Source of the DNA: Eledone cirrhosa
Lineage: Eukaryota
NCBI GenBank assembly: GCA_964016885.1
Contig: OZ024756.1
Span: 11,904,001 to 11,968,000 of the forward strand
Length of the DNA: 64,000 nt
Direction: 5' to 3'
A model generated the notes under the pieces. That model did not search any database, was not told the origin of the DNA, and saw only the letters and a program-made list of their open reading frames with translations. The position numbers were made by a program, and so were the translations under genes. Positions 1-64,000 of the stretch are shown here, piece by piece; positions within the stretch are counted from its first letter, which is position 1; every line of letters starts with the position of its first letter.

Positions 1-2025
1 GACAACAATATACAGTCACTTCACACACTGACAACAATATACAGTCACTTCACACTGACAACAATATACAGTCACTTCACACACTGACAACAATATACAG
101 TCACTTCACACTGACAACAATATACAGTCACTTCACACACTGACAACAATATACAGTCACTTCACACACTGACAACAATATACAGTCACTTCAGACACTG
201 ACAACAATATACAGTCACTTCACACTGACAACAATATACAGTCACTTCACACTGACAACAATATACAGTCACTTCACACACTGACAACAATATACAGTCA
301 CTTCACACTGACAACAATATACAGTCACTTCACACACTAACAACAATATACAGTCACTTCACACTGACAACAATATACAGTCACTTCACACACTGACAAC
401 AATATACAGTCACTTCACACTGACAACAATATACAGTCACTTCACACACTGACAACAATATACAGTCACTTCACACTGACAACAATATACAGTCACTTCA
501 CACTGACAACAATATACAGTCACTTCACACACTGACAACAATATACATTCACTTCACACACTGACAATATACAGTCACTTCACACACTGACAACAATATA
601 CAGTCACTTCACACTGACAACAGTATACAGTCACTTCACACACTGACAACAACATACAGTCACTTCACACACTGACAACAATATACAGTCACTTCACACT
701 GACAACAATATACAGTCACTTCACACTGACAACAATATACAGTCACTTCACACTGACAACAATATACAGTCACTTCACACTGACAACAATATACAGTCAC
801 TTCACACTGACAACAATATACAGTCACTTCACACTGACAACAATATACATTCACTTCACACACTGACAATATACAGTCACTTCACACTCTGACAACAATA
901 TACAGTCACTTCACACTGACAACAATATACAGTCACTTCACACTGACAACAATATACAGTCACTTCACACTGACAACAATATACAGTCACTTCACACTGA
1001 CAACAATATACAGTCACTTCACATTGACAACAATATACAGTCACTTCACACACTGACAACAATATACAGTCACTTCACACTGACAACAATATACAGTCAC
1101 TTCACACTGACAACAATATACAGTCACTTCACACACTGACAACAATATACAGTCACTTCACGCTGACAACAATATACAGTCACTTCACACACTGACAACA
1201 ATATACAGTCACTTCACACTGACAACATTATACAGTCACTTCACACACTGACAACAATATACAGTCACTTCACACACTGACAACAATATACAGTCATTTC
1301 ACACTGACAACAATATACAGTCACTTCACACACTGACAACAATATACAGTCACTTCACACTGACAACAATATACAGTCACTTCACACACTGACAACAATA
1401 TACAGTCACTTCACACTGACAACATTATACAGTCACTTCACACACTGACAACAATATACAGTCACTTCACACACTGACAACAATATACAGTCACTTCACA
1501 CTGACAACAATATACAGTCACTTCACACACTGACAACAATATACAGTCACTTCACACTGACAACAATATACAGTCACTTCACACTGACAACAATATACAG
1601 TCACTTCACACACTGACAACAATATACAGTCACTTCACACACTGACAACAATATACAGTCACTTCACACACTGACAACAATATACAGTCACTTCACACAC
1701 TGACAACAATATACAGTCACTTCACACTGACAACAATATACAGTCACTTCACACACTGACAACAATATACAGTCACTTCACACACGGACAACAATATACA
1801 GTCACTTCACACACTGACAACAATATACAGTCACTTCACACACTGACAACAATATACAGTCACTTCACACACTGACAACAATATACAGTCACTTCACACT
1901 GACAACAATATACAGTCACTTCACACACTGACAACAATATACAGTCACTTCACACACTGACAACAATATACAGTCACTTCACACACTGACAATATACAGT
2001 CACTTCACACACTGACAATATACAG
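1..2025. repeat. Satellite, 27/29-bp unit (GACAACAATATACAGTCACTTCACAC[AC]T)
   Basis: Uninterrupted tandem copies running off the left window edge; the two unit lengths differ by one CA. Confidence 0.97.
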
Positions 2026-2184
2026 TTGAAGTTTCTGTAAATAAAGAACGACCGATATTTAATTTGTCCTTATTGAATTTATATGCTATAAAACTTAATT
2101 AAAACTGAGTAATGTAAAATAATGTCCTTACAATTAAATTTATCCTATATCTAACTGTGTTCAATCGATATATTAATGTAGAGT

Positions 2185-2700
2185 TCGGTTTCCAGTACCT
2201 TCCTGTCGGCGGGGTGGGGGGTGGAGGGATCTCTCTCTATCTATCTCACTTTCTCCCCCCCCCCTCTCTCTCTTTCGGTTTCCAGTACCATCCTGGTGTT
2301 GGGGGTGGAGGGGTAACTCTATCTCACTTTCTCCCACCCCCTTCTCTCTCTTTCGGTTTCCAGTACCTTCCTGTCGGCGGGGTGGGGCGTGGGGGTCTCT
2401 CTCTATCTATCACTTTCTCTCTCTTACTCTCTCTCTCTCTCTATCTATCACTTTCTCTCTCTTACTCTCTCTCTCTATCTATCTCACTTTCTTTCTCATT
2501 CTCTCTCTCTTTCTCTCTTTCTGTCTCTCTCTCTCTCTCTGTATAGATATATCACTTTCTTTCTCATTCTCTCTCTTTCTCTCCCTCTCTCTCTCTATCT
2601 CACTTTCTTTTTCATTCTCTCTCTTTCTCTGACTCTCTCTCTCCTTCACTTTCTTTCTCATTCTCTCTCTTTCTCTCACTTTCTCTCCCTCTCCCTCTCT
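2185..2700. repeat. Three ~80-90-bp degenerate repeats followed by a CT-rich low-complexity tract
   Basis: TTCGGTTTCCAGTACC occurs at ~2185, ~2274 and ~2352, followed by (CT)n-like sequence. Confidence 0.8.
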
Positions 2701-2809
2701 TGCTCTATACTTTTCTACCTACCACCCTCTCTTGCCCCTCCCTACCACACTCTGGCTTTCTCCCTCTATCTGCATACCAGACAGTATATACAGTTCTCAA
2801 ACAATTCTG

Positions 2810-4016
2810 CGTGCACGTGTGTGTGTGTGTGTGAGAGAGAGAGGAGGGGATATGTGTGTGTGAGAGAGAGAGGAGGGGATATGTGTGTGTGAGAGAGAGA
2901 GGAGGGGATATGTGTGTGTGTGAGAGAGAGAGGAGGGGATATGTGTGTGTGAGAGAGAGAGGAGGGGATGTGTGTGTGTGTGAGAGAGGGGGGATATGTG
3001 TGTGTGTGAGAGAGGAGGGGATATGTGTGTGTGAGAGAGGGGTATATGTGTGTGTGTGAGAGAGAGAGAGGGGGGGATATGTGTGTGTGAGAGAGGGGTA
3101 TATGTGTGTGTGAGAGAGAGAGAGGGGGGGATATGTGTGTGTGTGAGAGAGGAGGGGATATGTGTGTGTGAGAGAGGGGTATATGTGTGTGTGTGAGAGA
3201 GAGAGAGGGGGGGATATGTGTGTGTGAGAGAGGGGTATATGTGTGTGTGTGTGAGAGAGAGAGGGGGGGGGATATGTGTGTGTGTGAGAGAGAGAGAGGG
3301 GGGGATATGTGTGTGTGAGAGGGGTATATGTGTGTGTGTGAGAGAGAGAGAGGGGGGGATATGTGTGTGTGTGAGAGAGGAGGGGATATGTGTGTGTGAG
3401 AGAGGGGTATATGTGTGTGTGTGAGAGAGAGAGAGGGGGGGATATGTGTGTGTGTGCGAGATAGAAGAGGGGATATGTGTGTGTGTGTGAGAGAGGTGGG
3501 GATATGTGTGTGTGTGTGAGAGAGGTGGTGTGTGAGAGAGGTGGTGTGTGTGTGTGAGAGAGAGGAGGGGATGTGTGTGTGTGTGAGAGAGAGGAGGGGA
3601 TATGTGTGTGTGTGAGAGAGGTGGTGTGTGTGTGTGAGAGAGGAGTGGATATGTGTGTGAGAGAGAGGGGGGATATGTGTGTGTGTGAGAGAGGTGGTGT
3701 GTGTGTGTGTGTGAGAGAGAGAGGAGGGGATGTGTGTGTGTGTGAGAGAGAGGAGGGGATGTGTGTGTGTGTGAGAGAGAGGAGGGGATGTGTGTGTGTG
3801 TGAGAGAGAGGAGGGGATGTGTGTGTGTGTGTGTGAGAGAGAGGAGGGGATATGTGTGTGTGTGTGAGAGAGGAGGGGATATGTGTGTGTGTGAGAGAGG
3901 AGGGGATATGTGTGTGTGTGAGAGAGGAGGGGATATGTGTGTGTGTGAAAGAGGAGGGGATATGTGTGTGTGTGAGAGAGAGGAGTGGATATGTGTGTGT
4001 GTGAGAGAGAGGGGGG

Positions 4017-4063
<47 letters not shown>

Positions 4064-4505
4064 GGGGGGTGTATGTATGTGTGTTTAGTTGCACATTCAG
4101 AAGTGTGTTTATCATGCTATAATGGTGTGTGTGTGTGAGAAAGAGTGGGGGAGCATGTGTGTGTGTGTGAGAGAGAGCGGGGGGGGGGTGAGAGGTGATG
4201 TGTATAAATATGTTGTGTATATGTGTTGTGTGTATACATATATGTGCTGTGTGTGTGTGTGTGTATATATATATGTTGTATATATATATATATATGTGTT
4301 GTGTATATATATGTGTTTTGTATGTATATGTGTTGTATATATATATAAATATATATGTGTGTGTGTTGTGTGTATATATGTTGTATATATAAATAAATAT
4401 ATATATGTGTGTGATGAGTATATGTTGTGTGTATATACGTTGTATATATATATGTGTGTGTGTGTGTGTGTTGTGTGTATATATATATATAGTGTGTGTG
4501 TATGT
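2810..4505. repeat. Compound (GT)n/(GA)n minisatellite followed by a (TA)/(TG) tract
   Basis: Repeated GAGAGGAGGGGATATGTGTGTGT units. Confidence 0.93.
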
Positions 4506-4639
4506 GCAATACAATCAGAATTGTAATTGCTATCAATCAAAGAATTCAATTTCCAATTACTGATTGAATTTACCTGATTTTAATAATATTGCTGCTGCAA
4601 TTGTTGTTGTTATTGTTGTGGGGAGGGTCAGTGTATGAT

Positions 4640-5218
4640 TTGTTTGGTGGTGGTGTTGAGGGCGGGTGTGGTGTTTGGTGGTGTTGTTGAGGGCGGGTGT
4701 GGTGTTTGGTGTTGAGGGCGGGTGTGGTGTTTGGTGGTGTTGTTGAGGGTGGGTGTGGTGTTTGGTGGTGTTGTTGAGGGCGGGTGTGGTGTTTGGTGGT
4801 AGTGTTGAGGGAAGGTTTGGTGTTTGGTGTTGAGGGAGGGTGTGGTGTTGAGGGAGGGTGTGATGTTTGGTGGTGGTGTTGAGGGCGGGTGTGGTGTTTG
4901 GTGGTGTTGTTGAGGGCGGGTGTGGTGTTTGGTGTTGAGGGAGGGTGTGGTGTTTGGTGGTGGTGTTGAGGGCGGGTGTGGTGTTTGGTGTTGAGGGCGG
5001 GTGTGGTGTTTGGTGGTAGTGTTGAGGGAAGGTTTGGTGTTTGGTGTTGAGGGAGGGTGTGGTGTTTGGTGGTGGTGTTGAGGGAGGGTGTGGTGTTTGG
5101 TGGTGGTGTTGAGGGCGGGTGTGGTGTTTGGTGGTGTTGTTGAGGGCGGGTGTGGTGTTTGGTGTTGAGGGATGGTGTGGTGTTTGGTGGTGGTGTTGAG
5201 GGCGGGTGTGGTGTTTGT
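4640..5218. repeat. GT-rich minisatellite (GTTGAGGGCGGGTGTGGTGTTTGGTG)
   Basis: Tandem copies with length variants. Confidence 0.92.
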
Positions 5219-5607
5219 TGAAGCTCTTTGTTGTCATTATTAATGTGGGACTAAATCTTCCTTTGTGGTCCTTCAAGGTGTTTGTTACACCCCACCACCA
5301 CCACACCTATATTGGCCCTTTCTAAGTTGTTTACAGAGAACAAAAGTTTTCAACAACTCCCAGTCATAGCATGTGGCCTTGTGGTTAAGGTGTTGGAGCC
5401 ATGGTCATAAAGGTCCCAGGTTTGATTTCCAGAGCAGGCAGCATGTTGTGTTCTTGAGCAAGACTCTTCATCTCACATTGCTTTTCATGACAGGACTGGA
5501 ATCCCTATAATCCTATGTTTTGAATAACATCTACACTTTTCTAGGGTTTTTTTATAAGCTTGAGTGAGTGCTAAATTGAATAATATACCTATCTTTATCT
5601 ACCCCTC

Positions 5608-5640
<33 letters not shown>

Positions 5641-5658
5641 CATATACATATGAGAACA

Positions 5659-5748
5659 CATATCTGAGGAGCTTTTAATTCCAGAGTCAGGAACGAAGAT
5701 AATTCGATCATTCCTCGAGCTGATCGACAGTGAAACATATGTAATTAA
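5659..5748 (+). ncRNA. Candidate degenerate type I hammerhead ribozyme
   Basis: CTGAGGA (5664) ... GAAAC-atat-GTA (5732-5743); palindromic stem III ACATATGT; stem I weak; adjacent to a TA tract. Confidence 0.4.
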
Positions 5749-6029
5749 ATATGTATATGATGCAATACTGTTATTTTTTGCCCAATTTTTTTTATACTTA
5801 TCATCATATCATCAATGATATCACCCTCGTCACCACTACCACAATCATCATGTCCACTACCACCACCACCTCCATCATTATCAATCTTGGAGGGGCAAAG
5901 CTACCCTCGGTGGGATTTGAACTCAGAATGACTTGATCCCAGCATGGGAACGATACCAACACTGTAGATATGGTTGGTGATAGGAAGGTCAACCAGTTGA
6001 ACAAGACATGGTCATCTGATCTGTCTGAC

Positions 6030-8392
6030 AACAGGACAGCCTGTCTCACCCATGCTAGGACAACCTGTCTAACCCATGCTAGGATAGCCTGTCTAACCCA
6101 TGCTAGGACAACCTGTCTAACCTATGCTAGGATAGCCTGTCTAACCCATGCTAGGACAACCTGTCTAACCCATGCTAAGACAACCTGTCTAACCCATGCT
6201 AGGACAGCCTGTCTAACCCATGCTAAGACAACTTGTCTCACCCATGCTAGGACAACCTGTCTCACCCATGATAGGACACCCTGTCTAACCCATGCTAGGA
6301 CAACCTGTCTAACCCATGCTACGACGACCTGTCTAACCCATGCTTGGACAACCTGTCTAACCCATGCTAGGACAACTTGTCTCACCCATGCTAGGACAGC
6401 CTGTCTCACCCATGCTAGGACAACCTGTCTAACCCATGCTAGTACAACCTGTCTCACCAATGCTAGGACAGCCTGTCTCACCCATGCTAGGACAACCTGT
6501 CTCACCCATGCTAGGACAGCCTGTCTAACCCATGCTAGGACAACCTGTCTCACCCATGCTAGGACAGCCTGTCTAACCCATGCTAGGACAACCTGTCTCA
6601 TCCATGCTAGGACAACCTGTCTAACCCATGCTAGGACAACCTGTCTCATCCATGCTAGGACAGCCTGTCTAACCCATGCTAGGACAACCTGTCACACCCA
6701 TGCTAGGACAGCCTGTCTCACCCATGCTAGGACAACTTGTCTCACCCATGCTAGGACAACTTGTCTAACCCATGCTAGGACAGCCTGTCTAACCCATGCT
6801 AGGACAGCCTGACTAACCCATGCTAGGACAACTTGTCTAACCCATGCTAGGACAGCTTGTCTAACCCATGCTAGGACAACCTGTCTAACCCATGCTAGGA
6901 CAACTTGTCTAACCCATGCTAGGACAACTTGTCTAACCCATGTTAGGACAACTTGTCTCATCCATGCTAGGACAGCTTGTCTAACCCATGTTAGGACAAC
7001 TTGTCTCACCCATGCTGGGACAACTTGTCTAACCCATGCTAGGACAGCCTGTCTCATCCATGCTAGGACAGCTTGTCTAACCCATGCTAGGACAGCCTGT
7101 CTCACCCATGCTAGGACAACTTGTCTCACCCATGTTAGGACAACCTGTCTAACCCATGCTAGGACAACTTGTCTCACCCATGCTAGGACAACTTGTCTCA
7201 TCCATGCTAGGACAGCTTGTCTAACCCATGCTAGGACAACCTGTCTCACCCATGCTAGGACAACTTGTCTCACCCATGCTAGGACAACCTGTCTCACACA
7301 TGCTAGGACAACCTGTCTCACCCATGCTAGGACAACTTGTCTCACCCATGTTAGGACAACCTGTCTAACCCATGCTAGGACAACTTGTCTCACCCATGTT
7401 AGGACAGCTTGTCTAACCCATGCTAGGACAGCCTGTCTAACCCATGCTAGGACAACTTGTCTAACCCATGCTAGGACAACTTGTCTAACCCATGTTAGGA
7501 CAACTTGTCTCATCCATGCTAGGACAGCTTGTCTAACCCATGCTAGGACAACCTGTCTAACCCATGCTAGGACAACCTGTCTCACCCATGCTAGGACAAC
7601 CTGTCTCACCCATGCTAGGACAACTTGTCTCACCCATGCTAGGACAACTTGTCTCACCCATGCTAGGACAACTTGTCTCACCCATGCTAGGACAACTTGT
7701 CTCACCCATGCTAGGACAGCTTGTCTAACCCATGCTAGGACAACCTGTCTCACCCATGCTAGGACAGCCTGTCTAACCCATGCTAGGACAACCTGTCTAA
7801 CCCATGCTAGGACAACCTGTCTAACCCATGCTAGGACAACTTGTCTCACCCATGCTAGGACAACCTGTCTCATCCATGCTAGGACAGCTTGTCTAACCCA
7901 TGTTAGGACAACTTGTCTAACCCATGCTAGGACAATCTGTCTAACCCATGCTAGGACAACCTGTCTCATCCATGCTAGGACAGCTTGTCTAACCCATGCT
8001 AGGACAACCTGTCTAACCCATGTTAGGACAACTTGTCTCACCCATGCTAGGACAACTTGTCTCACCCATGCTAGGACAACCTGTCTAACCCATGTTAGGA
8101 CAACTTGTCTAACACATGCTAGGACAACCTGTCTCACCCATGCTAGGACAGCTTGTCTAACCCATGCTAGGACAACCTGTCTAACCCATGCTAGGACAAC
8201 TTGTCTAACCCATGCTAGGACAACCTGTCTCACCCATGCTAGGACAACTTGTCTAACCCATGCTAGGACAACCTGTCTCACCCATGCTAGGACAACCTGT
8301 CTCACCCATGCTAGGACAACCTGTCTCACCCATGCTAGGACAGCTTGTCTAACCCATGCTAGGACAACCTGTCTAACCCATGCTAGGACAAT
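6030..8392. repeat. 24-bp satellite (GGACAACCTGTCTAACCCATGCTA), about 98 copies
   Basis: Regular 24-bp period; the unit matches the SINE/RTE-type 3' tail motif present singly at ~12577, ~51992, ~57123 and ~58842. Confidence 0.97.
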
Positions 8393-8479
8393 AGATGAAT
8401 GTAAGCAGCTCTAGTGTTGTGCTCCCATTCTTGTGTAGCCAGAAATGAGGCTGGAAACACCAGCAAAATTGACTCACTT

Positions 8480-8900
8480 TCTCTCTACACTACACTACAC
8501 CACTCCACTACCACCACTACACTACACTACACCCACCACTACCACCATTACACTACTACCACCACGACACTACACCACTACCACCACCACGACACTACAC
8601 CACTACCACCACTACATTACTACCACACCACAATACACCATCATTACACTACACCACTACACTTCTACATTACATTTCACTACACCACACCACTACACTA
8701 CCACCACTACATTACACTACACCACCACCACACTTCTCCGCTACTACCACTGCACCACACTACACTATTACATTACACTCCACTACCACCACACACCACT
8801 ACACCACCACCTACACCACTACCACCCCACCACCACTACACCACCACCACCACACCACTACCACACCACCACTACCACACCACTACACCACTACCACCAG
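8480..8900. repeat. (CAC/CTA)-rich low-complexity tract
   Basis: Direct inspection. Confidence 0.9.
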
Positions 8901-8918
8901 CACTATTTTCTGTTGCAG

Positions 8919-8978
8919 GACATCAACCTAGTGATATGTCAGCAGTCAATATGTCAAAAGTTATTGATTAAGAAGCAG
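8919..8978 (+). CDS. Possible 60-bp internal exon (DINLVICQQSICQKLLIKKQ)
   Basis: Acceptor TTTTCTGTTGCAG, donor CAG|GTAATA, length a multiple of 3 and open; peptide not recognised. Confidence 0.35.
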
Positions 8979-9057
8979 GTAATATCTTTGTCTCACGTCT
9001 CGTCCAGTCTTATCTTTTTTGGTTCCTCTTCATTTTTTTTTGTTATTGTTATTTGTT

Positions 9058-9097
<40 letters not shown>

Positions 9098-9183
9098 GAA
9101 AAAGATCAATAAGTATGCAGACTTTGCAGATGCTATTAGAAGTGAGCACCATGTAGAGACATTGCCCACATTTCTACCATCAC

Positions 9184-9345
9184 CAGCACAGAATCCTATA
9201 TTGAGCCTCTCACATCAGCACAGAATCTTATATTGAGCCTCTCAGATCAGCACAGAATCCTATATTGAGCCTCTCAGATCAGCACAGAATCCTATATTGA
9301 GCCTCTCAGATCAGCACAGAATCTTACATTGAGCCCCTCAGATCA
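9184..9345. repeat. 32-bp tandem repeat, 5 copies (CAGCACAGAATCCTATATTGAGCCTCTCAGAT)
   Basis: Direct inspection. Confidence 0.92.
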
Positions 9346-9987
9346 GGGAGTTATCTGAGGTCAATTCTTCACCTAGCAACTGGCTGATAGAGAAACTTTA
9401 CAAAAAGAAGAAAAGGGAAATTATTAATAATTATTAATAAAATTGTTGGTCTTGTGCCTAAATCAAAAACCATTATCATTATTATACTGGGGAGGGGTTG
9501 GCAGTATTGGTGGAGGGTCAGACGCCATGCTTTACAGCATAGAGTTACGGCCCTTTATGATCTGAGTTCAAATCCTGCCGAGGTTAACTTTACCTTTCAT
9601 AAATTTTTACAAAGATCTATCCCAAGTAAAGGTAATATAAATATTTGAATTAATAAACCACATTAGCAAAACATTGAAAAATAGAAAACAGCACTATGAC
9701 TGCCACACATTAGCTAGTAAAATATTTACTGTAGTACCACACTTCCACAAAGATCTGTCCACTAGTAAAGATACTGTAAATGCTTGAATTAACAAGCCAC
9801 ACAAAATTATATTAAACCAGGCCTTCCTGAAAATACATAAAGCAGTTTTATGAATGTATCATATTAAATATCAAAATATTTACTCTAATACTAAACATCT
9901 TTACAATGATCTGTCCACTAGTAAAGATACTGTAAACATTTGAATTAACAAACCACATGATTTCAAAATCATAGGCAGTGTCATTCA

Positions 9988-10336
9988 TCTATATATATAA
10001 AAGCAAGTCGGTCTGTGTGTGTGTGTGTGTCTGTCTGTGTACAAATACTAAGCTCCTTTTAACTTTTGAAGTACTAGGCCGATTTCAACCAGGTTTTGGA
10101 CAAAAAAGAATTTGAAAAAATTCGATATTGGGGCCGAAAAATGGATTTTTTGTACAAGCTACCCCATGAATTGTTTTTATGTTGCCGTTTATTTCACTCA
10201 ATCATATCACTGTACACCCATTTTGTTAAACTCTTTTTACAATTACATTTCAATTCTTTGCTCAACCTTTGGCTCACTTTATACGGATAAACAGGCTGTC
10301 ATTCATTTCCCGAACAACGCCGGGTACATCGGCTAG
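9988..10336 (+). mobile_element. Non-autonomous Helitron-like element
   Basis: 5' TCTATATATATAAAAG; 3' hairpin CCCGAACAACGCCGGG then CTAG; inserted between A and T without TSD. Confidence 0.75.
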
Positions 10337-11149
10337 TTAGAAATAAAGTAATGAAAGGTTTAATACCCAAACCTATGTTGTTTAGTAGTGTATTTAATGG
10401 CACCATTCTGATGGACAGTGTGATGCTTGTCAAAGAACTACTGTAAATTCTCAACTGTATGTGCCAGATTTCTGTACAGTTGTCTCTGTTGTAGTTATCA
10501 CAAAGTTGGAACCTTTATGTCCCTGATAGCTGCCAGATATGGGTTGGTTACAGGTGTTATGGTTCAGTCTACAGTAAAACATACGAGAAAACATTCCCAT
10601 ACATCGAACCAAAACTTATAACCTACTGTTGGGAAATATATATATATATTTAATTAGAAAGTGAACAACGCAAACTACTCCATTACCAAAGGTTTCTGGA
10701 TCACAGACGATAATAATATATGTCTGGATTGATCATCAGACAGAGATGTTATGGATAAAAAATATGAAATGAGATTTAAAATCTGTTAAAAACTATATAT
10801 ATATATATAATTAATACAATAACAGAGAAAGCTTTACGCTAAACTCCGACTGGTAACCATCTCACTCAACAAACATTAGGTTATACGTTAGTATAAACCC
10901 AATTTAGTGTCTGGGGTGCTAACTATATGTATTTTGTGGAAAGCCAGTTGTATTATTTTATACGAGATATAATTAAAATTAAAATATATCTCTCTTTCCA
11001 AACAATTGTTTCATTATAAGTATTCTACAAGTTGGGAGAATATTTCCAGTTTATGTAGAAGCCTAATATATTTTCATGTAAGAATACAATTAGGTGGGCA
11101 CTTATAAATTGTCAGTGGAAGCCCATTAAACTTTGATATATATATATAT

Positions 11150-11360
11150 GAAGTAGTTCCACAACAATTAATACACCATTTCCGAGAACAATTTGTTTCA
11201 CCTCCAACGGATCATCAGCTCAGTTTAAAATGATCCATTTCAGGTGAAACAAATTGTTCTCAGAAATGGTGTATTAGCTTTTGTGGAACTACTTCTACCA
11301 AACTCGTCCCATGGACACAGTGTTCTACTACTGCGTATATAACCCCCTAGTGTTCTAGCA
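11150..11360. mobile_element. Fold-back PLE pLTR-like element carrying a hammerhead motif
   Basis: Inverted arms ~11150-11203 and ~11242-11296 plus a 3' tail; TA tracts on both sides. Confidence 0.7.
11182..11223 (-). ncRNA. Minimal type I hammerhead ribozyme
   Basis: Minus strand: CTGAG-CTGATGA-tccgttggaggt-GAAAC-aaatt-GTT-CTCGG; stem I CTGAG/CTCGG (CTCAG in the other arm). Confidence 0.6.
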
Positions 11361-11386
11361 CTATATATATATATACACACACACAT

Positions 11387-11721
11387 GGAAGCACATGGCT
11401 TAGTGGTTAGAACATTGGCCTTGCAATCGAAAGGTTGTGAGTTCAATTCTCAGACCGGGTGATGTGTTGTTTCCTTGAGCAAGACACTTTATTTCACATT
11501 GCTCCAGTTTACTCAGCTGTAGAAATGAGATGATAGGGACTGGGGTCCATATCATTCCACTGCAAAGTGGTCGTGGAGGTGCCACGGCAAAAAAGCACCC
11601 AGCACTCACTGTAAATGAGGTTGGTGTTAGGAAGGGCATTCAGCTGTAGAAATCAAGCCAGCATCACTTCCCGTCCCACCCTTGCAAGCAGGGAAAAGTG
11701 GACGTAAAATGATGATGATGA
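11387..11721 (+). mobile_element. tRNA-derived SINE, family A (~330 bp)
   Basis: A box TGGCTTAGTGG, B box GAGTTCAATTC, central CCTTGAGCAAGACACTTTA domain, (GAT)n tail; at least seven near-full copies in the window. Confidence 0.9.
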
Positions 11722-11764
11722 CACACACACACACACACACACTTATATATATGTGTAGGATTTA

Positions 11765-12380
11765 CATGTAGCAGTTGTACCAGGACATAAGCGCTTCCAA
11801 ATTCTGGGAGGGCTCTGTAGAAACAGTAGACAGCTTCTGCTACCTAGGTGACCAAATTAGCAGCGGAGGTGGATGTTCTGAAAATAAGTAACCAGGGTAA
11901 GAACAGGATAGAAGTTTAGGGAGCTACTGCCACTGCTAGCTGCAAAAGGCTTTTCCCTCAAAATGAAAGGTACACAGTATGATGCGTGTATAATAACAGT
12001 AATGTTACATGATAGTGAGACCTGGGTTTTGTGTGCAGAAGACTTGCATAGATTGGAAAGAAATGAAGCCTGCATGCTCTGATGGATGTGTAATAGTAAT
12101 ATACATGAATGGCAAAGCATAGACGAACTGAGAGAGAGACTAGGCATAGGAGGAATCAAATGCTGTGTGCAGGAGAGGAGATTATATTGGTATGGACATG
12201 TGATGCATATGAAGGATGACAGCTGTATAAAAAGGTGCAGAGCACTCAGTGTTGACAGAAGCCTTGGAGTGGGAAGACCTGGGATAAGGTGATAAAAGCT
12301 CACCTTGCAAAGGCGATGACTCAGGATTGAAAACTCTGGTATTACGCAGTAATACAGAAGACCTGACTTCCTACGGGTAC
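11765..12380 (+). mobile_element. RTE-clade LINE 3' fragment (degraded RT C-terminus)
   Basis: Remnants VDSFCYLGDQIS, FRELLPLL, RRLYWYGHV, with stops; homologous to 44815-45545. Confidence 0.85.
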
Positions 12381-12668
12381 AAGCCGAAGCTGAAGCATAT
12401 AGACAGTATTGCACCACGCCTCTCCCACTGCAAAGTGGTCGTGGAGGTGTCACAACAAAAAGCACCCAGACCACACTGTAAATGGCATTAGGAAGGGCAT
12501 CCAACTGTAGAAATCAAGCCAGAATCAGTTCTGTATGAGCAAGACATGGTCACCTGACCTGGCATTGCCCACAACAGGACAAATTGTCTAACCCATGTTA
12601 GTGTGGAAAATGGACGTAAAATGGGGATGAGGGTGTTGTTGATGTTATATCATATTTCTCGGCTTATA

Positions 12669-13093
12669 TACATAATATATAAGATCAAAAGATGGTTAAA
12701 AGAGTTCCATGTATTTTATTATGCGCATTTCAAAAACAAATATCATCATGCAATAACATTTGTGTTTTCATCAGATAAAATAGGAAGACATGATATGAAG
12801 GTTAAAAACACTTGTGAATAGTGCAGTTTTAAATCAACATATGTTGATTTAAAACTGCACTATTCACAAGTGTTTTTTAACCTTCATATCATGTCTTCCT
12901 GTTTTATCTGATGAAAACACAAATATTATTGCATGATGATATTTGTTTTTGAAATGCGCATAATAAAATACATGGAACTCTTTTAACCATCTTTTGATCT
13001 TATATATTATGTAAACTCCAGTCCTACAAACTGTAGAGTGCTTCTTATCCTATATCTGCATTGCTTTATTGTACTACAATAAAACTCACCTCC
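12669..13093. mobile_element. Near-perfect ~345-bp palindrome plus tail (PLE pLTR-like fold-back)
   Basis: Arms 12669-12840 and 12841-13013 centred on CATATG; unique ~80-bp tail, then (TA)n. Confidence 0.85.
12902..12968 (+). ncRNA. Type I hammerhead ribozyme (mirror copy on minus strand at 12714-12780)
   Basis: TTTTAT-CTGATGA-[~16-bp stem II, GCAT loop]-GAAAT-gcgc-ATA-ATAAAA; stem I 6 bp perfect; palindromic stem III ATGCGCAT. Confidence 0.75.
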
Positions 13094-13145
<52 letters not shown>

Positions 13146-13336
13146 TTTGTGTGTGTGAATATATATATATATAGTCATCATACACATATATAAGCTGATA
13201 AATATCTGACAAAACAATTACTGGTAAAATGTTTATATTCAAGGTCAATATTTTGCCAATTTTCCCCAACTTCAAAATTCTGCATAAATGAGGGGCTAAA
13301 ATATTTTTACTTTGGAAGCGAATATGATAGCGGTGG

Positions 13337-13555
13337 TTTCACGTTGGAGGTGAATATTACACCTGTTTCACTTTGGAGGTGAATATTACACCTGTTTCAC
13401 TTTGGAGGTGAATATTACACCTGTTTCACTTTGGAGGTGAATATTACACCTGTTTCAATTTGGAGGTGAATATTGCACCAGTTTCACTTTGGAGGTGAAT
13501 ATTACACCTGTTGCACTTTGGAGGTGAATATTACACTGGTTTCACTTTCAATGTG
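13337..13555. repeat. 29-bp tandem repeat, ~7 copies (TGGAGGTGAATATTACACCTGTTTCACTT)
   Basis: Direct inspection; each unit has the internal dyad AGGTG...CACCT. Confidence 0.9.
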
Positions 13556-14261
13556 AAATTCATATTTTTTATATGTTTTGAATAAATATGACCTTAAAAA
13601 CGGTCAGAAATTGGTTAAAAATCATTATGTAATCGAGTTATAAAACAAAAAGCTGTACACTAAACAACATTTAAAACATTTTAAATATCAAAATATAAAA
13701 ACTTCATCATAAATATATTCTCCATTCTTGATAATTTCAAAACCTCACCAACATAATCGGGGTGTTGGTTTATATTCAAGTATATATCGTCATCATGCAT
13801 CCAATGCAATCCAATCCAGGATCTTCTCACTTCCGTTGAGGGAACCCCTCCCTGGTTGACCTCCAACCCAGGGCCTTCTTACACCTGTTGGAGAACCCCT
13901 CTCTGGTTGACCTCCACCATTTTCTCTTTGGTTTTGGTCATGTCTTCAGGGCTGTAGCCATACTCACCACACTTGGCCAATTGCAGGTTGGTGAGGCTAT
14001 TTAACCCATGGTTGGGGGTGGTTGGCCGTTGACTCTGAAGAGTTTCATCCACCATTTTAACAACTCCTGTTTTGTGTTGCTGGGGTTCTATTTACCTTCC
14101 TCACCATATCAGGATCTGGTGGGGGGAGCCAGTTTAGCCGCCAATCAATCGACTATGAAGCAGGTTGTACTGGGTTACATGGTACCTGTAGCAGGCAGAA
14201 GCCTACCTGGCCATAGTTTTATATATATATATACATATATATATATGTATACATACATATA

Positions 14262-14866
14262 TGGTGGCTGCCAACTCGTTTTCGAGTACGGCCACTACTT
14301 TATATCCATGTAGGAGAACCCCTACCGATGCGCTGAACGAGTGTGACTTTTTAGTCCAGCCAGCGACTTGAAAACTCTGGTACAAACACTACACTTGTGA
14401 CAATTTTTGACACATAGTGCTGGGCCCATGGTACCATGTGATGACAAGTGCAGAGAGATCTCCAGATATAAAGCAATGCCTGTGCCGTGAAGCTTTTATA
14501 GTGAACAAAGGCACTGCACAAAGCCAGTCCCACTCTCTTAACCAAGATGATATTTACCAAAAGGAAGAACAAGTCAATATCATTGGATACCATAAGGGTT
14601 GCAGGTGTTATATCAGAGTTTTCCTTCTCCTAGAATTCTGCCTTTACAAAGGCTAAGGGCTCATCTCTCCCGATGATTTTGGACGGCCATTGACTCTTAA
14701 GAGCTCCTTTGACAGGTTTTGTTTTTAGTCCTGCAGGATGTCCAAAGTCACCCTCCTCACCAAAAAACCTTGGTGGGGTTGCCAGTTTAGTCGCCAACGA
14801 CCCGACCATGGGACAGGTTGTACTGGAATACATGTTACCAGTAGCACCAACTGGTGACCTGACATA
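14262..14866 (+). mobile_element. ~600-bp dispersed repeat, copy 1 (unclassified, probably retroelement-derived)
   Basis: Highly similar reverse-complement copy at 36757-37340; the same end of both copies abuts a TA tract. Confidence 0.8.
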
Positions 14867-15454
14867 CATACATACATATCATCACCATTTAATGTCTCTT
14901 TCTGTGGATTTAATGAAGGTGTGTAGGTTATAAAGCTGGGCTCACAATTGTCAGGTTTTGAAGTTGATTCCCATCCTAGGTGGCACTGTGTCCTTCAGCA
15001 ACATATTTTATTCCGCAATGCCTCAATCCATCAGCTGTACCTGTAATTCAAAGGGGTCATCTGTACAACACTACACACATACACATCATCATCATCATGC
15101 TGAATTTCCCTTGTTCCCTTGTTCAAACAATTAGAACACTTGCTGTGTCCAACACACACATCATCATCATCATCATCATCATCATCATTGTTGTTGTTTT
15201 ACATCTATCTTGCATGGGTAAAGCGGGTTATCACATTTAGAGGTGAGACAGGACAGATGGTTGCGTCAGTGATATACCATTCTGGCATGGGTTTCTATGG
15301 TTGGATGCCCTAATAAATTCCAACCATTTCACAACATGGCACCAGCAAGGCCAAGTTGAAAAGCATCAATTTTTTAATGAAATTTTTTTCCCCCCACCTT
15401 ACTTTTTTTTTTAAATGGTTGAAACTTTTCTGAAATTTGCTGAGCAAATAAATG

Positions 15455-17408
15455 CGTAAATCTTAGCTGTTGTAAACATGTTCAAATCTTAGTTGTTGTA
15501 AACATGTAAATCTTAGTTGTAAACATGTGTAAATCTTAGTTGTAAACATGTGTAAATCTTAGTTGTTGTAAACATGTAAATCTTAGTTGTAAACATGTAA
15601 ATCTTAGTTGTAAACATGTAAATCTTAGTTGTAAACATGTAAATCTTAGTTGTAAACATGTAAATCTTAGCTGTTGAAAACATGTAAATCTTAGCTGTTG
15701 TAAACATGTAAATCTTAGTTGTTGTAAACATGTAAATCTTAGCTGTTGTAAACATGTAAATCTTAGCTGTTGTAAACATGTAAATCTTAGCTGTTGTAAA
15801 CATGTAAATCTTAGCTGTTGTAAACATGTAAATCTTAGCTGTTGTAAACATGTTCAAATCTTAGCTGTTGTAAACATGTAAATCTTAGCTGTTGTAAACA
15901 TGTAAACCTTAGTTGTAAACATGTAAATCTTAGCTGTTGTAAACATGTAAACCTTAGTTGTAAACATGTAAATCTTAGCTGTTGTAAACATGTAAACCTT
16001 AGTTGTAAACATGTAAATCTTAGCTGTTGTAAACATGTAAATCTTAGCTGTTGTAAACATGTAAATCTTAGTTGTTGTAAACATGTAAATCTTAGCTGTT
16101 GTAAACATGTAAATCTTAGCTGTTGTAAACATGTAAATCTTAGTTGTTGTAAACATGTAAATCTTAGTTGTTGTAAACATGTAAATCTTAGTTGTTGTAA
16201 ACATGTAAATCTTAGTTGTTGTAAACATGTAAATCTTAGTTGTTGTAAACATGTAAATCTTAGTTGTTGTAAACATGTAAATCTTAGTTGTTGTAAACAT
16301 GTAAATCTTAGTTGTTGTAAACATGTAAATCTTAGCTGTTGTAAACATGTAAATCTTAGCTGTTGTAAACATGTAAATCTTAGTTGTTGTAAACATGTAA
16401 ATCTTAGTTGTTGTAAACATGTAAATCTTAGTTGTTGTAAACATGTAAATCTTAGTTGTTGTAAACATGTAAATCTTAGCTGTTGTAAACATGTAAATCT
16501 TAGCTGTTGTAAACATGTAAATCTTAGTTGTTGTAAACATGTAAATCTTAGTTGTTGTAAACATGTGTAAATCTTAGCTGTTGTAAACATGTAAATCTTA
16601 GTTGTTGTAAACATGTGTAAATCTTAGCTGTTGTAAACATGTGTAAATCTTAGCTGTTGTAAACATGTAAATCTTAGTTGTAAACATGTGTAAATCTTAG
16701 CTGTTGTAAACATGTTCAAATCTTAGCTGTTGTAAACATGTAAATCTTAGCTGTTGTAAACATGTAAATCTTAGCTGTTGTAAACATGTGTAAATCTTTG
16801 CTGTTGTAAACATGTGTAAATCTTAGCTGTTGTAAACATGTAAATCTTAGTTGTAAACATGTAAATCTTAGTTGTTGTAAACATGTAAATCTTAGCTGTT
16901 GTAAACATGTAAATCTTAGTTGTAAACATGTGTAAATCTTAGCTGTTGTAAACATGTGTAAATCTTAGCTGTTGTAAACATGTAAATCTTAGTTGTAAAC
17001 ATGTGTAAATCTTAGCTGTTGTAAACATGTGTAAATCTTAGCTGTTGTAAACATGTAAATCTTAGTTGTAAACATGTGTAAATCTTAGCTGTTGTAAACA
17101 TGTGTAAATCTTAGCTGTTGTAAACATGTAAATCTTAGCTGTTGTAAACATGTAAATCTTAGTTGTTGTAAACATGTAAATCTTAGTTGTTGTAAACATG
17201 TAAATCTTAGCTGTTGTAAACATGTAAATCTTAGCTGTTGTAAACATGTAAATCTTAGCTGTTATAAACATGTAAATCTTAGCTGTTGTAAACATGTAAA
17301 TCTTAGCTGTTGTAAACATGTAAATCTTAGCTGTTGTAAACATGTAAATCTTAGCTGTTATAAACATGTAAATCTTAGCTGTTGTAAACATGTAAATCTT
17401 AGTTGTAA
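15455..17408. repeat. Satellite, 24-bp unit (GTAAATCTTAG[C/T]TGTTGTAAACAT) with 21/23/26-bp variants
   Basis: Direct inspection. Confidence 0.97.
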
Positions 17409-17664
17409 ATTTAAACATTATTTTACTGGAAATACAGGAAACCAGACAGCATTGATAACTTCAATAAATGTAAACAATATTTTTATATTTGTAAACATAC
17501 TTTTTGATATTCATTAATCCAGATTTCAGGAAATTGATGATAAAATAAAAATGGTGGGAACCAGGTGTAGGGTGTGGCAGGGGTACCGGAGGAGGAATAC
17601 ATTTAGTAAATGTGTGAAAATAAGTTAGCGGGGGTGGGTTTACTACTACTACTAATAATAATAA

Positions 17665-17862
17665 TCTTATATAGGCACAAGGCCAGCAATTTGGGGGAGG
17701 GGAAAGTCAATTAAATCAACCCCAGTGCATGACTGGTACTTTATTTTATCGACCCCGTAAGGATGAAAGGCAAAGTTAACCACGGCGGGATTTGAACTCA
17801 GATTGTAAAGGGACGTAACTACGCTGGAAAGCATGTCCGACCCTTCTACCAATACTGCCAAT
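17665..17862 (-). mobile_element. SINE family B (Nin/Deu-domain-like)
   Basis: Reverse complement of GAGTTCAAATCCCGCC...TTGCCTTTCATCCTTACGGGGTCGATAAAATAAAGTACCAG; other copies ~9500, ~34050, 38220-38545, 47060-47440, ~59590. Confidence 0.8.
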
Positions 17863-17884
17863 CCTCAATAATAATGGTTTCAAT

Positions 17885-20780
17885 AAAAATCGAGTAAAAA
17901 ATCAGAAAACAATGACAATTAATAAGAAAAATACAACAATGAAAATTCTCCAATAGGGGGGATGACCACCCACAGTTGACTCAGGTACCCCACCAAATCT
18001 GAACCACCCGACGCTTCGAGAGCACCCAGGAAGGGCACCCCTCTCCTCCTCAAATTCACCAGCCTACAGGCGCATGATCAGAGTAGGCCCACTCACACGG
18101 GCCATTCTCGCCACATTCACCCACCTTTCAGCAAATGTACTGGGGGGACAGCACTTCTCTCTCCACCCTCACCTTCCTTCCCAAGAGAAATTTGAAAAAG
18201 TTGAAGAGGGATTGGCCGAAGTGAAAAGTGTCTGTCTTCAGTCCTTTCAGCCTGGTCCACCATACAACCTCTTTCGCTACTGCCACCAGACAAATTGCCT
18301 GCCCTTCCTGGCCAAAAGAAGGCGGCAGGTCGATCTTCACTATGGACTTGACCAATAGCCGGATCCGTTCTACACACAACAGCTGTTCGACATAACTCTG
18401 TAAGTCAGTAATGCACGGACACTGGACGATTGGGTGCAGAACGGTTTCATCACTCTGTGTGCATTTCAGGCAGGTCCGTCTGACAGCACTTCCGTACCTG
18501 TAGAGTTTATCTCAAACCGGCAGTGTGTTCCGGTAGCACTGCCAGGCGAGGGATTTCTGGCAGTTATCCATTGTCCTTGGCTCGAAAGTCCTCCGAAACA
18601 GACTGGTCAGTTCGACTTGGTCGACGTCCAGAGCTTCTCTGGGTGCATCGTTGCACTTTCCCACCACTAATCCTCTATAGAACGCAAGAGTGGAAGTTCC
18701 ACTGATTGCATTGCCTGGCAACATTCCAGATGCCAGTCACCAAGTCTTGGTCTCTTCGTGACACAGGACTGCAGCTCAGTGAAAGAGACAAGCTGCAGAA
18801 AGGCCTGTCTGACAAGCGGCAACCATAACTGTTCACCGTTTAGGCAGAATATCTGGAGCTGCCACAGCCTCAGCGCATTATTAGCCACGGCATGCCTGGC
18901 CCTCCGTGTAGAGGGTGCTGGCAGCAGATGGACCGCCTCACCAATAGAACCTGTCCCCTCCACAAGAATTTGACTAGGAGCCATTGCAACTTGACAAGAC
19001 ACAACGGTCAGGCGGAAGTAGATAACGGATGTGATGTACGCAATCGCCACCCCTACCTGACCCTTTCAGAGACAGCTTCCTCGCAGCCCATTTCTGGGTG
19101 AAACTGGCTGCCTTGCTAGTCACCTTGTCCCAATTCTTATCCACTTGGAGGTCTGGTCGGAACCAAACCCCAAGAAAACTTTATCAGTCCATCTGTCCAG
19201 TCCCAACAACGCTGTTGGATGGCATGCCCACTGACTCTTCTGGGTTAAGTTTCGCTCCTGTCAACTTTTCATATTCCTCCAATAAGGTGCCGACCACCTC
19301 GATTTCTGAGGTGGCCATTAACTTTGACCAATGGTGATGTTGTCCACATAGGTGACACAGCCTTTCTGCGTCTCGATTCAAGCGGGATGCCCTGCAACAG
19401 CTCCAGTTTCTGCAGTAAAGGCTCGAGGGTCAAAACGTACAGGGAAGAGAGAGGGCACTCTTGACGGACTGATCGGGAGACCTGAAACGGTTCCGAGAGG
19501 TGGCTATTAACTTTGACCACAGAGCAGATGCCGCTGTGCATTGCAGCGATCCAGCTTCTGAAGACGGGGCCAAAGCCAGCTGCCGTGAGGACAGCCTCCA
19601 GGTACCGATGGTCGACCCTATCGAATGCTTTCGATTGATCTAATTTGATCAAAGCCCCACCGAAGCCAGGTTTATGCCCTACCGTCTCTATGATGTATTG
19701 TTGTGTATGGACCTCGTCGGGATTGTGCAAGTTTCCACCTCTTGAAATTCGTCTTCAACCCTTTAAAAAATGTGTCCACCACAAGTCTGAAAGCATGATC
19801 TTCTCTGTTGGTCACATCCGCCACCACTAACTTACCTTATGGGTCCAGGGAGATGGTCCGTAGTGCTGGTGACATTGATGTAGGTGTTGGTAATAGTTGC
19901 CTCAAGGCTTTCGCATCCCCACCCCCACCCATTTTTAGAGGGCAAAGTCAGAGAGTTTTTTTTTTTTCTCTTTTTGTTTTGTGGACAGCATTTTACCACT
20001 CCTCACCTTCGTCGCCATTTGTATTTTGTATCCAATTGCATGATGTCAAGTTGGGGCATGTTTTCCACATGAGTTGGTATTGATGTTGATGATGGGGTTG
20101 CTTTTTCAGTCTCAGCCATGTTTGTTGCTGCTGTTCCTGCCTCTTTTTCTTGATGTCTTTGTAGATGTTTCTGCTTTTGTTGGTGCAAATTGGTTGTTAG
20201 TAGTAGTGCGGGTTTTTTGTTCCTTTGTTCTCTGTTTGAAGGGGTGTTTGCATCACAGATATAACATTGGGGCCTCCTCTCTTCCATAGCTACAAACAGC
20301 TGTGTACCATTCGGCAGTTCAATGATATCAGGAGTTCTTTCCTGATTTATTTGGAGCAAAAGCTCCATTTCAAATCCGATCCAGCTCTCCTGACATAATT
20401 GGTGAATTTGGAAGATGTTTTTGCTATCCTCTTTATCCTCCAGGATGGCCTCTACTAACCAGGAGATCTTTATCTCAGGCAGTACATTTTTTTTACCTTC
20501 ATTAAGTATTTCCCCATGTAAGTTGGGATTAGCAAAAAACTCTTGCTGTTTAAAGCGTTGATCGAGTGAGTCTTAACTTTGATTTCCAATGAGAATCCCA
20601 CTTCTATTGTCCACACCTCCTTTAAGACTTATTGAGCTTCCAGAATAGAGGGTCGCTCCGAGCGTTTATTGTACATTTCTAAACATTCAAAATAAAGGAA
20701 GATTTTTTAAATAGCAGCTGTATTAATGTATTGATTATTTTATCTACTTGTAGCTCTCTTTTTTTCTTCTTTGGAAAAAC
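17885..20780 (-). mobile_element. Degraded L1/Tx1-like LINE (RT motifs plus ORF1 remnant)
   Basis: LDQSKAFDRVDH, VRQECPLS and YVLTLEPLL in the 19269-19730 ORF; ORF1-like RRPQCYIC at 20003-20368; multiple frameshifts. Confidence 0.8.
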
Positions 20781-20804
20781 CATTCTTAAATCTATATCTG
20801 TGTG

Positions 20805-23800
20805 TGTATATTTCAGTATAGTTCATTTCACTTTACACCTGTAAATTTACTACAGTATATACAGTTTAGTTCATTTCACTTTACACCTGTAAATTTACTA
20901 CAGTATATTTCAGTATAGTTCATTTCACTTTACACCTGTAAATTTACTACAGTATATTTCATTATAGTTCATTTCACTTTACACCTGTAAATTTACTACA
21001 GTATATTTCAGTATAGTTCATTTCACTTTACACCTGTAAATTTACTACAGTATATACAGTAAAGTTCATTTCACTTTACACCTGTAAATTTACTACAGTA
21101 TATACAGTTTAGTTCATTTCACTTTACACCTGTAAATTTACTACAGTATATTTCAGTATAGTTCATTTCACTTTACACCTGTAAATTTACTACAGTATAT
21201 ACAGTAAAGTTCATTTCACTTTACACCTGTAAATTTACTACAGTATATACAGTTTAGTTCATTTCACTTTACACCTGTAAATTTACTACAGTATATACAG
21301 TAAAGTTCATTTCATTTTATACCTGTAAATTTACTACAGTATATACAGTTTAGTTCATTTCACTTTACACCTGTAAATTTACTACAGTATATACAGTAAA
21401 GTTCATTTCACTTTACAGTAAAGTTCATTTCACTTTACACCTGTAAATTTACTACAGTATATACAGTAAAGTTCATTTCACTTTACACCTGTAAATTTAC
21501 TACAGTATATTTCAGTATAGTTCATTTCACTTTACACCTGTAAATCTACTACAGTATATTTCAGTATAGTTCATTTCACTTTACACCTGTAAATTTAGTA
21601 CAGTATATTTCAGTAAAGTTCATTTCACTTTACACCTGTAAATTTACTACAGTATATTTCAGTATAGTTCATTTCACTTTACACCTGTAAATTTACTACA
21701 GTATATTTCATTATAGTTCATTTCATTTTACACCATTTCACTTTACACCTGTAAATCTACTACAGTATATTTCAGTATAGTTCATTTCACTTTACACCTG
21801 TAAATCTACTACAGTATATTTCAGTATAGTTCATTTCACTTTACACCTGTAAATTTAGTACAGTATATTTCAGTAAAGTTCATTTCACTTTACACCTGTA
21901 AATTTACTACAGTATATTTCAGTATAGTTCATTTCACTTTACACCTGTAAATTTAGTACAGTATATTACAGTTTAGTTCATTTCACTTTACACCTGTAAA
22001 TTTACTACAGTATATTTCAGTATAGTTCATTTCACTTTACACCTGTAAATTTAGTACAGTATATTTCAGTAAAGTTCATTTCACTTTACACCTGTAAATT
22101 TACTACAGTATATACAGTAAAGTTCATTTCACGTTACACCTGTAAATTTAGTACAGTATATTTCAGTAAAGTTCATTTCACTTTACACCTGTAAATTTAC
22201 TACAGTATATACAGTTTAGTTCATTTCACTTTACACCTGTAAATTTACTACAGTATATTTCAGTATAGTTCATTTCATTTTACACCTGTAAATTTACTAC
22301 AGTATAGTTCATTTAACTTTACACCTGTAAATTTACTACAGTATATACAGTATAGTTCATTTAACTTTACACCTGTAAATTTAGTACAGTATATACAGTA
22401 AAGTTCATTTCACTTTACACCTGTAAATCTACTACAGTATATTACAGTTTAGTTCATTTCACTTTACACCTGTAAATCTACTACAGTATATAACAGTATA
22501 GTTCATTTAACTTTACACCTGTAAATTTAGTACAGTATATACAGTAAAGTTCATTTCACTTTACACCTGTAAATCTACTACAGTATATTACAGTTTAGTT
22601 CATTTCACTTTACACCTGTAAATCTACTACAGTATATTACAGTTTAGTTCATTTCACTTTACACCTGTAAATTTACTACAGTATATACAGTAAAGTTCAT
22701 TTCACTTTACACCTGTAAATTTACTACAGTATATACAGTAAAGTTCATTCACTTTACACCTGTAAATTTACTACAGTATATACAGTATAGTTCATTTCAC
22801 TTTACACCTGTAAATCTACTACAGTATATTACAGTTTAGTTCATTTCACTTTACACCTGTAAATTTACTACAGTATATTTCAGTTTAGTTCATTTCACTT
22901 TACACCTGTAAATTTACTACAATATATACAGTAAAGTTCATTTCACTTTACACCTGTAAATTTACTACAGTATATACAGTTTAGTTCATTTCACTTTACA
23001 CCTGTAAATTTACTACAGTATATACAGTAAAGTTCATTTCACTTTACACCTGTAAATTTACTACAATATATACAGTAAAGTTCATTTCACTTTACACCTG
23101 TAAATTTACTACAGTATATACAGTTTAGTTCATTTCACTTTACACCTGTAAATTTACTACAGTATATACAGTAAAGTTCATTTCACTTTACACCTGTAGA
23201 TTTACTACAATATATACAGTATAGTTCATTTCACTCTACACCTGTAAATCTACTACAATATATTTCAGTAAAGTTCATTTCACTTTATACCTGTAAATTT
23301 ACTACAGTATATTTCAGTAAAGTTCATTTCACTTTACACCTGTAAATTTACTACAGTATATACAGTTTAGTTCATTTCACTTTACACCTGTAAATTTACT
23401 ACAGTATATACAGTAAAGTTCATTTCATTTTATACCTGTAAATTTACTACAGTATATACAGTTTAGTTCATTTCACTTTACACCTGTAAATTTACTACAG
23501 TATATACAGTAAAGGTCATTTCACTTTACACCTGTAAATTTACTACAGTATATACAGTTTAGTTCATTCCACTTTAGACCTGTAAATTTACTACAGTATA
23601 TACAGTAAAGTTCATTTCACTTTACACCTGTAAATTTACTACAGTATATTTCAGTATAGTTCATTTCACTTTACACCTGTAATTCTACTACAGTATATAC
23701 AGTAAAGTTCATTTCACTTTACACCTGTAAATTTACTACAGTATATACAGTTTAGTTCATTTCACTTTACACCTGTAAATTTACTACAGTATATTTCAGT

Positions 23801-25094
23801 ATAGTTCATTTCACTTTACACCTGTAAATTTACTACAGTATATTTCATTATAGTTCATTTCATTTTACACCATTTCACTTTACACCTGTAAATCTACTAC
23901 AGTATATTTCAGTATAGTTCATTTCACTTTACACCTGTAAATCTACCACAGTATATTTCAGTATAGTTCATTTCACTTTACACCTGTAAATTTAGTACAG
24001 TATATTTCAGTAAAGTTCATTTCACTTTACACCTGTAAATTTAGTACAGTATATTTCAGTAAAGTTCATTTCACTTTACACCTGTAAATTTACTACAGTA
24101 TATACAGTTTAGTTCATTTCACTTTACACCTGTAAATTTACTACAGTATATTTCAGTATAGTTCATTTCACTTTACACCTGTAAATTTACTACAGTATAT
24201 ACAGTATAGTTCATTTAACTTTACACCTGTAGATTTACTACAGTATATACAGTTTAGTTCATTTCACTTTACACCTGTAAATTTACTACAGTATATTTCA
24301 GTATAGTTCATTTCACTTTACACCTGTAAATTTACTACAGTATATTTCATTATAGTTCATTTCATTTTACACCATTTCACTTTACACCTGTAAATCTACT
24401 ACGGTATATTTCAGTATAGTTTATTTCACTTTACACCTGTAAATCTACCACAGTATATTTCAGTAAAGTTCATTTCACTTTACACCTGTAAATTTACTAC
24501 AATATATTTCAGTATAGTTCATTTCACTTTACACCTGTAAATTTACTACAGTATATACTGTATAGTTCATTTAACTTTACACCTGTAAATTTACTACAGT
24601 ATATACAGTATAGTTCATTTAACTTTACACCTGTAAATTTAGTACAGTATATACAGTAAAGTTCATTTCACTTTACACCTGTAAATCTACTACAGTATAT
24701 TACAGTTTAGTTCATTTCACTTTACACCTGTAAATCTACTACAGTATATTACAGTTTAGTTCATTTCACTTTACACCTGTAAATCTACTACAGTATATAC
24801 AGTAAAGTTCATTTCACTTTACACCTGTAAATTTACTACAGTATATACAGTAAAGTTCATTTCACTTTACACCTGTAAATTTACTACAGTATATTTCAGT
24901 TTAGTTCATTTCACTTTACACCTGTAAATCTACTACAGTATATACAGTATAGTTCATTTCACTTTACACCTGTAAATTTACTACAGTATATTTCAGTTTA
25001 GTTCATTTAACTTTACACCTGTAAATCTACTACAGTATATACAGTATAGTTCATTTCACTTTACACCTGTAAATCTACTACAGTATATTTCAGT
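20805..25094. repeat. 48/49-bp satellite, about 88 copies
   Basis: Unit CAGTATAGTTCATTTCACTTTACACCTGTAAATTTACTACAGTATATTT with variants. Confidence 0.97.
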
Positions 25095-25372
25095 GTGCAC
25101 TAATGGCTGATTGAATATGCAAGTGTTTGTTTCTCAAAAAGAATGTTCCATTCCTTCCTCCTCTCTCTACCTCCTCATTCTATCTTCTGATGAAGGACTA
25201 GTGTTCGAAACATGGAGACACATTTCCTACTCTATCAAGCATTAAACTAATATATTTCTTCATTGTACTGTGTTGTTTGCCTTATTTCTGTTTACTTTTT
25301 ACACACACACACACACCCACACACATATATATATATTGTTATACTTTGTGTGTGTGTGTGTGTGTGCGTGCG

Positions 25373-25408
<36 letters not shown>

Positions 25409-25881
25409 TCTATATATCTAAAACAGAGAATGTCTGTCTGTCTCACTCCTTAAAACTCGAGAACCACCCAACTGATTGTTTTCAAACTTTACACATGTAA
25501 TACTTATGGTCCTGTGAGTGTTTTGAGCAAAAAATATTTCGAATTTTCAATATCCCTGGGAACTGCATTAGGCAATTTAGCAATCTCTCTCTATAATTCT
25601 CGGTCTTTCTTTTTAGATAGATACATAGCTACAACGTCACACCATTATAATATCTGTCTGTATGTCTGGCTGTCTGCATCACGACATTAGGATATTATAT
25701 GTATGTGTGTGTGTGTGTGTTTGTATATGTATATATAGTGTGTGTGTATATATATATAGTGTGTAACATTTTTCGAAATATTTACTTCTGCGTTCACAGA
25801 TTTATTTTTTTAGTTTCAGAAGATCCCGCTAAGGGTGAAAGCAGCGATTCTTTGCTTAAACTTTAATCTGTTATTTTAATA

Positions 25882-26216
25882 TCATCATCATCATTTTACG
25901 CCTGCTTTTCCGTGCTTGCAAGGGTGGGACAGGAACTGATTCTGGCTTGATTTCTACAACTGGATGCCCTTCCTAACACGAACCTCATTTACAGTGAGTG
26001 CTGGGTGCCTTTTTTCCGTGGCGTCTACACGTCCACTTTACAGTGGAATGATATGGACCCCAGTCCCTATCATCTCATTTCTACAGCTGAGTAAACTGGA
26101 GCAATGTGAAATAAAGTGTCTTGCTCAAGGAAACAACACATCACCTGGTCTGAGAATTGAACTCACAACCTTTCGGTTGCAAACCCAATGCTCTAACCAC
26201 TAAGCCATGTACCTGC

Positions 26217-26217
<1 letters not shown>
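25882..26217 (-). mobile_element. SINE family A copy
   Basis: Reverse complement of the 11387-11721 element. Confidence 0.9.
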
Positions 26218-26305
<88 letters not shown>

Positions 26306-26313
<8 letters not shown>

Positions 26314-28550
26314 TTGGAATAAATGCTCTGAAATAGCGATATATATGTGAATATAGACATAGAATATTCGAAAATATTCTGTATGTTTATAATAAACATT
26401 TTGAAGACCTAATCGCTATAGAATAGAATACGTCACGTATTACAATTAGATTCTCGATAAAAGCAAGGGAAGTAATCTACGCGTTTCATTCTCGTTAGAA
26501 ATCATCAGGACTACATATCCGGTGCTTTTATCGAGAATGACACAGCTAGAGACTTATAGAATACTTAGCTGTGTACAGGAACTGGTTTGAAAGAGCGGTT
26601 GCCGGTCCGGCAGAAATTAGAAATTGGAATAAATGCTCTGAAATAGCGATATATATGTGAATATAGACATAGAATATTCGAAAATATTCTGTATGTTTAT
26701 AATAAACATTTTGAAGACCTAATCGCTATAGAATAGAATACGTCACGTATTACAATTAGATTCTCGATAAAAGCAAGGGAAGTAATCTACGCGTTTCATT
26801 CTCGTTAGAAATCATCAGGACTACATATCCGGTGCTTTTATCGAGAATGACACAGCTAGAGACTTATAGAATACTTAGCTGTGTACAGGAACTGGTTTGA
26901 AAGAGCGGTTGCCGGTCCGGCAGAAATTAGAAATTGGAATAAATGCTCTGAAATAGCGATATATATGTGAATATAGACATAGAATATTCGAAAATATTCT
27001 GTATGTTTATAATAAACATTTTGAAGACCTAATCGCTATAGAATAGAATACGTCACGTATTACAATTAGATTCTCGATAAAAGCAAGGGAAGTAATCTAC
27101 GCGTTTCATTCTCGTTAGAAATCATCAGGACTACATATCCGGTGCTTTTATCGAGAATGACACAGCTAGAGACTTATAGAATACTTAGCTGTGTACAGGA
27201 ACTGGTTTGAAAGAGCGGTTGCCGGTCCGGCAGAAATTAGAAATTGGAATAAATGCTCTGAAATAGCGATATATATGTGAATATAGACATAGAATATTCG
27301 AAAATATTCTGTATGTTTATAATAAACATTTTGAAGACCTAATCGCTATAGAATAGAATACGTCACGTATTACAATTAGATTCTCGATAAAAGCAAGGGA
27401 AGTAATCTACGCGTTTCATTCTCGTTAGAAATCATCAGGACTACATATCCGGTGCTTTTATCGAGAATGACACAGCTAGAGACTTATAGAATACTTAGCT
27501 GTGTACAGGAACTGGTTTGAAAGAGCGGTTGCCGGTTCGGCAGAAATTAGAAATTGGAATAAATGCTCTGAAATAGCGATATATATGTGAATATAGACAT
27601 AGAATATTCGAAAATATTCTGTATGTTTATAATAAACATTTTGAAGACCTAATCGCTATAGAATAGAATACGTCACGTATTACAATTAGATTCTCGATAA
27701 AAGCAAGGGAAGTAATCTACGCGTTTCATTCTCGTTAGAAATCATCAGGACTACATATCCGGTGCTTTTATCGAGAATGACACAGCTAGAGACTTATAGA
27801 ATACTTAGCTGTGTACAGGAACTGGTTTGAAAGAGCGGTTGCCGGTCCGGCAGAAATTAGAAATTGGAATAAATGCTCTGAAATAGCGATATATATGTGA
27901 ATATAGACATAGAATATTCGAAAATATTCTGTATGTTTATAATAAACATTTTGAAGACCTAATCGCTATAGAATAGAATACGTCACGTATTACAATTAGA
28001 TTCTCGATAAAAGCAAGGGAAGTAATCTACGCGTTTCATTCTCGTTAGAAATCATCAGGACTACATATCCGGTGCTTTTATCGAGAATGACACAGCTAGA
28101 GACTTATAGAATACTTAGCTGTGTACAGGAACTGGTTTGAAAGAGCGGTTGCCGGTCCGGCAGAAATTAGAAATTGGAATAAATGCTCTGAAATAGCGAT
28201 ATATATGTGAATATAGACATAGAATATTCGAAAATATTCTGTATGTTTATAATAAACATTTTGAAGACCTAATCGCTATAGAATAGAATACGTCACGTAT
28301 TACAATTAGATTCTCGATAAAAGCAAGGGAAGTAATCTACGCGTTTCATTCTCGTTAGAAATCATCAGGACTACATATCCGGTGCTTTTATCGAGAATGA
28401 CACAGCTAGAGACTTATAGAATACTTAGCTGTGTACAGGAACTGGTTTGAAAGAGCGGTTGCCGGTCCGGCAGAAATTAGAAATTGGAATAAATGCTCTG
28501 AAATAGCGATATATATGTGAATATAAACATAGAATATTCGAAAATATTCT
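26306..28550 (-). repeat. 310-bp retrozyme-like tandem array, 7.2 units (hammerhead on minus strand)
   Basis: Exact 310-bp period; HHR at 26472-26514 and every +310 up to 28332-28374. Confidence 0.9.
26472..26514 (-). ncRNA. Type I hammerhead ribozyme (first of 7 minus-strand copies)
   Basis: GTAGTC-CTGATGA-tTTCTaacgAGAAt-GAAAC-gc-GTA-GATTAC; stem I 6 bp; palindromic stem III ACGCGT; GUA cleavage triplet. Confidence 0.8.
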
Positions 28551-29686
28551 ATAAGTCTCTAGCTGTGTCATTCTCGATAAAAGCACCGGATATGTAGTCC
28601 TGATGATTTCTAACGAGAATGAAACGCGTAGATTACTTCCCTTGCTTTTATCGAGAATCTAATTGTAATACGTGACGTATTCTATTCTATAGCGATTAGG
28701 TCTTCAAAATGTTTATTATAAACATACAGAATATTTTCGAATATTCTATGTCTATATTCACATATATATCGCTATTTCAGAGCATTTATTCCAATTTCTA
28801 ATTTCTGCCGGACCGGCAACCGCTCTTTCAAACCAGTTCCTGTACACAGCTAAGTATTCTATAAGTCTCTAGCTGTGTCATTCTCGATAAAAGCACCGGA
28901 TATGTAGTCCTGATGATTTCTAACGAGAATGAAACGCGTAGATTACTTCCCTTGCTTTTATCGAGAATCTAATTGTAATACGTGACGTATTCTATTCTAT
29001 AGCGATTAGGTCTTCAAAATGTTTATTATAAACATACAGAATATTTTCGAATATTCTATGTCTATATTCACATATATATCGCTATTTCAGAGCATTTATT
29101 CCAATTTCTAATTTCTGCCGGACCGGCAACCGCTCTTTCAAACCAGTTCCTGTACACAGCTAAGTATTCTATAAGTCTCTAGCTGTGTCATTCTCGATAA
29201 AAGCACCGGATATGTAGTCCTGATGATTTCTAACGAGAATGAAACGCGTAGATTACTTCCCTTGCTTTTATCGAGAATCTAATTGTAATACGTGACATAT
29301 TCTATTCTATAGCGATTAGGTCTTCAAAATGTTTATTATAAACATACAGAATATTTTCGAATATTCTATGTCTATATTCACATATATATCGCTATTTCAG
29401 AGCATTTATTCCAATTTCTAATTTCTGCCGGACCGGCAACCGCTCTTTCAAACCAGTTCCTGTACACAGCTAAGTATTCTATAAGTCTCTAGCTGTGTCA
29501 TTCTCGATAAAAGCACCGGATATGTAGTCCTGATGATTTCTAACGAGAATGAAACGCGTAGATTACTTCCCTTGCTTTTATCGAGAATCTAATTGTAATA
29601 CGTGACGTATTCTATTCTATAGCGATTAGGTCTTCAAAATGTTTATTATAAACATACAGAATATTTTCGAATATTCTATGTCTATA

Positions 29687-29690
<4 letters not shown>
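28545..29690 (+). repeat. Inverted continuation of the 310-bp array, 3.7 units
   Basis: Reverse complement of the left array; the junction shares TATTCT (28545-28550). Confidence 0.9.
28594..28636 (+). ncRNA. Type I hammerhead ribozyme (first of 4 plus-strand copies; others start at 28904, 29214, 29524)
   Basis: GTAGTCCTGATGATTTCTAACGAGAATGAAACGCGTAGATTAC reads directly on the + strand. Confidence 0.8.
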
Positions 29691-29734
<44 letters not shown>

Positions 29735-30149
29735 TGTATTTGTGTACAGATATTTTTGCATACACAATAACAAAATATAAACAAACGTATTTATTCCACG
29801 AGGCTCGATAAGGATAAATATATATCAAATATTTAAGAACCCTAGAGCAAATCCCGGGCAACGCCGGGCCATTCTGCTAGTATATAATACAATACAATTT
29901 AATGTATTTCATTTAAGTGACAATGAACTGTACATGCCCTCTCACCACATTGCAGGCCCCACCCCATTTAGGGGTCTTCCCATTGAATCTTCTTCAATTG
30001 TTGGCAAAACTTACCATGAACTTTTGCATAATTCCTTATAATGTTATTTGTGAGAAGAACAGAGAGAGAGACAGACAGACAGGTGGATGGCTGGATGCAT
30101 GAAATCAGATGACACACTCTCACGCACGCCTCTACATATGTATATATGG

Positions 30150-30693
30150 TTGACTGAGAACGTGTGTGTATGTGTATATATATGCATGTGAGAACGTGTG
30201 TGTATGTGTATATGCATGTGAGAATGTGTGTGTGTGTGTGTATATGCATGTGAGAACGTGTGTGTATGTGTATATGCATGTGAGAATGTGTTTGTATGTG
30301 TATATGCATGTGAAAACGTGTGTGTATGTGTATATGCATGTGAAAACGTGTGTGTATGTGTATATGCATGTGAGAACGTGTGTATGTGTATATGCATGTG
30401 AGAATGTGTGTGTATGTGTATATGCATGTGAGAATGTGTGTGTATGTGTATATGCATGTGAAAACGTGTGTGTATATGCATGTGAGAACGTGTGTTTATG
30501 TGTATATGTGTGTGTATGTGTATATGCATGTGAGGATGTGTGTTTATGTGTATATGTGTGTGTATGTGTATATGCATGTGAGGACGTGTGTTTATGTGTA
30601 TATGTGTGTGTATGTGTATATGCATGTGAGGACGTGTGTTTATGTGTATATGTGTGTGTATGTGTATATGCATGTGAGGACGTGTGTTTATGT
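30150..30693. repeat. ~30-bp TG-rich minisatellite (GTATATGCATGTGAGAACGTGTGT...)
   Basis: Direct inspection. Confidence 0.92.
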
Positions 30694-31004
30694 AACTCCA
30701 CAGAGACTCATCTATTTAGGCTTTCGTTAATGTTGTCAAGAGTTCAGTTGTTGGTATGAGTAAATCACATTTGCTCTGTTAATTCTGGTTCCAACATCAA
30801 ACTGGTGCATTACTCTCTATCATATTTACTTGATGGAATAAAATGTGTGTGTGTGGGGGGGGCACAAAACAAAGCATAAAAGGGGGTTATTGAGCTGGCA
30901 TCACAGAAAACCATATTCTCGTCTCCTATACATAATGGGGAAATAAGAGAACTGTTTATTTTTCTTTAACCTATTAAAAGTGTTTCGATGTACAATTTAT
31001 GATT

Positions 31005-31543
31005 GGAGGCACGTGGCTTAGTGGTTAGAGCATTCGGCTTGCAATCGAAAGGTTGTGAGTTCAATTCCCAGACCGGGTGATGTGTTGTTTCCTTGAGCAA
31101 GACACTTTATTTCACATTGCTCCAGTTTACTCAGATGTAGAAATGAGATGATAGGACTGGGGTCCCCTATCATTCCACTGCAAAGTGGTCGTGGAGGTGC
31201 CACGGCAAAAAAAAAAAGCACCCAGCCCACTGTAAAGTGGACGTGTAGGTGCCATGGAAAAAAAAGCACCCAGCCCACACTGTAAAGTGGACGTGTAGGC
31301 GCCACGGAAAAAAAAGCACCCAACCCACACAGTAAAGTGGTCGTGGAGGCGCCACGGAAAAAAAAGCACCCAACCCACACAGTAAAGTGGACGTGGAGGC
31401 GCCACGGAAAAAAAAGTACCCAGCACTCACTGTAAATGAGGTTGGTGTTAGGAAGGGCATCCAGCTGAATAAATCAAGCCAGAATCAGTTCCCGTCCCAC
31501 CCTTGCAAGCAGGGAAAAGTGGACGTAAAAGTATGATGATGAT
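31005..31543 (+). mobile_element. SINE family A copy with an internal ~60-bp tandem expansion
   Basis: tRNA head and tail intact; four copies of AAAGTGGxCGTGGAGG...AAAGCACCCAGC at ~31180-31430. Confidence 0.9.
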
Positions 31544-31729
31544 AGTTGTACTATTGCTACCCAAATGATAGCCTGGACTGCAGAACTCCAGTTTCCACCT
31601 TACAGTTACAGAATGGAGAAAAGTAGAGTACTGCATGGGAGACATGTTGAAATAACCAACTGACAGAGCTCACAGGTGGACGGTGGACAGTGGGGGGGGG
31701 GGGGAGTGGGGGGGGTTAATGATGGAATC

Positions 31730-32932
31730 TGTGTGTGTGTGTATTGATGTGTACATATGTGTGTGTGTATATATGTGTTTGTGTGTATTGATGTGTATAT
31801 ATGTGTTTGTGTGTATTGATGTGTATATATGTGTTTGTGTGTATTGATGTGTATATATGTGTTTGTGTGTATATTGATGTGTATATATGTGTTTGTGTGT
31901 ATATTGATGTGTACATATGTGTTTGTGTGTGTATTGATGTGTATATATGTGTTTGTGTGTGTATTGATGTGTACGTGTGTGTAGTGATGTGTATATATGT
32001 AATTGTGTGTATTGATGTGTATATATGTGTTTGTGTGTGTATTGATGTGTACATATGTGTTTGTGTGTGTGTATTGATGTGTACATATGTGTTTGTGTGT
32101 GTATTGATGTGTATATATGTGTTTGTGTGTATTGATGTGTATATATGTGTTTGTGTGTGTATTGATGTGTATATATGTGTTTGTATGTGTGTATTGATGT
32201 GTTTGTGTGTATTGATGTGTTTGTGTGTGTATTGATGTGTACATATGTGTTTGTGTGTGTAGTGATGTGTATATATGTAATTGTGTGTATTGATGTGTAT
32301 ATATGTGTTTGTGTGTGTGTATTGATGTGTATATATGTGTTTGTGTGTATTGATGTGTGCGTGTGTGTAGTGATGTGTATATATGTAATTGTGTGTATTG
32401 ATGTGTATATATGTGTTTGTGTGTGTATTGATGTGTACATATGTGTTTGTGTGTGTGTATTGATGTGTATATATGTGTTTGTGTGTATTGATGTGTACGT
32501 GTGTGTAGTGATGTGTATATATGTAATTGTGTGTATTGATGTGTATATATGTGTTTGTGTGTGTATTGATGTGTACATATGTGTTTGTGTGTGTGTATTG
32601 ATGTGTATATATGTGTTTGTGTGTATTGATGTGTATATATGTGTGTGTGTGTATATTGATGTGTATGTTTGTGTGTGTGTATTGATGTGTATATATATGT
32701 GTGTGTGTGTGTATTGATGTGTATGTATGTGTGTGTGTGTATTGATGTGTATGTTTGTGTTTGTGTGTGTATATATGTGTTTGTGTGTATTGATGTGTAT
32801 ATATGTGTTTGTGTGTGTATTGATGTGTACATATGTGTTTGTGTGTGTGTGTATTGATGTGTATATATGAGTTTGTGTGTGTATTGATGTGTATATATGT
32901 GTTTGTGTGTATTGATGTGTGTTTGTGTGTGC
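31730..32932. repeat. TG-rich minisatellite (GTATTGATGTGTATATATGTGTTTGTGT)
   Basis: Direct inspection. Confidence 0.93.
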
Positions 32933-33045
32933 ATGTTTGTAGGAAGTAGATATCCTCTACATTTTTTTCCTTTCCTCTTGTGCTTCTCTTTCATCTTCTG
33001 TCTTTCCAAAGAAATCAGGAAGTTAAAAGCAATTGGTTAATATGG

Positions 33046-33083
<38 letters not shown>

Positions 33084-33084
33084 T

Positions 33085-33470
33085 TTCATCATCATCATCA
33101 TTTTACGTCCACTTTTCCCTGCTTACAAGGGTGGGACGGGAACTGATTCTGGCTTGATTTCTACAGCTGGATGCCCTTCCTAACACGAACCTCATTTACA
33201 GTGAGTGCTGGGTGCTTTTTTCCGTGGCGCCTACACGTCCACTTTACAGTGTGGGCTGGGTGCTTAATTGCCGTGGCACCTGCACGACCACTTTGCAGTG
33301 GAATGATAGGGACCCCAGTCCTATCATCTCATTTCTACAGCTGAGTAAACTGGAGCAATGTGAAATAAAGTGTCTTGCTCAAGGAAACAACACATCACCC
33401 GGTCTGAGAATTGAACTCACAACCTTTCGATTGCAAGGCCAATGCTCTAACCAATAAGCCATGTTCCTCC
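33085..33470 (-). mobile_element. SINE family A copy (two internal units)
   Basis: Reverse complement of family A; flanked by TA tracts. Confidence 0.9.
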
Positions 33471-34469
33471 TATATATATATATATATATATTTGTTTTGC
33501 AAGGTTTTTGATATGAAATCGTGTGTCAAAACAAATATTGTCATACTTGGGGAGGGTCATATTGTTATAATAATATTGCCAGAAATAATAACAGAACACA
33601 CTCACTGTTTGGTTGGTTTTCGCTTCTGCATCTTTTATATCTCCATAGTTAATTTATTTGGCCATCAGCGTTTATCATTGATTGACCAATGGTTAAAAAT
33701 ACAGATATAAAAATATATATATATATATATATATAGTCTATCAAAGTTCTTTCGTTGCACATCTGCAACATCATCAGTGGTACTATTATGTTTCCTCCTG
33801 TTGTGCTGTATGTCTACTCCATTTTTATTTTTATTTATTTATTCTTGTCTCTGCGCATGCGTTTGCATGTGTGTATAATGTTTGATGTGTGTGTTCGTGT
33901 TTGGGTGTATGTGTTTTTGTATTCTATCTTTGTTTACCAGTGTGTGTTTATATGTGTTTGTTGTTATTGTACTTGTGTATATATTTATTTATTTATATTT
34001 CCCTTAAGTCAGTAATGTGTGTTTGGGTATGGTTGTTGTTGTTATTCCATTCGAGTTACGTCCCTTTATGGTCTGAGTTCAAATCCCGCTGAGGTTAACT
34101 TTGCCTTTCATCCTTACGGGATCGATAAAATAAAGCACCAGTAATGCACTGGGATAATTGCTGGCCTTGTACTAAAAAGTAGAAAGAATTATATTTCAAT
34201 ATATGTAGTTATATATGTAGCTATATCCACATGTATGTGTATATAAATATATATATGTGTATGTAAGTATTTGGTGAGGAGGGTGATTTTGGACACCCTG
34301 CAGGACAAAAAACAAATCCCGCACAGGCATTGCACGATAGAATTAATTAATAATTATTAATAATGGTATATCGTGCAATGACCATACTTGATAACGTGGG
34401 GGCAGCCATCATGTATACATGTATGTATATATATGTATGTGTGTGTGTATATATATATATATATATGTC

Positions 34470-35122
34470 TGTATACATATTATGAGGTGTGTCTATGTAC
34501 GTATACATATTATGAGGTGTGCGTATGTACGTATACATATGAGGTGTGCGTATGTACGTGTACATATTATGAGGTGTGCGTATGTATGTGTACATATTAT
34601 GAGGTGTGCGTATGTACGTGTACATATTATGAGGTGTGCGTATGTATACATATGAGGTGTGTGTATGTACGTATACATATTATGAGGTGTCTATGTACGT
34701 GTACATATTATGAAGTGTGTGTATGTACCTGTACATATTATGAGATGTGTCTATGTACGTATACATATTATGAGGTGTGTCTATGTACGTATACATATTA
34801 TGAGGTACGTGTATGTACGTGTATATATTATGAGGTGTGTGTATGTATGTGTACATATTATGAGGTGGTGTGTCTATGTACGTATACATATTATGAGGTG
34901 TGCGTATGTACGTGTACATATTATGAGGTGTGTATATGTACGTGTACATATGAGGTGGTGTGTGTATGTACGTATACATATTATGAGGTGTGTGTATGTA
35001 CGTGTACATATTATGAGGTGTGTGTATGTATGTATACATATTATGAGGTGTGCGTATGTACGTATACATATTATGAGGTGTGCGTATGTATATACATATT
35101 ATGAGGTGTGTGTATGTACGTA
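34470..35122. repeat. ~33-bp minisatellite (ACATATTATGAGGTGTGCGTATGTACGTAT...)
   Basis: Direct inspection. Confidence 0.92.
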
Positions 35123-35246
35123 TCTATATTATTATTGTTCATAAATATATTTTTCAATCATGACAACTTATTAGTAAAGCTTTATAAGAAATAGTTTCCC
35201 AGGAGCCACCACATGGAGGTTAGTTTGGCTTGGTCCCTTGTGTATA

Positions 35247-36713
35247 CAGTGATACCTCGCAGTACGAGTTTAATTTGCTCCATGACCGAGCTCATTTTAT
35301 TATTTACTTGTTTTATAAATCAACTTTCCCCATTGAAAGTAATTTAAATATAAATAATCCATTCCAGTCCCCAAACCACCCCGAAATCATTTTTTTTTTT
35401 TTTTTTTTTTTGTGGGTTTTAAAATAGAAAAGGTGCAGTTACAAGGAAAAGGACATCATCATAATCACCGTTTTACGCCTGTTCTTCCACACTGGCATGG
35501 GTTACACGGGTTGTCCTGTTGTGGGCAGTGTCTGGTCGGCTGACCTGGTCTTGCTCATACGGGAACTGATTCTGGCTTGATTTCTACAGCTGGGTGCCCT
35601 TCCTAACACCAATTATAAAAACAAAATAAAAGAGAATGTAAAAGAAATCTGTAAACTGGTTTTATTAATTTAATTACCTTAAAGATGGGACGGTTGGTAT
35701 ACGAGAAAGATGATGGAATGGGGAGGAGGAGAATCTCCTGCCATTAAGACTCCAGGAAGAACAATTTATGGCATTTTCTCTCTCATTTAGAAACATATCT
35801 TAGAAACATATCTCTTCCAGGGAACCAGTCTCTTCCACTAATTATTATTACATAATAGCAAAAAACACACAAAATTAAAGAAAAATATACTGGGAAAAAC
35901 ATAATAGGGAATCTGCCACAAAGAGATAATCACGTGACCTGAGTGTGTAGAGGCTGCATTTGTTGGGACTGTGTGTGTGGAGGTTGCACTTGTTGGGAGA
36001 GTGTGTGGAGGCTACCCTCGTTGGGAGAGTGTGTGGCGGCTGCGCTTATTGGGAGAGTGTGTGGAGGCTGCGCTTATTGGGAGAGTGTGTGGAGGCTGCG
36101 CTTGTTGGGAGAGTGTGTGGAGGCTGCGCTTATTGGGAGAGTGTGTGGAGGCTGCGCTTATTGGGAGAGTGTGTGGAGGCTGCGCTTGTTGGGAGAGTGT
36201 GTGGAGGCTGCACTTGTTGGGAGAGTGTGTGGAGGCTGCACTTGTTGGGAGAGTGTGTGGAGGCTGCACTTGTTGGGAGAGTGTGTGGAGGCTGCACTTG
36301 TTGGGAGAGTGTGTGGAGGCTGCACTTGTTGGGAGAGTGTGTGGAGGCTGCACTTGTTGGGAGAGTGTGTGGAGGCTGCCCTTGTTGGTAGAGTGTGTGG
36401 AGGCTGCGTTTGTTGAGAGAGTGTGTGGAGGCTGCACTTGTTGGGAGAGTGTGTGGAGGCTGCACTTGTTGGGAGAGTGTGTGGAGGCTGCACTTGTTGG
36501 GAGAGTGTGTGGAGGCTGCCCTTGTTGGGAGAGTGTGTGGAGGCTGCCCTTGTTGGTAGAGTGTGTGGAGGCTGCGTTTGTTGAGAGAGTGTGTGCGAGC
36601 TCACTACCGACTAACGGTCGCTTGTATGAAACTCACTTGTACTACAAGACAAAAATTTGCCTGAGCCTCAGCTCGTACAGCTAATTATTGGTACAATGGG
36701 GATGTTTCTCCTG
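35247..36713. mobile_element. Probable pogo/Tigger-like non-autonomous DNA transposon
   Basis: Left end TA|CAGTGATACCTCG; degenerate right end ...CTG|TA; contains a SINE tail fragment and the 28-bp satellite. Confidence 0.45.
35941..36595. repeat. 28-bp satellite (GAGTGTGTGGAGGCTGCACTTGTTGGGA), ~23 copies
   Basis: Direct inspection. Confidence 0.95.
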
Positions 36714-36756
36714 TATGTATGTATATATATATATATATGTGACCTAACCAACTGTT

Positions 36757-37340
36757 ATTATGTCAGGTCACCAGTTGGTGCTACTGGTAACATGTATCCC
36801 AGTACAACCTGTCTCATGGTCGGGTTGTTGGTGACTAAACTGGCAACCCCACCAAGGTTTCTTGGTGAGGAGGGTGACTTTGGACATCCTGCAGGACTAA
36901 AAACAAAACCTGTCATAGGGCAAAGGAGCTCTTAAGAGTCAATGGCCATCCAAAATCACCGGGAGAGATGACCCCTTAGCCTTTGTCAAGGCAGAATTCT
37001 AGGAGAAGGAAAACTCTGATATAACACCTGCAACCCTGATGGTATCCAATGATGTTGACTTATTCTTCTTTTTGGTAAATATCATCTTGGTTAAGAGAGT
37101 GGGACTGGCTTTGTGCAGTGCCTTTGCTCACTATAAAAGTTACACGGCACAAGCATTGCTTTATATCTGGAGATCTCTCTGCACTTGTCATCACATGGTA
37201 CCATGGGCCCAGCACTATGTGTCAATAATTGTCACAAGTCTAGTGTTTGTACCAGAGTTTTCAAGTCGCTGGCTGGACTAAAAAGTCACTCTCGTTCAGC
37301 GCATCGGTAGGGGTTCTCGAAAACGAGTTGGCAGCCACCA
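36757..37340 (-). mobile_element. ~600-bp dispersed repeat, copy 2
   Basis: Reverse complement of 14262-14866. Confidence 0.8.
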
Positions 37341-37538
37341 TATATATATGTATATATATATATATGTTAAAATAACAGATTAAAGTTTAAGCAAAGAATC
37401 ACTGCTTGAGAATTCTTTGCTTAAACTTTAATCTGTTATTTTAATAAATATTTGCTCTTAGGGTTCTTATATATTTGATATATATTTATCCTTATCGAGC
37501 CCTCTTTGGATTTCAGTCTTCTTCGCATTTATTATTAT

Positions 37539-37580
<42 letters not shown>

Positions 37581-37589
<9 letters not shown>

Positions 37590-38051
37590 TAAACAAATAA
37601 TGAATAAACAATTCCTTATATTAAACAAAAAAAGTTCATTATTTAACGATCGTTTCTAGGATATATATGTGTTAGAATTGGTATGCATATTCAACAGATC
37701 TATGTACAAAATTAATTATTTCTGAAGACGGCGTATATATGTGTTTGGTATGTATATTTAATCTTGATAATTTGTATAATTTTGTATAATTTTGTACATA
37801 GATCTGTTGAATATGCATACCAATTCTAACACATATATATCCTAGAAACGATCGTTAAATAATGAACTTTTTTTGTTTAATATAAGGAATTGTTTATTCA
37901 TTATTTGTTTAATATTTTATCTTGACTCTGTATACCGTTTATCTTTCACCGAAAGTGGTTTTTCATTACATCTCTTCTTTCCATGATATCCGGAATACAT
38001 TGAGTTCTTCATACGGATTGGACACTACCGTAAACTCTTGGTAGATTTATC

Positions 38052-38053
<2 letters not shown>
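37581..38053. mobile_element. Fold-back PLE pLTR-like element (134-bp arms plus tail) within (TA)n
   Basis: Arms 37581-37714 and 37787-37920 are reverse complements; tail to ~38053; TA tracts on both sides. Confidence 0.85.
37715..37863 (+). ncRNA. Type I hammerhead ribozyme with an extended stem II
   Basis: ATTATTT-CTGAAGA-[~116-nt imperfect hairpin]-GAAAC-gatc-GTT-AAATAAT; stem I 7 bp perfect; palindromic stem III ACGATCGT. Confidence 0.7.
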
Positions 38054-38104
<51 letters not shown>

Positions 38105-39734
38105 CCATATGCATCATTTGTCCATAGCAGCACAGTCTTGGGTTCTTGCCACTAACTGATCCTGCACTTCTCCCACATATAAAGTCTACCTTTACTGTTT
38201 GTCTTCCTACATTTCACTCCATTACGTGACTGGTACTTTATTTTATTAACCTAGAAAAGATAATGAAAGGCAATGTTGACCTCAGCAAGATTTGAACTCA
38301 GAATCTAAAGAACTGGAACCAACATTGTCATGGCCATCAAAGCTGTACCAATTCTCTACTCCAAATAATAATTGTTTCTACTTTTGGCACAAGGCCAGCA
38401 AATACCCAGTGCATTACTGGTACTTTATTTTATCGACTGTGTAAGGATGAAAGGCAAAGTTAACCTCCGTGGGATTTGAAATCAGAATCTAAAGAACTGG
38501 AATTCAGATTATAATCACACAATTCCATGCTCTACCAATTCTGCCACAACAAATAATAATAATAATGATGATGATGATGATTGCGAATAATCTCATTTTT
38601 GTTTTGAAAACTGCTTTTAAACAATGTACTACACACACACACACACACACACGCACTGTTTACTCTTGAATTTAAAATATATGTCAATTGTTTTTACTGA
38701 ATAATGAAGAACAACTTGTTTGTTTTTAATAGTTGTGGTGAATTTTTTTATTTTTTTTATTTAAAAAACAAAACCAAAAACCTGAGGAAGTGAAATTCTC
38801 TCTAGATATAACATGGTAAATGCAATTTGATAAAGGAAAAAATTCAAACGTTAAATTTTTTTGTAAATTTTGAATTTTCACTGCTTTCAAATAGTTTATT
38901 AATATAGAAATGTTTTAAAATTTCAATTTAATTTATATTTTTCTTCTTCCTTGAAATGTGTGGCTTGGACGATATTTTGAAATTTGTGTAAACAGTTTGT
39001 TTTTTTTAATGTGGTTCAAATTCTCATTTTTATGTAGTGAACAGTATGACAAATCAAACAGTGTGCATTTTCTGTATTTTCTTCAATAAAATAGATTGCA
39101 GACATTAAAATAAAATTTAAATTTAAAAAAATAACAAATTCCAGTTTCACCCATAAAAAATTAGAATATAAAAAAAAAAATGAAAAAAAAACAAACAAAA
39201 AGAATTGTTAACATTTAAGAATAAAATTGCATTTTTCATGCTGAAATTTTCTAAATGAATTTTAAGGTTTCTGCACTCTCTATTAACTTTACATTGTAAA
39301 GTCTAATTTAGTTTTTAAAAACAAATGTAAAATAGACATTGCTAGCATTCCTTATTCTTTGAGAGGTCTTTGTAAGGAATTTAGTGTTCAATGGTTAGCT
39401 GATTCTTCTGGTCGCAACAGCCTTTGCTGACAAAACTACACATACACATTCACATATATATATATATAGAGAGAGAGAGATATGGGAGTGTCCACAACAA
39501 ATTAGTAAACCATGCTCAAGGATGTGCGTTTCACTGACGTTCAGTTTGCTAATTTGTTGTGGAAATAACTCTATACTGAACTCATCCTTTGGACCGAGTG
39601 CTCCACTTGTTATGGATGTAACCTCCCAGTTTTTTTTACCACTATATAGATAAAAAAAAATTTTCAGGTAAATTATTGGATTTTTCAAAATTTAAAGGTT
39701 TCTTGGAAACTTTCAATGTTTATTTTAGGTTTTG

Positions 39735-39792
39735 CCATCTGAAGAGCTCAGGCTGTCATAACTGATAGCCCTCAGAGAAATATGTATAACGG
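39735..39792 (+). ncRNA. Degenerate type I hammerhead
   Basis: CCAT-CTGAAGA-...GGCTGTCA taac TGATAGCC...-GAAAT-atgt-ATA-ACGG; stem I has one mismatch. Confidence 0.5.
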
Positions 39793-40074
39793 AGTTTTAA
39801 ATAAACCTGAATCAACTGAATATGGTCTCCGATCTTTTGTTAATGTATAATGCTCTGACTTGCACCATTTATACAGGTCGTTGAGTGCTTCTTTTTATCT
39901 GCTTCACAACTGACAGATCATGGTGTGGTTCACACATCTGTGTTCGGTTAACCCCATACTCTAATGTATATATATATATATAACGAAGGAAATGTGGTAA
40001 GGAACCAGGTGGACCATAACGCACCAAAGTACTCAATACTTGAGGTAGTAGAGTGGGTAATAGGAACCAGTAAG

Positions 40075-40168
40075 ACCCCGACAGCTGAGCTCAAGCCGTT
40101 TCGACGGCTAATTCTGGACTAAATGAAAATTTATCCTGGTATTTAAATAGCCGATCTTCTCAAGGGGT
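40075..40168 (-). ncRNA. Hammerhead in the inverted pLTR, U3-A8 core variant
   Basis: ACCCC-TTGAGAA-GAtCGGCTA...TAGCCGTC-GAAAC-ggcttgagctcagct-GTC-GGGGT. Confidence 0.65.
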
Positions 40169-40597
40169 AATTCCATATATGGTCAAAGTGATTGTCAAAA
40201 ATCAGTAGTAATTCTGTGGTTGCAAATTAGTAGGGGAGATGGTGGCTAAACCTGCCAGTAGGAGAAAGAGGGGAGGGGGTGGAGTAGACCCAATCAAGCG
40301 TTTGTAGTGCCAGCTACAGCTGGGCATGAGGTCAAAGAAAATACAGGGGAGGGGGAGGAAGTCGGAACGGTAGGTAGAACAATGGGGGGTAGAAATATAT
40401 AGGAAAGAAAAAATACTGAGAGTGAAGAAAAGCAAATAAGTGTAAAGAAAAACAAAAGAGTGTAAAGATAAAAGTAAAGTAAATTAAATTCTATGACCTA
40501 GGTCTCTAGATATTGTTAGGCTAGGAACATCACAAACAACCTGGTCAAAAACATCACAAACAACCTGGTCAAAAACATCTCCCTCCGCATATCCCGT

Positions 40598-41425
40598 TTG
40601 TCAGCTATTGAGCGGATATTCGATGAACATGCGCCTTATTACAACCAGGCCCTTAAGCGGAGTGGTTTCCGGGAGGAATTATCCTACTGTCCAGCTCCCA
40701 TTAGCGGAACCAGCAGGAGACACCGCCGCTCACGCAATGTAACATGGTTCAATCCTCCCCACAACGCAGAGGTGACAACTCCCATCGGGAAACTATTCTT
40801 TAGGCTCATTGAAAAACACTTCCCATTACAACACCGCTACCACAACATAATTAACAAAAATACCATCAAACTCTCTTACAGCACTACACCAAACTTCGCA
40901 CAAAACATCGTCTCCTCTAACAACAAAAAACTCAACCCCGATGGCAGAAATAACCTAAATAGCAGTGGAGAACCGACCAGGAGGTGTAACTGCCCGGATA
41001 GATCTATTTTCCCACTCGACAATAGATGCAGAGACCGTAATGTGATCTACCAGTGCAACGTGAGGACGGATACCTCCAACAAAGCCTATATAGGACTTAC
41101 CGCATGTGACTTCAAGACCCGGCTATACCAACATAGACATACCTTCCGAAACCCGGCCCGGCGTCACGCCACTACACTTTCGGGCCACATATGGGACCTC
41201 AAGGACAACAACATCACCTATGATCTCACTTGGAGATTACTGTCCAGAGCCAATTCTTACACGGGAGGACGCCGTCCGTGCAATTTATGCTCGGAGGAAA
41301 CTTTACAAATGCTGTTTTCGACGGACCAACTCCTAAACAAGAAAGATGAACTGGTTACTGCATGTAAAGATAGATTGCGTAGGACTTACCTCGCCCTCAA
41401 ACCCCATAATGACCCGGGGGGGTAG
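40598..41425 (+). CDS. PLE ORF C-terminus: RT thumb/linker plus GIY-YIG endonuclease (5'-truncated)
   Basis: WFNPP, IKLSYS, CNC, VIYQC...YIGLT, FKTRLYQH, LSGHIWDLK, CNLCSEE and LLNKKDEL motifs typical of PLEs; the frame extends upstream to ~40526. Confidence 0.88.
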   Translation: MSAIERIFDEHAPYYNQALKRSGFREELSYCPAPISGTSRRHRRSRNVTWFNPPHNAEVTTPIGKLFFRLIEKHFPLQHRYHNIINKNTIKLSYSTTPNFAQNIVSSNNKKLNPDGRNNLNSSGEPTRRCNCPDRSIFPLDNRCRDRNVIYQCNVRTDTSNKAYIGLTACDFKTRLYQHRHTFRNPARRHATTLSGHIWDLKDNNITYDLTWRLLSRANSYTGGRRPCNLCSEETLQMLFSTDQLLNKKDELVTACKDRLRRTYLALKPHNDPGG

Positions 41426-42539
41426 ACTAGGGCTATAACACCCCACTTGCCGATTTTGCTATGGGTAACCCCTGCTCGCCAAGGGAGACGTAAGATCTTC
41501 TTTGTATTCTTTTATCGCTTCCTTTATTTCCTTCCTTCCCCCCTCTCTCCTTAGTCCTTCTACCCCAGCTCTTCTCCTTTGTCGGCGTCTTTTCTCGCCC
41601 ACCCGAGGCTGCCCTTTGGCCCCTTGTAGCCTTACCCCCACCCCCTCCCCTAGTCTAGGATAGATTTGACGGACTCCGCCCTTTATAGCAGTTGGTTTAG
41701 ACCCCGGATACTTGTCCCCTTTTTCCGACCGCTCCCACTATTCTCTGTGCCCTCTATATTTCTTCGTGGCACTTATGCCTTATTTTTTCGTTTCAGTATT
41801 TCTTTCTTTGCTTTTCTTTTGGGCGGGGTGGATTCTGAATTTATTTTTCCACCTTTACTTCGTACGAACTTTCATGTAGCTTGTTTTAGATCTTTTAGAG
41901 TTAGCTTTAGTATATATTTTTCTTGGGACTCTGAATTATTATCTCGTATTAGTTCACTTTGCTGCACTGGGTGGTTGCTGGAATTGTGCCCGGGATGGAA
42001 ACCTTTATTGTTTATTTCGTGGTAGTCTCTTTAGTATTTTGGCCCCTTTTGTTGACCCGTCACCGTATCATTTACGTACTTATACCTCTTAAAAGGGTCC
42101 TCGCCTATTCCGTCCCACCTAGTTCTTTTACTTATTTCGTTATTTCTTTATTTCTTTCTTTACTTCTTTCTTTCTTTATTTATTTATTTTTTCTAGCCTA
42201 ACAATATCTAGAGACCTAGGTCGTAGAATTTAATTTACTTTACTTTTTTCTTTACACTCTTTTGTTTTTCTTTACACTTATTTGCTTTTCTTCACTCTCA
42301 GTATTTTTTCTTTCCTATATATTTCTACCCCCCATTGTTCTACCTACCCCCTCCCCCTCCCCTGTATTTTCTTTGACCTCATGCCCAGCTGTAGCTGGCA
42401 CTACAAACGCTTGATTGGGTCTACTCCACCCCCTCTCCTCTTTCTCCTACTGGCAGGTTTAGCCACCATCTCCCCTACTAATTTGCAACCACAGAATTAC
42501 TACTGATTTTTGACAATCACTTTGACCATATATGGAATT

Positions 42540-42633
42540 ACCCCTTGAGAAGATCGGCTATTTAAATACCAGGATAAATTTTCATTTAGTCCAGAATTAG
42601 CCGTCGAAACGGCTTGAGCTCAGCTGTCAGGGT
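42540..42633 (+). ncRNA. Hammerhead in the 3' pLTR, U3-A8 core variant
   Basis: Same motif as 40075-40168 with one stem I mismatch (ACCCC/AGGGT). Confidence 0.6.
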
Positions 42634-42662
42634 CTTACTGGTTCCTATATATATATATATAT

Positions 42663-42997
42663 GGAGGCACATGGCTTAGTGGTTAGAGCATTGGGCTTGC
42701 AATCGAAAGGTTGTGAGTTCAATTCTCAGACCGGGTGGTGTGTTGTTTCCTTGAGCAAGACACTTTATTTCATATTGCTCCAGTTTACTCAGCTGTAGAA
42801 ATGAGATGATAGGGACTGGGGTCCATATCATTCCACTGCAAAGTGGTCGTGGAGGTGCCACGGCAAAAAAAAGCACCCGGCACTCACTGTAAATGAGGTT
42901 GGTGTTAGGAAGGCCATCCAGCTGTAGAAATCAAGCTAGAATCAGTTCCCGCCCCACCCTTGCAAGCAGGGAAAAGCGGACGTAAAATGATGATGAT
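42663..42997 (+). mobile_element. SINE family A copy
   Basis: Full head, body and (GAT)n tail. Confidence 0.9.
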
Positions 42998-43432
42998 GCT
43001 ATATATATATATGTGTGTATGTGTGTGTGTCTAGGTTTCGTTGTATAGACAGGAGAGACAAAACATTACAGGAGTGCAGTTTCTATATATTTTATCCTAC
43101 CAAGCTTTTCCAGTGACACAAATTTTGAAGCTCTTAACCACACACATGTGTGTTTTGTTTTTTTTTCTCAACTTTTTTCCCCATTCCTCCCTCTTCCCAC
43201 TCTATCTTTCTATTTTATCTTTTATTTTACATTCTATCTTCCTCTTATTTCAAGTGTTAAACTAATATATTTCTTCATTGTACTGTGTTGTTTATTTTGT
43301 TTTTCTCTGTATGGCATGAAGGACATAGGACCATCAAGACGGCTAGACGTAGATGGACTGGCGATGTCTCAGTTTATATATATATATATAATAACAGGAG
43401 GCTGGACTGGTGTAATTCCTTAAAGGTTTATT

Positions 43433-43490
43433 ATACTATGAACATTTCAATGACCGGGTTCAGTATGAATCCGGTGACATCATCAGGTAT
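43433..43490 (-). ncRNA. Type I hammerhead candidate
   Basis: Minus strand: ATAC-CTGATGA-tgtcaCCGGaTTCAtacTGAAcCCGGtcatt-GAAAT-gttc-ATA-GTAT; lies between TA tracts. Confidence 0.55.
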
Positions 43491-43587
43491 TCGAAATATA
43501 ATCCATGGGGCTGAAAAGCAGAGAGACAAGAAGGTGGCCAAACATTTAGCAGTTTCTAGTCCGGTCTGCCACCTTCAAACTTAAATG

Positions 43588-43627
<40 letters not shown>

Positions 43628-44022
43628 TAAGTAATTAAGGATGGCTTTCTGAAGAGGATCGGGGGGAAAACACATTTAAATAAAGTACTCAATATATTGA
43701 TAGAGCAGAAGCATACATATTTTATATAGAAATGCCTTCTACAGGACTAGAACTGTTTCATTCATATGGAATTATCAGGACATCATTGGTGATTTCATAT
43801 GAATGAAACAGCTCTGATCCTGTAGCAGTCATTTTTATATAAAACACACACACATACATTTTTTAACTTAAACTAGATGCGAGACACACCATAACAGAAA
43901 CACAAACTCTCCATCTCAATTTTACATTTGAAAATCATAAGAACTGTGAAACCAGTAAAGTTAATAAATATTCTTAAAAGTCTCCAGCTGCATTTTCAAT
44001 TTCTTTTCCTGTATATATATAT

Positions 44023-44740
44023 AGTCACCCAAAACATACAAAACTTAACATTCCTTTTAACTTAGCCAAACATATATAGTATCAGACCCAACTAAACAGG
44101 AACAAAGACTAAATGAACTAAAAAAACACACTTACCTTAAGAGCCTTCCCACTTGACATGATTAATAACGGAATAGACAGCAAAACATGTACATTTCAAT
44201 CTAAAGCACAAAACTACGAACAATACCTTACCATCCACCTTCAACCCCAGAAACACTAAAATGATCGAACACCTACACAAAAACTTCTCTTCGCCACCCC
44301 CATCTGAACACTTGACCAGTCCTTTAACACAATTGAGATACACACATATATATATACAGAACAATTTCCTTTCCCTAAAAATAATTTTTTTCTGTGAAAA
44401 GATACAGCTACCACCACTACTACTACTACTACTACGACTACCTCTATATATATAAGATTCCATTTTAGACCCAGTCTTCTCAAGCAGAAAGATGAACAGA
44501 CCTTCAACACTTAATTTGAATTTTTAATTTTTTAATTATTTTAAATTCTTTTTAATTGTAATACTCAACATTTGATAAGATGGATTACACTGATACATTG
44601 AAACCGGTTATATTTTATATATTTCATATACATTATAAATCTCTCATTTTTGTCACTTTGACGAATCAAAGAAGAAGAAAAGAAAAACATCCTTTAAATA
44701 TATTTTTCGTGCTATTTCCAGTTCCACTTTTTCTATAATA
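44023..44740 (+). mobile_element. Second degraded PLE fragment (RT thumb) with a 3' HHR-like motif
   Basis: SHPKHTKLNIPFNLAKHI / frameshift / IVSDPTKQEQRLNELKKH ... STFNPRN; AACAT-TTGATAA...GAAAC-cg-GTT-ATATT at 44567-44614. Confidence 0.65.
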
Positions 44741-44814
44741 TATATTATTTGTTTATGTTCTTAAGCTGAACAACAAAAAGTGCTACCTAACTTTTCAACA
44801 CTTCCTACAGCAAG

Positions 44815-45545
44815 AATATGCATATGCCCATGTTCGATATGTAGAAAAGGAGTTGGCATAAACTCTATAGAATGTACACAATGCAGATCTTGGGTGCTCA
44901 AGAGATGTAGTGGGATAACAGGCAAACTAACAGGAAGGGAAAACTACATATGTGGTAGATGTTCAGGAAAATTTGACAGTAGAAGTGTCAGTGATAAGCA
45001 CATTTTTCAAATGCAGGTAGGATCTATAGAGGTGGTTGATAGCTTCCAATACCTAGGTGATCAGATTAACAAGGAAGGAGGGTGCTCTGAGGCCATAGTT
45101 TCTAGATTAAAGACAGGTTGGAAGAAGTTTAGGGAGCTGCTTCCTCTGTTGACCACAAAGGATTTCTCCCTATGAACAAAAGGCTGGTTATATGATGCCT
45201 GTGTGAGATGCGTGATGCTGCATGGTAGTGAGACATGGGCAGCAACTGCAGAGGATATGCGACAGCTAGAGAGAAATAACGCAAGCAGGCTCCGATGGAT
45301 GTGCAATGTCAATGTGCGTGAACGACCAAGCATGGACGAGTTGAGAGTGAAACTGTATAAGAGGGATAAGTTGTAGAGTGTGGGAGAGAAGGCTACATTA
45401 GTATGGCTATGTGATGCGCACGGAGGATGACCGCTGCGTAAGAAGTGCCAAGAAATCCCAGTGAAAGGAAGATGCAGTTGAGTGAGGAAGACCACAAAAA
45501 ACATGGGCGGAGGTGATGAGAGCTGACCTCAGATCGCTGAAGAGG
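44815..45545 (+). mobile_element. RTE-clade LINE fragment with a Cys-rich (PHD-like) segment
   Basis: CSICRKGVGINSIECTQCRSWVLKRCSG...CGRC, EVVDSFQYLGDQI, GWKKFRELLPLL; stops downstream. Confidence 0.85.
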
Positions 45546-45578
45546 ACAAGTGGACGTAAAATGATGATGATGATGATA

Positions 45579-45611
<33 letters not shown>

Positions 45612-45619
45612 TCTTTTAC

Positions 45620-46930
45620 CTGTTCCAGCCATCCGGCTGAGGCCATGCTGGGGCACCACCTTTGTTGCTACACATTCTATCTCCAGCCTGTGTTGGCTGG
45701 CCATTGCATTGGTGTGAGAGGGAGTTCGTTGCTGCTGCCCTTAGGTTACCTTTGTACCCTGCTGTGGGCTCATCCATGATCCTGGATAGCAGGGTGTCAA
45801 GATGTTTCTTGAAAACATCCACGTCCACACCATGCAGATCTCTCAAATTTCTTGGCAGCTTGTAGGAGAGTTGAGGGCCTTTGAACCCCAGGCTATTACA
45901 ATATCTGCTCCTTATTCTAGATGTGGAAGATAGGACCTTTGGCACCATTCAGTGACGTCCCGTTCAGGGCTTGGTCCAGCTCCCACTGCCAAACTTTGGT
46001 GCTAGTCCCTCCAGGATTTTCCATATGTATATCACTGCGTATCTCTCCTGTCTTAGTTCCAAGGAGTAGGTTCAGTTCTTTTAGCCTCTCCCAGTAGCTT
46101 ATCTCTTTTATCATGGCAATTCTCTTGGTGTAACTTCAATGGATTGCCTCAAGCTCCGTGGTTAGTTTTATACTATGGGATAACCACAGCTGGGAGCAGT
46201 AATCCAGGTGGCTTAGGACAAATGTCCTCCATAGTGTCAACATGGTCTCTCGGTCTCTTGTCCGGAAAGTCCTCAAGATCCAGCCAGCAAGTTGTCTGCA
46301 CATTGTCACCACCCTCATGATGTGTGAAGAAAAAGATGTATCATCGCTCATGTCTATCCCCAGGTCTCGTATCGATTTCGACACAGGGATTTTGTTCCCT
46401 CCTGGTCTAGTATAGCTGTGTTGTATTGTTTTTGTGTTTGCAGATTGGTATTGTAGGGCTTGAAATTTTGCAGCATTAAACTGCATGTTGTTGTCCTCAG
46501 CCCATTTGTATATGGCATCCAGATCTTGTAAAAGGGCAGCATCAACCAGGTTTTTGATTGCCTGTGCTACCTTTGTGTCATCAGCATAGTTAGTGAGGGA
46601 TATTGTATGTACTACAGAGGGCATGTCTGAGAGAACCATCAAAAACAGTAGTGGTCCCACGACTGTGCCCTGGGGCACTCTACTTATTGATGTTTCCTTT
46701 GAGAGAGTCCCATTGCTGCAACAGGCTAGCTTCTGTCTTTTAAGAAGTCATGCAGCCACTCACCAACTTTTCCAGTCATGCCAAGTCTGTGTAGTTTGTA
46801 ACATATCATTCCATGGTCGACCTTGTCAAAGGCCTTCACAAAGTCAAGATATATCACATCCACATCTGAGCTGTCTAGTAGTTGTTTCAGTACCCAGTCA
46901 GAGTGTTGTAACAGCTGTGTAAGGCAGCTT
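45620..46930 (-). mobile_element. CR1/Jockey-group LINE RT fragment
   Basis: PQGTVVGPLLFL, YADDTK, IRDLGI, HLDYCSQLW, FKKHLD; frameshifted. Confidence 0.88.
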
Positions 46931-47059
46931 CTTGTATATATATATTCTTTTTATTGATTTATATTCACCGTTCCTTCCGTAGGTAAAATGTCTGTCACTC
47001 TGGTGGCTTTTCATCCCCTATGTAATTGAAACTTCCTCATTTTTTTCTATTATATATAT

Positions 47060-47440
47060 CGGTAGAGCGTCAGACACCTCGCTTTACAGCAGAGTTACGG
47101 CCCTTTACGTTCAGAGTTCAAATCCCGCCAAGGTTAGCTTTGCCTTTCATCCTTACTGGGTTGATAAAATAAAGTACCAGTCACACACTGGGGTCAATTT
47201 AGTCGACTCTTCCCTCCCCTACAATTGCTGGCATTGTGCCTAAATCAGAAACCATTGATTGGCAGTATCGGTAGAGGGTCGGACGCCATGCTTTGACCTA
47301 CAGAGTTACGGCCCTTGCCATTCTGAGTTCAAATCCCGCCGAGGTTAACTTTGCCTTTCATCCTTACGGGGTTGATAAAATAAAGTACCAGTAATACACT
47401 GGGTAATTGCTGGCCTTGTGCCAAACGTAGAAACAATTAT
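47060..47440 (+). mobile_element. Tandem pair of SINE family B
   Basis: Two consecutive GAGTTCAAATCCCGCC...GATAAAATAAAGTACCAG units. Confidence 0.8.
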
Positions 47441-47574
47441 TTGATTTAAAATTTTGTTAATTTTTTTGTGAGTTTTAGTTTTCTTCCATTTATCTTATTT
47501 TGGACAGCAAAAAACTAAATTTTGTTTTCTATATCCATAAAAATGAATGCATTTTTGCAAATTCTACGGTGTTG

Positions 47575-49065
47575 CCGTCTGTGTATGTCTGAATGTGTGT
47601 GTGTATGTCTCTGTGTGTTTGTGTATATGTCTGAATGTGTGTGTGTGTCTGTATGTCTGAATGTGTCTATGTATGTGTGTATGTGTATACTTGTATGTCT
47701 GAATGTGTCTATGTATGTGTGTACATCTGAATGTGTGTGTGTGTGTATACTTGTATGTATGTGTGTACATCTGAATGTGTGTGTATGTGTATACTTGTAT
47801 GTCTGAATGTGTCTATGTATGTGTGTACATCTGAATGTGTGTGTGTGTGTATACTTGTATGTATGTGTGTACATCTGAATGTGTGTGTATGTGTATACTT
47901 GTATGTCTGAATGTGTATGTATGTGTGTACATCTGAATGTGTGTGTGTGTGTATACTTGTATGTATGTGTGTACATCTGAATGTGTGTGTATGTGTATAC
48001 TTGTATGTCTGAATGTGTCTATGTATGTGTGTACATCTGAATGTGTGTGTGTGTGTGTATACTTGTATGTATGTGTGTACATCTGAATGTGTGTGTATGT
48101 GTATACTTGTATGTCTGAATGTGTCTATGTATGTGTGTACATCTGAATGTGTCTATGTATGTGTGTACATCTGAATGTGTGTGTATGTGTATACTTGTAT
48201 GTCTGAATGTGTCTATGTATGTGTGTACATCTGAATGTGTCTATGTATGTGTGTACATCTGAATGTGTGTGTATGTGTATACTTGTATGTCTGAATGTGT
48301 CTATGTATGTGTGTACATCTGAATGTGTGTGTGTGTGTATACTTGTATGTATGTGTGTACATCTGAATGTGTGTGTATGTGTATACTTGTATGTCTGAAT
48401 GTGTCTATGTATGTGTGTACATCTGAATGTGTGTGTGTGTGTATACTTGTATGTATGTGTGTACATCTGAATGTGTGTGTGTGTATGTGTATACTTGTAT
48501 GTCTGAATGTGTCTATGTATGTGTGTACATCTGAATGTGTCTATGTATGTGTGTACATCTGAATGTGTCTATGTATGTGTGTACATCTGAATGTGTCTAT
48601 GTATGTGTGTACATCTGAATGTGTGTGTATGTGTATACTTGTATGTCTGAATGTGTCTATGTATGTGTGTACATCTGAATGTGTCTATGTATGTGTGTAC
48701 ATCTGAATGTGTGTGTATGTGTATACTTGTATGTCTGAATGTGTCTATGTATGTGTGTACATCTGAATGTGTCTATGTATGTGTGTACATCTGAATGTGT
48801 CTATGTATGTGTGTACATCTGAATGTGTGTGTATGTGTATACTTGTATGTCTGAATGTGTCTATGTATGTGTGTACATCTGAATGTGTCTATGTATGTGT
48901 GTACAGCTGAATGTGTGTGTATGTGTATACTTGTATGTGTGTACATCTGAATGTGTGTGTATGTGTATACTTGTATGCCTGAATGTGTCTATGTATGTGT
49001 GTACATCTGAATGTGTGTGTGTGTGTGTGTATATCTATGTATGTGTGTGTATGTGTGTATGTCTG
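47575..49065. repeat. Composite TG-rich satellite (ACATCTGAATGTGT core)
   Basis: Direct inspection. Confidence 0.93.
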
Positions 49066-49882
49066 CAAATATGAAATTCTCTGTCATTTACAGATGAAAT
49101 AGATTTTAAAATGTCCGCCAGCTGTAGAGTGGCGGCCCACTGAGTTCGAACGTGTTGACATTTGATTGACAAAACTGAAGATATCTCCATTGTTGTTGCT
49201 CTTGTTGTTGTTACTATCACTACTGTTGTTGTTGATGTTGTTGCTACTGCTACTACTACTACTACTACTACTACTGTTGCTGCTACTACTACTACTGTTG
49301 CTGCTACTACTAACTATTACTGCTACTACTACTGCTATTGCTCTTGCTACTAACTATTACTACTACTACTACTATTACTATTACTGATGATGGTGGTGGT
49401 GGTGGTGGTGATGGTAATGATATTGATGATGGTGATAATGGTGGTGGTGGTGGTGGTGATGATTGGAGGTGGGGGGGGGGATGCACATCGGAGAGTTTAA
49501 GGGTTTGATTCCACCCACTGTGAGGCATTTTGCATGTCAGTTTCCTTGTGAGTAAAATTTGGGAGATGAAATTTGTTTCAAAGCCTGTCAGATGGACTTC
49601 ACCTGTAATCTGTAATTCAAAGTACACTGCAAAGAGACAGATTTTATATCTCTGGAATTCTGGCCAAGGATGTTTGACTGTTGGCTACTTATTTTCTGTC
49701 CCTAGGGTGAAATTTACCTGATTTTCTAACGCATCATTGTAGCAAGTCTTTGTATTTCAACATTTCCAACCAGACACCTCAGTAAAAGATGTAAGATTTG
49801 TTTACTTTCGGCTCTCGCCATTAAAGCTATCATAATTATTATTATAAGTAGGGTTTTTTTTTATATTTTTTTTTCTTTCCAG

Positions 49883-50073
49883 CTTTCACAAAGTGACATA
49901 CATGATTGGTAGAAACCCTAACCAGGTGGACTATGTCATAGATTCAAGTAACTTTATCCAGAGCAGTTACATCTCTCGAAATCATGCCAGGGTTGTCCGT
50001 CAGCCTGGAAACATCCATCGATTATATGATGACAGCTTGAATGGTGTCTTTGTGAATAATCAGAAGATCTCAG
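49883..50073 (+). CDS. Coding exon of an FHA-domain protein (RNF8/TCF19/CHFR-like)
   Basis: Polypyrimidine acceptor TTTCTTTCCAG and donor CAG|GTAACC; peptide FHKVTYMIGRNPNQVDYVIDSSNFIQSSYISRNHARVVRQPGNIHRLYDDSLNGVFVNNQKIS has the FHA GR, SRxH and SxNGxxVN motifs. Confidence 0.88.
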
Positions 50074-51632
50074 GTAACCAACCCCCCCTTATTCATTAGC
50101 CTGTCACACTACCTATAAAAATATGTTGCACTCTCCCACCACCACAAAAAAAAAGAAACCTATTTTACACCCAATAATTCTGATATTCCCTCCCCTTTAG
50201 ATATCCAGAGTTATATCTATCCCCTTCCCCACCTGGCTATATATTTGTACCCCACCTACCCACCTACCTAACTAGTGAAAAGTGCATGGCCTAGTGGTTA
50301 GAGTTTGGATTTATAATCATAAGGTCATTGGTTCAACCCTTGAACCTGGCAGCATGTTGTGCTCTTGTGCAAGCTGCTTTATTTCATGATAGGACCGGGG
50401 CCTCTATTCCAAGAAATCTATGAAATACAACTTCTATAGGAGGCCTGCTAAACCTACATAGATGTGAGCTGTAACTATATGATTGGAGCCCTCTATCATT
50501 AAAATACTCAAGAAACCTCCCATTAAGTGTAACTTTGTAGCAGTCCAGCTAAACCTACAGAACTGTGAGATGTAAGTTTCTTTGTTGTTTCCTGTTCACC
50601 TACCTACCAAATAACTAAATCAATTGCACTTTAATATTTAATAGCTTGGGCACATTTAAAAAACTTGACTTTTAGATATTTTTTATTGTACAAAGTTTAT
50701 TTTTATTTTTTATGTGTACCTTTTCTAATGAGTTGTGATTCATCAGGACTTTTGGAACCTTTCTGTATTTCCCTGTTTAACAAACTGAAGAAAATAGAAC
50801 AGACATGAGAAATATTATTATGGCATAGGACAGGCTGCCCTACTAAACCTCTATAACAGGTATGGGCAACCTGTTTCAAGCTGAGCATCCACATGAGATG
50901 TGGCTCATCATATAATAGGCTATACAACTAAAACAAAATTCAAGCTAATATTTTATTAAGTGTGTCATTCAAAAAGTTAAATGGGTTGCAGTTTACTGCA
51001 ACCCATTTAATGCCTGGTTTTTGATGCCATATTGTTTTGGGCCATGAGGTGATGTGTCATCAGAAAAACAATTTGGATCCCTCTATACAAAAAACCTGGT
51101 ACATTCATTCTCTACCTAATACCTAATACACTTCAAAGGCTGTCTTTTGCATCTCATTAAATAATTGCTTAATATGTAAGAAATTTTGGTCAAAAGTGTT
51201 TTTTTTTTTCATCATTTATTTGATCTGCTAATAGCATACTAATTGATTCCATTAACCAAATGCTTCTTATCACACCATTCAAAATTAAGTTGTCTTTTCT
51301 CCACCACATTTCTAGGTGTAGTATTTTCATTCAGTTTTATGTATTTTCTTTTTAAAAAGTCTTATATTTTGTCGTAACTAATGTTTTCTTCACAAAACTG
51401 CTTAGATTATCCTGGTTTATAAAATGAAGAACTTTAATGGGTCATTTGTTGAAGAAAGAGAGCCACAAATGTTGACTTAGAGACGGACACAGATTCACGT
51501 GTTTTGGCAGATATACAACTTAGATTTTGTGTTCAATAGATGTTGCTCTGCTCTCTATATTTCTCCTGCCTCTATCAATCTCTGTCCCTCTTCCTCTCTA
51601 ACTCTGTTATTCTCCCTCTCTCTCTCTATCTA

Positions 51633-51668
<36 letters not shown>

Positions 51669-51675
<7 letters not shown>

Positions 51676-51872
51676 ATATTCAGGACCCCGACAGCTGAGC
51701 TCCGGTCATTTCGACAGCTAGATCTGAACTCAGTTCGGATCTAGCTGTCGAAACGGCTAGAGCTCAGCCATCAGGGTTCTGAATTTTTTCATATTACCCA
51801 ATCTTCTACCCTAGGTATTAAGTACTCTGGTGGGTTATGGTCTAGTTGGTTTTTACCACATCCTATCTGATG
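51669..51872. mobile_element. Mini fold-back derived from a relative of the 40-kb PLE pLTR
   Basis: Arms ~51669-51730 and ~51733-51793 with GTCGAAACGGCTAGAGCTCAGC; tail similar to the reverse complement of 39990-40060. Confidence 0.75.
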
Positions 51873-52543
51873 TATATATACTCACTGTAAATGAGGTTGG
51901 TGTTAGGAAGGACATCCAGCTGTAGAAATCAAGCCAAAATCAGTTCCGTATGTGCAAGACAAGGTCATCCGACCTCGCATTGATCACAACAGGACAACCC
52001 GTCTAACCCATGCTAGCATGGAAGAACAGCTGTAAAACGGGGATGATGATGATATATGTATATATATATATGTGTATATATATATGTGTATATATATCAT
52101 CATCATCATCATCATCATCAACGTTTAACGTCCGTGTTCCACGCTTGCATGGGTTTGGACGGGGGTAGTCCCACTTGAGGCAAGAGTGATTGTCTTGCTC
52201 GCATAGGACAGTCTGGCAGGTTTTCTACAGTTGGATGCCCTTCCTAACACCAACCACATTTACAGTGTGGGTCTGGGAGGTTTTTACCGTGTTGCCTACA
52301 CGGCCACATTACAGCGTGGACTGTGTGTTTTTTGTCGTGACACCTACACGATCTCATTTGTTTCGGCCTGGATGGCGCGGCACCAACATAACTTTACATA
52401 GAACGGGGTGGTGTGGATGGGGTGGGGGGGGTGGCGGGACGGGGTGTATTTAGTTAGAGATGCCTACTGGCAAGGCGGGTCTTCTCTGTTACTGAGTACC
52501 GCCAAAGGTCACGGTCCAGTGACATTGTCTTGGAGAGGTGTAA

Positions 52544-52624
<81 letters not shown>

Positions 52625-52628
<4 letters not shown>

Positions 52629-52990
52629 TTAGTGGTTAGAGCATTGGCCTTTTCAATCGAAAGGTTGTGAGTTCAATTCTCAGACCGGGTGATGTGTTGT
52701 TTCCTTGAGCAAGACACTTTATTTCAAATTGCTCCAGTTTACTCAGCTGTAGAAATGAGATGATAGGGACTGAGGTCCCTATCATTCCACTGCAAAGTAG
52801 TCGTGGAGGTGCCACGGCAAAAAAGCACCCAGCCCACACTGTAAAGTGGACGTCGAGGTGCCATGGCAAAAAAGCCCCCAGCACTCACTGTAAATGAGGT
52901 TGGTGTTAGGAAGGGCATCCAGCTGTAGAAATCAAGCCAGAATCAGTTCCCGTCCCACCCTTGCAAGCAGACGTAAAAATGCTGATGATG
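52625..52990 (+). mobile_element. SINE family A copy
   Basis: Head directly after (TA)n; two internal units. Confidence 0.88.
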
Positions 52991-53897
52991 ATATATATAT
53001 ATATATAATCAGATATGTTGGCAGTTTGGGCTAGACTTGCTTTACAGGTTATATACACCTATCTAGCTTTGATGTATCCATGGATTTTGTGTGTGTATAT
53101 ATATATGTATATATATATATATGTGTGTGACTACTTCTTTATTTATCAATATATTTATTGTACATTTAATAGATTTCTCTGTCAATTTTAGAGAGTTTAA
53201 ATAAAGAGTTTTTGTCATATGTATATATTTTTGAAAGAATGTGTGAATGTATCTACTATAGATACATGGCTGTGTTTAGATTTGATATCAATTTGTTATA
53301 GTTAAAGACAGCGATAAAGGGCATAAACCTGTTAAGAAGTCTTGTGGTTCAGTTTTATTTGTTCCGTCTTCTATAACTTGTTTGTCATCCAACGCTAGAT
53401 TCAGAATAAGATTTTCGGCATGTTTGGATTTGAACAATAGAATATATAAACTTTACCTTTCATTACCAATCAATACTGTGTTGGATCTGTGTTGCTTCCT
53501 AGCTACCAATCATCTTACAAACATGTGAGTATGTGTTAAGTCTTTCGTTACCATATTTGGAAACAAATCTTATGTTTTATTGAAGCATTTCGATATTTCG
53601 AAATGTCGAAATTTAAACACAAGTTTGCTACATGCCTGCGCGGAAGTTAGATGTTAAACAATGTCAATGATGATGATGAAGGTGACAGCGTTAGAGGATT
53701 AGGTAAAACACTCTTCTTAAAGAGAGAAAATAAGTGACCAGTGGCCATAACAGTGGTTGCTCGAGTAATTCACAGACACGTGTACCCTTAGCATAGTTTT
53801 CAGTGAGTGACATTGCTGGACATTTTGAATTACAAGTACAACTCATTTTTTCCAGCTGAGTGAACTAGAGCAATGTAAAATAAAGTCTCTTGTTTAA

Positions 53898-54083
53898 CTC
53901 TTTACCATTTACATTACTCTATATTTACTATTGTATGTTCACGGTAAAGGCTTTACCTCACTAATATCGAATCTGTGAGATTTTGATATTATTTATTTTG
54001 TTCTCAAGATATTATTTATTTTGAGAACAATACCTTAACATCAGTATGAGTGGCCAGTTAGAGCCAGTTTAAATGCTAAAGGG
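53898..54083. mobile_element. piggyBac-type MITE inserted into a SINE
   Basis: TTAA|CTCTTTACCATT ... AATGCTAAAGGG|TTAA; the flanks rejoin into the SINE motif TCTTG..AAGGA.ACAA. Confidence 0.7.
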
Positions 54084-54944
54084 TTAAGGACACAATGCAC
54101 CACCTGGTGTGGGAATAGAACTGATGACCTTAGGACTGTGAGTTGAACATCTTAACCTGACGTTTAACTACGAAACACTTGAGAATCTTCAGTGTATGAA
54201 CTCAGAACAATGTTTATTGAATGAGTTTATTTAGTCTTCTAAGAATTAAATAGAAGAACAAAAGTTTTAATCTTCCTAAATCTTTAAGTAGTCATCATCC
54301 TCTCTAATCTATTTATTGCATCTTTTCTTCTTAAAAATATTTCAACTATGATATATCACATAAACTTTTCCTTATAGAAACTTCATATGTCTGATAATTT
54401 GGGAGATCCTTTGATTTCTTTCTCTAGTAAATCTTAAATCAGATGTTTCAAATATTCCAATAGAACAAAGTATTTCTTCTCCTCGGTAAGCACCTGTATT
54501 CTACCATTTAACTCTTTTGAGAGCAAACCACCTGAAATTGCTCCAGGCATCATACATAGCTGTTTATTTTAAAGTGTTTATATTTATCTAAAAACCTTCC
54601 ATCATAATTTTATGTAATACTTTTGTGAAACTATACTCCAAACACAAGATAATGAAAAAGTTGGTTATATAACTAAATCTTTCCAAATTCTTGATTTGTT
54701 TTCTGTAGTTAAATGTTTGTCTTTTAATTTTAAGTTGAAAATGAGTTCTTTCACTAAAACTACTTGTTGTTGTTGTTTCAAGCCATTTTTTTAAAAACAA
54801 ATTTGGAAATAGGTTTTGTTACTTGAATTCATTTCACCCTGATATATTACCGGTATTTATTTTACTGAACCTAGAGAGATGAAATGGGAAATCAATCCAG
54901 GCTTGCTTTGAGATGAGAATGTAGAGTTACAGTATAAAAGCATG

Positions 54945-55186
54945 TGTGTGTGACAGAGAGGGGGGGGTATGTTTGTGTGTGTGTGAGAGGGAGGGGGGAG
55001 TGTATGTGTGTGTGTGACAGAGAGGGGTGTGTTTGTGTGTGTGAGAGAGAGAGAGGGGAGGAGTGTCTGTGTGTGCGACAGAGAGGGGGAGTGTGTGTGT
55101 GAGAGAGAGAGAGGGGGTGTATGTGTGTCTGACAGAGAGGGGTGGTGTGTGTGAGAGAGAGGGGAGGTGTGTTTGTGTGTGTGTGT
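54945..55186. repeat. GA/GT low-complexity tract
   Basis: Direct inspection. Confidence 0.85.
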
Positions 55187-55509
55187 AGACACTTCATTTT
55201 CATATTTGTTTTGCAAGATTCTTGATGTGAAATTGTTGAAACAGGTATTGTTATACTCTGGTAGGGTCATATTACCAACAAAAACACACGCATCAATTGA
55301 GTTTCACATCAGTATATTATTAGTTGCGTAACTAATCCATTCTTTGGTTAGTTTAATTGTTAATTGTCAAAGCACTTTTGTCACACATTGTGTGACCTTT
55401 TCAATGACTGTTCTTGCTCCTCTGTGTCTCCTCTTTGTTCTGCTTTTGCCAATAAAAGCATAAGAATAGTCACAGAATATAAGACATAAGGGCATTGACA
55501 ATTAAATAA

Positions 55510-56135
55510 GCTGCTGCTACTACTTCTACTGCTATCACCACCACCACCACCACCACTACAACTACTGCTACTACCAATATTACCACCACCACCACCACTA
55601 CCACACCATCAACCACCACCATCACCACTACCACCATCCACCACTATCACACCACCACCAGTACCACACCACCACGACACCACCACCACTACCGCACCAC
55701 CACCAATACCACCTCTACCACTACCACCACTATCACCACTACCACACCACCACTTCCACCTCCACCACTACCACCACTATCACCAACCACCACTACCACA
55801 CCACCACCACTACTACCAGTACCACACCACCACCACTACCACCACTACCACACCACCACTACTACCACCACCACCACTACCACCTCCACCACCACTACCA
55901 CACTACCACACCACCACTACCACCACCACTACCACACCACCACCACCACCACCACTACCACACCACCACCACTACCACCTCTACCACACCACCACTACTA
56001 CCACCACCACCACCACTACCACCTCCACCACCACCACTACCACACCACCACTACTACCACCTCCACCACTACCACACCACCACTACTACCACCTCCACCA
56101 CTACCACACCACCACTGCTACCACCACCACTACTA
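55510..56135. repeat. (CAC/TAC)n low-complexity tract
   Basis: Direct inspection. Confidence 0.9.
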
Positions 56136-56341
56136 TAAAAGACACTGTGAACTTCTAGAATCCTCTGTTATTATATATTAATGGTTATGTTATCACTGGC
56201 CTCCTTGTAGACATTTCTCTAAGAACTGCAACTAATCAATTTTCAATACATATTTGATGTAGAAAAAAGAAATAATGGAAATATTACATGAAGTGGTGTC
56301 ATGTGACTTAGAAATACGAGAAATTACACAGATTTGGCATA

Positions 56342-56386
<45 letters not shown>

Positions 56387-56400
56387 ATATATATATATAT

Positions 56401-56588
56401 AAAATAATTAAGTTAAATATGTGAAATTTGGCTTCGTTTATTATAAATTATAGATATACTTCTATACAACCAACATATACTCAAAATTTATATATATATA
56501 TATATATATATAGCATATATGTATATATATGTATAAGTATATGTATATCTATATATATGCATATGTGTATATATATAGTATATATATA

Positions 56589-56630
<42 letters not shown>

Positions 56631-56789
56631 TATATAGTATATATATATATATATATACTGCTATACAACCAACATATACTCAAAATTTATATATATATAT
56701 AAATTTTGAGTATATGCTGGTTGTATAGCAGTATATCTATAATTTATAATAAACGAAGCCAAATTTTACATATTTGACTTAATTATTTT
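56401..56789. repeat. ~90-bp inverted repeat enclosing TA tracts
   Basis: 56401-56490 versus 56700-56789, with an extra partial arm at ~56655-56690. Confidence 0.75.
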
Positions 56790-57385
56790 GATAAAATAAA
56801 GTACCAGTAATGTACTGGTTAATTGCTGGCCTTGTGCCAAAAGTAGAAACAATTATTTTATATATGTGTGTGTGAAAAATGGACATAAGATAAAGGTGAT
56901 GATGATATATGTATATATACACAAATATGTGTGTGTTAGTTTGGTACCACAAAACATCCACCCCACTCTGTAAAGTGGTCATGTAGGTGTCACAAGAAAA
57001 AGCACCCACCACACACTGTAAATATGGTTGGCGTTAGGAAGGGCAGCCAGCCGTAGAAAACCAGTCAGAAACAGTCCTATATGAGTGAGACATGGTCACC
57101 CGACCCAACTTGCTTCTAATTGGGACAAACCCATCTAACCCATGCTAGCGTGGAAAATGGCCATTAGATGATGATGATATATATATATATATATATATAT
57201 ATCATCATCATCATCATCATCATCATTTCATTTTACGTCCGCTTTTTCCCTGCTTGCAAGGGTGAGACGGTAACTGATTCTGGCTTGGTTTCTACAGCTG
57301 GATGCCCTTCCTAACACCAACCTCATTTACAGTGAGTACTGGGTGCTTTTTTGCCATGGCACCTCCACGACCACTTTGCATATTT

Positions 57386-57490
<105 letters not shown>

Positions 57491-57626
57491 TATACATATA
57501 TATAACGGTTGCAACGTTTTTTGAAATATCCAGTTCTGCGTTTACAGATTGACTTTGTTAGTTTCAGAAGATCCCGTTAAGGGTGAAAGCAGCGATTCTT
57601 TGCTTAAACTTTAATCTGTTATTTTA

Positions 57627-58247
<621 letters not shown>

Positions 58248-59370
58248 TATATATATATATGTGTATATATGAGAAAATGAGGTTCTTTTTCCAAATGAAA
58301 AAAAAAAAAACGAGTTGTCCTACACGAGTGAAAGTATAAGGAAAAAAGATGAAATCGAAAATGCAACTGGAGTTTTTTTAAGAATATTTATTTGTTTCCT
58401 TTACTGGTTACACAGTTCTTATGCTTTTCAAAAGTAGAATTGAGATGGAGGGTTTGTTGTTTTTCTTGAATCTGGTTGGCGTTCGAATGTTACTTCTGTT
58501 TTATGTGGAAAAAAGTGGCTCGAAATGCTAGGTTTTTTATAAAAGTAATTTGGTTGGTTGATGACTGCCATGTGAATAAGTATAATAAATTTTGCAGGCT
58601 CCAAAACTATGGTTCCACTGCGTGGTGGGTTGGGCTCTGAAAACATGGTTCCGTTGTGAGACGGGTTTGGTGCAGCCAGCTGGGCTGTCTCTCCTCATAA
58701 CGGAGCCATCCAGTTCCATACTGTCAACGTGGTTGGTGTTAGGAAGGGTATCCAGCTGTAAAATACCAGGCCAAATGTACAGTCCTCACTGGAGCAAGGT
58801 ACGACACATGACCAACTCTGGCCAGACTTGCCTCCTGGCGTGGATGACCCGTCTAACCCATGCTAGCGTGGAAAAATTGACGTTAAACGGAAATGATGAT
58901 GATGATGATGATGATGATATATACTACTAAAACTCTGTGATTGTGTAATTGTCTGTAATTCAATACATCTAAAACAGCGCATAATGGGAAAATATTTTGA
59001 AAGGAAGTTGCTTCTGAAATAGAAATACAATTGGAATAAAACAAGTTTCACCTAAATCGGAGCACAGGTTCCCAAGATACGGGGTTTTTCTGGGTACCTT
59101 CATAATTAGAGAAAGAGATAGTGGCTGTGAGAGAGTAGATTGAAAGAGAGACAGAGAGAAAGAAGGAAAATGGGAAAGAGAGGGAGCTGGTGGTGTTGTT
59201 GAATGAAATTATAACAGGTGACTTCAAAGAATTGAATACAGCCATTACTAGCTCGAAATTGGTGACTGAATATTAAGTCATATGTATCATAAAACTTGTG
59301 TTAACAGAGGATGTGTGTAGCGAATATTTCCTGCTATTTAGCATTTCTAAGTGTGTGTGTCTGACCAGTG

Positions 59371-59437
<67 letters not shown>

Positions 59438-59537
59438 GGACCTCCCGATTTCATTTTGCATTATATACATGTCTGTGTATCTTGATTATTTTAAAATTAT
59501 TTTTAAGTGAACATGATTTTTAAAAAAATACCTTTAA

Positions 59538-60744
59538 CCCTTTAGCATTCGCATTAATTTTCAAATGTCATGCTTATCTGTTCACATTATTGGCAGGTCG
59601 GACTCCATGCTTTGAAATATAGAGTTACCTCCCTGTATGATCTGAGTTCAAATCCCGCCGAGGTTAACTTTGCCTTTCATCCTTACAGGGTCGATAAAAT
59701 AAAGTACCAGTAATGTACTAGGTAATTGCTGGCCTTGTGCCAAAAGTAGAAACAATTATTTTGAGTTAATCATACTCAAGAGGGTTATCAATTTTATTTG
59801 TTTGTAATTTTCTTAATTTTATATGTGCAGGCTTGAAATGTTGTCAGTAGATGTTTAAATATCAATAATTTACAATTATATAATTTTACCTGATTTTTTT
59901 GGTCAAATTTGACTTTTATGGGCAGGTGAAATTAATTAATAGGGGCATTTGAAGTATCAACCAGGTGCAAATACTGGTTTAATTTTAAATATGTTGTTTT
60001 CGGCATAAGGATCACTAAACCTTATATCAGTGCTCCAGTAATTCCAGTCTTGGAAATTGTTTTATATCGAACATAATATTTACGGTAAAAAATGCTTGCA
60101 TTTCTGCAGCATCTGTCGGTCGCCAAACAGATTGGGTTTTCCTTGATTTGAAATCTGTTGTTGGGCATATCGATTAATCTCTGCTGCCACAACTTCGAAG
60201 AAAGTTGTGGTAAAAACAAAAAGAAATAATCCAGTGCTTTAGCATCGGGAGCTAATGTGTGTTGTGGACCAGTATTTTGAATAAAATCGGGAACATATAT
60301 TGGTGTGGTATTTTTCAACCACATTGCTGTAATATTTTCAATGGCGTCCTGGAGATCTCCTTCGTTTTCACTTTCAAAACAACAATCATCGTCGGATGAA
60401 ATTTCAGAACTGTAAACATCTGATTCTTTGAAGATAAATCACTAATATTATCTTTTGTTTCTTCTTTATTCTGAATGTCGTCGTGTGTAAAACCTTCAAA
60501 GTCAGTATCGCTACTTTCACAAGCCATGTTGATACACAAAAAAATCTGTTCTACTTTCAACGTTAAAAAAACACATGTTGTTTTAAGTTGTTTCACTTAT
60601 ATTAAGTGTTAATGTTCGCGGTAAGGGCCTAATATTGCAGTAATCTCGAATTAACAAAATTTTAATGATGGTTTGTTTATTTTTAGAACGATATTTTAGT
60701 GTGGGTGTTATCGGCCGGTTTCGGGCGGTTTGAACACTAAAGGG
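59538..60744 (-). mobile_element. Internally deleted piggyBac-like transposon with a nested SINE B
   Basis: TTAA|CCCTTTAG ... CTAAAGGG|TTAA; transposase N-terminal remnants (SDTDFEGF; PDFIQNTGP...ALDYFFLF) at 60022-60530. Confidence 0.75.
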
Positions 60745-60754
60745 TTAAGCGAAC

Positions 60755-60782
60755 GTGACCCAACGGGTCACTGGTGATCTAG
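60755..60782 (+). mobile_element. Helitron-like 3' terminus
   Basis: Hairpin GTGACCCAACGGGTCAC followed by CTAG|T. Confidence 0.5.
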
Positions 60783-61894
60783 TATATAAATAAAATTAGG
60801 AGACAGTTGTAGTTTGCTTGAAGCATTGTGTTTGGTGTAGAAAATGATGAAGTTTGAAGGCCACAACAGTTTGAAATAGACAAACAAGATGTTATTTATT
60901 TATCTGTCCCAATATTTCAAGATAAAATCACTTCTTCTAAAAAGAAGAGATTTTATTTTGAAATATCAGGACAGATAAATAACATCTTGTTTCATCTAAG
61001 CTTCTTATTAGTCCATTTCGCATTGTCGTCACTTTCAAACTTCACATCATTTTCTATATATAAAATTACTTGAGTGTGATTTCACATGACAGAAGAATGA
61101 ATCCTCAGTATGTAAACATAATTTATATGCCATTAGTTGGAGTTTCTAGGTTCTAGTAGTTTGATAGTCTTCATTAACAAAGGCATTTATTCTCCATTAT
61201 CAGATGCGTATATGGCCTGCAAACACTAATGATTACTGCTGATGATTGGAGAACAATATACGTCTTTGTCAACAAACACTATAAAATAACTAGTTGAATA
61301 CCACACACATACATTCAAAAGAGGGGGGTGCACAGGACAAAAACAACAGAAAGACAGACAGTCCCATCTCCTCAGTCAGCCTCTTGAAATCACTATGGTT
61401 TCAGTACATTAAGATGGAGACCATTCATTCCAATGCACATTTGGGATGTAACAAAACTGGTTGAGACAAAGACAGGACAATACAGAAATAAGATGAAAGA
61501 GTATCCCAAGTGTGTCAACTGACAAAAGAGAGAGAGAATGGTGGACGAGGGGGGGGGGGGGGGGTAGCTAAGGGAGCTAAAATATAGAAAGGTGAGAAAT
61601 AGAAAAACAGAAAAGAATATGAACTGCAGTCCAACAAAGGAGAATGACATTGAGGCGTAGAAAAGGTAAAAATGGAGAATAGAGGAAGACAAGTGTGATG
61701 TCTATTATACAATAGTTTCAAAAAAGCCTACATGGCTAAGTCTTTAGAATATAAATTCAAAACTGGGGAACACAGGACAAAGACAATGGATAAAGAACAG
61801 AAAATGAGCAGTCATACACAGAACTACAACCATTTTCCTTGGTAAATCTGTGGTTAGCTGTGTGGGGTCCCATAACAGGATTCCCCCTATTGTC

Positions 61895-62345
61895 TCTCCA
61901 CGAGATCTCCCTCTCAATGTCTCGGCGCATGTTCACTTCTTGTCCCAGGTAGACGTATTCCTCCACCTCCTCTATTTCATCACCGCCAACCACCATTCGA
62001 CCTGTTGGTACGTTGTCGGACCGCATGAACTTCGTTTTCATGCGGTTCATCTTGAGGCCTACTGCAGAGCTTTTGATGTCGAGCTCCGTCAGCATGGTCT
62101 GAAGCTGATCCGTGGTTTCAGCAATGAGCACGATGTCATCAGCGAAACGGAGGTGGGTAAGTATCTCGCCATTGATGTTGACACCGCCTTACCAGTCAAT
62201 GCCTCTGATGATCTGCTCGAGACACGCGGAGAAAAGTTTTGGAGAGATCGTATCTCCTTGCTTCACTCCCTTCTCGACCGGCACCCGTACGAGTGATGAC
62301 AGCAGAGCTATGTCGGTGGTGCATCCGGAACTCGCCTCCCATATA
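61895..62345 (-). mobile_element. RTE (BovB/RTE-1-like) RT core fragment
   Basis: GVKQGDTISPKLF, LTHLRFADDIVL, GLKMNRMKTK, EVEEYVYLGQ; frameshifted. Confidence 0.88.
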
Positions 62346-62363
62346 TATCGCCTACATACATAT

Positions 62364-62395
<32 letters not shown>

Positions 62396-62414
62396 TCATT
62401 CATTTCATTTTTCA

Positions 62415-62747
62415 TTTCATTTTTACGTCCACTTTTCCCTGCTTGCAAGGGTGGGACGGGAACTGATTCTGGCTTGATTTCTACAGCTGGATGCCCTTCC
62501 TAACACCAACCTCATTTACAGTGAGTGCTGGGTGCTTTTTTTGCCGTGGCACCTCCACGACCACTTTGCAGTGGAATGATATGGACCCCAGTCCCTATCA
62601 TCTCATTTCTACAGCTGAGTAAACTGGAGCAATGTGAAATAAAGTGTCTTGCTCAAGGAAACAACACATCACCCGGTTCAAGAATTGAACTCACAACCTT
62701 TCGATTGCAAGGCCAATGCTCTAACCACTAAGTGCCATGTGCCTCCA
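62415..62747 (-). mobile_element. SINE family A copy
   Basis: Reverse complement of family A. Confidence 0.9.
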
Positions 62748-64000
62748 TATATATATATATATGTGTGTGTGTGTGTATTTTACTTGTAAGAAATAATTAA
62801 TACTAAGCAAGAACATGGTGCCAACTTACCATTGCCACCATCACCATCACCATCACCATCATTATCACCACCACCACTACTACCACTACTACTTGCAATT
62901 TTAGTTACCAATACCAATTATTTAGTGAATATCTTAACATAGTTTTAACAAACTTTCTTTGCTGTATTCTAGATTTGTCTAATGTATTCTGTTGCAAATT
63001 ATGATTCCTATTGTAGTTAATCTTAACTATTTCTTACCACAATCTTACACATAATACCATTCATGCTGTGTGTGTACCGTGTGTAGTTGTTGAGTAAGAT
63101 ATTTTATTTAAAAACGTGTTGAAACATATTGTTATAGTTTGGGAGGGTCGTGCTGCCAATAAAAAACACAGACACATAGGAGGATTTCACTTCAATTTGT
63201 TATTATAATTTTCCCAGTTAGTTTGATAACCATATGGTTGTTTAGTTGTTGATTGCCATCAAAGCTCTTTCATCACACATTCTGTGACCTCCTCACCAAC
63301 TAGTTTTCTTGTTATTTTGTGTCTCTCCTTTGTTCTGTCCTACACCATCTTGTTAATGATATTCAGTGTGTGACAAGGTTTCCCCTTTGAATTACAGGTA
63401 CAATCCATTATTGTATCTGTGACTGAGTATTCCACTGACATGTATACTTAACGTAATTCTCAGGGAGATTCAGTGTGACACAGTACGACATAACTGGCCC
63501 TTTTAATTACATGTATTACATGTATTATAGTGTACATGACTGAACATTCTACAGACACATGAACACTTAATTCTCAGGGAGATTCAGTGTGACACTGTGT
63601 GTAACAAGGATGTTCATTTGAATTATAGGTATCACCCATCTGACAGGCTTCCACACAGTTGCTGTCTACTCTACCCACTTTCACTCACAAAGCATGGGAC
63701 AACTGATGCAATGATAAATGACACACTGCTGAATATATGACAGAATGGGTTTCACCCTCAAACCTAATGTTTGCTCAACATATTTCCTAAGCATTCCACC
63801 AGATGTTTCAATAGGAAATCATCTCTGTAGTAAATCTCTCCTCTCTCTCCCTCTCTCTCTCCCTCCCTCCCTCTCTCTCTCTCTCCTGTAAAGAAAGAGT
63901 ATCTTAACTGGTTGTGTTTATTACCAAACTCTAGCTACTCCTGCTTGTGGTTTCCAAAGCACTAATAGGGACACAGTCTCATATGTGGCACGATGGTAGT

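Follow-up and report, generated by a model that had tools for sequence, protein, structure and literature searches.

An inverted two-armed retrozyme array in Eledone cirrhosa with the end structure of a Penelope-like insertion

A 3385-bp block in the genome of Eledone cirrhosa consists of two arms of one 310-bp unit, inverted relative to each other and set inside a TA repeat. It was delimited by tandem-repeat and base-by-base tiling analysis of a window of 64,000 nucleotides, which is the whole stretch of DNA that was analysed. The block is best read, with a probability of about 0.5, as one insertion. In this reading, the protein of a Penelope-like element (PLE) would have cut (TA)n DNA and used each of the two DNA ends as a primer to reverse-transcribe unit RNA that was probably circular.

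The 310-bp unit is, by its sequence features, a metazoan non-LTR retrozyme with predicted ribozyme cleavage. Such retrozymes are described as tandem non-coding units of 150-450 bp with a GC content below 50%, one type I hammerhead per unit and no LTRs (PMC7229834; bioRxiv 10.64898/2026.07.22.740005), and the present unit is like them in these respects. Its GC content is 34.8%. Once circularised, it is non-coding, with a longest ATG open reading frame of 30 amino acids and a longest stop-free frame of 59. No open reading frame of at least 120 amino acids occurs within 26219-29730. An autonomous PLE is rejected because the block is without an open reading frame.

The predicted hammerhead is laid out here for the first copy of the right arm. 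Stem I (GUAGUC/GAUUAC) lies within a longer rod, and the core CUGAUGA occupies 28600-28606. Stem II has 4 bp with a U-U pair at its base, and the GAAA is at 28621-28624. Stem III is 1 bp long, with the palindromic ACGCGU at 28624-28629, and the cut is predicted after 28630. Intact cores are present in all 11 full units by motif match. The motif was found by eye and by folding; Rfam did not detect a hammerhead at the gathering threshold or at E values up to 10.

The circular monomer has a predicted fold of -67.7 kcal/mol (z = -4.1 against 60 shuffles). The hammerhead fold of the monomer is predicted at +2.1 kcal/mol, and an intermolecular stem III duplex through ACGCGU at -7.5 kcal/mol. Axolotl motifs with a weak 1-bp stem III and a palindromic loop are poor self-cleavers as monomers but efficient ones as dimers (PMC7229834). 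A weak lone hammerhead would leave a circle intact, while multimers would be cut as dimers, a combination that would favour stable circles over long uncut multimers.

The coordinates of the arms and of the other features are collected in Table 1. The left arm begins at unit position 1, runs through seven full units and continues to position 75. In the right arm the unit is reverse-complemented and runs from position 258 down to position 43 at 29690. Tandem Repeats Finder places the two arrays at 26306-28550 and 28545-29699; it is the tiling that stops the right arm at 29690. The inverted arms are 1158 nt long with 100% identity (rounded) and a spacer of 115 nt. Elsewhere in the 64-kb window there is no further copy of the unit.

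Table 1. Features of the two-armed block and of its surroundings in the window
Feature	Position	Strand	Remark
Left (TA)44 tract	26219-26307		likely part of the target site
Tail at the left end only, unit positions 1-42	26306-26347	-	missing from the terminal right unit
Left arm	26306-28550	-	7.24 head-to-tail 310-bp units, ribozyme sense on the - strand
Left-arm cores (n=7)	5' ends 28374, 28064, 27754, 27444, 27134, 26824, 26514	-	
Junction hairpin, perfect 10-bp stem	28529-28552	+	8 bp from the unit's own hairpin, plus 2 bp
Microhomology TATTCT, 6 bp, common to both arms	28545-28550		unit positions 70-75 (left), 258-253 (right)
Right arm	28545-29690	+	3.70 units, ribozyme sense on the + strand
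Predicted type I hammerhead, first right-arm copy	28594-28636	+	core letters and folding
Right-arm cores (n=4)	28594, 28904, 29214, 29524	+	
Right (AT)20 tract	29690-29730		likely part of the target site
Near-perfect fold-back, 345 bp	12669-13013		outward CTGANGA cores in both arms; 83-nt one-sided extension to TA
Near-perfect fold-back, 388 bp	57773-58160		outward CTGANGA cores in both arms; 86-nt one-sided extension to TA
Palindromes, one arm ending at (TA)n, the other continuing	11150-11361, 37360-37451, 37581-37920, 51668-51794, 56401-56789, 60838-61056		arms 71-87% alike
RVT_1 fragments and PHD-like frame	46139-46747 (-), 61760-62188 (-), 19272-19754 (-), 44765-45172 (+)		Pfam; likely decayed LINEs

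Only three single-base differences are found in the whole block, at 27537, 28526 and 29297, and each is private to one unit. Because all three are unshared between units, no unit was duplicated after these variants arose.

The original prediction, made from the sequence before this analysis, held that the array inverts at a shared TATTCT. Tiling bears this out, as the left and the right register each break at the first base beyond the motif. The microhomology exceeds chance: among all 310x310 self-joins of the unit, 0.34% of inverted joins fall in a homology run of at least 6 nt (P about 0.003). A hairpin does adjoin the inversion, at 28531-28550 (AGAATATT-cgaa-AATATTCT). The motif had been placed just after this hairpin; instead, it forms the end of the hairpin's 3' arm. 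A bulged version of the hairpin, in the RNA sense, stops 9 nt before the end site of the right arm. Near the long (left) end, folding predicts just 3-bp stems, and a hairpin was found beside the short end alone.

The ribozyme sense is directed outward on both arms, again as foreseen, with seven cores on the minus strand to the left and four on the plus strand to the right. The sense 3' sides consequently lie at both outer ends. The arms had also been proposed to form a cruciform or long double-stranded RNA. A kilobase cruciform is disfavoured by an unpaired centre of 115-121 nt and is rejected here, and long double-stranded RNA from the 1158-bp arms would require read-through transcription.

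Both outer ends lie in (TA)n, and the left end alone carries a tail; the earlier description is accurate on both counts. The tail is about 42 nt long, with edges that are ambiguous by 1-2 nt against TA, which gives a range of 40-43 nt. With 29691 taken as a substitution and the join placed in the unit's own ATATATAT, the tail would measure 33 nt. The outer-end sites are 172 nt (left) and 130 nt (right) downstream of the predicted ribozyme cut, and the tail is the stretch between them. A target-site duplication is unreadable within (TA)n.

Both flanks of the block are interspersed repeats. The left (TA)44 tract adjoins a SINE head at 26213. The tract is likely older than the insertion, because other SINE heads, at about 42662 and 11388, likewise come after TA tracts. 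Rfam tRNA matches identify tRNA-derived heads of one SINE family at 26146-26213, 31012-31075 and 42672-42729, and such heads often follow TA tracts. To the right of the block, a GC-rich hairpin followed by CTAG is found at 29853-29881, with a similar one at about 10310-10338; the first resembles a Helitron-type 3' end. Inspection by eye further shows a diverged copy of the right flank, in inverted orientation, near 37452-37510.

The asymmetry of the ends had been called PLE-style, and it matches the published footprint (PMC8557442, PMC3846280). PLE insertions are described with an inverted 5'-truncated copy, a tail of 30-40 bp at one end and a preference for (TA)n (PMC8557442). Endonuclease-bearing PLEs resemble the block in the head-to-head inverted 5' copy, the one-sided tail and the AT-rich or (TA)n target (Craig et al. 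2021, PMC8557442; PMC3846280; Poseidon PAc, PMC11167929). Further likenesses to the published elements are a palindrome at the inverted junction and ends about 100-170 nt downstream of the hammerhead. Unlike PLEs, the block has no open reading frame and both of its arms are multimers of a small unit. Its tail of 40-43 nt is, at this one locus, at or just above the published length.

A model for how these ends could arise comes from work with purified Poseidon PLE. This enzyme cuts and extends both target strands and prefers AT-rich DNA. It starts at two internal RNA sites without target homology, and the sequence between the two sites becomes the tail (PMC11167929).

The preferred reading of the block follows the same scheme. 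Unit RNA would first self-cleave as a dimer via the palindromic ACGCGU and would then be ligated into a 310-nt circle. A PLE endonuclease and reverse transcriptase, acting in trans, would cut both strands of the (TA)n. cDNA synthesis would begin 172 nt past the ribozyme cut for the left DNA end and 130 nt past it for the right end, leaving the gap as the tail. Each cDNA would travel round the template, for 7.24 turns on the left and 3.70 turns on the right. The cDNA 3' ends would anneal via TATTCT/AGAATA, perhaps helped by the hairpin at the stop of the left cDNA, and repair would complete the second strands.

Two-ended priming fits the block because the sense 3' sides sit at both outer ends, with outward polarity. 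Two cDNAs, each with its own priming event and joined at TATTCT, are more likely than the single cDNA with a template switch that was first proposed. They are preferred because purified PLE extends both strands and starts at two internal sites whose spacing equals the tail.

The arms also constrain the template. The predicted cut is crossed 7 times in the left arm and 4 times in the right arm, and the inner ends lie 98 and 225 nt after it. Since the arms run across the cut and neither inner end coincides with it, a cut linear monomer copied in a single pass is ruled out.

Rolling reverse transcription of a circular template had been part of the original prediction. A circle is indeed favoured, and a linear uncleaved multimer fits as well. 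The latter is the foremost of the alternatives, although an unlikely one. Here, two-ended PLE priming would take place on an uncleaved transcript of a source array of at least 8 units. Given a homogeneous source array, this accounts for every feature of the block. In vitro, PLE used mainly unprocessed RNA, ribozyme cleavage was dispensable and ribozyme mutants inserted normally (PMC11167929); this preference favours the linear multimer and counts against the circle. Likewise, 8 of 9 Xenopus retrozyme dimers remained uncleaved in vitro (bioRxiv 10.64898/2026.07.22.740005). On the other side, a transcript of more than 2.2 kb would have to escape 7 or more dimer-competent ribozymes, and retrozyme RNA in the animals tested consists mostly of monomeric circles and linears (PMC7229834). 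The circle is favoured over the multimer because the weak lone hammerhead would spare a circle, because multimers should be cut as dimers and because circles dominate in those animals.

The simplest account of the block is a single insertion event, as originally claimed; on the evidence of one locus, later amplification is a less probable one. In that case, a short two-armed PLE-type insertion would have come first, and its arms would have grown by local tandem amplification, through slippage or unequal exchange. This is the model of a 2026 preprint (bioRxiv 10.64898/2026.07.22.740005). The window is rich in short two-armed palindromes from other families, and near-identical units fit recent amplification. 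Against this, none of the three variants is shared between units, both arms would have to expand while nearly mutation-free, and the older palindromes of the window are unexpanded. Later amplification is improbable, somewhat more so than the linear multimer.

Only slightly less probable again is a snap-back of the left-primed cDNA. After 7.24 turns, this cDNA would fold onto its own AGAATA (or onto an antisense template), copy 3.7 units and join the right TA. The left arm does stop precisely where a perfect hairpin has its foot, and each unit of this arm contains AGAATA, the nearest being 121 nt back. A distance of 2 nt separates the right end from the unit's own ATATATAT, which could pair with TA, and two other elements of the window are near-perfect fold-backs. 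Junction palindromes of PLEs have been read as a sign of self-priming (PMC3846280). However, the join is off the mirror point of the hairpin, and initiation at two sites accounts for the tail directly. In 3 of the 4 possible registers, the 27537 variant would be expected in the right arm, where it is absent; this weighs little, since the variant may be later.

Overlap assembly is not known to make a join from just 6 bp of homology, which counts against an artefact at the junction. Such an artefact would be a chimeric or fold-back read, or two opposite arrays wrongly joined, and is very improbable. Interspersed repeats on both flanks and the trouble that inverted PLE structures give to assemblers (PMC8557442) would allow for one. 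A fold-back, however, would retrace into the left flank; the end of the right arm instead falls at another position of the unit and within unrelated DNA, and a simple fold-back read is rejected. The right arm also differs from the left in 4 of 4 possible registers. Diverged palindromes nearby (arms 83-98% alike) show the same asymmetry.

These palindromes serve as an internal control. Self-comparison of the window gives 13 other local palindromes, of which 2 were set aside by eye as back-to-back SINE pairs, leaving 11. In 7 of the 11, one arm end lies at most 5 nt from a TA tract of at least 8 bp; in none are both ends so placed. A rough binomial P for this adjacency is 7e-6 against a null of 8.5%. 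The two SINE pairs, at 51883-52267 and 56969-57380, also adjoin TA (gaps of 2 and 4), so that TA adjacency alone is not diagnostic of PLEs here. Several of the palindromes have diverged arms, and for this reason they argue against a read artefact.

The two near-perfect fold-backs listed in Table 1 are likely PLE pLTR-type insertions of another family. The one at 12669-13013 is outside the 7 of 11, as its near end has no TA tract of at least 8 bp; its core has a palindromic stem III, as in the 310-nt unit. At 11150-11295 there is one hammerhead-like core on the minus strand, with a 66-nt extension. Solo hammerhead-like cores (CTGATGA...GAAA) are seen at 10650-10793, 43391-43587 and 25187-25225. 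The first two are flanked by TA tracts on both sides, one of which adjoins the 3' side in the sense direction. The solo cores are possibly 5'-truncated PLE ends.

Coding remnants were sought with Pfam in 18 of the 70 long frames of the window, with 3 RVT_1, 1 PHD and 1 zf-RVT matches. GIY-YIG was not among the matches in these 18 frames, and no PLE protein was found in them. The window is also very rich in minisatellites, with units of 24, 29, 48/49 and 28 bp in stretches of 1-4 kb.

The 310-nt unit exists outside this assembly. Among the 24 sequencing runs listed, 20 contain at least half of 36 sampled unit words (53-81%, the highest share being 0.81 of the 36 words), under 18 coded organism labels and from 17 studies (2020-2025); none of the 20 is listed as an RNA run. 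Two further runs of the sample behind the last of the 20 (X20) contain next to none of the words. The simplest guess for the spread among labels is library carry-over of a very abundant repeat; related species or diet are also possible sources. A scan of JGI metagenomes with the ribozyme core gave 0 matches.

Two of the runs (X1 and X2) yield one 340-nt contig each, the unit plus 30 letters. Both contigs, obtained from reads matched to 28424-28727, keep the plain 310-nt cycle and neither spans the junction, which could be taken to favour an artefact; however, these runs may not be from the source animal, so that their contigs do not bear on the junction. They carry T at 28587, where every unit of the block has C. 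A closed 340-nt contig fits a tandem DNA array as well as an RNA circle. In two other runs (X23 and X24, about 1.9 Gb read each), 0 reads fall on 28424-28727, a count that stands without a control stretch.

Twin priming of L1 elements, reportedly described by Ostertag and Kazazian in 2001, offers another comparison. In this process, each of the two target strands primes a cDNA, and the resulting insertion contains a 5' inversion (PMC12016303); the block, as read here, is like it in both respects. Unlike twin-primed L1 copies, the block has no poly(A) and no TTTT/A site, and both primings would be internal, about 42 nt apart on the unit. A further difference is that its arms overlap over whole units, which a single pass on monomer RNA cannot yield.

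Non-LTR retrozymes have been proposed to be mobilised by PLEs, with circles giving rise to tandem cDNA (Cervera and de la Pena 2020; Li, Clavereau and Pollet 2026). The block is unlike the retrozymes described so far in that inverted two-armed copies, tails and TA targets do not appear in the main texts of these accounts (PMC7229834; the 2026 preprint); the words "tail" and "junction" are absent from the text of the preprint. Two multi-unit retrozyme arms with PLE ends were not found in the literature searched, which consisted mainly of openly accessible main texts. The ingredients are known, namely non-LTR retrozymes, the inverted copy and tail of PLEs, and twin priming.

Two questions stated as open in the literature meet at this locus. 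One is how the tandem and inverted structures of PLEs are formed (PMC8557442). The other is whether PLE enzymes use circles as templates when they copy animal retrozymes (PMC7229834); here the arguments in the text of the 2026 preprint are limited to co-occurrence and the phylogeny of pLTRs. A retrozyme insertion with the end footprint of a PLE ties both questions together by the anatomy of the insertion, at one locus.

The predicted start sites, exactly 130 and 172 nt after the ribozyme cut, are offered for testing in vitro. Tentatively, each insertion of this type may be the fossil of a dimeric Penelope enzyme that rolled round one ribozyme-made circle from both cut ends. A single reaction would then account for three features of PLEs, namely the tail, the inverted 5' copy and the tandem pLTRs, and circular RNA would give rise to satellite-like arrays in one step. 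If this is true, the reaction could be demonstrated in vitro with the 310-nt circle as a minimal natural substrate.
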